From Octopus vulgaris (taxonomy: Eukaryota), in assembly GCA_951406725.2 (NCBI GenBank), contig OX597824.1, forward strand, positions 58,652,001 to 58,716,000: a stretch of DNA of 64,000 nucleotides, given 5' to 3'. The notes under the pieces were generated by a model. The model searched no databases. It worked only from the letters and a program-made list of their open reading frames with translations, and was not told the DNA's origin. How positions within the stretch are numbered: the first letter of the stretch is position 1; each line of letters begins with the position of its first letter. Of this stretch, positions 1-64,000 are shown in pieces. The translations under genes were made by a program, and so were the position numbers.

Positions 1-1167
1 ACTCTGTCATGTCTGTGAATATATTCCTTCTTAGCCAGGACTGGGCAGCTAGAGATAATATGATTTATTGTTTCTTGTCCATCTCCACATATTCTGCAGT
101 TACTTGTAATATTTCTTTTCATTACATGTTTTTGGTAATTTCTGGTGGGGAGGCTTTGGTCTTGTGCTGCAATTAAAAATCCCTCTGTTTCTGCTTTGAG
201 TCCTGAGCTTCTCAACCATTGCTGGGATTTTTCTTTGTCTATTTCTTTTGCGTTTAGTTTAGTGCAGTATTTACCATGAAGGGGCTTTTCTTGCCATCGT
301 TTTATCATGGTTCGTTGCTGTTCTATTTTTAGTTTGGATTTCATTTTTTTTATAGCTTTTGTTGTTTCTTCATCTTCTTCTTCTTCTTCTTCTTCTTCTT
401 CATGTTTATTAGGTGGTATGATTTCTTGTTTGTATTTGTCAGCTTCCTTAAATACTGAGAACAGTTTTTTGTTTTGCTCGTGTTTTGCCGCTATCTGGAT
501 CAGTTTTCCTTCCTTCTGAAGTAGATATTTTTGCAGTCCTATGGTGGTTATTTTATAGTAGTTTTCCAGCTGTATAAGGCCTCTACCACCTTCTATACGT
601 TGTATATATAGTCTTTCTATGTCAGATTTTGGGTGATGCATCCTAGATCCTGTCATTATTTTTCTTGTTTTCCTGTCTATTTTGGTCAGTTCATTTCGTG
701 TCCAGTTAAGGATATTGTAGCTGTAACTTATAACTGGGACAGCTAAAGTGTTGATACCTATTATCTTGTTTTTAGCATTGAGCTCTGTGTTTAGTATTGA
801 TCTAACTCGTCTATAATATTCTTTTTTTATTTTCTCTTTCATTTGTGTGTGTTGTGTCTTATCTAGTTCATGGATTCCTAAGTATTTGTAAGTTTGGCTT
901 TGGTCTAATTCTTTTATTTCATTTGCTTCATCTAGTGTGATGTTGTTACTCTTAACTAGTTTTCCTCTTTTCATGGTTACTTTGGCGCATTTTTCTAATC
1001 CAAATTTCATATCTATTTCTTTGGTAAATCCATGAACTGTCTTTAATAGTGTTTCCAGCTGTTTGTCATTTGCAGCGTATAGTTTTAGGTCATCCATATA
1101 TAAAAGGTGGCTGATCGTTTTGCCGTAACATTTATATCCGCATCCAGTTCTATTTAGCATATCAGCA
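1..1167 (-). mobile_element. R4/Dong-clade (restriction-like endonuclease) non-LTR retrotransposon, 5'-truncated; RT C-terminal half plus CCHC zinc finger, runs off the window edge
   Basis: Manual translation of the minus strand gives an apparently uninterrupted frame: ...SHLLYMDDLKLYA...KFGLEKCAK...YKYLG...HHPKSDIERLY...GGRGL...AETEGFLIAAQDQSLPTRNY...CRICGDGQETINHIISSC...YIHRHDR. The 5' junction abuts (TAA)n. Confidence 0.93.
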
Positions 1168-1180
1168 TTTAGCATATCAG

Positions 1181-1218
<38 letters not shown>

Positions 1219-1244
1219 GTATTAGTATTATTATTATTATCATT

Positions 1245-1757
1245 AGGTCGACTTTACCTTTCATCTTTTCGGGGTCGATAAAAAAATTACCAGTTGAAGA
1301 CTGGAGTCGATATAATCGACTATACCTCTCCCCCAAAATTTCGGGCCTTGTACCTACAGCAGAAACGATTATTATTATCATTATTAAGGCGGCGAGCTGG
1401 CAGAATCGTTAGCACCCCGGGCAATATGCTTAGCGGCATTTAGTCATTCTCTACGTTTTGAGTTCAAATTCCGCTGAGGTCGACTTTGCCTTTCATCTCT
1501 TTGGGGTCGATGAAATAAGTACCACTTACACACTGGGGTCGATGTAATCGACTTAATCCCTTCCCCTAAATTTGAAGCCCTGTGCTTCCAGTAGAAAGAA
1601 TTATTATTATTATTGTTGTTGTTGTTGTTGTTATCATTAGTGACGAGCTGGCACAATCGTTGCTGCGCCAGACAAAATTACTGGAGGCATTTCACCCGAC
1701 TTTTAGTTTCTGAATTAAAATTCTGCCAAGGTCGATTTTCCTTTCATCGAGTACCAG
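1245..1757 (+). mobile_element. Tandem cluster of tRNA-like SINE family A copies (approx. 1245-1370, 1386-1602, 1639-1757) with (TTA)n tails
   Basis: Head AAGGCGGCGAGCTGGCAGAATCGTTAGC, B-box-like GAGTTCAAATTCC, conserved central GGTCGACTTTGCCTTTCATC..TTTCGGGGTCGAT.AAATAAGTACCA. The same motifs recur more than 10 times in the window. Confidence 0.85.
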
Positions 1758-1760
1758 TAT

Positions 1761-2024
1761 GCAGAGGAGTGGCTGTGTGGTAAGTAGCTTGCTTACCAAC
1801 CACATCGTTCCGGATTCAGTCCCACTGCGTGGCATCTTGGGCAAGTGTCTTCTACTATAGCCTCGGGCCGTCCAAAGCGATGTCAGTGGATTTGGTAGAC
1901 GGAAACTGAAAGAAACCCGTCGTATATATGTATATATATATATACCAGGTGGTGCTATTAAGTTAGACATGGCCTGGGCCAATAATGGCCGAAACCTATC
2001 AAAGTATCAAAGTATATATATATT

Positions 2025-2056
<32 letters not shown>

Positions 2057-2243
2057 TGTATGTATGTATGTATGTATGTATGTATGTATGTATGTATGTA
2101 TGTGTGTATATGTTTGTGTGTCTGTGTTTGTCCCCCCAACATCGCTTGACAACCGATGCTGGTGTGTTAGCATCGAGACCGATAGAATAAGTCCTGGGGT
2201 CGATTTGCTCGACAACAGTCAAATAACTGAAACAAGTAAAAGA
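1761..2243 (+). mobile_element. Composite tRNA-derived CORE-like SINE family B with internal (TA)/(TATG)n microsatellite
   Basis: A-box TGGCTGTGTGG, B-box-like GGATTCAGTCCC, CORE-like CTTGGGCAAGTG, then GGATTTGGTAGACGGAAACTGAAAGAA, a microsatellite, and a 3' module ending ACTGAAACAAGTAAAAGAG. Confidence 0.88.
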
Positions 2244-2328
2244 GTACCAGTCAAGTATTGGGACCAATGTATCCTACTCCCCACTTCTCTCATAAATTGC
2301 CAGTTTTGTGTCAAAATTTGAAACCACT

Positions 2329-2522
2329 AAGGCGGCGAGATGAAAGAATCATGAGTATGCCGGACGAAATGCCTAGCAGCACTTTGCCGAGATCGGCTTT
2401 GCCGGTCATCCTTTCAGGCTCAATAAATTAAGTACCAGTCAAGCATTGGTGTCGATGTAATCAACTAGCCCCTTTCTTAAAAGTTTCAGGCCTTGTGCCT
2501 ATAGCAGCAAGAATTATTATTA
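2329..2522 (+). mobile_element. SINE family A copy
   Basis: AAGGCGGCGAG head, TCATCCTTTC..AATAAATTAAGTACCAG core, GGCCTTGTGCCTATAG..ATTATTAT tail. Confidence 0.8.
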
Positions 2523-3092
2523 TAGCTTTGATTTTTTTGTTAATCCTATATTAAGTAGCAACAAAAGAACGGTAGTGATACGCAACTTAATTTTTGCTTC
2601 AATTTACTGCAGTGTTTTCATAACAAACAAAGTGCAGACGTGTTCTCGACTCCATTTGTTCAGGAAATTACTAGTTGTCATCAAATCTTTTGTCACTGAA
2701 GCTATTTAGATGAAACAGATCCGTTTCTTTCATTTTCTTATATCTTGCCACCACCCCAGTGGATTTTTTTAATAATTATCATTATTATTGTTGTTATTTT
2801 AGGGTAGCTCTTTTAGTTTTGCCATTTTTTCTTTAAATGATGTTGTTTAGAAGTGTGTGGTGGTGCGGTGGTGTGATGATGGGGGAGGGGTTTGATTGGT
2901 GTCACTATGTCTGGCGGTATTATAGTCTATTGATTGAAAAATATATTTCTAGCTCAAAGTGACGAACAACGAAGAGTGAAGAGGGTAAAGGAAGCCATTG
3001 ACATCTTCGCTGAGAGGGAAAAAGACGGAGAGAGGGAGAGAGAGGGAGAATGAGAAACAGAGAGAGAGAGAGAGATAGAGAGGGAGAATGAG

Positions 3093-3140
<48 letters not shown>

Positions 3141-3499
3141 AAGCAACTCGGTTTAGATTATTTGCCGACGGAGATGACGTCATTAACGCTGCTTATAATG
3201 ACCTTAGGAAAAGGCATGAGAGTCACGGAATCTCAAATTTCAAAATATTTCTCTCCACAAGTACAGTGTAATTCGCCAAGTTATTTTAAAGGTGGAATGT
3301 TCATAACATCATTGTATTAATTTAAGTCAGCCCTGATCAAGAAGACATATAATCAAAGACATTACTGTCGGGACCATTCAGTTTTCATTTCAGGTTTAGT
3401 ATACCTCAGACTACATCCTTCAGTGTGTCTATATAATTAGAGACAATCAGGGTTGTGAATTTAGAAAAGTTTCTATTTCTGATATGATCGGGTTTCACT

Positions 3500-4110
3500 T
3501 CAGGTTCGTTGTAACTTGTTGAAGTGAACTGGGGACATAATCCTAGACATTGGTGTGAGGTTACAACATATGCTTTGCAATCCTGCTGTTCTATATTCGA
3601 CCTCACGGCAAAGTGTATTGGGCAAAATTCTTTTAGTAGGACAGGTCAATAAAAGTTGGCTGTCTGTGTGGTTGTAGGATTTGGTTCATGAGAAATGTGC
3701 CGAGCTCGATGGAACGCCGCTTCCTAATTTTGATAATGTTAACTTGTCTCCCGGTTTAAGATTACAGACCTCTGGCCCTGGGGGTGCTTGTGATAGGGTT
3801 CACTCTGCTGCAAGCATCCAAGGAAGTTTGGTCTATGTATAACATAATCCCCTATTTTTTTCTTCTCTTATGAAAACAGTCATGGTCATTGCATTCCTTC
3901 TCAAACCAAACCACAAAAATATACACTAGATTTAACTGGCATTACCATTGGAAATTCCGTGGCCCATTTTTTGTGGTATAGTGTCACCCATAAATATCTC
4001 CTCATTCATTAACAATATCCTGTCATTTCCTTCATAATCATCTCTTTAGTTTCTAGGAAATCTGCTCTGTTCTCTTCAGCCTGTTTTCCCAACGTGCAAA
4101 ATATTCATGT
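3500..4110 (-). pseudogene. Highly degenerate RTE-clade LINE RT C-terminal remnant
   Basis: Minus-strand fragments IRKRR..LGH-like and PNTLCREVE resemble the RTE-type R.RRW.W.GH..R / PRNT.RRE motifs; many stops and frameshifts. Confidence 0.5.
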
Positions 4111-4249
4111 CTATCAACCTTCTTACGTGATTAAGAATTATCATTCCTTCTCTGCTAGCTCCAGCTTCGTCGTTCACCATACATCACTATCTCTCTCTCT
4201 CTCTCTGTCTATCTCTCTCTCTCTCTCTCTCTGTCTCTCTGTCTCTCTC

Positions 4250-4282
<33 letters not shown>

Positions 4283-5608
4283 GTCTATCTATCTCCCCTC
4301 TCTGTATCTCTTACTTTTACCAAACCTTTTCCTCAGCGTTGCAGATTAATTTGCACCATAGGAATTTATTGTCAACAATTTAATATGAACTAATTATGAA
4401 ACTTTCTAGAAAAATTAACTTCTCCAGACCGGAGAATTTTTATCACATTGGAATGTTGTATTGTAAATCTGAGGCCAAATGATTAGTACTTAAAGAACTA
4501 TCGGCGGCTCTTGGGAACATTATGGTGTATAAATTATATATATATTTATTCAATATTTATATTTATTTATTTGCATTTGCATTCTATAAACATTATTTTA
4601 ACATTTATTTTGATTTAATACAACTGTTAACTTGATTTGGCTCCTTTGTTTCGCCAAATATCATTATGTTACTAGGGGTCATTAATAACCAAAATAATTA
4701 CAAACAGTACAACAAACCATTATTAATGATTGCTATACACTTTTGGGAAATTATACAGTAAAGTTTCACTAGAGATAGAACCAGGTTAAAACGTTATTGG
4801 GGTTGACACAGAGAAGACAAAGACAACTTTTCTATTTGATAGTCCTCACACAAAAACGAAATAAAAACGACAAAATGAACAGAAACAACAACAGCAGTAG
4901 CAATGACGATAACTTTGTGAACCCTTAACAAAAACAAATACACTCATTCATTCACTTATTCGTTTATACATACATACATACATACATACATACATACATA
5001 CATACATACATACATACATACATACATACATACATACATACATACATGCATGCATGCATACATGCAGATGTACATACATATATCCATACGTAAACACGCT
5101 TTACCACTGCGACCACCTCGCTACCGATGCTCGTAATTTTACCTGCCACCCTCCACTTCCGTTTCTTTCGCCGCTGAGAACACAGTCGTGACCGTGTAAC
5201 CCCACATTATCCCCCACACCACCACCAGCACCACCATCACCACCACCACCACCACCACCACCGTTGCCATCACAACCACCACAGAACCAATAAAAAAACG
5301 GGCCTTTCTAAACCCCTGTTACCTATCTAACTCCCAATATCCATTTAGAAGTTAACAGTTAAGTCACATGCAAGGTCAGCTGACCCCTTAGTCTGAAAAT
5401 TCTTGGAAAAAGATAAAAAAGAAAGAAAAACCATGTCAGGAACTTTGAAAAGGAACAAAAGGAGGTTGTGAGGAGGAGGAGGGGAGTAGGTGGTGACAGA
5501 TAGTGTAAGGTGTTAAGGGAGTGAATGAGAAAACGTGGTGGGGCAACTGAGGAAGTAAAAATACATGCCCGTAAGTATACACACACACACACACACACGC
5601 ACACACAC

Positions 5609-5647
<39 letters not shown>

Positions 5648-5793
5648 CACGCAACTCGTATATACATACGTGCATATGTGCATAAAACATGTATATGTGT
5701 ATATATGTACAGAGAAAGACAGAAGACAGACATACAGATGGATATATATAGGTAAATAAAAAGATAGATGGATGAACAGATAGATAGATAAAT

Positions 5794-5880
<87 letters not shown>

Positions 5881-5920
5881 CATACATACAGACAGACAGT
5901 TAGACAGATAAACAGAGAGC

Positions 5921-6130
5921 TGCAGGAGTGGCGGTGTTTAAAAAAAAGTTTGCTTTCCAGCATGGTTCTGCGTTCAGTACTACTGCATGGCACCTTACTA
6001 CTACAACCCCGGGTCGACCAAAGCCTTGTGAGATGATTTGGTGGAACGAAAATAAAAGGAGCCTCTATTTGTTTGACAACACTCTTAAAGGACTTGTCCC
6101 AACATGGCCGTAATTGAATGGTTGAAAAAG
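5921..6130 (+). mobile_element. Degenerate SINE family B copy
   Basis: GCAGGAGTGGC head, CATGGTTCTGCGTTCAGT, CGACCAAAGCCTTGTGAG, CAACATGGCCG..AATG.TTGAAA end. Confidence 0.7.
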
Positions 6131-6796
6131 TAATATATAAACAAAGAGAGAGAGAGAGATAGATACAGAGAGACAGAGGGAGAGAGAGAGAGAGAGAGAG
6201 AGAGTTCAGAAGAGAGAAGTATGTAATAATAACAATAATAATAATGATAACAATAATAACAATAAAAATAATAATAATAAAGCAAGAGCATATTAATATG
6301 AACATTCCAGTGTGCTGGTATGTTGTAATGGGTCGTTGTTAAGAACCTCTAAAGGTTCCCATTTCCACCGTGCCCATCCATCACAATTAGGGTTGAAGTA
6401 ATAGTGAAATGTTTCACCAGATTGCGAAGGCAATCTACGCGAATAAGACATTCCTACAGATTGTCTTAGAATCCAACTAATCGACACTGAGACATTCCTG
6501 TGGATTGTCTTAGAACTTTACAACTTTTCAAAGTTTAAAAGAAAATATGAAGGTATTTTCTTGTTTGTTTATGTGTATGTATGTGTGTGTGTGTGTGTGT
6601 GTGTGTAAGGAGAGATGGAGAGCGCGTGTGCGTGTGTGTGCGTGTGTGTGCGTATGTGTGTTTATGTGCGTGTGTGAGTGAGTGTATGCGTGTATGTGAT
6701 TGTGCGTGTGTGTATGTGCTTGCGTGCATGCCACCTTTTTTGTATTATATTATCTTGTTGCTTTTGTTGTTGATGATGATGATGATGATGATGTTA

Positions 6797-6970
6797 ACTC
6801 AAGGTCAGCTCTAATCCAGCTGACTCATGATCAAAAACCAATCGTGACCATTCCATCTTTTATCCAGGCACAGATTGGACTAGATTTATCGCTTTTTTCT
6901 ACTTTGTAAAAGATGTTGCGGTGCGGTTTGAGGAAGTTTTTACTGCTATTTCTAGCAAGTGGAAAGACTA
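6797..6970 (+). repeat. Old interspersed repeat (further copies at approx. 3323-3390 +, 7297-7420 +, 8620-8800 -, 16968-17120 +, 17318-17480 +)
   Basis: Shared degenerate motifs AGGTCAGC.CTGATC.A.CAGAC..ATGATCAAA..GTGACCATT and GCTATTTCTAGCA among the copies. Confidence 0.55.
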
Positions 6971-7419
6971 CGCACAAGCTTGCTCTTTGATACTCTTCTG
7001 AGAGTGGAAGCAGTACCACCAGCGCAGCAGCAGCAGCAGCCGTTCAAGAATTTCCAGCGACTTCGAGGGCCACCCCCCAGTGGTGTCGAGTGTCAACGAA
7101 GATCCTTCGACTACAAGACGACCAAAGTTTCTTTTTCCAAGGTTTGGGGTCTCCCGCCCCTATGCCCTAGACATCACCTAATCACCTTTACCCGTCTTGT
7201 TGTTTAACAGCAGCCACAACAGCACTCGCAGGAATGTCTAGTTACAGATAATACAATTATTAGTTCGAAACCTACACAGAACCCATTTTGCTACGTCCAA
7301 GCTCAGCTCTGATCCACCAGACCCATAGTGGCAGATATGCTCATCTCATCTTTTGTATATTTATAATTGTATTATCTAATGTGTTCCTCACCTTTTTCAA
7401 GATATTTGAGGTGTTTTAT

Positions 7420-7469
<50 letters not shown>

Positions 7470-8149
7470 AAAAGAGAGACTCAGCTTCTATTTCTAGATT
7501 GTAAAACAACCCTACCTTGAGTGTCGGACGTTGAATTGATTCAGTATTTACTTTTGTGTGTGTGTGTTTCAGAGAAGAATGTTTTGGGCCCAATAACTTG
7601 TAAAAGATCCCCCACGCTGATGAGATCCTGTACAGGAACGTGTTACGAAAGAAATGTAGTTAGCTAATTAAAGCACCCTCTCAGAAGTCATTTTCCACTT
7701 TCATTTAAATTCTCTACACTGTTTCTGTTCATCAGACGATATAGACGATATATAATGTGTTTTGCATCCGCGAAACTTTAAGTGATGTGGAGCCGAGTTA
7801 ACCTATTATTAATGACTTAACATTTCAGTAAATCTGCTGCATGCACACCTTCTTTCGCTTGTTTACCCACTTACATGTGTATTTGTATAAAATCTATACA
7901 CTTAATACTTCAAAGATTTTTGGAGTTTCTTTTTTTAAAAATTGCTTCCCCATTTCTTGTCTTGTTTTAACTTCTCGTAATTTATTCAGTTACAGTATTT
8001 CATCATCCTCCTTTACTTTCTTAATCTCTCCTACTAACGGTATTATCTTATTATTTTACTATACTGTACAAAAATGAAACGTTTATAGTTATATTCTGTA
8101 CGCGGTGGATTAACAAATATTTTCTTACGACCAATTTGTGACCAGATTT

Positions 8150-8513
8150 CAAATCACATCAGGGTCGACTTTGACTTTCATCCCTCTGGAATTTGATAAA
8201 ATCCTACTGGGATCAATTTGAGTAAAGTAAATTGTTCAATACAAATTCATTGAGGTTTTGTGCCTATCAATAATTACATTCAGAAAGGATCTGTAATGTT
8301 GCTTTCAAACTCTGACACAAGGCTAGTAATTTCGAGGGAGGAGGTTAGTCGATCACATCCACTCCAGTGCTAAACTGGTACTTATTTTATTGATCCCGAA
8401 AGGATGAAATGTAATATCTATGCTTGCGGCATTTCAATTCAGAACGTAAATCGGAAGAAATGCCGCCAAGCATTTTGCCAGACGCGGTAATGATTCTACC
8501 ACCTCACAGCCTT
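8150..8513. mobile_element. Two SINE family A remnants tail to tail (approx. 8150-8275 +, 8305-8513 -)
   Basis: GGGTCGACTTTGACTTTCATCC on +; CTGGTACTTATTTTATTGATCCCGAAAGGATGAAA is the reverse complement of the core. Confidence 0.75.
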
Positions 8514-9308
8514 AATCCTATATTTAATGTTAATAAATATATATGAAGTAGTTTTCATAGATATAAGGTTAGTTGATGTTTGATATTATAACACAGCAGA
8601 ACATGTCAGTCAGGAAACCTCTGTAGGTCGCTTAATTTTTTTAGAAACAGCAGTCAAATCTTCAAACCGAGCTTAGTGTCTTTAAAATAAGAGTGGACAC
8701 ATTGAGAGACCGAGATATTTGGGAAAAAAAGTCGAAAATCTTATGGGTGGAATAGCTTTGCTCACACGCCGACTCTATCAGGGTTGATGTAAGGTTTAAC
8801 AACGATAAGGGACAAGACACAAAGAGAAGAGCCGATAGGTTGATGTAAGAAGGAAACTTTTATTAGTGTGAATTTTAACATTTTAAATGCGTTATAACAG
8901 ACAAACATTGTTGTTGGATAATAACCATTTGTTGCTGAAAATAACACTCAGCTCGATTGAAAATTTTGTCACACAATCCAGCAGTTTAGCTGCCACCCTA
9001 CAGTGGCCATAAAGGGGACAGTCACCGGCTCTACCACTCCCTATTTACTACATTGAAACGCGCGCGCACTGCTTCGATAACAAAGATTTGAGTCTGAAAC
9101 TATAATGTCAGCTTACTTATTTCATATCAAAAGTACAAGTCCTTTTTTTTTTCCAAACAGCCCCTATAAAAAAATATATACATATAGTATATAATAAAAA
9201 CGTTCTGTGCGCTTTATTTTTTTGACACGGCATCATATCGCTGTTGCAGATGTTATTGTTGGGTGTTGCCAATCCTGTTTTAGACAGAAACCCTTAACCT
9301 TTGTTAAG

Positions 9309-9380
<72 letters not shown>

Positions 9381-9899
9381 GTTGTTGTTGTTGTTGTTAT
9401 GGCGGATTAATTGCTACCTGCGGCTGGCACATAGCATTAAACGCTTCTTTTATGACAACGTATCTTTGTAATTTTAAGCATTGTTCTTTACTCAAGGTTT
9501 TATATTTAGTATTGTTGTTGTTGTTTCTGCTTTGTCGAAGTTGTTGTTATTGTAGCTTAGCGATGTTGTGGTTGATGATCATCAGCTTTTGCTGCCGTGC
9601 ATGGCCGTTTTAACTCCTGTTATTTAGAGCCCTATAACTTGCTTTGTGTTTTTTTATACAAATATTGTTTGTTTCTTTATGTTACTGTTATTTTTTATAA
9701 TGGAGCGTGAAGAAAACAACAAAGACGAAAATAGAATTTTCCTTTGTGATGGGTTTGTATAGTTTTTGAGCTGTAACAAGCGTGTACACATACACAGACG
9801 ACACACATCTGGCGTACAGATATATACAATATACACACACTTACATAAGCAAATAAGTGTGTGTGTGTGTGTGTGATATGCGATACGTACATACGTTCG

Positions 9900-9943
<44 letters not shown>

Positions 9944-10388
9944 ATAAAATGTATTTAATACTCTTGAATAATGCTTCGTTAGATAGAACTTTGAGAGAGC
10001 AGGAGCTGCGGAGTGACTCATGAAACAAGAGCAGCATTTTTCCTGTTTCCGTACCAATCACCTCCTGCACTTTGCTACATCCTACAGCCATGTTTGATAC
10101 ATGTAAATATGAACGACCCTATCTCTAATGTCCAAGTAATACACACCCATCGACACTACATGCTCTCAATTTATCTTTAATTTCATATTACCAAAACTGC
10201 CTCCCCTTACTTTTTGGGGCAACATTAATAATTAAGCTAACGGGTCCTCTTCCACTTTAGAGAGAATCTATTAATTTTTTAAAAAGTAGCTATCACAGTT
10301 CGACGATGGCTCGTTTGAGAACAATAAATTTGTATAGAGTAACCCCTCAAAGTAATGTAAAGTTGTTTTTAATATAACTGTACATAAA

Positions 10389-10540
10389 AAGGCGATGAGC
10401 TGGCAAAATCGTTAGCACACCGGGCAAAATGCTTAGTGGCATTTCGTCCGTCTTTACGTTGTGGGTTCAAACGCCGCCGAGGTCGACTTTACCTTTCATT
10501 CTTTCGGGGTCGATAAAATAAGTAACAGTTGAACACTTGG
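10389..10540 (+). mobile_element. SINE family A copy, 3'-truncated
   Basis: AAGGCGATGAGCTGGCAAAATCGTTAGCAC...GCCGAGGTCGACTTTACCTTTCATTCTTTCGGGGTCGATAAAATAAGTA. Confidence 0.85.
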
Positions 10541-10859
10541 TTCGGGCTTACGCTCTTCGACAGAACGGATTGAGAGGGAAAACAATGGGATAGTGTTCAA
10601 CGGTTCAACCTGATGAAGCGATATTTGCAGTCTTTTTTTTTAAAAATAAAATACCAACATCTGCAGAGCAAAACCTTTTTACTACACTTCGCCTGCATAC
10701 TCATTGGCACCCACGCCATTTGTTGTTTCACTCTTCTTTACCCACCATGACCGATGTGACGCAAATTGAGTTTTATTACGTTTTTATCATCATTATTATT
10801 CTTTCAACTCAGGTTATGTCGGAACTCCTGCAATTTTGTATGGAATATATATATACATA

Positions 10860-11125
10860 TATACGTGTGTGTGTGTGTGTGTATGTGTGTGTGTGAGTGT
10901 GTCTGTGTGCCTTTGTGTCTTTATTTATTACACACCACTGCTTGATAACCAGTGTTGGTGCGTTTACGTCTCCGTAATATAGCGGTTTGGTAAACGAGAC
11001 AGACGGAATGGGTGAATAAGTACCAGGCTTTAAAAAAGTAATAAGTACTGGGGTCGATTCATTCGTCTAAAAACTCTTCCAGACGATGCCTCAACATGGC
11101 CGCAGTCTAATGACTGAAACAAGTA
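10860..11125 (+). mobile_element. SINE family B 3' module preceded by (TG)n
   Basis: GCTTGATAACC.GTGTTGGTG..TTTACGTC, AATAAGTACTGGGGTCGATT, CAACATGGCCGCAGTCTAATGACTGAAACAAGTA. Confidence 0.8.
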
Positions 11126-11159
11126 GTGAATATTTTGGAAATACATGCTACTATCTCCA

Positions 11160-11547
11160 ACTGAAGATTGCAAAGCATGTTTTTCTCATGTTGGGGAAAA
11201 TGGCGCCAGAAAAAATACTCATGCTTCAAAAAGCTCACAAAGATTCTACAATGAACAAAACACAAGTTAACGATTGGTTTTCACGCTTTAGGAATGGTTA
11301 CTTGTCGTTTGAAGATAAACCTCGTTCAGGACGACTGTCGTTTTCTCGAAAGAATGAAAACATAACAAAAATTCATGAACTAATCTTGGAAGCCCATCGC
11401 CGAACAACTGACGAACTTGTTGATATGTCTGGTGTGTCCTGGAGCTTCTGGAAACGAATTTTGAGCGAGAAATTGCGAATAAAAATAGTTGCTGCAAACT
11501 TTTTGTGCCTCGCTTGCTCACGGAAGATCAAAAGCAGTCACAACTGA
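11160..11547 (+). pseudogene. mariner transposase N-terminal (bipartite HTH) fragment, truncated by the adjacent Penelope-like insertion
   Basis: LGK...MLQKAHKDSTMNKTQVNDWFSRFRNGYLSFEDKPRSGR...ENITKIHELILE.HRRTTDEL...GVSWS...ILSEKL, followed by an out-of-frame VPR; typical mariner N-terminus. Confidence 0.85.
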
Positions 11548-11559
11548 ATGCATGTCCAT

Positions 11560-11604
11560 TGTCCGGAAATCTTCCGTCACACAACTGTGACCTCTTCAGC
11601 GACA
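11560..11604 (-). ncRNA. Variant minimal hammerhead-like motif in the left pseudo-LTR
   Basis: TGTCG-CTGAAGA-G-GTCACA(GTTG)TGTGAC-G-GAAG-ATTTC-CGGACA; non-canonical at GAAA and at the stem II closing pair. Confidence 0.5.
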
Positions 11605-11714
11605 CTTTTCGTTTTCGTGTGTGTTCTTGCTCCACTTACTCCATTCTGTTCTTCTAAGATGTGTATCCTTACGTGCGCATGCGTTTGTGTCCTTGTTTGT
11701 TTGTGTGTGTGTGT

Positions 11715-11755
<41 letters not shown>

Positions 11756-13217
11756 CGTGTGTGTGTTGTGTGTTGTCTGTATGCTTCTGTGTTTGTTATA
11801 GGTTTTAGCAACTGTGTGGCCTTCCTCTCAGTCCCATCCTCTCGACCCATTGAGCTGCTGCTGTCCTAAGACCCGAAAAAAATATATGGTACATTTCCTG
11901 TATTCCCCTGCGTATGTGTGTTCGCCAATGGTGTTGCAATGGTGGTAGTTGTTGTTATTGCCATCGTTAGCACCGTCGCTGCTGCTGACCGTGTTAGTTG
12001 TGTTGTTGACATTATTAAGGCCGTCCATGAAGTTTCATGTGTTTGTGTGTTGTGTATGTATCCATGTCCTTTACATAGTGTTTTTTTATTCATTTTATCT
12101 ATCGCTGTCTTACATTTATCACGGGTATGTGACATATATTTAGATATTCATTTATTTATCTATTTATATATTTATTCATTTACTTTAAAACATTTTTTTA
12201 TGCATTTGTCTCTATTTCTCGTATCACGGGTAAGTGCATATATGTTAAATGTGTATGAATTACCCTGCGTGTTTTGTGTATAATTTACATTTTTTCTCCT
12301 TTTCCCTCTCTCTTCTCATCCCTAATGTCTTTAGTCATGTGGTGCGGTGTTACTGTCCCATTCGTGTTTTCTGTTGAGGTTCGGTCTGTCTACTATTGCG
12401 TGTGTAGCCTATGTAACCTGTCTAAGTGTCGTATCAGTTCTATGTGTCGATAGTACTTTAACCTCTACATTATTAATCGAACTTCCATGTTCTGCCTGAG
12501 CATGTTGGTAGAGTACTGACGAACTTTTTCCTTCTTTGAACTCTCTCGTGAATCTTCACCTACACGCTCTTCTATGCAGCGTGCAGTTTCTCCAATGTGG
12601 GTAGTTGTCATGTTTCTGCACCGTCCCTCAGTACATAGTAAGCTATATACTACGTTTCTTACCTTACAGTTAACCTGTGGGTTCATCCAACACATAACAC
12701 CATTGTACTCCGTATAGAGGGACTTATCAAAGAGATATGTATTGTAGATCAGGGATTTTAATGGGGCACCAGGCCTCTCTGCTACTTTTAATTCGTAGAT
12801 TAATGTTTTTCTAAAAAGGTGTGCTAGTTCGCCGCCAGGCGTAGCATCAACAAACATGACACACTGGTATTTTTTGTTGTCATACCAAGTGTTGGACTCA
12901 TCTTATTACTGTTGCTTTCCGTGCTGTTCCAGGATTTACTCCTGTACAGCGGGAAGATCCTCTTAGCATCACTCTCTATGATGGCGTTGTACTTAGTCCT
13001 GGCTTCTTTGTACACTTCTTTGTACACTCCTGTCCTTTTGGTTGTAGCCAGAGAACTGCATTCGGTGGATGAAGTATTGTATGTGTCTTTCCAATTCCAC
13101 AGGGTCGCACATGCAAGACACATTCTTCATAATCCTCACTAAGTCGGCTATCAGAATGTTGAACATCACTGGTGGTACTTATGAGAAATAGCAACAGATA
13201 TATAAAAACAATTTAAG

Positions 13218-13267
<50 letters not shown>

Positions 13268-13815
13268 AATAAATAAATAAATAAATAAATATATAAATAT
13301 ATATCTTTTACATACCTGTGATAAATGTAAGACAGCGATAGATAGAATATGAATAAATAGATAGAAATGAATAAATAAAACTATATGAAGGACATGGATA
13401 CATATGTAGCGGACCCATACACATACAAACACACACACACATGAAACTTCGTGGACGGCCTTAACAATATCAATAACATGACTAACATGGCCAGCAGCAG
13501 CGTCGGTGCGAACGATGGCAATAACAACAACAACAACAACTACCACGATGACAACACTGTGGGCGAACATACATACACAGAGGAATACAGGAACAGTACC
13601 ATAAATTTTTAAGGCCTTAGAACAGCGGCAGCACAATGGAGAGGATGTGGCTGTGGGGAATGCCACACAGCTGCTAAAACCTATGACACACACACGCACG
13701 CATACACACATACACACAAGCAAACAAGGACACAAACGCATGCGCACATAAGGATACACATCTCAGAAGAACAGAATGGAGTAAGCGGAGCAAGAACACA
13801 CACGAAAACGAAAAG

Positions 13816-13860
13816 TATCGCTGAAGAGGTCACAGTTGTGTGACGGAAGATTTCCGGACA
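13816..13860 (+). ncRNA. Variant minimal hammerhead-like motif in the right pseudo-LTR
   Basis: TATCG-CTGAAGA-G-GTCACA(GTTG)TGTGAC-G-GAAG-ATTTC-CGGACA; core identical to the left copy, followed by an A-rich tract with AATAAA. Confidence 0.5.
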
Positions 13861-14022
13861 TAGGACAGGAGTTAAAATAATAAAATAAGAATAGTAATAA
13901 ACGAGTGAGGAGAAAAATATATATAGTGCGTGTGTTTATTTGGCCCCAAAATTACCATCCCGAAATACCACAGTATATATATATGCGTCTGTGGGTGGGT
14001 GTCTGTGTGTTCTTGTAGTTAA

Positions 14023-14057
<35 letters not shown>

Positions 14058-14500
14058 CATGCGCGTGTGTGTGTGCATGTGTGTGTGTGTGTGTGCATGT
14101 GTGTGTGTGTACGTGTGTGTGTGTATTTCCGTTCTCTGCAATGTCACCTGCATTGGCATTCTCTTCTAAGTGATGTAACAGCTAATGTTGCTATGTTTTC
14201 ATTAATAAGTGATGTTGCGGTTGTTTGATATTTCTAGAACTTTATTTGTAATAATGCTATTTTCTCACTTCTGAGAAGTATCGTTAGTACCATAGAAAGG
14301 AATACTTCTGGTTCAGGATCGTTGTTCCGTTAACTGTCCCCTTCTCCGCCCCGCGTGACCTTTTTGGCCATATTACATTTAGTTTCTCCCCATCTTTTTT
14401 GTCTTCTGATTTAACATTTTCTGTTTCTTCTCAGACACCATTTATATTGAGGATATTTTATTTCATTCTCCCGGGAGGAAGACACATTTTAACCTGTTGT

Positions 14501-14544
14501 ATAGTAGTAGTAGAAGTAGTAGTAGCAGTACTAGTAGTGGTAGT

Positions 14545-14576
<32 letters not shown>

Positions 14577-14585
14577 TATTAGTAA

Positions 14586-14628
<43 letters not shown>
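14501..14628 (+). repeat. (AGT)n/(AGC)n microsatellite
   Basis: Read directly from the sequence. Confidence 0.95.
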
Positions 14629-14629
<1 letters not shown>

Positions 14630-14673
14630 TGAAGAATAGTGGTATAGCAGGTGTTCAATATTTGTATTTATTT

Positions 14674-14797
14674 GGCCGAGGTCGACTTTGCCTTTCATCC
14701 TTTCGGGGTCGATAAATTAAGTACCAGTTGCGTACTGGGGACGATCTTATCGACTGGCCCCTCCCACAAAATTTGGGTCCTTGTGCCTAGAGTAGAA
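14674..14797 (+). mobile_element. SINE family A 3' half
   Basis: GCCGAGGTCGACTTTGCCTTTCATCCTTTCGGGGTCGATAAATTAAGTACCAGTTG...CCTTGTGCCTAGAGTAGAAA. Confidence 0.85.
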
Positions 14798-15070
14798 ATT
14801 AATATTTGCTGTATTTATTATTTTATTTGTTGCTTCTGTTGTTGATATTCTCTAATGTATTCGCACTTGGTCCACCACCTTTCAAGTGGTCAGATGTTGT
14901 GTAGATGCAAGTTAACTAGATACTATACAAGTAGAATATTTTAGCCACATTCAGTTGAAAGATGTTTATGTTGAGTAATCTGCTAAATAAATAAATTTTC
15001 TTAAGTATAGGGAATAGAATTAAGCAAAGGAGTATATAAAGAACATATCACTGTTTTTGTTATTATCTTT

Positions 15071-15113
<43 letters not shown>

Positions 15114-15189
15114 TTTCATCTAGCATCTGATTCCCTCTCTTATACAACTGAGAATTTCTCCTTCCGGATATGTTCCTTTCTTTTATGTT

Positions 15190-15710
15190 TTTATTTGTTT
15201 CAGTCATTTGACTACGGCCATGCTGGATCACCACCTTGAAAGGTCCTAGTCGAACAAATCGAACCCAGGACTTATTCTATCGGTCTCTTTTGCTATTGGT
15301 TTCGTTTACCCGAACCGTTAAGTTACGGGACCTAAACACCAACACCTGTTGTCAAGCGGTGATGAGAGGACAAATACAGACACAAAGTCGCACGAACACA
15401 CACACACTCACTCTCACACACACACACACTCTCACACACACACTCTCTCTCTCACACACACACACACACACAGACACTGACACGCACACACACACTCTCT
15501 CTCACCCCCCCCATACACACATATATACAAGATTAAGCACATGTGAAACAAGGTGGAAAATATAATACTCGAATACCAAATCCACTCACAAGACTTTGGT
15601 CGGCTCGCGGTTATATTAGACGACACTTGCCCAAGGTGCTACGCAGTGTGACTACACCTGGAACCATGTGGTTGAGAAGCAAGCTTCTTACCACACATCC
15701 ACACCTGCGC
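15190..15710 (-). mobile_element. SINE family B full composite copy with internal (CA)n
   Basis: Reverse complement of the head (ACACTTGCCCAAGGTG..GGAACCATGTGGTTG..CTTCTTACCACAC) and of the 3' module (TTGTTTCAGTCATTTGACT.CGGCCATGCTGGA). Confidence 0.85.
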
Positions 15711-18333
15711 CTTCTTACATATTTATTTTCACAATACTTAAAACCTTTGATTCCTAAAGGTAACATTATATGGCACTATGTACTGCCCCCTACTCTCACG
15801 GATCTCCCATTAATCGTTACTATATTACTTTGTGTTCTGAATCATCAAACTGTGTTTCCTCACCTGAACCCATTCAGTGCAATCAATTCTTATTAGCATT
15901 CTAACTATATCTTTAACACACCCTGCACCCTCCACATTCTAAAAGGGATTTTGAAAAATTGTTCCTAATCAGAATTGTGAAATGTTCTGGAATCTTCCAT
16001 ATGCTACTCATGATTTATTTTATTGATTTTTTTTCTTTTCATCATTAACCAATATTAGCCTAACTCAGTTATTTTTATGTGGTGGGTGTAGGGACACCCT
16101 TGTGTAAGGCTGTGAGGATTGAGAGGGCGGGGTCAGACAATTTATCACATTTAATAAAATCAAAATAGTTTTAGATTGTTTAAATTTGTCCAACACCACA
16201 ACGAACAAAGAAGCATTACATAGGAAGAGTTTCTGCTTTGTCTTCGCATTGTTAGTACAATAAAACTCTTATATTTTTAGGTTAGTGAGTATATTGTTTG
16301 CCAGTTTGATAATGCCTGATCTTACCTGTTAGCACTTCTCATAGTCTTCACAATAAATAATAATTATAATAAGAAAATTGTCGCTGGCATTTAACATAAT
16401 ATTAATCTTAATTCAGAAGACCTATGTTAAACATTTTGTTCATTCATAGTGCATTTACGGATCACTAAACTCTCGGTCGATTCTGTGGCACACTAATGAC
16501 TAGTGCTTTATTTAACTGAAGATGTATTAATTTATCATTGTGTAAAATTTAAGACAAGGAAAGATAATATTTCATGCAAAGAATAAAAAATATATAACTT
16601 TAATGAGGGCCATTGATGATTTTATAAGCTCATCAGGGAACACCGTAGGGGTAAAGACTAGAACTTCTGACCTAGAAGATCGGTTTCTATTTGTGACTTG
16701 TTCGTAAATATAAACGTATTGTTGTTAACTAGAAATAAACCCTCCTATACTAAAAACCAAAGTGGCGAAATTTTCCCGATATTATTTATGGTGTTTATGC
16801 TTCTTGCATGAGTTTTACTACGATGAATTCTATGTAAAGAAACGATATCGACTAGAGACAGAATCCATGTTGACATCTTGGTTTAATAGGAACTTAACTT
16901 TTACTAAACAGCATTTACCACACACTTGTGTAGTTGTAATGAATGATATTATTGCTGCTGCTCTTCTTTAGCCTCACATAGGCCCTGAATGAGCAGAGGA
17001 AATGTAAGCAAATAAAGTCTAACATTAACTATCCCATATTTTCTTATACTGTGGATTATACGTTTGCTCCTTAGGATGTGATCTAAGACCAAGTAAAAAG
17101 ATAATGTATTGATTTATTTCAGGAATAAGTTTTTACTCAAATGTCCAGCTGTAGCCTATTACCTTCCTTTGCAAAAATTAGTCGTGACACTCATTAAAGA
17201 ATATAAGCTAATAACTATTGTTTGAACTGACTTGGCAGAACTTGTCTGGTACCTTATTAAATGTATTACAGTAATTAGTTGTTGTTGTTCACATTATTCT
17301 TGTTGTTTATTCGAAATTCAGTCATGATCAAAGACACTCTGAACATGACCTTTTCGTTATATTGTATATTAACGTCTACATTGACCAAAGTGACCTTCTT
17401 TTACAACGGCAGGATGCAATTTTAGAGAACTTGGTTGCTTTAGCTAACAGGCCGAGCAACTGCATGGAAGCCCTCTCATTGGTTCAACATTGTACCAGTA
17501 ATACAAGAGGACAATACAAGGAAGTGCACACCATTGTCGTAAACATGTTACTATCTGCATGTGTCTAATTAAAATGTTTTTATATGCTTTTTATCATTCA
17601 TGTCCAGCAATCTCGAAAGAAAAATGTCCGATTTATGTTTCAAGTATAAAAAGAAATGTTAAATGATGCAATTACGAAAAACGTAAGAGAGAAGGGAGTG
17701 ACGAAGAGAACGAAGAGATAGAGAAAGAAAAAATGGTGAAGGAGAGGAAAGAGAAAGACCGAAGGTGTGTGTGTGTAAGAGAGAGAAAAAAAGAGAGAGA
17801 ACAAAGATATTGGAGAATAGAAGCAATAATATACTGGCTGCAAGACAATAGCAATCCATGGAAAAGACGAGACGCTTTAATTCTTTATTTCAATGGCAAC
17901 AGTAACAAAAGCCTTCAGATTGAGTTACCCGTATTACTTCTTGTGTTTACATCATATCTATCTATCTGTCTGTCTATCAATCTGCAACAACGTAGACAAC
18001 TGGAGATAATTTCAGTTTTGCATCGTCTCAAATCTCACGAGAATCAAGACAATTGTAGATTCGGGTTAATTGGCACTAACTTTGCCCATATAATAAATTA
18101 ATGATATGAAAGCAGGTATTCAGATTTCTGAATACAGTTGAACTTTTTTCTTCGTACCAAACAATGAAACTAAGACAAAACGTCAATTATATGTATGAGT
18201 CCACAATGTGTAGGACTAAGCTAACAGATGGGACGTTTATCAATGAATCCGACCGCATAAAATTTACATTGTTTGACATCAAACATGCATGTATGTATAT
18301 ATGATATAATATAACACAAATGTATGTATATAA

Positions 18334-18395
<62 letters not shown>

Positions 18396-18451
18396 GTATC
18401 TATATATGTATGTATGCATGCATGTATGTATGTATATATACACATATATGT

Positions 18452-18730
18452 GAAGGCGCTTGGCTCAGTGGTTAGAGCATCGAATTTACGATCGTGAGGT
18501 CGTGAGTTCGATTCCCGGACCAGGCTGCATGTTGTGTTCTTGAGCTAGGCACTTTATTTCACATTGCTTTAGTTCACTCACCTGCAGGAATGAGTTGCAA
18601 CGTCACTGGTGCCAAGCTGAATAGGTTGTGCGTTTACCGATGAGGCGGTTTTCTGCCCAGACTTGTAGCCCGGAGGAGAACCTCTTAGGTGCACCTATAA
18701 TCATTCGTGACCGACGGAGTCAAGTTTGAG
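18452..18730 (+). mobile_element. tRNA-derived CORE-like SINE of a separate family
   Basis: A-box TGGCTCAGTGG, B-box GAGTTCGATTCC, then GTGTTCTTGAGCTAGGCACTTTATTTCAC..AGTTCACTCA; no complete cloverleaf. Confidence 0.8.
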
Positions 18731-18809
18731 GCTTATATACATAAATGTACATTTGTATTTATATTATATGACATGTGTATTTATATTATATATATGTACA
18801 CATGTAAAT

Positions 18810-21445
18810 TAGAGTTATGACTCTTTGATTTTTATGGAAGTAAACAATTTCCTATAAGTAGGGAAAATAACCTTTATTTTAAGTTTTTTTAAAAAGACGT
18901 CAGCCCCAACAGAAGAAATGTAACACCACTTTTGACCCAAATCATGCAAAATTCGAATGGGATTCATAGTACCTTCTCAATTTTTTACCAAATTTGGTGT
19001 GTTGACTTAATGCAATGCAGAAGCAGTATATCGCAACATTTAACTTTCAAATTTTAGTAGTTTAGGAGTTATAGAGTTTTTAATTTGTTATCACTTAGTC
19101 CCTATTTTAGGAAATTTCTTCTTCCTCTTCATTTTCTTTCTGTGACGCTAAAAACTCTGACTATATTAACTGTTTCTCAGAATAGTAGTCATATCCAACT
19201 AGAGTATCTAAAATAATGTCACATAAGAGAAGTGCTTGTGTCACTCAAAGAAACAAGAAATCTGGACGAAGAATCTCATGCAATTTCAAGATTCACATAG
19301 CAAAAGAAGATTTGTTCCTCTAGAAGAGCATTCGTTGGAAAACAACTGCAGGATACCAATGAAAACTAAAAATATCTGTCGCTACCTGTTCCTTGGAGGA
19401 ACCATCAAAGGACGTAAAGATAGAACAAAGGAAATTTCGAAAGAAGTAACTTTTTTAAGGAAAAAGAAATTAAATTTTCCATATCTACCAATTATAAAGT
19501 TACAAGCTAAAGTAGTGCTGAATACATACAATAAATGTGTAAAACGAGGAAAATACGATTCATTGAAAGGTATTTTTGACATCACAAAGGAAAATAGTGA
19601 ATGGCTGTGCAGTGAGGATAGAAGCTTATATTATCTTCAAATTGAAAGCAAGGGACAGGTTGGGTTTGGAACTGGAAAGACAGCCAGTTCCAAAACCATC
19701 CATCCATCCAAAAGAAGAAAAGTGTCCTTAACGCCAACTTCAACCAGAACAACTCCAGTGTCATCGTCAACGTCTGAAGCAGAGACTGAAAGTGAATATC
19801 AAAACTCCGAAAAAATCAGATGAAGAATCCACACAAACAAGGAGGAAATATAGTAATACTGGAACTGCAACCAAGTTAGTAATATCTTCCAAGCTAGCAA
19901 CCCCAAACGCAGCAACAGTCTGTATACAATTATCTCAAGATGGAATCAATGTCGAGACTCCTTCCCAGTCCTTCCCCGATCGACTATCAAAGAAGCTGTT
20001 AAACTAAAAAAGAAAATGAAGAAAACAGTAGATTTAGAAAACTAGCCATTGCCTTTTGATGGTAAACGTATTGATGACCAAGAATACCAAGTGCTAGTTT
20101 TAAAGAATGAACAGAGAGATTTTAAGTTAATGGCACTCCAATTACCGAACAGAAAAGCTTGATACTGTTATGAAAGGAATAAGAGCTGTTTTAGATGAAT
20201 ACAATTTATGGAACTGCGTAAAGATGATTGTCGCTGATACAACGAGTGTAAAAACTAGGGAAAGAAATGGAATTGTCATTCAGTTGCAACGACTGTTTGC
20301 TAAAAAGGGTTTGAAAGAACCGCAATTTATTGGTTGTCATCATCATATTGAATATACATTCATCCTAGAGCTTCTAAGTAATTACGAGAAACTCTAGGCT
20401 AATATCAACAATGGTGAAAAGATTACTGAATCAGCAGAGATGACATGAAATTTCTATTTCATTTGACCAGAAATTTTTTTTTAGAAACCGGCAAATTTCC
20501 TGCTGTAAAGTTTCAATAAACACCCATCTTCAGTAATGCAAGATGGAATTCTCGAGCAATACCAGCTCTTTTGGCATTTATTCTTCTACCAGAGAAATGA
20601 GTTTTACTTCTCAATGTTTATCGATTCATATCTTACAGCTGTTGGTTTACTTGCCAAATGTTCAATGCACATGATTATTAGAAATTATTTGGTAGCCTGC
20701 AAGTTCATAAAAAAGCATTGAACTCTATAAAAAACTTTTGGAATCGAGAACCATTAAAACTGGAAATTCCCAGAACAAATCAGAGTGCAGGACGGGCAAC
20801 GAAGTGCCTTCAAGATCTTTATGATGTTTGTAAAAAGGAGAAATTTCTGCTTCGATTTATTTTATCTAACAAAACATATTAATTCTTTATGTTTGCTAAC
20901 TTTGATCACTCTTTTTCTTATACAGTTATTTAAAATTGGAATTAAACCTATAAAGTTAAAAATGTATATTGTTTTCAATTTTGTATGTTATCGAATGCTT
21001 GTAGTAGTTTCTGTCTTAAAATAGCCAAGTTTTGAACATTTGTATTTTCTGTTCAGTAATCTTAAAAATGTATAAATACAATTTTATTCCACATCCCTCT
21101 TGCATTTACAAGGATTTCGGCAGCTGAAATACTGAAGTGTGAATCTAGTGCAACCTGTGATTATAGTTTTAAAAAACTCATAACTCCGAAACTACTTCAA
21201 CTAGAAAGTTAAAATTTCAGATATACTATTTCTGCATTGCTTTGAGTCAGCACACTACGTTTAGTAAAAACTTGAGCAGGTGTTATGAACCCTACTAGAA
21301 TTTTGTATGATTTGAGTACGATTTCTTAAGTTTGGGTGACGTTTTTTGCAAATAAAGTACAATAAATGTTGATTTCCGGACTCTTATAAAATAATTCATC
21401 GAACTACAGTATAGGGTTATTAGGTTGGGAAAAGTCATAACCCTA
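18810..21445 (+). mobile_element. Complete but degenerate hAT-superfamily (hATm-like) DNA transposon, 2636 bp
   Basis: TIRs TAGAGTTATGACT (18810) and AGTCATAACCCTA (21445); imperfect subterminal inverted repeats at approx. 18890-19082 vs 21170-21346; imperfect 8-bp TSD ATGTAAAT/ATGCATAT; internal transposase remnants. Confidence 0.88.
19216..20880 (+). pseudogene. hATm-like transposase pseudogene (frameshifted)
   Basis: Fragments across frames: FDGK, IVADTTSVKTRERNG, QFIGCHHHI (CxxH), SNARWNSRAI, PRTNQSAGRA, matching the DGK / DTT / CxxH / ARW / NxxAER layout of hATm transposases. Confidence 0.82.
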
Positions 21446-21589
21446 ATGCATATATAGTTTTGTCAGTGAACAGGTCGCGGTCTCAAAGCGACGAAAATAT
21501 TTTGACAAATTAAATTTAAATGTTGAAGTGAATCTAACGGTTTTTGTGTGTTACTTAAATGGCTTATAAACACCTTCCACGCTGCAATT

Positions 21590-21644
<55 letters not shown>

Positions 21645-22411
21645 GGAACAAAAACGCAATAGAGGACAATAAAATATCCGGTCAAATAGACGATACAAAG
21701 CAGAGAGGAAAAGCAACAATTAGAGGGATAAGAAAAAAGGACGAGTCATTCGTGGCCTTCTTTCGTCAGTCAAGTTGTCAGATGTCCTTACAGTTTCTGG
21801 TAGTTACAATTGAGACTCTTCAGTCTGGTTGCCCCGCAAAAAGTCTAAGCTAAGAGCATTAGATTTTTTGTAAGAAAGCAGGCGAATGTCATAACAACAA
21901 CAAAGACAAGAAACGGAGAACGTGTTACACAATTACATATACAAACAAGAATATAACAACAGGTTTCTTTCGACTGAGGATGAATCAAATTGAGCTGGCG
22001 TGTATAAACTGAAAGCCTAAAGACAGGAACATAAATGGTCATAAGAGATGTTGGAGGTCGTCAATCAGGCAAAGAAAGAAAAATCATGGTTGGCCGAACA
22101 CCGGCCACGCGGTAGAAGGCGAAAGGGTAGGCAGTAGCGGGTTGGAAGGATTATGGGAAGAACGGGAAAGAGAGAAAAAATCAAGGAGATGTATTTATAT
22201 TATATATAGATAGATACATACACACATCAATTTCTTTTTTTTTCTGTAAACAACTGGATTGTGGGGAACCACAGAAACCATCTCTTTAAAATACAAACGG
22301 TCGGTGGGCAGAGTCCCTACCCCTTGCTGCAAACTCACCTCTCAGACAATATCGAACTCATGGTACATATACAAAATACACACACACACACACGCACGCA
22401 CACACACACAT

Positions 22412-22937
22412 AAGCAAAGTCAGCTAATTAGAAAATCTCTATAAGTGATGAAAGTAGTAACTATACTGAGAAGTATTGTTTAATGCCACATCAATCTGGC
22501 CCTTCCTTAGGAACCGACGTTACTATCGTTTTTAACCCCAGAAGGAGCCTCCTCCAGCTGGTTATCGATGCAATCTATACCTGATATATATTGTAAGCAA
22601 GAGAGCGAATCTATATCATATTCTAGTAGACGACGGGATCACCGGACAGTATGGTTTCTGGTTATTTATGCCCATCGTCAGTGGTGAACACCCGTCCACT
22701 TCAAATAGCAATAATTCATTCCAACCTACAATATGCAGAAAGCCAAGCGACAATCAGTCACTGATCATGCAACAAGCAAAGTAGCTAGTTAGAACATCTC
22801 AATAACAAATAAGAGTATCAACTATACTGAGAAGTATTGCCTATTCCACATCAGTGTGGCTGTTCCGTAGGAATCGACGTTACTACCGTTTTTAAACCCA
22901 GGAGAAGAGGAGCCTCCTCCAGCTGGTTATCGATGCA
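22412..22937 (-). mobile_element. Retrozyme-like partial tandem repeat (period approx. 362 bp) containing one hammerhead ribozyme
   Basis: Direct repeats at approx. 22412-22572 and 22774-22937 share AACTATACTGAGAAGTATTG and GGAGCCTCCTCCAGCTGGTTATCGATGCA; a hammerhead lies in the single-copy middle; no ORF. Confidence 0.72.
22632..22696 (-). ncRNA. Type I hammerhead ribozyme with canonical core
   Basis: GACGGG-TGT-TCACCA-CTGACGA-TGG(GCATAAATAA)CCA-GAAA-C(CATACT)G-TC^CGGTGA-T-CCCGTC; extended stem I with an internal loop; one A-C mismatch next to the cleavage site. Confidence 0.8.
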
Positions 22938-23102
22938 CCCGACATATATATATGTATGTATATATATATATATATATATATATGTTTGTGTGTGTGTGTG
23001 TGTCTGTGCGTGTGTGTGTGTGCGTGTGTGCGTGTGTGCGTGCGTGTAGATCGCTAGCCACTACACATTCTTTATTTTCTCTCCTTATTTCTTTCTGTCT
23101 TC

Positions 23103-23139
23103 CTTTCTGTGGAAAAGCGTAGGCTCGAAACGTTAAAGA
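23103..23139 (+). ncRNA. Degenerate minimal hammerhead-like motif within a short Penelope-end-like repeat (approx. 23048-23223)
   Basis: CTTT-CTGTGGA-AAAGC(GTAG)GCTC-GAAA-CG-TT-AAAG; the CUGANGA box is mutated. Confidence 0.45.
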
Positions 23140-24636
23140 CTTATTGACTTCCCGAGCGTTATACTGATACATCTGTTTGCTGTCTACGCCACCTATCTTT
23201 GTCTTTTTTTGTGAATTCTCCCTATATATATATATATATATATGAATGCTGTATGTTGAACTGTGCTGATACACAATTCAGCAACGTACCTGAGAAGTGT
23301 TCGAATGTGGCACTGTGAAACAGAATGTTTACCTTATTTTGCTAACCAATCAATATCCCGTTCTACAGCGGTCTCCATCATCTGAAAGCGTAATATTCTC
23401 ATAGTGGACTAAAATCCAAGCTTGATCACCGTTGTTTAAGATGGCAATCACTACATTATAGTGGAATGAATGGCGTGACTCGAGGTCAGATACAATTTCA
23501 CATTGCAATCATTTGTATGACGGAGGTTGCCAGGAGGCTTGAAACCAAGTAGCTTTCTATCAGCAATTTTGCTCAAGCATCTTCCACCAAAATCAGGAAT
23601 GTGGTTCTCCTCAAATACTCCCGTTAATTTGCTTCTTACGCAAAATCAGCAAATATCGTTTTGAAAATTAACAAAAATATAAATAAAATATAATCTTTAT
23701 TTAAAACACACAATCTTTACTTTAGAGAAATGTTTTTTTAATTAGAATAGACAAAATTAAGTATGAAAAACAACAGCACAAAATATAAAATGTTAAATAT
23801 AAACAGGGAACAGCAAATATGTGAGAAAAACCTAATATTTTCACAAAACAAAATAAAAAGCAGTAAAATTATGTGTATAATTTAAAATTATGTAAATAAT
23901 ATCAATTGGGTTATATTACGTAATATGGGTATTAATGAGTTGGGGTAACAGTAAAGAGCGAAATAGTTAATTAAATGTTTATGAGATATTAACATTTTTT
24001 GTATAAGACAGAAGATTTGATGATATCTTCACACAAAATCATAATTAATAACAAAAAAATGTCAATGACTGAAATAAGAAACAACACCAACAGCAACACA
24101 AATAGCACCATCACCACCAGAAACATTAACGTTATCATCATCGTCGTCGTTGTCGTCGTCATCATCATCAACAACACCAACAAAATATATCTATAATCCT
24201 TCTTTAAATAAAAAAGTTACATTTGCTAATATCGCATTGCAAAGTTAAAGAATTCAAAATAAGTGACGAAACAGACTGCTATGATATTATCTTTCTGGGT
24301 CTTAAGCTGTGAAAGTCTTAAATCCTTTAAAAGCTTTAAATATATTATGTAAACACACATAAACACATACACATACACTCACACACACACACACACGCAT
24401 GCACGCGCGCACACACATATACGCACACACGCACGTACACAGAGTTACGTACATATAGACGTGAGATGCCCGCACATATGTACGCAAAGAGCCTGATAAG
24501 TATGTGTTTCACAGTAAAGTATAATGGATATCTTGGCAGGCTTGTGGGACAAACATGTATAAAAACAGCCGGGATCAATTAGTTTGAGTTAGAGAAATAG
24601 ATAGAGAGATAGACAGACAGACAGGCAGGCAGACAG

Positions 24637-24751
<115 letters not shown>

Positions 24752-25191
24752 CAGACAGGTAAATAGAGAGAGAGAGACAAAGACAGAGACAGACAGGCAA
24801 ACAGACAGACAGAGCCAGAGAGAGATGGATGGATAGACTAGAGAAGTAAAGATAGTTATATGATAGGGAGACAGAGCGACGGTGATATAAACGAAAGATA
24901 TAGACGAAATTGTTTTCTCACGGTTGGATATTTTAATTAAATATCCTTACATTTGATGTCTCCCTATCCCAGTGAAAATAAACGCACTTCAGGACTGTCT
25001 ACATCTCAGTCTTGCGAAAATGTCTTGACTTCTTCTATGACTCTCTCTTATCATCTCCTTTATTTTAAAAAAACATATCTTCTCCCCGCTCTCTAACTCT
25101 CTGTACTCTTCATCATATAAATGTATCAAATATGACCATTAGTACTTTACCTACTTTTGTACATATTAACTAAACGAATACCAAGTCGACT

Positions 25192-25255
<64 letters not shown>

Positions 25256-25266
25256 TAATAATAATG

Positions 25267-25737
25267 ACATGCCCTAATGGAAGACTGGGAAGAAAATACT
25301 TGTAGATTAATAGACGTAAGTGATAAAATTATATCTATAAAGGAATTTGTGAAACTAAGTAAATATAAGGAACAGGAAACTGAAATACAAAAGATGTGGC
25401 ATCTTAAAACGAGAACTGCTTCCGTTATTACATGTGCCCTGGGTATGATTAAAAAGGGATGTCAGAAACATTGAGATAAGATCCCAGGAGAACCATGTCT
25501 CAGAGAAATCCAAAAGATTGAACTCACAAGTATTGCTCAGATCCTTAAAAAAACTATCCATTTAAATGCCTCTGTTGTATTACATGAAGATATTACGCTA
25601 CTGCCCCTGCCACTTCCTTTCCCCAAGTTTTCCGTCATACTGTTACATCTCTGATCGTTCACTCGCCCTAGGACGCTGGGTGTCTCGGCAAGCGATTGTA
25701 ACAAACATCCAGATTAAAAGTAAATAACAACAACACC

Positions 25738-25740
<3 letters not shown>
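25267..25740 (+). mobile_element. R4/Dong-type 3' fragment (RLE domain plus 3' UTR) between two (TAA)n tracts
   Basis: CRLIDVS...KEFVKLSKYK..ETEIQKMWHLKT...VITCALGMIKKG...LREIQK; (TAA)n at 25196-25265 and 25738-25803. Confidence 0.82.
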
Positions 25741-25804
<64 letters not shown>

Positions 25805-26969
25805 TTGATAGCAAAAGAGAGAATTGACTAAGATGGATACCAAGACCAGAAAACTGTTGACAGTACACGGAGCCTTCCACCCTAAGAGTGAGTGACAACA
25901 ATAGGCTGTACTTGTCAAGAATGAAGGTGGGGAGAGGCTTGATCAGTTGACAGGATGTATCGAAGCAGAGGAAAACAGCCTAGGTTAGTATATTAGAAAT
26001 GCCGTGGAGCCACTGTTGAAACACACGAAAAATGCCGGTGTCATTAAAACTGAAAATTGCGTAACGAAAGAAAAATTGTGTAACGAAAGAAGCAAGAAAT
26101 GAACAAAAAAAAAAAAAGAAAAGCATGGAAGGAAAAGAAAATTTACGGTCTGTTTGCAAGAGATGTGAACGCCAAAACAGATACAGAGGACCGGTGGCTA
26201 TAGATGAGAAGTTGTGACCTGAAGATGGAAGCACTCATATGCGCAGCTCAGCAACAAGCGTTAGGGACCAATAATATGCAGTGCAGAATAGACAACACTA
26301 CCGCTAGCGACAAATACAGAATGTGTGGTGAGAGGGGTGAAACGATATAACACATCGTTAGCGAATGCCCGAAATTGGCACAACATGAATAGAAATGACT
26401 CCATGACAATGTGGAAAGAATGATCCGTTAGGAACTCTGTGGATATCATGGTCTACAAAGAGCAAAGTCGTAGTATCAGCAAACCCCTGAAGGAATCACC
26501 GAAAATGATAATTGAAAAATCCTGTGGAATGCAATGATCCAGTGCTATCACCCCACCAGATATCGGAAACGGGGCACGGTTGTGGTGGATAAGAAAGAAA
26601 GAACATATATGATAAGCGAGATAGCATGCCCCGGTGACAACAGGATGAATGTGAAAGAAGAAGAAATAAACAACTATGACGATTTAAAGTGGGAAATACG
26701 AAGGTTGTGATAATGAAGAGAGTAGACGTAGATACCGATAGTAATTGGTGCACCTGGAAGTATCGGCACTCAACTACCAGCATGGCTGATAAAGATCGGT
26801 GCCAATGTGAAGGTAGAACACCAACAAAAATCAGCACTGTTCGGAACTGCAAGAATTCTTCGCATAGTTCTTGAAGCATAAGCAGTAAAACACATGTCAC
26901 CTTAATCTTCTGGCTGTGGACAGCTGCTTACCGTCATGCACAGCAAATAATGCTGTGAGTTTTTAATAC

Positions 26970-26970
<1 letters not shown>
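25805..26970 (+). mobile_element. Degenerate R4/Dong-type 3' fragment (post-RT region, CCHC, RLE) ending in (TAA)n
   Basis: ELTKMDTKTRKLLTVHGAFHPKS, AAQQQALGTN, RMCGERGETI.HIVSECPKLAQ, KILWN, EIACPGDNR, PIVIGAPG across several frames. Confidence 0.85.
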
Positions 26971-27030
<60 letters not shown>

Positions 27031-27032
<2 letters not shown>

Positions 27033-27612
27033 CATGTACAATTGGAAGTGTTATCATGTACAATTGGAAGTGTTATCATGTACAACTGGAAGTGTTATCA
27101 TGTACAATTGGAAGTGTTATCATGTACATTGTTTTGTCTTGGTATATAAGATGGGCTACAGCAAATATTCTGCTCAATACCACAGATTTGCTTGTCAGTT
27201 GTTAGACCTTAACAAGTTGAGCATGTCCTTTGGTGGCTGACGATATGTGCATCTCTGATCACGAGCAGAAGTAGTGGGGGAGCATCATAGCCATGTGTTG
27301 AGAGGGATTCTTTGGAGTTTGAATAGTTCACCTCTGGAAACATGGGTGGTTCTTTCAACATCCTTAAACAACCCTTATTCAGGGACCTTTTGAGTGGGAT
27401 GGGCTACTCGACCTGAAGAAAATTCTAACTGGGCCCCACCTGCAAGGTCATGTGCTGTTTATCTTGATATGATATCACCATGTCGCGCACATATGGTTGT
27501 GATGCATGTGTACCTGGTGTACCCTTATCAGACGGGTAGTCATGATGGGTATATTGGGCTTCGTAAATTTTACCCCAGGGTCACTTTGATGGCATGAACT
27601 GCTCTCTCACTC
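27031..27612 (+). mobile_element. Non-coding retroposon family C copy ending in (TAA)n, with a 22-bp tandem duplication at its 5' junction
   Basis: Closely similar to 27881-28220; ends CTCTCTCACTC(AAT)n; the unit ATCATGTACAATTGGAAGTGTT starts at 27031, 27053, 27075 and 27097, with a partial unit at 27119. Confidence 0.8.
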
Positions 27613-27880
<268 letters not shown>

Positions 27881-28220
27881 GTGCCAGGCAGTGGCTCTCG
27901 TGGCTTCTGATCTTAACTGATTGGAAGTGTTATCATGTACATTGTTTTGTCTTGGTATAAAAGATGGGCTGCAGCAAGTATTCCGCTCAATACCACATAT
28001 TTGCTTGTCAGTTATTTGACCATCACCAGCTGAGCATGTCCTTTAGTGGCTGACAATATGTGAATCTCTGATCACGACCAGAAGTAGTGGGGGAGCATGA
28101 TAGCCATGTGTTGAGAGGGATTCTTTGAGGTTTGAATAATTCATCTCGGGAAACGTTGGTGTTTCGTTCAACAACCCTTATTCAGGGACCTTTTGAGCGG
28201 GATGAGTTACTCGACCAGAA
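27881..28220 (+). mobile_element. Second retroposon family C copy, 3'-truncated
   Basis: GTGCCAGGCAGTGGCTCTCG...TTGGAAGTGTTATCATGTACATTGTTTTGTCTTGG aligns with 27108-27420. Confidence 0.8.
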
Positions 28221-28753
28221 GTGCTGCGGTATTATCTTGTGACGCACATGGTAATCTTGGAGGGAAAATATGAAATTAGTCGTCTATATAAGTTTGGAGA
28301 TGTTGACTACCTTGTGTTATGTTTTTCTGGCGCTTGGTCGAAGATGCAAAGGGTGGGTTTTTAGCATTTTCAAATTTATAATTCCCGAAATATTATGCCG
28401 ATGAAAGAAATGAATTTGTATAATTCTAATCCAGAAACGCGTCCATAATTAATCGTAGACTGTTTGATTTCGTTATTTTTTCTTATTTTTGCCTACGTGA
28501 GTTACAAATATTGTTGTCTGTGGAGTCATATTTGTAGTTAAAAGAATTATCTGTCTTTTGGCTGCTATTTCTAAATTTTCGGTATGTGGTGAAGCAACTT
28601 ATTGCTAAACCCTTAATTATATTTATAAATATATAAAAAACAACTTTTTGTACACGTTTTTACCGATAATGTTTTTTTTTTCCATACCGAAACTACTAGG
28701 TAAAATTTATTAATTATTAAATTAATAATTCTTTACCCTATATCTGTAATGAT

Positions 28754-28801
<48 letters not shown>

Positions 28802-29379
28802 CTAATAGAAATACTAAATCAAATACTAAATATATCTGTTTCAGAGGCGCACTTACCAAACAAATGATTTGAACTGAGACCATGCTTTGAAACTAAAGCA
28901 ATTATATTGTGGAAGACAGGTATTGGGCATTCAAACAACGCAAAAAGGCTGTTAACTTCGCTTAATTATCGATTATTCGGTGCCAAAATTTTTGTTGCAT
29001 CACTTACTACCTTGTCGTAGACGCGATTTCGCTGCATATATCTTATGTATGTGCGTAAGTATGAGTGTAAGTAGATGTGTGAATGTGCGTGTGTCTGTGT
29101 CTGTATGTATAGTATGCATGTATTATCTCAACTATTTTTAATTATTTGAAATCTTCCTATAAGGAAGAGGTTTATTTCTAACAAAGATACATAGCTCCAC
29201 CCTTGGTATGTAGATAACAAAAGTTTCACATTTTGAACTTGAGAAAAGTTTTAATATTTTTCCTACTCCACTTACAGATTGTATTTGTAATGTGAGTGTT
29301 AATTGGTTGATTTCTTTTTCTAAATTCATTACTTTTCCAGATCGTTACTTAAGCATTTTCTATCAAAATCAAGCGCACT

Positions 29380-29850
29380 AATAGTATAAATATGAATTTC
29401 TAATCTGGATATTGAAGCTGATTGTTTCGAAGCAGTTGTCCGCAGTCTCTTTGATTTTCGAAAAGATATTCACTTCTTTGATGATACATAGTTTTCTTCT
29501 CTGTCCCAAACAATGATATCCGCTTATTATGTTTGCACTTGGAGAAGTTTTGGCAAGAAAGTACCATCAGTATTCTTTGAGTTGGTGTTCATGTATGCAT
29601 TCACTAAGAGGATGACTTTCTGTGTTTATTCAATGACAATCTTTGTTTTTCCTGGTCGGCAATGTATATTGTTTTAGCGACAACATCAGGCTGCATTGGG
29701 AGGCAGTACCTTACAAACATTTTTGAGCAACTGCTGTTGTTTTCTACATAATTGACATTTTCTTTTGAATCTTAAGTCTCCTAGGTCTTTACTGTCTCTT
29801 TTGTTTGTTAGGTAGTTTGCAGCAATCTCTTGCGGTTGTATTGCTAATAT
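29380..29850 (-). pseudogene. Possible highly decayed Penelope-like GIY-YIG remnant
   Basis: Minus-strand KTIYIADQEKQRLSLNKHR resembles YIGET..L..R..EH; otherwise fragmented. Confidence 0.3.
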
Positions 29851-30859
29851 ATAGCCTTCGGAGTAATGGAGGTTGAAGCAGCCACGAGTCCAAGAAAGGC
29901 TGCTCTTTTTTGAATATTAGTGACATCTTCAAGTCTTCGAAAAATTATGCATAATCTATTTTTGGTATACTAGATTTTTGTCTTCCAGGTATGCTTTGAG
30001 GTATGTTAGTCCAGCAATTTTAGAATTGTAAAACTCCTAAGGAGTTCCGATCGACACGTCGGATGTTAGTTTTGATTTTTGGTGCTAATGGCTGTTATTA
30101 TTATGAATTGAATAAGTAATATGTAATATTACTAATATGTAGTATTGATGATCAATTACATTGTTCCTTTATTTAAATGAACAAATTTGATCTCTGATTA
30201 TCTATGAGCTGTTTATTATACAGCAGGAAATTAACAAGTGGTAAGCTAGTTTTATTCCCAAACATGGTGGGTTTTATCTTTCTAAAATGCACTGGGGTTA
30301 ATTACTAAAGGATTAATCTTGCTTTTTCATTTTAAATTAAAAAAAGGTTACATAATTATGGTTGTAATTTAATTAATTACTAAAAGTAATTAGCGGTTTC
30401 TATTGATCTAATGTCAAAATATTCTCGTAATCAATCATAAGATTCCTTTCTAGTTGATTGATCTTAAGAGAAATAAAAGTGGCAGTGGCGGTGGTGCTGG
30501 AATACTTGCTGTCCTGGAATAATTTATGGAAGACCAAATATATACTTAAAAAAAAAAACATCTACAGATTAATATTTCTTTTGAATTGTACTGTTGACTC
30601 TTACCATAAAACTGAACAACCATTAACCGGGAAAACTTTCTTAAGTAATGGGATTTAAATAGCTTTACTTCAGCATGTTCAAATAGAAGATTATAAATTT
30701 CTGTTAGCTAATTAAAATCATTAAGGAGTAAAAATAGAATCAGCTGTATAGGAAGAAAATGCTATGCAAGTACATCTCCGTAAGTTTTTTTTATTGAGGT
30801 ATTAATGGTTTTAAGATTAAGAACTAAAGTGTACAAAAAAGTATTTTATGTACATTTTT

Positions 30860-31225
30860 AGTTGTTTCGGTTATTAGACTGCGGCCATAATGGAGCAATG
30901 TCTCGTGGGTTAGTCGAACAAATTGAACCCAGTACTTGTTTGGCGTTTGGTACGTATTCTCTTTTGCCAAACCGTAAGTTACTAGGACGGTAACGCACAA
31001 ACATCGGTTGTAGAGCAATGGGTAGGGAAACTCAAAGACGCACATATATCTATACATGCGACTGACTCTTAAGTAGTTTCTGTCTATCAAATTCACTCAC
31101 AAGTCAATGGTTGGCCGGGGTTATAATAGATGACATTTGACCAATGTGCAGCGTAGTAGGATTGATCCTAAAACTACATGGTTTCGAGGTGAGCTTCTTA
31201 ACCACACAGCCATGCCAACACCTAT
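30860..31225 (-). mobile_element. SINE family B copy
   Basis: Reverse-complement head (CTTCTTAACCACACAGCCA) and 3' module (TTGTTTCGGTTATTAGACTGCGGCCAT). Confidence 0.8.
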
Positions 31226-31409
31226 AAATTTATTTTACTCTAAATAATATTACTTACTTCATTATTTTAATTAATTTTTTTAGATATATTTTTCAATAAT
31301 TCAAATTTTATTAAATCTCTTCGGCAAATACTAAATGAATAATTAATTTTATGTTACTTAAGGAAAGTCTACGGATTAATAGAAGGGTAGATATTCTTAT
31401 ATTAGTTTC

Positions 31410-31575
31410 ACATTTTGGCACAATGCCAGCAATTTGGGGGGACGAAAGTTGGTTTCATCAACACTAGTGCTCATTTTTATTGGTAGGATAAAAGGCAGAA
31501 TTTGAACTCAGAACGTAATGACGAACGAAATGCCGCTAAGCCTTTTTCCCGGTGTGCTAACGATTCCGCCACCCA
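31410..31575 (-). mobile_element. SINE family A copy
   Basis: ATTTGAACTCAGAACGTAA..GAAATGCCGCTAAGC..GTGCTAACGATTC. Confidence 0.75.
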
Positions 31576-31794
31576 TTCCAGTTAATTTAGCACAGATTTT
31601 TAAAAGTTAGTAAATCACATTCTCTTGAACATATATCAATATAGTTTTAATTATTCAAAGACAGTAACTGGTTATATCCTATTGACAATAATTTAGAACT
31701 GAAAGCAGGTATGATTGATTATGATAATTCTTTAACTTCAAGCTTTCAGAACTTGCTAATTGTAACAGTATTTCATAAAACTTCAATTAGACGT

Positions 31795-31942
31795 ACTCGT
31801 GGTTGTGTGGCAAGAAGTTTGCTTCCCAACCATAAGGTTCCGGGTTGAGAAAATATCTTATGCTATAGCCTCGGTCTAACCCAACCTTTGTGAGTGGATT
31901 TGGTAGACAGAAACTAAAAGAATCTCGAAAGAATCACGTCGT

Positions 31943-32017
<75 letters not shown>

Positions 32018-32510
32018 CATACATATATACATACATATATATATAGGGATTTAAATAATCCAATGGTAATCACATAAAAGTTATTTTAGGGAACCAAGCT
32101 ACAAACTACAGAGTAAACCAATAAGTATGAGTGCAATGTAGAGTCCTACGTAGTTTAAATTCAGTAAATTCAATCAGTAATGATTATTTCATTAGGACTA
32201 TATAAAATATAAAGAACGTCAGGAGGTATGAGATGAATATATTTCTTTCACCAGTTGATATCCACAAGATATCGGCCGTTTAGCAGCACACAACACGCAA
32301 AGATATCTTATTTTAGTATATAATAAATTATTTAACATGTTTGCATACATTTAATTATATGTATGCAATCTGTAGCATAAACACTAGTGCAGACATATAA
32401 AATAATTTATTATACACTAAAATATATTATTTTTGCAATGACTTTGACTGTGAAACGACCGTAAAATAAATATATTCATCCCATACCTCCTGACTTTCTT
32501 TACATTCTAC

Positions 32511-32553
<43 letters not shown>

Positions 32554-32589
32554 TATATATATATAATGTTTATATATATACAGACACAC

Positions 32590-32654
<65 letters not shown>

Positions 32655-32820
32655 TATAAATATATATATATACATGTGTGTGTGTATAAACATATATATC
32701 TATGTGGGTGTCTTTGTGTCTATGTTTGACCCCCATCAGCTCTTGACATACATTGTTAGTATGTCTACGTTCCCATAACTCAGCCGCGGTCTAATGCCTA
32801 AAGAAGTATAAGAATAAATG
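31795..32820 (+). mobile_element. SINE family B copy split by inserts in its internal (TA)n (head 31795-31945, 3' module 32705-32820)
   Basis: GTGGTTGTGTGG..GGTTCCGGGTT..GTGAGTGGATTTGGTAGACAGAAACT head; GTGTCTATGTTTGACCCCC..TACGTTCCCATAACT.AGC..GTCTAATG tail. Confidence 0.65.
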
Positions 32821-33835
32821 AATAAAAGAATATAATAACGAGCAAAATTAAAATGTTTCAAGTAAAATATAAAGCATGATGTCTCGATATTTATCTAACT
32901 ACGAACCAATCTACCTGCCTATCTACCTATCTAAGATGCGAATTGTGATATAACTCGTATATAAGTAAATGCCTGTCCCTCGTTTTTGTTTGCTCTAGTA
33001 ATGCCCAAATCTGTCTGCCAGACACATGCACACACATACACACACATGCACACAAATATACGCACATACCCCTGCATATCTTGTGTGTTGTGATATCTAT
33101 AAAGCTATATGCTCATTCAAGCATACCTGACTATATCTCTATGTGTTTATACAGAGTTGCACGTCTGTGTGAGTGAGCGCGCTTGAATATGTGTGTATTT
33201 GGGAGTACGGGACTGTGCTTTTATATATGCGGATGTATAGGATTGTGTACGTTGGAGTGCGTTCATATACACATGGACACACACTTACATATAGTTATAG
33301 ATATGCATATACACACATTACACACACACTCACACACACGTATTTGTTAGTCTAATAGTTGGCTAAAGGGAGGGAGAAGTGAAAGAAACTTCTTGTTTGT
33401 TTCATTATCTGTGTCAACATCTCCTTCACCACTCTCCTCCCCGCTGTGCCCTCACCAGTATGTCAGATAAACATACATATCACGTAATCTCATACCTTCT
33501 CAATATATGTTACGGGTCGCTTACCTGCAGCGCAGAAACTCAATCTAACTCCAAAATCTTTACCTCTCTAAATTCTCTACTTTGTTTTCAGTTGGTCGCA
33601 GCTGATCGGATGTCTGATTAACGTAGCGGCCAGTCACACGTAACACAAACGGAAATGCTTATTGTGACGTAGGTTTTTCATGGATCAATTTCGCAGTTCA
33701 GCCATGTTTGCTTTTGGCAGAGCATTGGGCCATAACCAACATAAAACATAAATGTGCATACACCCATTTGCGTGTATGCACATATTTTTATACCATATTC
33801 GTGCTATGATCGTGCGCGTGCGTGTATACACACAC

Positions 33836-33931
<96 letters not shown>

Positions 33932-34339
33932 TAGACAGGTGAGATCTAGAGATGCTCAAATGATTTGAACTTACACTCCGAAGTCATTATTGAAGACTAA
34001 GTCCGCTGGGTAAAGAGTGGCTAGAATAAAGATCCAGATGAACCGATGTGGAGATAGTGATTACAGATAAACACAATTAGGCTTGTTATATATATAAATA
34101 TACACGCATCAACAAATGTAGATATATTTGCACGCTTCATCAGCTAGTTATGAGCATTACAACTATTGTGTAACTCTGAGCTCCCAGAAACAGGTGTCGA
34201 GTTAAATAACTTCTCCCCTCAGTTTTCTGTATATTTATTTGTAAATAAATATATTTGCACATGCGTATAGGTATGCATGTATGTATGTATCAAGCTTAAC
34301 CTTGTTTATCTGCATGACACACACACACTCTCCCTCTCA

Positions 34340-34378
<39 letters not shown>

Positions 34379-34388
34379 CGTCTCTCTC

Positions 34389-34426
<38 letters not shown>

Positions 34427-34428
<2 letters not shown>

Positions 34429-34641
34429 TGAGTGGACAAACGAAAGAAAGAGACATTCCACACATTTTGTAGGAGTGTTGTATGTATTATTATTTAAAAC
34501 AGTTTGATATGGCTTTATCCGACTTAAGGTTTCGTGCTCTTATTACAGAAACCTAGCTAGTCGGGCTCAGTTAACTGTTTTAAATAATAATAAATGTAAC
34601 TAACTGTGTCGAGCACTGGTTCTTTCGTTTATCCAATCACT
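34427..34641. repeat. Imperfect foldback (inverted repeat), approx. 215 bp
   Basis: 34427-34448 pairs with 34620-34641 (19/22); 34485-34504 pairs with 34573-34592 (20/20); CCGACT..AGGTTTC pairs with GAAACCT..AGTCGG. Confidence 0.85.
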
Positions 34642-35134
34642 CGTATAAATGTTCCGGACCTTTTTGGGCTCACTCAAAAAATAAAAAAAACATCTGATAA
34701 ACAGTATATATGTAGGGGAATTTTAAATAAACATTAGTATAAGTACTTAGTTTCTCAGTACGTCTCAAACTTGCAGTGGTGAAAAGTAGCTAGAAACCAA
34801 TCATTTGTACTGGCGTTTATCTTACTTTACGTTACGTATGTTCTATGTATCATAACTATTAACTATTTACTGGAAGCTGACTGGAAACTGGTAGTCTACA
34901 TGGAGCTCTACAGTGCTAGTCGTTCTTCAAGATTCTACAGAGGTAAACTTAAGAATAAGAACATAGCATTGCTAACACAAAAGCAAGACTTAAAAGACTT
35001 ATAAAATTTTGATATACTTTGTAGTATAATATGATTGCAAAACGAAATATGTGTCCCTGTTAGCAATTAAGACACCCCCTCCACACACACAAACACACAC
35101 ATATATGTATATATTTATATATATACACACACTC

Positions 35135-35520
35135 TTTTACTTGTTTCAGTCATTAGACTGCAGCCACCTGGGGCACCGCCTTGCAAATCTTAGTAAAACA
35201 AATCACCACGTGAACTTATTTTTTAAAGTCTTGTACTTATTCTAGCGGTGTCTTTTCCAGAACTGCAAAGTTAGGGAATGTAAAAAGACCAACACCGATT
35301 GTCAAGCAGTGATTGATAACAAATACAGACACACAAACAGGCACACACAACACACACGCCCGCGCGCGCGTGCGCACACACACACACATTTACCCATACG
35401 GCGAGCTAGTTTCGGTTTCCATTGACCAAATGCCTGCAGGATGCTTAGTCGGCACGAGTCTATTGAACAAGAATTCGCTCAATGTGTTACTTCTTACACA
35501 CAGCTAAGCCCATGCCTATA
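35135..35520 (-). mobile_element. SINE family B copy with internal deletions
   Basis: CTCTTTTACTTGTTTCAGTCATTAGACTGCAGCCA, AACACCGATTGTCAAGC, TTTCGGTTTCC.TTGACCAAAT. Confidence 0.78.
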
Positions 35521-35624
35521 TGTGTGTGCATATGCGTGGGATGTGTGTGCATATGCGTAGCATGTGTGTGCATATGCGTGGCATGTGTGTGCGTGTGTGT
35601 TGTACGTGTGCGTGTGCGCGTATA

Positions 35625-36028
35625 TCTTTATATATATAAAACTGATAATGTCTGCCTGTTTGTCTGTGTTTCCCTAAAACTTGAGAAATTTTACACATGC
35701 CTTACTTAGGATCCGGGGAGTGTCATCGGTAAAAAAATGTTCAACTTCTTGCCTAGAGCGAGCCCATAGCAATATCATATCTTCTCCACTATTTCAGTAT
35801 TACGTGTCTATAAAGTATACAATGTAGAGAAAAAAGAAGAGCTAACAATTCCAGTCTGTTATATATTTTGAGTATTGTTATCACTAGCGATATCAAGATA
35901 TAACTTTGTATTTTGCATTTTATGTGTAGATGTATATATATAGATGTACATGTAATATGTACACATATATATACACATATATACATATACTAGCACTATG
36001 ACTCGGCAACGACGGGCCTTTAATGCTA

Positions 36029-36029
<1 letters not shown>
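35625..36029 (+). mobile_element. Non-autonomous Helitron-like element
   Basis: Starts a|TCTTTATATATATAAAA; ends with GC-rich hairpin CTCGGCAACGACGGG and CTAG|t; no TSD; inserted between A and T. Confidence 0.68.
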
Positions 36030-36076
<47 letters not shown>

Positions 36077-36119
36077 GTGTATGTATATGTATGCATGTAT
36101 ATGTATATCTGCATATTGG

Positions 36120-36316
36120 TTTCAAGTTTTGGCTCAGAGCCAGCGATAAGTCGATTACATCGACCTCAATACTCAACTGGTACCTATTTTATTGACTATG
36201 AAAGGATGAAAGGCAAAAGTCGATCCCGGCAGAATTTGAACTGAGAACGTAAAGACGAGCAAAATGTTGCTAAGCATTATGAGCAGCGCGGCAACGATTC
36301 TACTAGCTCGCTGCCT

Positions 36317-36317
<1 letters not shown>
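36120..36317 (-). mobile_element. SINE family A copy
   Basis: AGTCGATTACATCGACC..CAACTGGTACC..GAAAGGATGAAAGGCAAAAGTCGA..AATTTGAACT..AGCTCGCTGCCTT. Confidence 0.85.
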
Positions 36318-36374
<57 letters not shown>

Positions 36375-36376
36375 CA

Positions 36377-36425
<49 letters not shown>

Positions 36426-36822
36426 TATATTATATTATATTATATATATATATTATATATTATATATAAAGATAGATAGATAGATAGATAGAGAGAGGGA
36501 GAGTGAAAGAGATATATATGCACACCTACGGACAAGCATACATACGACATACACATATACTTCGATAATTTCGATAAACGAGGTGATTGTTCAATCAACT
36601 GAAGTCACGTCTGCATAGCATTTACAGTGTAAAACAATCGAGATTGTTTCATAGATACTTTTCTGTTAAAATACCTTAACATGTTCCTCGCTAGAGTCGC
36701 TGTTACACTTTGTATACAGTCCATAGTACTCTAGATCACACTCACAACCCCATCAATAGTTACCACCTCTGTGTCCGTCAGCCTAACATCTTTTATATTT
36801 GTGTGTGTGTATGCGTGTGTGT

Positions 36823-36871
<49 letters not shown>

Positions 36872-38912
36872 TGTGTGTTTATGGCGTGTGTGTGTGTGTT
36901 TGTGGCGTGTGTGTGTGTGTAGGTTACTCTGTTTTTGTGTTTAAATGAACTGAAAATACATTAGTTTTAGTCTTTAGTACATGTATGGGTAACCGTTTTC
37001 GAGACGCAGGCTATAGGAGACATGATTCATCATCAGGCGGGCAGCATTACTAAAAGAATTCGGGGTAATTATTCATTAGCCGTAGCCCATGACTGCTTCG
37101 AATTATTATTTTGATACTTAGTGAGTCTTCTTTTCCCATTGTTTGTGCCCTTTATTTCAATAAAATAACATCCAGTATATCAATATGTTGCCCCTTTTCT
37201 CATATTTGTATTTGTTGTAACTGTTTAGTCTCAGGTCAGTTTTGAAGAAACAAGAATGACAATTGTATTCGACTTCTATTTTGTATGATTGTATCTGAGG
37301 CCATATTAAGCTAAGAAAATGTTTTACTGGACTATATGTTTCAATTTGTAGATTTGGCTGCCATTTCTGCCGTATCATATGACCAAGTAACGGATCCTCC
37401 ATTGCTTTTTCTATGGAATCAGTCAATAGTTTCATCTTCCTTTCTTCTTTCCTCCTATTATAATTCTGTCGAATCTTCCTCTCCCTCATCCTCATCACCT
37501 TTCTCTTCTTCCTCATTATAATCATAAGATAATTAATTGCATTTACATACGCACAAAGTGCATTACCTTTATTTACAAGGGCGCCACTGATCTAAATAAG
37601 TGTATTTGAAGAAATGTTGAAAGTATTTGAAAGCTGTTGAACTGAACTCTGACAAACAATAACACTTGAAGGAATTGGGGAAAAGAACATTTTATTTTGC
37701 AGCAATTAAAAAATATTACTTTATCTTAAAGGTCTGTTTGCCAGTAGTGCTTGATAGCGACCAATCAGAATAGCACGGGCGGGAAAATGTGTGCTTGTGC
37801 ATGTGTGTGTGTGTGTATTTGTGTGTGTATGTGTGTGTGAGCGTGCGCGTCTGTGTCTGCGTGTGTGTGAGCGCATGTGTGTATGCGTGTGTGTGTGTAC
37901 GTGCGTGCTTGTGTGTATGTATATGCGTGTGTTGCTGGATCGCCATCGTTACTCATTTTGCCCACTAAAGACGTTATGTTTTGAATTTTGAAAATTATCA
38001 AATTAGAATTAATGTGTGGGAAAACAATTGACTTAGAATCCAACAGAGAAAAGAATTTTGATTGTTAAACACCAAAAATTATCCACATATTTTATTGGCA
38101 ACCTCAATTACAGTCGAGTCAATGTTGAAAAATATCATTAAAAATATATCTGTCACCTATGTTTCAAAATCTCTCAACTTCAAGAACAACTATGACGACC
38201 ATATTTTACTCCTGAAAATGATGCAACAGTACGAAATGATATAATATTTGCAATGAAATGGTTTTAAATAGGCGGGGAGGAAAAAACAAAAAACTCAGAA
38301 ATTACTCATTTTCCTCCACTTACTTTTGCTTCCCACCACCTATTGAAAACTAATTATCATTGATTATAGATGCATGTTGGTATATAACATTTCTGACTTT
38401 TTATGAAAATTGATTCAATTATTTCACCATTCAGTAAAACCGCACGTGCGAGCTCGTATTGTCGTCACGAAACATTGCTCGCTAAAACTACATCCCTGAA
38501 CTATGAAATCCAAAGAAGAATATTTTGCGGAAATGCTCTTAATCTACCACAACACGCGATAATATGTAAAGTGACAAAATCGTTAGAGTGTAGAGGAAAG
38601 CCGTTCTGTCTTTAGTTATGGCAATTCACATCTGACCGTAACAAAAATATTCGGATATATTTAGCAAATCAGATTAACTAATGTGACCATTTATATTGAC
38701 AGAGTAAAGATTTCTCTGATAAACATGAGACGCTAAGATTAATAGATTAACATGCAACCGCAATATACACATGATAAAAAATAAAATAAAATTTATTTTA
38801 GGCAAATTTTCCTTTCGCTGGTTAGACACGAAAATCGAAAAATGGGTAAATCTCAGAAAACAATGCAGTATTAGTCGTGAGAGTGCATAAATATATATAT
38901 ATATATAAATAT

Positions 38913-39470
38913 ATATAAAAGTAAATAAATGGTACAACGGGGCACCGATATTTACTGGAAAATAGCAATCGTAATAAATACGACGCTATTGTATAGCTTC
39001 ACTGCGTATATACTAGCAAAGACGCGTGTGTGCAACAAACATGAAAAAATGTGTCTTACCTCTAAGAAGAATATCTGATAAATGGAAATCGGATAATGCA
39101 GGACCGGTTTCTGACTCTTCAAATACGTTTGACAACGTAGATTTGATTAGTCTTTATCAGCTGCATTTACCTAGACGAAATATCAAATGTTGCCACATCT
39201 ATACCAGTACACTCGTCTGAATGGCAAAACGTTAACAGAACGAGAATAGTGAAGAAGTTTCAATGAAAATAATAATTCAATACGAATGTATTACTTTCCA
39301 GTAAAAGATAGCCCATAAGGGTAAAATTATACATATAAAAGTAAATAAATGGTACTACGAGACACCGATATCTACTGGAAAATAGCAATCGTAATAAATA
39401 CGACGCTATTGTATAGCTTCACTGCGTATATACTAGCAAAGACGCGTGTGTGCAACAAACATGAAAAAAT
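38913..39470 (-). mobile_element. Retrozyme-like partial tandem repeat (period 420 bp) containing one hammerhead motif
   Basis: 138-bp direct repeats at 38913-39050 and 39333-39470 (4 mismatches) with a hammerhead between them; no ORF. Confidence 0.75.
39095..39167 (-). ncRNA. Type I hammerhead ribozyme with extended stem II (G8A core variant)
   Basis: AATGCAG-CTGATAA-A-GACT-AA-TCAAA-TC-TACGTT(GTCA)AACGTA-TTTGA-AG-AGTC-A-GAAA-CCGG-TC^CTGCATT; perfect 7-bp stem I; palindromic stem III ACCGGT. Confidence 0.78.
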
Positions 39471-39649
39471 TAAACCTTAATATTTCAAACAAATTTATTT
39501 TAATATGGGGTCTTTAGTGGGCAAAATGAGTAACGATGGCGATCCAGCAACACACGCATATACATACACACAAGCACGCATGTACACACACACGCATACA
39601 CACATGCGCTCACACACACGCAGACACAGACGCGCACGTTCACACACAC

Positions 39650-40190
39650 CATTGGCCTTTGGCAGCAATTACAGCTTGAATTCTATGAGATATGGACTCG
39701 TACAAATTTTGAATTGTTTCCAAAGGAACTTTTGTTCATTCTTCAGCTAAAACAGTCTCCAGTTCTTGTAGTGATGATGGTGGAGGATATCGACTCCTTA
39801 CTTGTTTTTCTAAATTGCACCATAAATGTTCAATGATATTGAGATCTGGGGACTGTGATGGCCAGATAAGATGTTCAACTCCACTAGAATGTTCCTCGTG
39901 CCATTCAGTAACAACTTTAGCTATGTGAATTATCATCCTGAAAGATTGCGTTTCCCCCCAGAAACAGTTCCGCAACCATAGGATGAATTTGATCAGATAA
40001 AATGCTTAAATAGTTTTGACTATTAATTCTGCCATGAAGGGAAACCATTGGGCTGGCGGATTTCCAAGATATAGCCCCGCCCCAGATCATCACAGATCCT
40101 CCTCCATGTTTAACAGTTGGAAGAAGGCAGTCTGGGTGAAATGCTTCTTTTGGCTGGCCCCACAGGTATACTCAGCCGATGGTCTAACAT
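39650..40190 (-). pseudogene. Tc1-like transposase catalytic-domain fragment
   Basis: PTVKHGGGSVMIW, AIFQDDN, WPSQSPDLNIIEHLW..LEKQV across frames. Confidence 0.9.
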
Positions 40191-40199
40191 AGTAGTTTT

Positions 40200-40700
40200 G
40201 TGAAATGAACAGAAGTGTGACCAGTATCTTATCATATATCAGGAAATTATACCCACCTTATTATGGATCAATTATGGATAGATTCATCGTCTGTGAGTAT
40301 GAAATATCTCCTCATATCTCCGGAAATTACACCTACATTATTATGGATGGATTTACCTTTTCTGTGAAGCTAACAAGCTTTTTTAAAACCTGTTATAAGA
40401 CTATGCATCATTAGAGAACTTTGGAAGTCTGCTTACAATCTAAATTTGCTTTTTATAGAACTATCTTCGATACTTCATGAGTGTAGCCTCACCCCCTATG
40501 ATGTTTGGAGTACTCATATGTATTTTGGCTGATGAGTACGGGACACTTGTATTTGTTGCTGCAATATTTGCAACTTTTAATAAAGCTGTTCTTCGTATGA
40601 AATAATTGTACTGAAAAACTAATCCATTCTTGTTGCTTTTTTCTAGTTTATAATCACCCCACATTATTTTATGGTTAATACCATATAGATTTCTGGCGCA
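40200..40700 (-). pseudogene. Possible decayed Penelope-like C-terminal remnant
   Basis: KSCKYCSNKYKCPV and IIGGEATLMKYRR resemble the CxC..CP and YIG.T..FK.R motifs of Penelope-like endonucleases; very degenerate. Confidence 0.35.
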
Positions 40701-40813
40701 TCTAAGTTAAGTACCGCATTCATGTGAATTCAATAGAACTCACTTGAATCTTAATTGCTTTTACTATATATACACATATATATTCATATACATATACATA
40801 ATTATCATACATC

Positions 40814-40850
<37 letters not shown>

Positions 40851-41932
40851 TTATATATTCATATACATATGCATATTTATCATACAGCTGCATATATATA
40901 TAGATACATACACACATATATACATATCAACCCAGCAGGAAAGTTGTAATATTGAGTAGGCAGAATTGAAACTCCATGTTTAATATACTTATGTACACTA
41001 GGTGTATTATGTGACGTGTGTGAATATAATATACAAACATACAGAATATATGTGTACTTACATATGTATATGTCTGTGTGTGTGATATACATATACGGCT
41101 AAACATATATATGATTATAATATATGTGTGTGTATGTATGTATGTTACTCCGTGTATGTATGTATATGTGTGTTACTCTGTGTGTGCGTGCGTGTGTATG
41201 CATACTTTACATTGCTGATGTGAGTGTACATGCTTTAAATTGACATCAATATTCGATGTTATTAAAAATATGATATGCTTCGGTTTGTTTTCATGCTGTG
41301 TTAGTTTTGGTAATTAACATATGCAAATTAACCTTACTATATATAAAATATGGTGCATTTTCTATGTGATTATAAGCTGCATTCTTTGTACATTGCAGCA
41401 AAGTAAATTGAAGTCTGAAGAGATGAAAATTTTATGAATTTTAAACTGCACTGAGATTGATACTCCGGCTGAGCTATCAATGTCTGCGAGTATAATCCCA
41501 TATTTTATTACAGAGAAGATCTTTACGCTTACACGCACACACACACATACACACACGTATATGTCCGTTTATTCCTGTATACATATGTGTGCGTGAGTTT
41601 TTATTCAACGGTGTCTGGAAACGCGTTATTTCTTACAACCAGAATACCGGTACGGTTAACGTTAGACAACGGTATTCGGCTTGGTGAAAATGTTGGATTC
41701 CTTTGAATTGGTTGTGCGATTGATCAGTTGAATAGTCAATTGCCCGGACACCAAATCTTTTGAAAAACGTCAACCAACATGTGGTTTTGCATTAAGTTTT
41801 CGTCACGTTTGATTGTTTTGTGTTTTGACAACCATCCGTAGGTACTCCTGCTTTAAAGCTAATCACGTAATTTGTCATGTCGTTGGCAGCGCATGTGAAC
41901 ATGTGTTTCATAATGTTGCTTGCCGTGATGTT

Positions 41933-43920
41933 GCATCTTTACCATCTCGTCTGGCAGCTTGTTCCACGGATCCGCAACCCGGACGGAGAAAGCTCCTCTC
42001 CTTCGATTGAGATGAAATCGTCGCAGGTAGAGCTTTTCGGAATGACCCCGCAGCCGACGCTCTGGAGCAGGAGTGAAGAGCAGCTCTTTCGAGAGGTTAC
42101 ACTTTCCGCTTATGATGTTGTGGGCGAGAATGAAATCACCACGGCAGCGGCGTTTTTCAAGAGAATAAAGGTCGAGCGCCCTCAGCCTTTCTTCGTAGGA
42201 CAAATTTTTGAGACCATGAACCATGCGGGTAGCCAGCTTCTGGACTCTTTCGAGATGCTGTATGTCTTTGAGGAGATAAGGAGAAGAGGCTTGAATCCCA
42301 TACTCCAATATGGGTCTCACCAGCGTGACATAGAGTGGAAGGAATATGGCTGCTGTGAGCATTCCCAATGACCGTCGAATCATGAACAGAATTCCGCGTG
42401 CTTTGTTGGCAGCATGGACGCACTGGGCCGAAGGCGAAAAGGAGGAATCCACCAAGATACCCAGGTCCTTTACCTGATCGGTCCTCTCCAGCAGCAGACG
42501 ACCCGGCTCGAAATCAAGTTGAGTTGCAGGAGTAGAGCCGACAGGCAGATGACAGCACTTTGACACGTTCAGACACAGGTCCCAATCGTTAGACCACTTC
42601 CAAATTTGGTGGAGGCATCGACGAAGATCCTCTATATTACCGCGAGGAGCGACCAGTTTGATATCGTCGGCAAATAGAAGGGTGTGTTGCGTGAGGTCGT
42701 CGGGAAAGTCATTTATGAAGACTAAGAACAACAAGGGCCCAAGCACTGAACCTTGAGGCACGCCACTGCTCGCACTGGAGACGTCGGACCGCGAACCATT
42801 AACTTGGACTTGGAAGGAGCGATCTGAGAGGAAGGCACCAACCCATCGTACAATATCCGGATGGAAACTATATGCTTGAAGCTTGACAAGTAATAGGCGG
42901 TGGTTTACCGAGTCAAAAGCTTTGGCAAAGTCCAATAGAACGATGTCAACAGCATCACTATCATCGAGGATGCGCGTCACCAATTCTTCCATTACTAGTA
43001 AGTTGGTCAAGCATGATCTCTTCGGCACGAAGCCGTGTTAGGAATCAGAGATAGAGGCTGTGTTTAGGAGGTGGAGCATCATACTTTTCTTAAGGATGGT
43101 TTCGAGCATCTTGCTGATTATTGATGTAAGGGAAACCGGTCGGTAGTTAAGCGGGTCTTCGCGGCTCCCTTTCTTGAAAATTGGGCAGATTATCGCTGTT
43201 CTCCAGTCTGCAGGTATAACACCCGTCGCCAATGACATATTGAATAGTCGTGTTAAGGGCTCGCAGATGACTGGAGCCAACGCTTTGATAACCCGTGGGT
43301 GTATGCCGTCAGGGCCGTGACCCTTGTTGACATCGAGGCCCTGAATAACACGTTTGACTTCGTCCCGCGTGATGACCAATCGAAGCATTGGAGGTACCGA
43401 TCTATCAAATAGAGGGGGTTCACGACCATCATCTTGTTTGAAAATAGTTGAAAAAGCCTCGGCAAATAATTGACTCTGTTGATAAGGGTCCTCAATCGAT
43501 ACGCCTGTTGAGTCTACCAACGTTGCAATCTGGTTGTTTAAGCGGGAATTCCGCTGGACATGGGCAAAGAAGGTTTTTGGATTGCTACTGGCATTTGCCG
43601 CGATTTTGTATTCATAACTGAAGCGTTCTTTCTTTTCAATTTTCACGGCTCGGTCTTGTTGAGTTTTGTACACCTCAAAAGCTGCAGTCGAATCCAGATT
43701 TTTGAATTCAGCCCAAGCAATATCTCTGAGTCGACGTTCTCGTTTAACCTTCTTCGCCACCCAGGGCTTGTGTTTCTTCCCCCTGGGAAGCCCAACGGGA
43801 ACTGCCTGGTCGGTCAAACAGATTACATATGCTTTGAGGGATGACCATAGTTCGTCAACTGAGGACAACGTCATCAGGGATCGCCAGTCCAGAAGCGCGG
43901 AAGCCTCGGTTAGAATTTCA
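41933..43920 (-). mobile_element. CR1/L2/Jockey-group LINE ORF2 (RT), truncated at both ends, one premature TAA at 43038-43040
   Basis: ORFs 43038-43874 and 41859-43028 are in the same frame: GPDGIHPRV, NYRPVSLTS, LDFAKAFDSV, GVPQGSVLGPLLFL, FADDIKL, KDLG, RLRGH...FSVRVADPWNKLP. Confidence 0.95.
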
Positions 43921-43934
43921 AGATTAATTGCAGA

Positions 43935-44347
43935 TATATGTTAAGTATATGCGGCTAATGAAATTTATTATAATAGAGCTGCTACTATTCCATATTTGAA
44001 TTCATTCTTATGTATGCACTTGCCGAGCATACCTCTACATGGTTTTGCATGCCATGAACATATTAGTCGTGGACTAGCTAGGTCATTCGCCTCCGATAAT
44101 GTCGGGTACGTAAAGTTGACAAGCCACAACAATGGCGATACATCGATGTCGATTAATCGTAGATGATGGGATTGAAGGTGAGTTAGCTCGCCTGTCCATG
44201 ACTCTGAGGTATATTAGTACACGGAGCTTCGAGAGAGTACATACTCCACCGCACCAATAGCAGCCCATCGGCAAATATACGAAGCATATACGTTAAGTAT
44301 AAGTGGTTAATGATATTTATAATACTAGAGCTGATTTAATTTCATAT
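43935..44347 (+). mobile_element. Decayed retrozyme-like unit (period approx. 352 bp)
   Basis: Approx. 60-bp direct repeats anchored by GTTAAGTATA at 43940 and 44292; hammerhead-like motif and long flanking stems between them. Confidence 0.55.
44108..44160 (+). ncRNA. Degenerate type I hammerhead-like motif
   Basis: TTGACAA-GCCA(CAACAA)TGGC-GATA-CATCGATG-TC; three core substitutions from CTGACGA/GAAA; palindromic stem III. Confidence 0.5.
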
Positions 44348-44559
44348 ATATATATATATATAGATATATATATATATATATATATGACTAAGTTCTATAT
44401 GACTAAGTTTTATAATTTCAATTCATCTTTATTCCATTAAACTATGAAACCTATCATATCTGTCAAACATATTAAAAGAAGCAATAACTTGTAAGATCAT
44501 TTCGATTATATTTGAGTGTACAGTTTTGATTAAACGGTGGCAGTTGAAAAGTTCTTCAA

Positions 44560-44970
44560 ATGCCTTACTTGTGTTTGATATACTAATAATGTTCTCAAAT
44601 ATGATGACTTGAACTATGGAATTTCCACAGGACCCGCTACCTCTTCTTCTTCTTTATTGCAGCTCCTATTTGTTCCATGTATTTCTCAAGATTTTTATTC
44701 ATTGTTCCCAGGGCTCCGACAATTATTGGTACTACTACCACCTTTTTCAGCGACCACAACTGCTTAACCTCTCAGGCTAACCTGTCATATCTATAGACTT
44801 TTCTTTCTTCCTTATCGCATACCTTGTTGTCAGCTGGGCATGATATATCTATGATCCAGCATTGTTTGCTTTCTTTCTCAATTAACACTATGTCTGGCTT
44901 CCTATTCTCTATCTCATGGTAATAAAATTCTATAGGATCTTTGCATTATCCTTTTCGATGATGCTTTCGG
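44560..44970 (-). mobile_element. R4/Dong-type RLE-domain fragment, 5' end adjacent to (CAA)n(TAA)n
   Basis: ENRKPDIVLIEKESKQCWIIDISCPADNKVCDKEERKV.RYDRL..EVKQLWSLKKVVVVPIIVGALG (PD..D motif). Confidence 0.88.
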
Positions 44971-44998
44971 GTTTATGTTGTTGTTGTTGTTGTTGTTG

Positions 44999-45079
<81 letters not shown>

Positions 45080-46165
45080 GCAGAGAGTTGGCACAATCGT
45101 TAACACAATGGGCAAAATACTTAGCGATATTTCATCTGGCTTTTCCACTGAGGTTAACTTTACTTTTCGCCTTTTGGCAGAAACGTTAGAGGTTCGAACA
45201 AAATGCAAAGTAGCATTTTTACCGACGCTTTTGGTCTTGTGCTAAAGTTAGAAAGGGTTATTGACATTGTTGTTATTTCATATATTTGTCACTGCTTCTT
45301 CATAATAGTATATCGTATTTACATAACTATGCGTGTCTTTGTATGGATATGAGTATGTGTCATTCGGTCGTAAAAGCCTGCATTTATCTTTGTAACCACC
45401 AAGTTTTGTTTTATTGTTTGGGTGTGGTTAAATCAATATTTTCGCATGTAACCTGGAAATATAATCCTTGGCCTATGGATCAAATTCCATCGATAACCTA
45501 AATGTATTCTGTTACATTACATTATCTGTATCATTACTTACTTTTTATAACTTTGAAAATCGATTTATGAAAAACAAATAATTCGTGTTCAGTTAGAATT
45601 ATCCATTCCACATTAGGAAAACTTATTTATTTAGATTGCCTGACAAAATTGAAATGATCTTCTACTACCATTTTATGCACTGAATGTCAGAAAGTGCTAT
45701 TTTGTGCTTAAAATAGTGGACGAGTGCTATAAATTGTGGTGTTGATGAATCCTTTCTTCAATATAGCGTCTATCGTTTTTTTTTTTGTTTGTTTCAGTTA
45801 CCATTTCTTTAGTACCTTCACTCTCTTAATATATATGGTGATCGCCAGTAAATTGCAAGTGCACGTGTGTGTGTGTGTGTGTGTGCGTGTGTGTGTGTCT
45901 ACTCGTTATACGATATGAGGATGATACTCATTGGTATCATAATAAGAATAGCATTTAAAATTTTTGTTTATTGTTTTAAATTTATTAGAAAATATTTGTA
46001 ATAAAGCCACCTATAATCCATGATCGAAAATGGATCACGCATGTGCGTGCATACACACACACATACACACACACACATATACACTTATACTCACACTCGT
46101 ACACACACATACTCACGCAAAGATATGTATATATCATATAAGTAACAAAGATGTCTAGGTATCAG

Positions 46166-46252
46166 TGCGTTACGGCCGTTTCAAGCGGCTCCATTTAATC
46201 GACTAATGAAAACATTACATCAATTTGAAATAATCCGCTCTCATCGGAAGCA
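46166..46252 (-). ncRNA. Hammerhead-like motif with a 46-nt loop II
   Basis: TGCTT-CCGATGA-GAGCGG(46 nt)CCGCTT-GAAA-CGGCCG-TA^ACGCA; palindromic ACGGCCGT; U4C variant. Confidence 0.62.
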
Positions 46253-47295
46253 GATGACTATATAGATTCCCAACGTAAGGATATACCATTATAATTTTTT
46301 AGCAACTTTCTCATCAGTATTAGAGACTAAATTTATTACATTGCTTCTCTTTGCTAATTTTTGTGGCAGAATGAATTTAGGGGAAAAATACTTAAAGTCT
46401 ACTATGATTTAGACTGGCAGAAGAAAATAATGGGGGTGAGGAAAGAGAGATGGTGATATAGCAACATTCATCTTTATCCTTATCTCATTCAAAAGATTCA
46501 ATGCAGCATGTAGTCCACAACCCCTTAGAATTAAACCCATTAGGAATTGACAGTTAAGTTCTTGGTGGTGATAGATTAATTAATTTCAGATACACTCCCC
46601 TCCCCCTAAATTACTGGGACCATAAAACCAGCCATATCTATATAAATGAATATGTCTCAGAAGTTGCTAGTAAGATAATGATATATAGAGAAGAGGTGAT
46701 AACCAGAAAGAAGAAGGACAGGGGCGACTTAACATATTATGATTATAAATAATAGGGGCCTAAAATGGAAGGCAAAACTGGTCACAATTAGATCTAAGTG
46801 TGGGAATTAAAAGTACGGGAAAAGATATGTATCTAAACTTTATTAAAATGTTAAAATGTAGAAAAGGATTTAAGAATCAAGTAAGAGAAGAACGATAGAT
46901 ATATCAGCCTAAGCCATATTAGTCGAGTGCTTTTATATATAAGAGAAACCTCATAATGCTTCTTCCTAGCATAATGCTAAGGTGATCATGCAAAAACTAT
47001 TCAATGATGAATCTATTATTTAATTCAGATATCATCCCAGTAGGGGTACCCATTTTCTATTGAATCAAAACCAAAGATTAAAGGACCAAAAATAAATATC
47101 TATATCAGTTACTCTAAATTAAAAACTTTGCAAAAATATATTTATATAAAAATTACCCACACAAGGAAAAAATCTGAAAGGATATAAGAAGGTATAAAAA
47201 ATACCACATATATATATACATTAAAAATATCATATATATATATGTGGTGGGGTGTATGTATGTATGCATGTGTATATGTGTATATATGTATATGT

Positions 47296-47344
<49 letters not shown>

Positions 47345-48838
47345 AGTATGCACACACACAATGACACACCTCCCCACAAATTCTAGACACACTCACACAA
47401 ACACCCACACGTATACACACACATGTGCACACATACACACACAAACGCATACTCAGTACCAACATGCACAGAACGTACACGCACACATATACACACCACC
47501 CAGATAAATCCAACACACCCGGACACACAGAGAACCGCTGGTAAATACAACACACTCCCACACACATACATATGCACCCTCAAACACATAGGCTGCTCAC
47601 ACACACACATCACCACCATGACAATTATAACAACACAAACATACACAGAGAGACACACACTCACATACATACACACTCACGTACACACACTCACGTACAC
47701 ACACACTCATGTACACAAACACTCATGTACACACACAAAACACTCAAGCATACACAAGCACACACACAGACTCTCACATACACACACGCATACAAACACA
47801 TATACACACATGTGCACACACAACACCCTGACAAATACTAATCACACGCATACATACACACCACCAGGACAATTATAACAACGCGTACATACACAGACAG
47901 AGACACACACACTCACGGACACACACAACATCCACACCAACGCAAAACACACAAACATACACACGCATACAGACGCACACATACACAAAAGCGAACAAAC
48001 ACATCCACACACATGCGCACACACAACACCCTGACAAATACTAATCACAGACACACACACACACACAAACGTGCACACATGCACACACACCATCCTATCA
48101 AATATAAAACACAAATACATGTATATACTCATACACATAGAGACGTGCACAGAGACACATACACTCACACCATTCTGACCTTTAAGACCAGTCCCCAAAA
48201 CCATTGAACCATGACAGACTAGCCCAGAAACAAAAAAAATCCTTTTGTTTCCACATTACTCTTCCTTCCCCCCAACCAATATCCCACGCTGTCCCTTAAA
48301 ATAGCAAACATTTTTACTCAAAGTTTAATGCTGCCCACCTTTGGATTAAAGTAAAGTGGTTATAACAACATCATATTTAAAGATTGCTGGAAAATGTTTA
48401 TGGAGAAAAAGCATTTAGCAGTGATAGGGTGACAACGGGAGATGACTAAACGAGGGGAATAATGAATATATTGCATTGCATAACTGTGAGCTAAAATTAA
48501 ATGTACCCAAAGAAAAAAAATTAAAATTCATAAGAAGTTTTTTAAATTATGGAGAAGATTTATAAACAAACTGTCTATTATAAAATAACAAAATATCAAT
48601 GCATTGCTAGCTCTATCAGTTCATAAAGAATACTTCATTAAAAAGAAATTGCTATAAAAGTGAAAGAGCGAGGTGAAAAGTCATGGGAGAGAGAAATGGG
48701 TAGAGAGATGAAAAGAGGAGAAAGAACATTTTATCTACTAGGCTTGCTGAGCTGTGAATTTCTAAAATTTGGCGAAAAGAAAACCACACAGAAGCATTTA
48801 GAACACGCCTTGAGTAAAGCAGACACACATGAACGCAT

Positions 48839-48839
<1 letters not shown>

Positions 48840-48920
<81 letters not shown>
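48840..48920 (+). repeat. Pure (CA)n microsatellite
   Basis: Read directly from the sequence. Confidence 0.97.
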
Positions 48921-48925
<5 letters not shown>

Positions 48926-50264
48926 TACGCACAAACAGACAGGCAATCACACACACATACACACAAACGCACTTACACGCACACACTTTCATATAAAACA
49001 AAATTACAAGGAAGTCTTAATACAAAGCTCTAATAATCAAGACATCACTCAAATATTGAAATGTCTAATATCGAGGACTCTATAAAGTTATAAAAGATCT
49101 AAATTGATGATATTTTAGTATAAGGATAGAAAGAGATCAGCAATTTATGACACTGAGACTAATATAACAATCAGTGACAATGTCTAAACTGGTAGTTTAA
49201 CATTGAAAAGAATGATGACGGACAGTCAAAATAGTACAATTTCAACACCATCTCCTTTTCAGCATGGGTGTGTGTGTGTTTGTGTGTGTGAGGTGTATTT
49301 GTGTATGCGTGTGGCAGAGAGGTTGTTGATGATCCTTTTAGTAGCAAGGATGGCAGAGTTGTCCTAAAAGCGGATAAGTATTTCTCGCTCGAGCACAGTA
49401 GACACTTCAGTGAATTACGTTAAGAACCGTTCCTGTGAGGAACCAATTTATATTAAAGGGATTTGAGACAGATTTTATCAAATGACAAGTATACAGTTTT
49501 CATCAATTTCCTCATGTGGAAAGAGCAGTTCCCGTGGGAGGGTGGATGTGCTCAATCTAGAGGTTTGGCCCGAATGCTTACAATTCAAGTTGTGATGTTA
49601 AAACGTGTGACAAATTAAGTCAGTCGTCCCAATAATCCACAGAAGGATTTGATCTCAGAATGTTTTTATCGCTCGCCCGTTTTTGCCAGTTCGCCGCTCT
49701 AAAATGGTATTTGTTTATCAACTTCAGATGGATTGAAGGTAGATTAACTTTGGTACGATTTGAACTCAGAACGCAAGGGACCGGAGTAAATACGGCAAAG
49801 CAATTCATCCGACAATCTAACAACTCTACCAATTCACTACCATTTTGGCCAAGCTTGTTGAAAATTTATTCTGTATGCGTGAAAGAATAGTGTGCAAGTA
49901 TAGTTCTGTTTTAAAAGCGTTTTCTGTTAATCATGTTTATATTTAAAAGATTAAGTTGATTTAAATTCCTAATCTTTTTACTTTGCATTTATGCGCAAGT
50001 ATATATGTGTGAGTCTGTGTGTGTATAAAGTGAAAGAGATGATCAGAAGAGATATAAAGAGAAAAAATTATAGAGGAGTGAGAGATCGGGAGAATGAGAG
50101 CAAGTGAAGTATACTAACACATGTAAATGTTCAGTGTCAACAAAAGTGGTTCACTGAAACATGAAGAGCAAACGGAAAGAGAAAATTTTAACAAATGGAA
50201 GGTGAGACAGACTACTTGTGTGTGTGTGCATGTATGTACGTGCAAACAGATATGTGTGAGTGCA

Positions 50265-50316
<52 letters not shown>

Positions 50317-50446
50317 CATCGAGACAGAGAGAAAGAGAAACAGACAGAGAACAGCAAGAGAAGGAGAGAGAGGTGATGGTGAGAGAGAGTGAGGGTGAGA
50401 AATAGAGGAGTTAGTGAAAAAGTATGCACACACACACGTACACACG

Positions 50447-50500
<54 letters not shown>

Positions 50501-51329
50501 TATAGATAGATAGGTAAGCAAAGAAAAGGAGAAAGGAGAGGAGAGGTCATGTGAGAGAGATAAATACATACATAGAAAGAAGGTGAGAGAGAGGAGAAAG
50601 AGGTGGGTTGGTATGTGGATAAGGAATTGACATAAGTGAAATTGTCAAAAAGTAGTTCAGAGTTCCAGTTTAGTGTTTTAAACAATGTTGTGTTTTGTGT
50701 TTCTGTTGATATTGTAAGTAAGTTAGACGTGAAATATGAGCTCTCTCTTTCTTCCCCCCTCTCTCTCTCTCTTTCTCTGATTACCACGCCATCTAAGTAA
50801 TCGATATTTAGCTTCCTGTGACAACGTCCAGATGATGCATGGAAAGACATTACATTGCTTGTTTGAAATCATGTCAAGAACATATTTAAACATGACAGCA
50901 TGTATGGACGACTTCATTCTGACCTTTGCCTCAGATACACCAAGTATAATAAATAAATACGCAAATAAAGAAATAAATAACTATGGTAATAATGAAGATT
51001 TATAAATTTGCCAAGAGGGCTGCGAATATAGAAACAAGTATCAGTTGATGAAATCAGCTGCAGTAGTTGACTAGTACCTTTCGTTTCGAGACCTGTTAAT
51101 AAGACAAAATTGACAAGAGCTGGATTTGAACTAAAAACATAAAGTGATGTAGCTCAATATAGCAATTCATTTCTTTTTTCGACGCTCTATTGATTCTGAG
51201 ATTCCTCTACCGTCGCTGCCACTCCTATTTATTTAACATTATCCTGATTCTACAGTTCTACCCTCACCATTACCTACAACTATTGTTTCCTAACACTATA
51301 TTTCACTGCACTACCACACCACACACACA

Positions 51330-54300
51330 AGTACAATAATAGTTATATTTGGGCAACAAAGACTTATATTTATTCAAGACAAGAAGTATATGAAACAGTG
51401 GTACAGTCATACGTTTTTATAAAACAATGATGCCGTAAGGGAAATTAAATGGAAACCTTGAGGATGGTTCGATTCACCGAAATATTCTAAATACTTGATA
51501 ACTTTAACTAAGCATTCAGATGGAATCCATTCAACCCTTGGGCTGGCAATCAAAGATTTGAGACGGTGGACGTATTGTTTAATGTGCTAGAGGAAGCGAA
51601 ACGTCACTCTTTCACACCACTCAGGAGTAAAGAGCTCACTCGGCTACCACCATAATGTGATCAAAAATTCTTAAAAAGTAAAAGTAATCTAGGTGCCGCT
51701 TACAATAGCAATTCGCAAGTTAGTGGACTTTGAGGACAACCCAGAAATCCTTGAAAAAAAGGAAATAAAAACTTTAAATTGATCAGAGTCTGGGACCAAA
51801 CTTCTTATCCAAACATACCAAGATGACATTGAAGCTATCCCTGACATAATAGACTATGTGGACGGCACATACCTCCTCGTCACTGTAGAGGGCAGAAGGC
51901 CAAATAACCATACATGTAGTGCGCTAACGTTTTCTGCCCTCAGCACCTGAAGGCTGTCTGCCCCCAGCAAACCAGCAAACAGATAAAAATCCCTCTCCTA
52001 CCAACGCCACATCCCATACTGGCAACATCGGCGGACACGATACTACCAAAAGCCCACGAACGTCAGCAACAGCAGCAGCAGCAGCAGCAAGAGTAGCAGG
52101 GCTACCATGCAAGAATCAACACCAACGCGTGTAACAATACCACAAATAAAAGACATGCCCTCCACAACTTGGTACATGGAGTGTGACAGTGAGGGGGCGG
52201 TCAATTTTGAATAAAAAAGAAAAAAAGAAAAATACAACTTGAAAAACGTAGGACATACAACACCATCCAATCCACAGTCACCGCCAAGAGGAACACCACT
52301 ATGCTCAACTACACAACCAGCATCAACAGCACAACTGATAACATCTCAAACACAACCAAACTGTCACCTGCAACAACAACAGCAAATACAACGAAGAGAC
52401 ACAAAATCCACGCACTGCACATCAATAAATATCAGCAACAAAAATCTACTCCACTACATACAACACAACCCCAGCATATCGGAAACAAATTACATATCAC
52501 CCCAAAAATTGCACCACTCACACACATTAACATTATTCCAATAGATCAAAGCACATATACAATGTTAAAAAAGAAAATAAACAGACATTCTTGTGAAAGA
52601 ACCCATAACTGGTCAGAAGAGTGGAGCAACTGTCCTTCCTCTAAAAGACTAAGGTAAGTAGTCTTTCCCACTTTTTCCCACTGTAGTCAACATGGCCTTA
52701 CTCAGGATATACTCAGAATAAATGCATGTAACCTGAAGTCATCCTGGAAGCAGGGCCACCTGCCCAACGACTCCCCAGTTCACTGAATATAGAAATGGCG
52801 GCCATCAATGAGAGCAGAATTTCCGAGGCACGAATTTTCGCACCCAGTTTCAGCGGCTACAACGTGAGGACATCTAGAAGCTGGCCAGGATTTGAAGGCA
52901 GAGTCACTGTGTTGTTTCAGAAAGGCTTCGATTTCGTGATAAGTACCATCTTCTTGGACCCAGAAGTAAGCTGATGGCGTTGGACGTGACCATCAGCAAA
53001 GGTTATCCTTTCAGGGTAGTGGCTGACAAGGAAGTACGGTCTGAGTTCTTCAGACATCGTGAGACCTTTCTTGGAACATCCTGCACTTTCGATGACTGGA
53101 TGCACGAAGGGCAATTCGCCTGGTTAGATGGTCTACTCTACAAGCTTTACTTTTATATGCCAGATTTGTTCGGTAACCTCTTGGCAGACGTCTACAGCAA
53201 CTGGCAGCAGAATGGGAAAATTCGCAGTTCTATGAGCCATGGAGCTGTGAGGCTGCTGAGAAAGGACAAAAAAAAAACAGAGGAAAATATCGATAATTTT
53301 AGACCCACAATTCTGAAACATGCAGAATTTAAAACTTTGACCGATGAGGTTGGCACCTCTCGTCGGTGCTCTAGTGGGAGAGGCGTAGACATACCCCTTC
53401 CCAATCAAATTTTATTGACGACAGCCTCAGCCTATTGCAATACATCATAGAGAGAATGGCTAAGGAACCTGGCACGGGTCGGACCCAGATCAACTTAGAT
53501 CAACCGAAAACTTTCGATGGGTTCAACCATCGTTACCTGACGGTAGCCGGCTTCGAGCCCGTTTTTAGGGGCTGGATCGCTGCATTGCACAGCGACATCT
53601 GCTCTGTGGTTAGAGTGAATTATGGAACCCTTTAACATCATTAGTTCAGTCCGTCAATAATGTCCCTTTTCATCTCTTTTGTCTGTATTGATTCTTGAGC
53701 CATTACTACACAAGTTGGTCCCGCGCGAACTAGGATGTTGGAGATATGTGTCAGCACATGCCAACGACATCACTGTAGTGGTGTGGAACACCAAATACGT
53801 TGAAGTGATCGACACAACTCTCACGGTGTAGGAGGCGGTAACAGGAGCAAAAATTAACCAGGAAAAGTCAGTGGACCTGCAGTTCAGGAGCCGGAGTAGA
53901 AAAACCATGGTATCCAATAGCATCGTCGAGCGCTGAACGGACGGATTTAATTGTAAGGAGTCTGGTCCGAACTTCCAGACGGACGAAAACTAGGACGAGT
54001 AACCTCTTTCACCCAGAAATGGCTGAAAGAAAGCTATACCTGAAAGGTCCGGCAAAAGTAGCGAACGCATTCATCACGTCCGTCATCTACTATTGCCTGA
54101 TCATCGTGCCTTGTCTTGGTCCACATCTACTGCACTGAGCTCTCATTCTTTCGCTTTTCGTGGAAGGGATAGACTCCACTGGTCAAGTGGTCCATTTGCT
54201 GACAAGACTCGCATGGAGGACAGGGTATGCCGTGGCTTATGTACTCAAACATGCGCTGAGGCTACAAGGTCTCCAACTCATCGTTGACGATGAGCAGGTG

Positions 54301-55350
54301 TGGTCGCCGTTCGCAAAACACTTTTTGCCCCAGCTTGTCTCCTTGACGGAGCTGTAGTCATGGGTCAAGTGAAGACCAAGAGGAAGGGCTTGGAGACTGG
54401 AATGTCTTCAAGCACTCGCAGCCTTCAGCATTACGATCGGTGGAAACTCCAGCTTGGCATTCTATAGAGATTTAGTGGAGAGTAATAGCAACAACGTTCT
54501 TGGGGGGATTTGGGGCGTCGACGATAATTAACAAGCCAATCTATTCCGGAGAACTCCCGATCAAGTGTCCATGGACAATTTCCAAAAAGCCTAACCTGAC
54601 AGTTCTAAGAGAGAGCATTGCCAGTTCGAGATAAACTTTACAGACATGGATGTGCTATGAAGCCAATCCTTTCCGAGATGCGCACAAGGCGAAACCGTCC
54701 TGAACGTACTCGTCCATGGTCTTAGAATTGCTAACATGTGGATTTATGTCGAACAGCTGCTGCCACGTGCAGAATGGATCTGGTTATCAGCTCAGTCTAT
54801 CACGAAGATTTCGCAGCCGCCTTCCGCTCGCTGGGAAGATCAGACAGTTTATTTTTATCTGCCTGGTGGTCATGGCGAAAGAGATAGTATGGTGAAAAAC
54901 ATCTGAAAGAGCTAAAGACCAGCACTTTCCTTTTCGGTGAAGCTCTGGTTAGCTTTTGCAAATTTCACTTGATGAGGAAAATCAAGGCGGGAAGGATAGT
55001 CCTGATTTCCAAGCAGTTTGTTGAAAGGTGGATGAGAGAGGCGATCATGACCCAAGTGAATGGGCTTGCTCTGAGTACGCATCTGTAGATAGGAGGAACT
55101 TGGAAAAAGCACATTCCCAGGCGGTCAGTTTGACCGTAGCTTTTTGTGGGCTTTCTCCATGTGCGACCCTCAGAAGTTCTCCCTATTGAGCTTTTCACTG
55201 AAGATATATACAAATATACTGTTTGAATATATTTTCATATTTCGTTATAATGACTTTTTACACGCTAAAACCCACACTGTACCTTTCGGTGCCGTCTGTA
55301 CCGTTACTATTGTTTTTCTTCATGTAATCCCTGTGTGGCTAATAAAGAAA
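51330..55350 (+). mobile_element. Old degenerate Tx1/L1-like LINE: ORF1-like remnant, APE endonuclease start (approx. 52692), internally deleted RT, 3' end followed by (CAT)n
   Basis: LDGLLYKLYFYMPDLFGNLLADVYSNWQQNG, IDNFRPT and INLDQPKTFD are colinear with the ORF at 57563; same 3' terminus GTGGCTAATAAAGAAA; INACNLK/AAINESR endonuclease-like start. The 5' boundary is approximate. Confidence 0.82.
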
Positions 55351-55539
55351 TCGTCATCATCATCATCACCATCATCATCAATAATAATAATAATAATAAT
55401 AATTTCATTTACACTATAGGCTGAACTCTGTTTAATTATACTAAAATCTCAAGAGCAATATTTACATGTCAAGTGTAGAAAAGCAGAAAAAATAATCTGT
55501 TCAGCAGTTTTAAATGGACTATAAACTCAAGCAATCGCA

Positions 55540-55707
55540 TTCTTCTTCTTCTTCTACTTCTTCTTCCTCCTCCTCCTCCTCCTCCTCCTCCTCTTCTTCT
55601 TCTTCTTCTTCTTCTTCTTCTTCTTCTTCTTCTTCTTCTTCTTCTTCTTCTTCTTCTTCTTCTTCTTCTTCTTCTTCTTCTTCTTCTTCTTCTTCTTCTT
55701 CTTCTTC
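55540..55707 (+). repeat. (TTC)n/(TCC)n microsatellite
   Basis: Read directly from the sequence. Confidence 0.97.
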
Positions 55708-57329
55708 TCAATATCTTGTTACCATATGTATGTTGGAATGAACATTGCCTAGATGAGAAAATAAAAGTCTAAGATGAGAAATCACGAAATTACTCACCAG
55801 GGATTAGAATCGGATCTGTGAGAGATGAATAAACAGGGACCTAATGTTGCTATTATGTTGCGTACGTAAACATTATTTGTTGTTGGCAAACCCTTCAGAT
55901 TTGCACATTATATCTTATAGATGCTCTGCAAAAATAAATACAATTTGTATTTTAATTATATTCATATTCACTTTTCAGTTTTTCATCGCAATTTTGTTTC
56001 TTTCTTTTTCTTAGTATTATCACTATTATATTTATTATTATTAGTACTACTACCATTATTATAATTATTATTGCGTCTGCCTAAATTATAAATATTTCAT
56101 TTAGCTCTATAAGTGCTGAAAATAATTCACACCTTTTACATTCTATTGTTTTAGGACCAAACATGAACACAAGGAACTGGTGATGTTTATTTTAGTCACT
56201 AGTAAAACTGCAACCTCTCCAACATAAATGATTAAGGGGGAAAGAGAAGTTTGTATCATAATCACCACCACCAAGAAGAACAGAAACAGTTGCCGAACAA
56301 TCACTGAACAAGAGCAACTACAACAATGAGATTGTAAAAGAAATACATTAGCAATCACAAATAAAAGAAGAAAGACAAAGAAGGGGTCTCACGTTCAACT
56401 CGTGTCCTTGGACGTTTAGAAAAATTCCAGAGAGATGCAGGCATTAAAAATCGGTGCGTGGCAAGGCCGACTCATACAAAAGAAACAAAAGTATGGAGCT
56501 AAAAAGATACCGTGTTGTTCAATAAGAAAAATGGAATAATGAACGAGTGGTCTATTTCTGAAGAGCAACAATAAATCGATTCCACCATCTCATTCAAGAG
56601 TGAAGAAATCCTACTCATCCTGTTCGATAGAGTTTGGAGTGTATTGAGTGTGAGGCTGATGAGTGTGCCACCAGACATGATCTAGTGGTTATTGGGACCA
56701 CCATGTGCGAGCAGAAGAAGAAGCTTATGAAACAAACTAAAATAAGCTACGCGTTCAATGTTATGAAAAATCAGAGACCAGTTTGGCTCTGTATGTGTTT
56801 GTATATACCATAGATCACTGTGGGTATACAATACCCATTCTTTCATTGATTAAAATCTAATTTTCTAGAATCTGGTAATATCCTATTTTTGCTTCAGGTC
56901 CGATAAATCGCGGAACTACGTTGTTCATTTTTGATAGAGAGATTCAAATTGTATTTCTAATCGAAATACATTTATTTTGGCTCTCTGTGTGCTGTGGTCA
57001 AATCATACCGAAGATGTGAGGGTAACTGAAAGAAATCTGTTGTATTCATAAACAGTGGTGTTGGGTTCTGCAAGGAGTAAATATCCAAGGGACGCAGTTT
57101 ACCATTTCGATGGCTGTGCTACCTATAATACCTGTGTATGTGAGTGCACATTTCTCGCACATTCTTACTGTCAAGTACTATAGATAGAAAAAAGGAACGA
57201 AATTAAATCATTATCTGAGTTAAGCCTGCAATCCAAAATTGGGAAGTAACTGTCAAACATTTTTCCTTCGAACTAATAATAACTATGCTCTTTGCTAAAA
57301 ATTATTGAATAACGCTGGCATAAGCGTTG

Positions 57330-57448
57330 GCCCGGCTGTGTGGTAACAACATTGCTTCCAAAGACATGGTTCTGGGTTCAGTCCTTCTGCGTGGCACCTT
57401 AGGCAAGGATTTTCTATAATAGCTTTAAGCCGACAAAAGCCTTGTGAG
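57330..57448 (+). mobile_element. SINE family B head fused to the 5' junction of the Tx1-like LINE
   Basis: GGCTGTGTGGTAA..CATGGTTCTGGGTTCAGTCC..GTGGCACCTTAGGCAAG..AAAGCCTTGTGAG. Confidence 0.82.
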
Positions 57449-57449
57449 C

Positions 57450-60054
57450 AGACGAGTGGAGAGCAAGAACGTAGGGTAGACTTCAGTGCCTACCTACATA
57501 GCCTGCCACGACTCTCGACAAGAAAGGCAGGGTGCTGCGAAGGTGCCATCACGGCGGCGGAAGTGCGGGAAGCGATGGCAGAATGCTCGAGGGACAAATC
57601 ACCGGGTTTGGATGGCCTACCCTACGAATTTTACTATTGTATGCCAGACTTGTTTGGAGACGTCTTGGCAGCGGTATACTGCAACTGGCAGCAAAACGGG
57701 AGCATACCCGGTTTTGTGAGTCGTGGAGCTGTAACTCTGCTGAAGAAAGATCCAAACAAGGGAAACATTATAGATAACTTTAGGCCAATCACTCTGCTCA
57801 ATGCAGACCTGAAAATTTTGACAAAGGTGTTAGCCAAGAGGTTGGCGCTTGTCATGGAGAAACTGGTCGACAACGCACAAACGTGCGCCGTGCCGGGCCG
57901 GAGCATCTATGACAACCTCCATCTGATGCGCTACATCATAGACAGGGTAGTTAACGAACCTGGCATGGGTGGGGCCCTGATCAACTTGGATCAATCGAAA
58001 GCCTTTGATAGGGTAGACCATCGATACTTGGAGGCAGTCCTGAGAGCGGCTGGTTTCGGTCCCGTCTTCCGCGGCTGGATAGCTGCCTTGTACAGAGGCA
58101 TCCGTTCGGTAATTCGCGTAAATGGACATCTATCGAGACCCTTCGACATTGCACGTTCGGTCCGTCAGGGATGCCCCCTCTCGGCGCTTCTATACGTATT
58201 GACTCTTGAGCCACTACTGCGGAAGCTGGCGACTCTGAGGGGCATCCCGCGAGAATTAGGATGCGGGACGAGCGTGTCTGCATACGCGGACGACGTCACC
58301 GTCATAGTGTCAAGCCACGAGCACATCGAGCGGGTCGGCGAGACACCGAAAGACTACGAAGCGGTGACAGGAGCAAAAATCAACCGGGAAAAGTCAGTGG
58401 GCTTGCGGCTCGGCACCTGGAGAAGCAAGCCCATGCCGTCCACCAGTACCTCCGTCGTGGGACGCTGGACAGACGGCCCGGTTGAGTTGCTCGGGGTCTG
58501 GTTCGGTCCGGACCTCCAAATGGAGAAGAACTGGAACGAGATAACGAGTAGGGTGGTCACTCTCGCCCAGCAATGGGCCGAGAGGAAACTGTCCCTAAAA
58601 GGTCGGGCGGAGGTGGTGAACGCGTACATCGCGTCCATCATCTACTACCGCCTGACCGTCGTACCTTGTCCCGACCCTACCATCACCAAACTAGAACGCA
58701 TTCTCTTCCGCTTCTTGTCGAAAGGATGCGTCCCGATGATCAGGCGTTCCAATTGCTGTCAACACCCGTTAAAAGGAGGACTGGGCATGCCGTGGTTGAT
58801 GATGCGCAGACACGCGCTGAGACTGCGACATCTCCGGCTCTATGTAGACGACGGTGAACAGGTGTGGTCGCCGCTTGTGAGGCACGCATTCCCGCAACTC
58901 GTCTCCATGACCGAACTACAGTCGTGGATCAAAAAGAGGCTGAAGAAGGGCGAATGGCACCGCGAGTGTCGCGTTGCTCTCAAGCAACTCTGCCGTCCCG
59001 GGTCGACCTTGAGTGACTTCAACACAACCAAAGCATTCTATAGGGGATTAGTGGAGGGGAGGTACGACGACGAGCTCGGGGCAAACCTGGGCGTCGACGA
59101 GGAATACCTGACCCGCCTGTTTCAAACGACTTTCGGCCCGGGACCTATGGACAACTTCCAGAGATCCCTGGCCTGGCGGTGCTACCGAGAAGCGCTACCC
59201 GTTCGGGATAAGCTCTATAGGCATGGCTCGAGAAACACGGGGCCGACCTGCCCGAGATGTGGGCAGAGCGACGAAACCGCTCTGCACGCAATCGTGCAGT
59301 GTCCAGCAATTTCCAACCTGTGGGCTTATGTCGAACGACTGCTGTCACGTGTGGGACGTGTCGGTTTATCAGCCGAGTCTATCGTTAATATCGTCACGTC
59401 TCCTTCCTTCAAACGGGAAGGAAGAGCTATTTTTATCATACTTGTGGCTATGGCGAAAGAATGTATCTGGTGGACGCGTCTGAAAGGATTAGAGACAAAC
59501 ACTTTCCTCTCTGGTCAATCTCTCATCAACTTCTTCAAGTATCACTTGAAGAAAAAAGTGAGAGTAGAGAGGCAAGTTTTGTCTAGTGAATGTTTTAAAA
59601 AAAGATGGGTGAATGTAGCAAGGATGGCACGTATGAATGACGAAGCCACCTTGACTATGATTCTATGAACCGTAAAAATTAATACAGAGAGTTGCTTATT
59701 TGCAAAAAAAAAAAAAAAAAAAAAAGAAATATAACATGTGACTTCATTGACCGAGGTTACCGTGGTCTTTTCCGTAGGCTTTTCTTTCCACGGGTAAACC
59801 TCACCTGTCCTCCCCTTTACACTTCATATTGACATTTCTGTGATAACGATCCCTATTGATCAATTTTTTTCCTCTCCCCCTTTTTTTTAACCCCCCCTTT
59901 TTTTGTCCTCTTTCTCTCCTTTTACGATCCCTTTTGATCGACCCCCCCTTTTTTTATTTTTATTCTTATTTTTTATTTTTTTTACCTTCAAAAGAAAAGC
60001 TCTACCTTGTAATTTGTTCTATCTGTGTGCAGCCCTTTGTGGCTAATAAAGAAA
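57450..60054 (+). mobile_element. Young 5'-truncated Tx1/L1-clade LINE with 3' UTR and (TATC)n tail
   Basis: Uninterrupted frame from approx. 57453 to 59668; pyrimidine-rich 3' UTR; ends GGCTAATAAAGAAA. Confidence 0.93.
57563..59668 (+). CDS. ORF2 C-terminal part: reverse transcriptase plus C-terminal CCHC (zf-RVT-like); endonuclease lost by truncation
   Basis: KSPGLDGLPYEFY, NFRPITLLNADLKI, LDQSKAFDRVDH, VRQGCPLS, YADD, LLGV, GGLG, CPRCGQSDETALHAIVQC. Confidence 0.92.
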   Translation: MREAMAECSRDKSPGLDGLPYEFYYCMPDLFGDVLAAVYCNWQQNGSIPGFVSRGAVTLLKKDPNKGNIIDNFRPITLLNADLKILTKVLAKRLALVMEKLVDNAQTCAVPGRSIYDNLHLMRYIIDRVVNEPGMGGALINLDQSKAFDRVDHRYLEAVLRAAGFGPVFRGWIAALYRGIRSVIRVNGHLSRPFDIARSVRQGCPLSALLYVLTLEPLLRKLATLRGIPRELGCGTSVSAYADDVTVIVSSHEHIERVGETPKDYEAVTGAKINREKSVGLRLGTWRSKPMPSTSTSVVGRWTDGPVELLGVWFGPDLQMEKNWNEITSRVVTLAQQWAERKLSLKGRAEVVNAYIASIIYYRLTVVPCPDPTITKLERILFRFLSKGCVPMIRRSNCCQHPLKGGLGMPWLMMRRHALRLRHLRLYVDDGEQVWSPLVRHAFPQLVSMTELQSWIKKRLKKGEWHRECRVALKQLCRPGSTLSDFNTTKAFYRGLVEGRYDDELGANLGVDEEYLTRLFQTTFGPGPMDNFQRSLAWRCYREALPVRDKLYRHGSRNTGPTCPRCGQSDETALHAIVQCPAISNLWAYVERLLSRVGRVGLSAESIVNIVTSPSFKREGRAIFIILVAMAKECIWWTRLKGLETNTFLSGQSLINFFKYHLKKKVRVERQVLSSECFKKRWVNVARMARMNDEATLTMIL

Positions 60055-60056
60055 CA

Positions 60057-60290
<234 letters not shown>

Positions 60291-60920
60291 CAAACTGACA
60301 GACAGACAGATAGATACACACGCACTCACACACGCACATACACGAACACAGATATTCAAGTTGCTTGTTTATTATAAATAAATGATGGATGCATCATGTC
60401 ACCATATAACGGAACAGTTCCTGCCTTTTCAGTAATAAACTGCAAATATGCAGGCTTAAGATGAAGAAGAGTGGCAATTTACAATTGTTGTGATGGGTGG
60501 GACGTTGGTCAAGGAGGTTTCCTAATGAACGACCAGACAAACATCTTTACTGCGTGAAGCCTGGGAAATTGTAAGGTGTGTGTTTCTGGCTAAGCTGATC
60601 TCGCATGGATTTCCTCACGTAGAGCGGTAATAGTACCCTGGGAAACACAAATAGACAAACAACTACGCTAGCCCTCAAATAATCATAAATGCGCATGTCA
60701 GTACGAGAGAACACATACATGGACGTTCAAAATATATAATGAACTTACACGCACTCAAAAATAAAGACACGGGCGCACATAAATACACACGTACTCAAGC
60801 GCACACACAAATAAATGTAAAGAGAATGCCTCTGTTAAGCATGTGTATACATATATTCATATATGTATAGTCATATATACATATATTTGCATATGCGCAT
60901 ACATACATAAGTAAACATAT

Positions 60921-61072
60921 AGGCGCAGGAAAGACTGTGTGGTAAGTAGCTTGCTTACCAACCACATGGTCCCTCGTTCAGTCCCACTGCGTGGCACCTT
61001 GGGTAAGTGTCTTCTACTATAGCCTAGGGCCATGTGAGTGGATTTGGTAGACGGAAACTGAAAGAAGCCCGT

Positions 61073-61160
<88 letters not shown>

Positions 61161-61310
61161 AACATCGCTTGACAAGCGGTTCGGCAAAATAGAACGATAG
61201 AATAAGTACTAGACTTACAAAGAATAATTCCTGGGGTCGATTTGCTCGACTAAAGGCGGTGCTCCAGCATGGCCGCAATCAAAATGACTGAAACAAGTAA
61301 AAGAACAAAA
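60921..61310 (+). mobile_element. SINE family B composite copy with internal (TA)n(TG)n
   Basis: Head matches 1761-1925; 3' module matches 2138-2243 and ends ACTGAAACAAGTAAAAGA. Confidence 0.9.
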
Positions 61311-61566
61311 GATATGCACTCATATATATTTACATACATATGCATAGTATATGCAGTATACGCTTGTATTTATTAATATACTTATATATATATACATATT
61401 CAGACATGTGGATACACAGACACATAAAGATTCATATATGTATTCATATATAATACAAATACATACACACATGTTTGTACACAAATATGCATAAATAAGC
61501 AAATACATGTATACGTATATTAAATATACAGGTATATATGCATTTATATGTGTGCATATATATACG

Positions 61567-61621
<55 letters not shown>

Positions 61622-61671
61622 GAATATTTATATCTTTATAAATATTCATTCCTGAATATTTGCTACTTATT

Positions 61672-61718
<47 letters not shown>

Positions 61719-61728
61719 TATATATATG

Positions 61729-61768
<40 letters not shown>

Positions 61769-61815
61769 AGTTTTGTATGAGTATATATACATGTGTGTGC
61801 GCTGGAAACTATGAA

Positions 61816-61911
<96 letters not shown>

Positions 61912-62038
61912 TTGTGTGTGCGTGTATACGCGCACGCGTGTGTGTGTATGTGTGTGGAGATATGAGAGAGCGAATGTCGCCACCTGTCCGTTTCCCATTG
62001 TCACTTGTGCCACTGATGCTAATAATAATAATTGTAAC

Positions 62039-62291
<253 letters not shown>

Positions 62292-62675
62292 GTGTTATGA
62301 CGGTGTTTCTCGAGGAGTCGTTTACAAATGGGGGCCACTGAAATGTAGGTAATTGTAATGTGGCGGAGTGAAATTTTATAATGCTTAATTGCACATAAAT
62401 GAACGTGAAATTGAAACGCTTCAACAAAAGGTAATGCAAATTAACGACCCTTCACCCTTCACACACACACACACGCACATGCACGCATGCACACACTCTC
62501 TTATTTGTACTCTTATAGTCTGTGTAAATATGCACAGATAGAAGAGAACCATCTCTTAGACTCAAAATAAGGTTGTGAAACACTGTCTACGGTAATGACA
62601 GAGAGAGGAACGGAAGAATGCAAATTGTGTGCGAACGTAAGTCAATGCGCGTATGTATGTATGTATTTATGTATT

Positions 62676-62710
<35 letters not shown>

Positions 62711-62934
62711 TTGCATACAAACATACATATACATATATATATGAACATGTATATGTATATATATATGTATATGTGTGTGTGTGTATGTGTGTGTATGGAT
62801 GTATGCATATATATATACACACATATATATTATATGGGTACGTTTGTATGTATAAATATATAAATTTCGTACATATATATTATATACATTGTAAATATAT
62901 ATAGTTTTCTCTGTGTTCATGTTTGATTAACTAT

Positions 62935-63011
<77 letters not shown>

Positions 63012-63034
63012 CATACAGATATATATATATATGT

Positions 63035-63071
<37 letters not shown>

Positions 63072-63516
63072 TATGTGTGTGAGTATATATGAATGCATAA
63101 GTATATGCATGTATGTATGTATATAGACATACTGTGAAGAAGATTCAACTAGTATGACAGATATGACAGTGTAAAAACAAACATAATTGATGGTCTACGT
63201 TTGAATGGGAAAGAGAAAGAAAATGTGTGTGTGTGTGTGTTTGTGATTGAGGGGAGATAGAAGAAAAGGACGTGTATGATAAAACGTGTAAACTAAAAGT
63301 GATTGAAAGGGAAATAATAAACATAATGATGAGTATAAAATAAAAGTATTTGAGAGTGGTGTCAGAGAGAGGAACGTGCTGCGGACAATATGAATTGTCC
63401 GGAGAGAAGATGACAAGAGGCTCAAGTAGGGAAGTGTCAAGAAATACGGTAACCTTATACCACCACACCCTTGTATAAAGATGACCATAGTGACACTATC
63501 CACAGTGATGATAGAG

Positions 63517-63670
63517 TTGTTCTATTTTGGTGATACTACACCTTGTTATGTTGCGACCATCATATTATTCCAAGTTGTGACCATTCTGGAACTATTATAC
63601 CCTGTTATTCTGTGACTATTCTGGAGCTATTAAACCTTGCTATGGAGTGACTATTCGGGAGTTACAATAC
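63517..63670 (+). repeat. Degenerate 35-bp minisatellite
   Basis: GTGAC(C/T)ATTC(T/G)GGA recurs at 63577, 63612 and 63647. Confidence 0.6.
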
Positions 63671-63927
63671 GACTACAATCTGTTATGCGAGGACACAGTG
63701 TAACCCCATATATGAGGGGATCATGTTGTTACAGTCTGCTATTTAAGACCTTGGTGCCACCCATTGTAGTCTAAGAGCTCTTATGTCATGAAACAAAAAG
63801 AAACGCCTAATAACCGAGCAGAAGTCAGTTAGTGCGTTTAATTAAACCTTGAAAGCCCAGTCTTTCTAGAAATAATTCTCACATTTCACTCAATTCATGT
63901 CCAACCGTTTTTAGACTAGATATTATA

Positions 63928-64000
63928 GGCACAAAAGTGGCTGTGTGGTAAGAAGCTTGCTTCCCAACCACAGGGTTCTGGGTTCAGTCCCAGTGCATGG
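63928..64000 (+). mobile_element. SINE family B head, cut by the window end
   Basis: GTGGCTGTGTGGTAAGAAGCTTGCTTCCCAACCACAGGGTTCTGGGTTCAGTCCCA. Confidence 0.88.

Follow-up and report, generated by a model that had tools for sequence, protein, structure and literature searches.

The non-LTR retrozymes of metazoans are the closest described systems, and in Mytilus galloprovincialis their units measure 350-390 bp (Cervera and de la Pena 2020, PMC7229834). In the life cycle outlined in the available part of that work, arrays are transcribed, hammerheads free the monomers, which a host ligase closes, and the circle is copied to tandem DNA by a borrowed reverse transcriptase (RT). Penelope-like elements have been proposed as the helpers of retrozymes (10.64898/2026.07.22.740005; PMC7229834), and they are described as showing partial tandems, inverted copies and a bias for microsatellites (10.1101/2021.04.23.441226). 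Dispersed "monomer" derivatives that are unable to transpose are reported as common (Li, Clavereau and Pollet 2026, 10.64898/2026.07.22.740005); that survey comprised 35 genomes with no mollusc among them and, in the available part of its text, leaves the Penelope link untested outside vertebrates. For the giant squid genome a count of 235 Rfam hammerhead matches is on record. A literature search covering few subscription papers, and PMC7229834 apart from its supplement, returned no description of an octopus retrozyme family.

Here, an octopus locus was analysed within a stretch of 64 kb, referred to below as the window. At this locus a 362-nt unit without ORFs is repeated head-to-tail for about 1.5 copies, and we consider it likely that these represent a decayed octopod retrozyme with Penelope-like mobilisation and a single, poorly cutting hammerhead. 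The unit, its family, the head-to-tail junctions in other copies and the lost pairs are the observed part of this explanation. Read in this way, the family would extend retrozyme-like elements to octopods, and the locus itself is an ordinary, fossil repeat copy.

The 362-nt unit and its flanks

The element and its surroundings are made up of the following parts.

22376..22411, no strand: (CA)n microsatellite of the left flank, from the sequence
22412..22773, minus strand: 362-nt non-coding unit, one full period (repeat period; 41% G+C)
22412..22590, minus strand: direct repeat A, the 3' half of the unit (repeat search and alignment)
22774..22948, minus strand: direct repeat A', a partial upstream copy of about half a unit, which enters the TA microsatellite
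22949..23047, no strand: (TA)n then (TG)n microsatellite of the right flank, from the sequence

In the hammerhead sense a half unit comes first and a full one after it, giving about 1.5 copies arranged head-to-tail; the 3' end of the unit falls near 22412, a point at which many other copies terminate as well. The initial annotation had placed the motif between two direct repeats of approximately 160 bp. The repeats are present, and the repeat search recovers them at 22412-22572 and 22774-22937 with 82.5% identity and a 362-nt period; their length needs correction, as global alignment extends them across a 7-nt gap to about 22590 and 22948, giving about 178 nt, with 146 of 170 aligned letters of A and A' identical (K2P 0.158). 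The repeat search found no second copy of the unit elsewhere in the 64-kb window.

The longest ATG-started frame in the element has 39 codons, and a search for an RT or GIY-YIG ORF gave no frame of at least 120 codons within 2 kb of the element, save microsatellite frames. No Pol III A box with one mismatch or fewer is present in the element, and B-like matches occur in it only with a mismatch. The 362-nt unit falls within the size and composition of metazoan non-LTR retrozymes (170-400 nt, ORF-free, low G+C). It resembles the Mytilus units, in a comparison made by description and not by sequence, in its type I hammerhead, its short ORF-free unit, a G+C content below 45%, a mollusc host and the many copies (PMC7229834). 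Unlike the arrays of metazoan non-LTR retrozymes as described there, this locus carries one hammerhead in 1.5 units. A target-site duplication cannot be told at a locus with microsatellite flanks. On the right, at 22938-22983, the start of the TA microsatellite is a TATA-rich motif of the unit itself, and this run may have grown from the truncated end of the element.

The hammerhead in the family and in this copy

The letters of the minus strand at 22696-22632, the CUGACGA/GAAA core and a UC cut site between 22645 and 22644 are as quoted in the initial annotation, and sequence and period agree with its placing of an extended type I hammerhead inside a 362-nt repeat unit. The motif is divided as follows.

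22632..22696, minus strand: type I hammerhead motif, decayed here (sequence, scan, family contigs, folding)
22675..22681, minus strand: core strand CUGACGA (C3-A9), intact (sequence)
22674..22674, minus strand: U after A9 and before stem II, probably left unpaired as an additional base in the fold of the family
22659..22673, minus strand: stem-loop II; 4 bp and a 7-nt loop in the family, two of the four pairs lost and one loop change here
22645..22658, minus strand: GAAA (22658-22655), stem III, U16.1 and C17, with the cut predicted to fall between 22645 and 22644
22639..22687, minus strand: proximal part of stem I, pairing 22687-22682 with 22639-22644; six pairs in the family, the first of them A.C here
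22583..22739, minus strand: long imperfect hairpin that extends stem I, with the hammerhead at its tip (predicted fold)

The conserved core of hammerheads (CUGANGA, GAAA and UH) is present in this copy, which is the only perfect-core type I match that a structural scan found in the 64-kb window. In 60 shuffled windows there were two such matches with a stem II of at least 3 bp and six with one of at least 2 bp, and the bare motif is hence uncommon, not overwhelming, against shuffled sequence. No Rfam hammerhead was obtained at the gathering score in 64 kb, nor at E<=10 in stretches of 801 and 151 nt; Rfam matches in one of the searches were rejected as microsatellite artefacts. Exact-pattern scans gave 0 hits each in metagenome contigs, viral contigs and prokaryote genomes. 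The shuffles and the Rfam searches bear on the proposition that we are dealing with a non-autonomous DNA element or satellite, for example a Helentron- or Pearl-type unit, which looks like a hammerhead by chance. The partial duplication, the internal inverted repeat and the microsatellite flanks would suit it, as would the empty Rfam search and a rate of about one relaxed motif per 30 shuffled windows. We regard it as highly improbable: the window repeat searches found no terminal inverted repeats at the ends of the element, and the family letters described below mend all three stems together and yield Schistosoma-like loops. That the motif is real is settled by these family contig data.

Parts of the stretch were present in 20 of 24 listed sequencing runs from four organisms, and four runs (X1, X2, X10 and X22) were aligned to the stretch at 80% likeness, using contigs only. 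The DNA runs X1, X2 and X10, from three organisms, gave 1203, 1108 and 1111 aligned contigs, with 678, 610 and 578 of these, respectively, less than 90% alike; contig totals per run are not copy numbers. The family is large and dispersed, and this copy is far from most of its members. The many copies expected of a retrozyme are reflected in more than 1100 contigs in each of the three DNA runs. In run X22, guessed to be RNA and possibly DNA, 28 contigs fell on the repeats and 22628-22741 received none; this result is taken neither as a sign of expression nor as one against it.

Majority letters were taken site by site from summed contig depth, and 40 of 250 differences were listed. Among those listed, five lie inside the 65-nt motif and four of these restore Watson-Crick pairs, namely the first pair of stem I, the second pair of stem III and, in a stem II of 4 bp, two pairs; the chance of those exact letters is 0.014 under a 60%-transition model applied post hoc. 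At 22644 the majority has A, a U on the minus strand, in 666/761, 857/962 and 151/151 of the summed depth in X1, X2 and X10, which gives an A-U pair in place of the A22682.C22644 mismatch at the first stem I pair of this copy. The majority letter at 22648 (640/765, 784/962 and 86/127) gives the second C-G pair of stem III, closing a 4-nt loop; stem III of the family thus has two C-G pairs with a 4-nt loop, and one of the pairs is lost here. Those at 22659 and 22662 form the 4-bp stem II between 22673-22670 and 22659-22662. The UGG/CCA pairing assigned to stem II in the initial annotation is one base off this register and is broken by the majority letters. The change at 22668 alters loop II so that it ends CAAAUA. 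With majority letters taken site by site, stems I, II and III have 6, 4 and 2 bp, and the three helices of a hammerhead are present in the family.

Since the family stem II uses 22673-22670 and 22659-22662, U22674 is left unpaired after A9, and no change or deletion at 22674 appears among those listed (40 of 250 and 12 of 33). An extra unpaired U after the core is therefore likely in the family, judged from these alignments. The CChMVd (+) hammerhead (PMC1636495) likewise has an extra base after A9, which is A and not U. The family seemingly differs from metazoan non-LTR retrozymes, as far as PMC7229834 describes them in its available part, in this unpaired U before stem II and in a stem I hairpin of about 47 bp. 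It agrees with the invertebrate retrozyme motifs of the same source in a two-pair stem III with a tetraloop and in a self-paired RNA, which is predicted here.

By inspection, the features of a loop contact are present: U22638 and U22688 as the 5' U and 3' pyrimidine of loop I, and A22663 as the 3' A of loop II. Loop I of the family starts UCC and loop II ends CAAAUA, as in the Sm-alpha hammerhead of Schistosoma mansoni (PMC2632901); unlike in that hammerhead, loop II of the family is one base longer and loop I is 4 by 5. A contact between loops I and II is likely in the family by this analogy, and the loop II contact suggested at the outset gains from the same likeness (PMC2632901).

Beyond the motif, the fold of the long hairpin has a z of -2.44, and 3 of 200 shuffles were equally stable. 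Along a path of 47 pairs, chosen by eye from the predicted fold, Watson-Crick pairs number 28 in this copy and 36 with the majority letters; random letters at the same 15 sites reached 36 pairs in 100 of 20000 draws. The change at 22698-22627 is two-sided, U-A here and C-G in the majority, and two of the 13 listed hairpin pairs are not improved by the majority, 22712-22612 staying unpaired and 22728-22594 going from U-A to U-G. In this hairpin, 22700-22693 pairs with 22625-22632 with probabilities of 0.65-0.90, against 0.12-0.23 for the distal GACGGG/CCCGUC helix of the initial annotation; the two registers are mutually exclusive, and the former is preferred. The long-hairpin register creates a 4-by-5 internal loop I that begins UCC. 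Cephalopods are subject to heavy RNA editing; no editing signature was seen here, as A-to-G changes in the hammerhead sense account for 2 of the 15 changed letters in the 13 listed hairpin pairs.

Compared with the family majority, this copy lacks 4 of the 12 pairs that make up its three core stems, three more than the A-C mismatch that had been taken as its only clear defect. Its hammerhead fold stands at -16.6 kcal/mol and its best fold at -24.9 kcal/mol, a gap of 8.3 kcal/mol, and in the best fold the core strand is paired with the strand of stem III and the cut site. Five of the six proximal stem I pairs have a probability above 0.9; pairs of stems II and III do not exceed 0.003, so the three helices do not come together in this copy. 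The 362-nt circular monomer, which the initial annotation had proposed to fold, has a z of -1.5 for this copy and is not clearly better than shuffles.

The decay can be compared with that of the direct repeats. Among the differences listed, 16 have a partner site in the other repeat, and this repeat carries the family letter in 12 of them; three more (at two sites) are common to both repeats and one differs in both, and a further two lack a partner. Since the other repeat keeps the family letter in 12 of 16, the repeats diverged after insertion, by about 8% each if they were identical at the start. In the 65 nt of the motif five changes are listed, against 5.2 expected at the rate of the repeats: the copy has decayed at the neutral rate of its repeats. 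At that decay all 12 core letters are expected untouched in about 37% of copies, and for this reason the intactness of the core is no sign of selection. More generally, an intact hammerhead core in an old copy is no sign of activity.

From the folding, this copy is predicted not to cut well and is probably dead. The motif had been put forward as the best candidate for a still-active ribozyme, and such a ribozyme could cut a host transcript or pair in trans with another copy. The core letters and the UC site are indeed intact, five of the six stem I pairs are highly probable and a fortuitous 3-bp stem II is available. The four lost core-flanking pairs, the preferred fold in which the core pairs with itself, the minimal probabilities of stems II and III and a neutral rate of change, at which over a third of equally decayed copies would retain the core, are at odds with this, and in Xenopus eight of nine predicted intact dimers failed to cleave (10.64898/2026.07.22.740005). 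Activity of the copy is accordingly held to be quite improbable.

The age of the insertion was approached through a contig of organism D (X10 record 9), which spans 22401-22658, reaching into the flank, and differs at 17 of 258 letters; the X10 word share of 0.12 agrees with the 0.121 that such a number of differences would leave, and the small word shares of organisms C and D are otherwise not counted as evidence. From its sequence this contig is likely the same locus, and the insertion for that reason probably predates the split from D. In organisms A and B, contigs agree with the window at 231/232 and 176/176 letters. A locus seemingly shared with organism D is what one would expect if the ribozyme had been domesticated here as a host regulatory element. 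The motif has changed as fast as the repeats, and the pairing letter at 22644 is found in all summed depth of the organism D run, for which reason its loss in this copy looks recent and tolerated; domestication is, against these observations, barely credible.

Junctions, ends and Penelope-like footprints

The two junctions of the unit were searched for in other copies. Diverged contigs bridge 22590/22591 with at least 31 letters on each side (X1 record 5, X2 record 21 and X10 record 13), and 22773/22774 is bridged likewise, with at least 31 letters on each side, by X1 records 7 and 8, X2 record 22 and X10 record 15; these bridging contigs come from the 32 pieces listed of 3779. Other copies thus have the unit closed head-to-tail, and the head-to-tail arrangement of retrozymes is found as 1.5 units at this locus together with the bridged junctions elsewhere. 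Two hammerheads in a row were seen in no contig, the contigs being short and no piece spanning the stretch. Joints that go back by 356 or 357 were considered as signs of arrays and rejected, as they are mere switches between the two homologous repeats.

Other copies end in a consistent manner. Among the 24 loose ends listed of 925, many contigs depart from the unit at 22422-22432 into dissimilar AT-rich DNA, with 21-66 contigs for each and a flank agreement of 0.46-0.63, and this common exit marks a shared 3' end. Opposite-strand joints make up 6 of the 15 listed (of 144), five of them being found in both X1 and X2; joints at a likeness below 95 often arise from repeats. The summed contig depth drops from the 3' end toward the hammerhead, which would fit 5' truncation and is not used as evidence here, as depth cannot rank the parts and is confounded by the divergence of this copy. 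Taken together, the partial tandem, the fixed 3' end, the inverted copies and the microsatellite targets weakly suggest a non-autonomous partner of a Penelope-like element.

The same footprints raise the question of whether an autonomous Penelope-like element has this unit as its pseudo-LTR, the locus being the truncated partial-tandem end of such an element with no independent small circle. Partial tandems, inverted copies, microsatellites and an unpaired base 5' of stem II are all shared with Penelope pseudo-LTRs (Cervera and de la Pena 2014, PMC4209133; Craig et al. 2021, 10.1101/2021.04.23.441226). The fixed 3' end and the inverted joints also fit, the unpaired base being known from Penelope-type minimal hammerheads (PMC4209133), and Xenopus retrozymes match pseudo-LTRs (10.64898/2026.07.22.740005). 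Unlike pseudo-LTRs as described in the available part of PMC4209133, the unit has no RT-endonuclease ORF in or beside it and its motif is not minimal; with 6, 4 and 2 bp and its loop-loop features it is canonical in size, in contrast to the minimal motifs described for metazoan Penelope elements. Moreover, contigs of other copies span both junctions and cover the spacer, and the arms of the hairpin pair across the motif, for which reasons the 362-nt unit is taken as closed without an ORF. The pseudo-LTR explanation is therefore judged unlikely.

The preferred reading of a decayed retrozyme mobilised in a Penelope-like manner shares with Li et al. 2026 (10.64898/2026.07.22.740005) a derivative of the monomer type and the link to Penelope-like pseudo-LTRs. 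The locus falls outside the definition of an active retrozyme given in that work, two consecutive units with complete motifs. The life cycle proposed for the family is drawn by analogy with the retrozymes of coral, mussel and axolotl. Arrays of intact units would be transcribed on the minus strand, and each hammerhead, with a 6-bp stem I, a 4-bp stem II after the unpaired U, a 2-bp stem III and a loop-loop contact, would cut after UC. The resulting monomer of about 360 nt would be ligated into a circle by a host ligase, and the RT and endonuclease of an autonomous Penelope-like element would take the circle or a multimer as template, starting at a fixed 3' point. Insertion into AT-rich or microsatellite DNA would come to an early stop, here after 1.5 turns, and the inserted copy would then decay neutrally, by about 8% per repeat. 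As it has one hammerhead only, the locus would not have freed a monomer even as a fresh insertion, nor could it form a dimer in cis.

One may speculate further that the octopod family is living, and that intact arrays elsewhere make circles of 360 nt from an extra-U hammerhead on a hairpin of about 47 bp, with insertion footprints of the Penelope type. We regard this as possible and rather doubtful. If true, it would be the first invertebrate retrozyme that can be tied to a Penelope helper, and the long duplex would be a ready substrate for cephalopod RNA editing. Should intact arrays exist, the family would allow the proposed mobilisation of animal retrozymes by Penelope-like elements to be put to the test, and would supply a naturally occurring extra-U hammerhead for assays.

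Other elements in the window

The 64-kb window is AT-rich and full of microsatellites. A probable Penelope-like remnant occupies 11553-13867, with inverted repeats at 11553-12182 and 13254-13867 that are 74% alike; no sequence likeness between it and the 362-nt unit was detected. Inside these repeats lies a broken endonuclease-like ORF on the minus strand (12465-12902), for which no Pfam match was found. HMMER gave 117 relatives of this ORF, the best being an Octopus bimaculoides protein at 44%, and a word-based search for longer relatives gave none; among nine relatives scanned there was one GIY-YIG match and one RT match, both below the cut-off. The repeat ends of the remnant carry motifs resembling minimal hammerheads near 13820-13855 (plus strand) and 11560-11600 (minus strand), with CUGAAGA, one unpaired G, a 6-bp stem II and GGAA replacing GAAA. 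A fragment of a Mariner-type transposase at 11071-11547 on the plus strand (HTH_48, E 4e-5) is cut off by this remnant.

Inverted repeats at 18862-19081 and 21172-21377, 75% alike and about 2.1 kb apart, enclose a frame of 198 codons (19227-19823) with no Pfam match, and may be the remnant of a DNA transposon. A repeat of some 450 bases occurs twice, at 26971-27418 and 27809-28221, its copies being 82% alike; the repeat begins directly after (AAT)n and opens with a short tandem motif, and the structural scan found no hammerhead in it. The segment 37831-39649 has 142-nt inverted repeats (97%, largely TG microsatellite) and an inner direct repeat at 38909-39050 and 39329-39470 (96%), and resembles a non-autonomous DNA element.

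A LINE-type retrotransposon ORF in two pieces lies on the minus strand at 41859-43940 (RVT_1, E 8e-25). A second LINE-type ORF on the plus strand (57347-59668) has 773 codons with RVT_1 and zf-RVT, and an older copy, 65% alike, is located at 53090-54975. One relative of the second ORF is labelled as a protein of a bacterial MAG and may be host DNA in that assembly; its best named relative is from Argonauta hians, at 64%.
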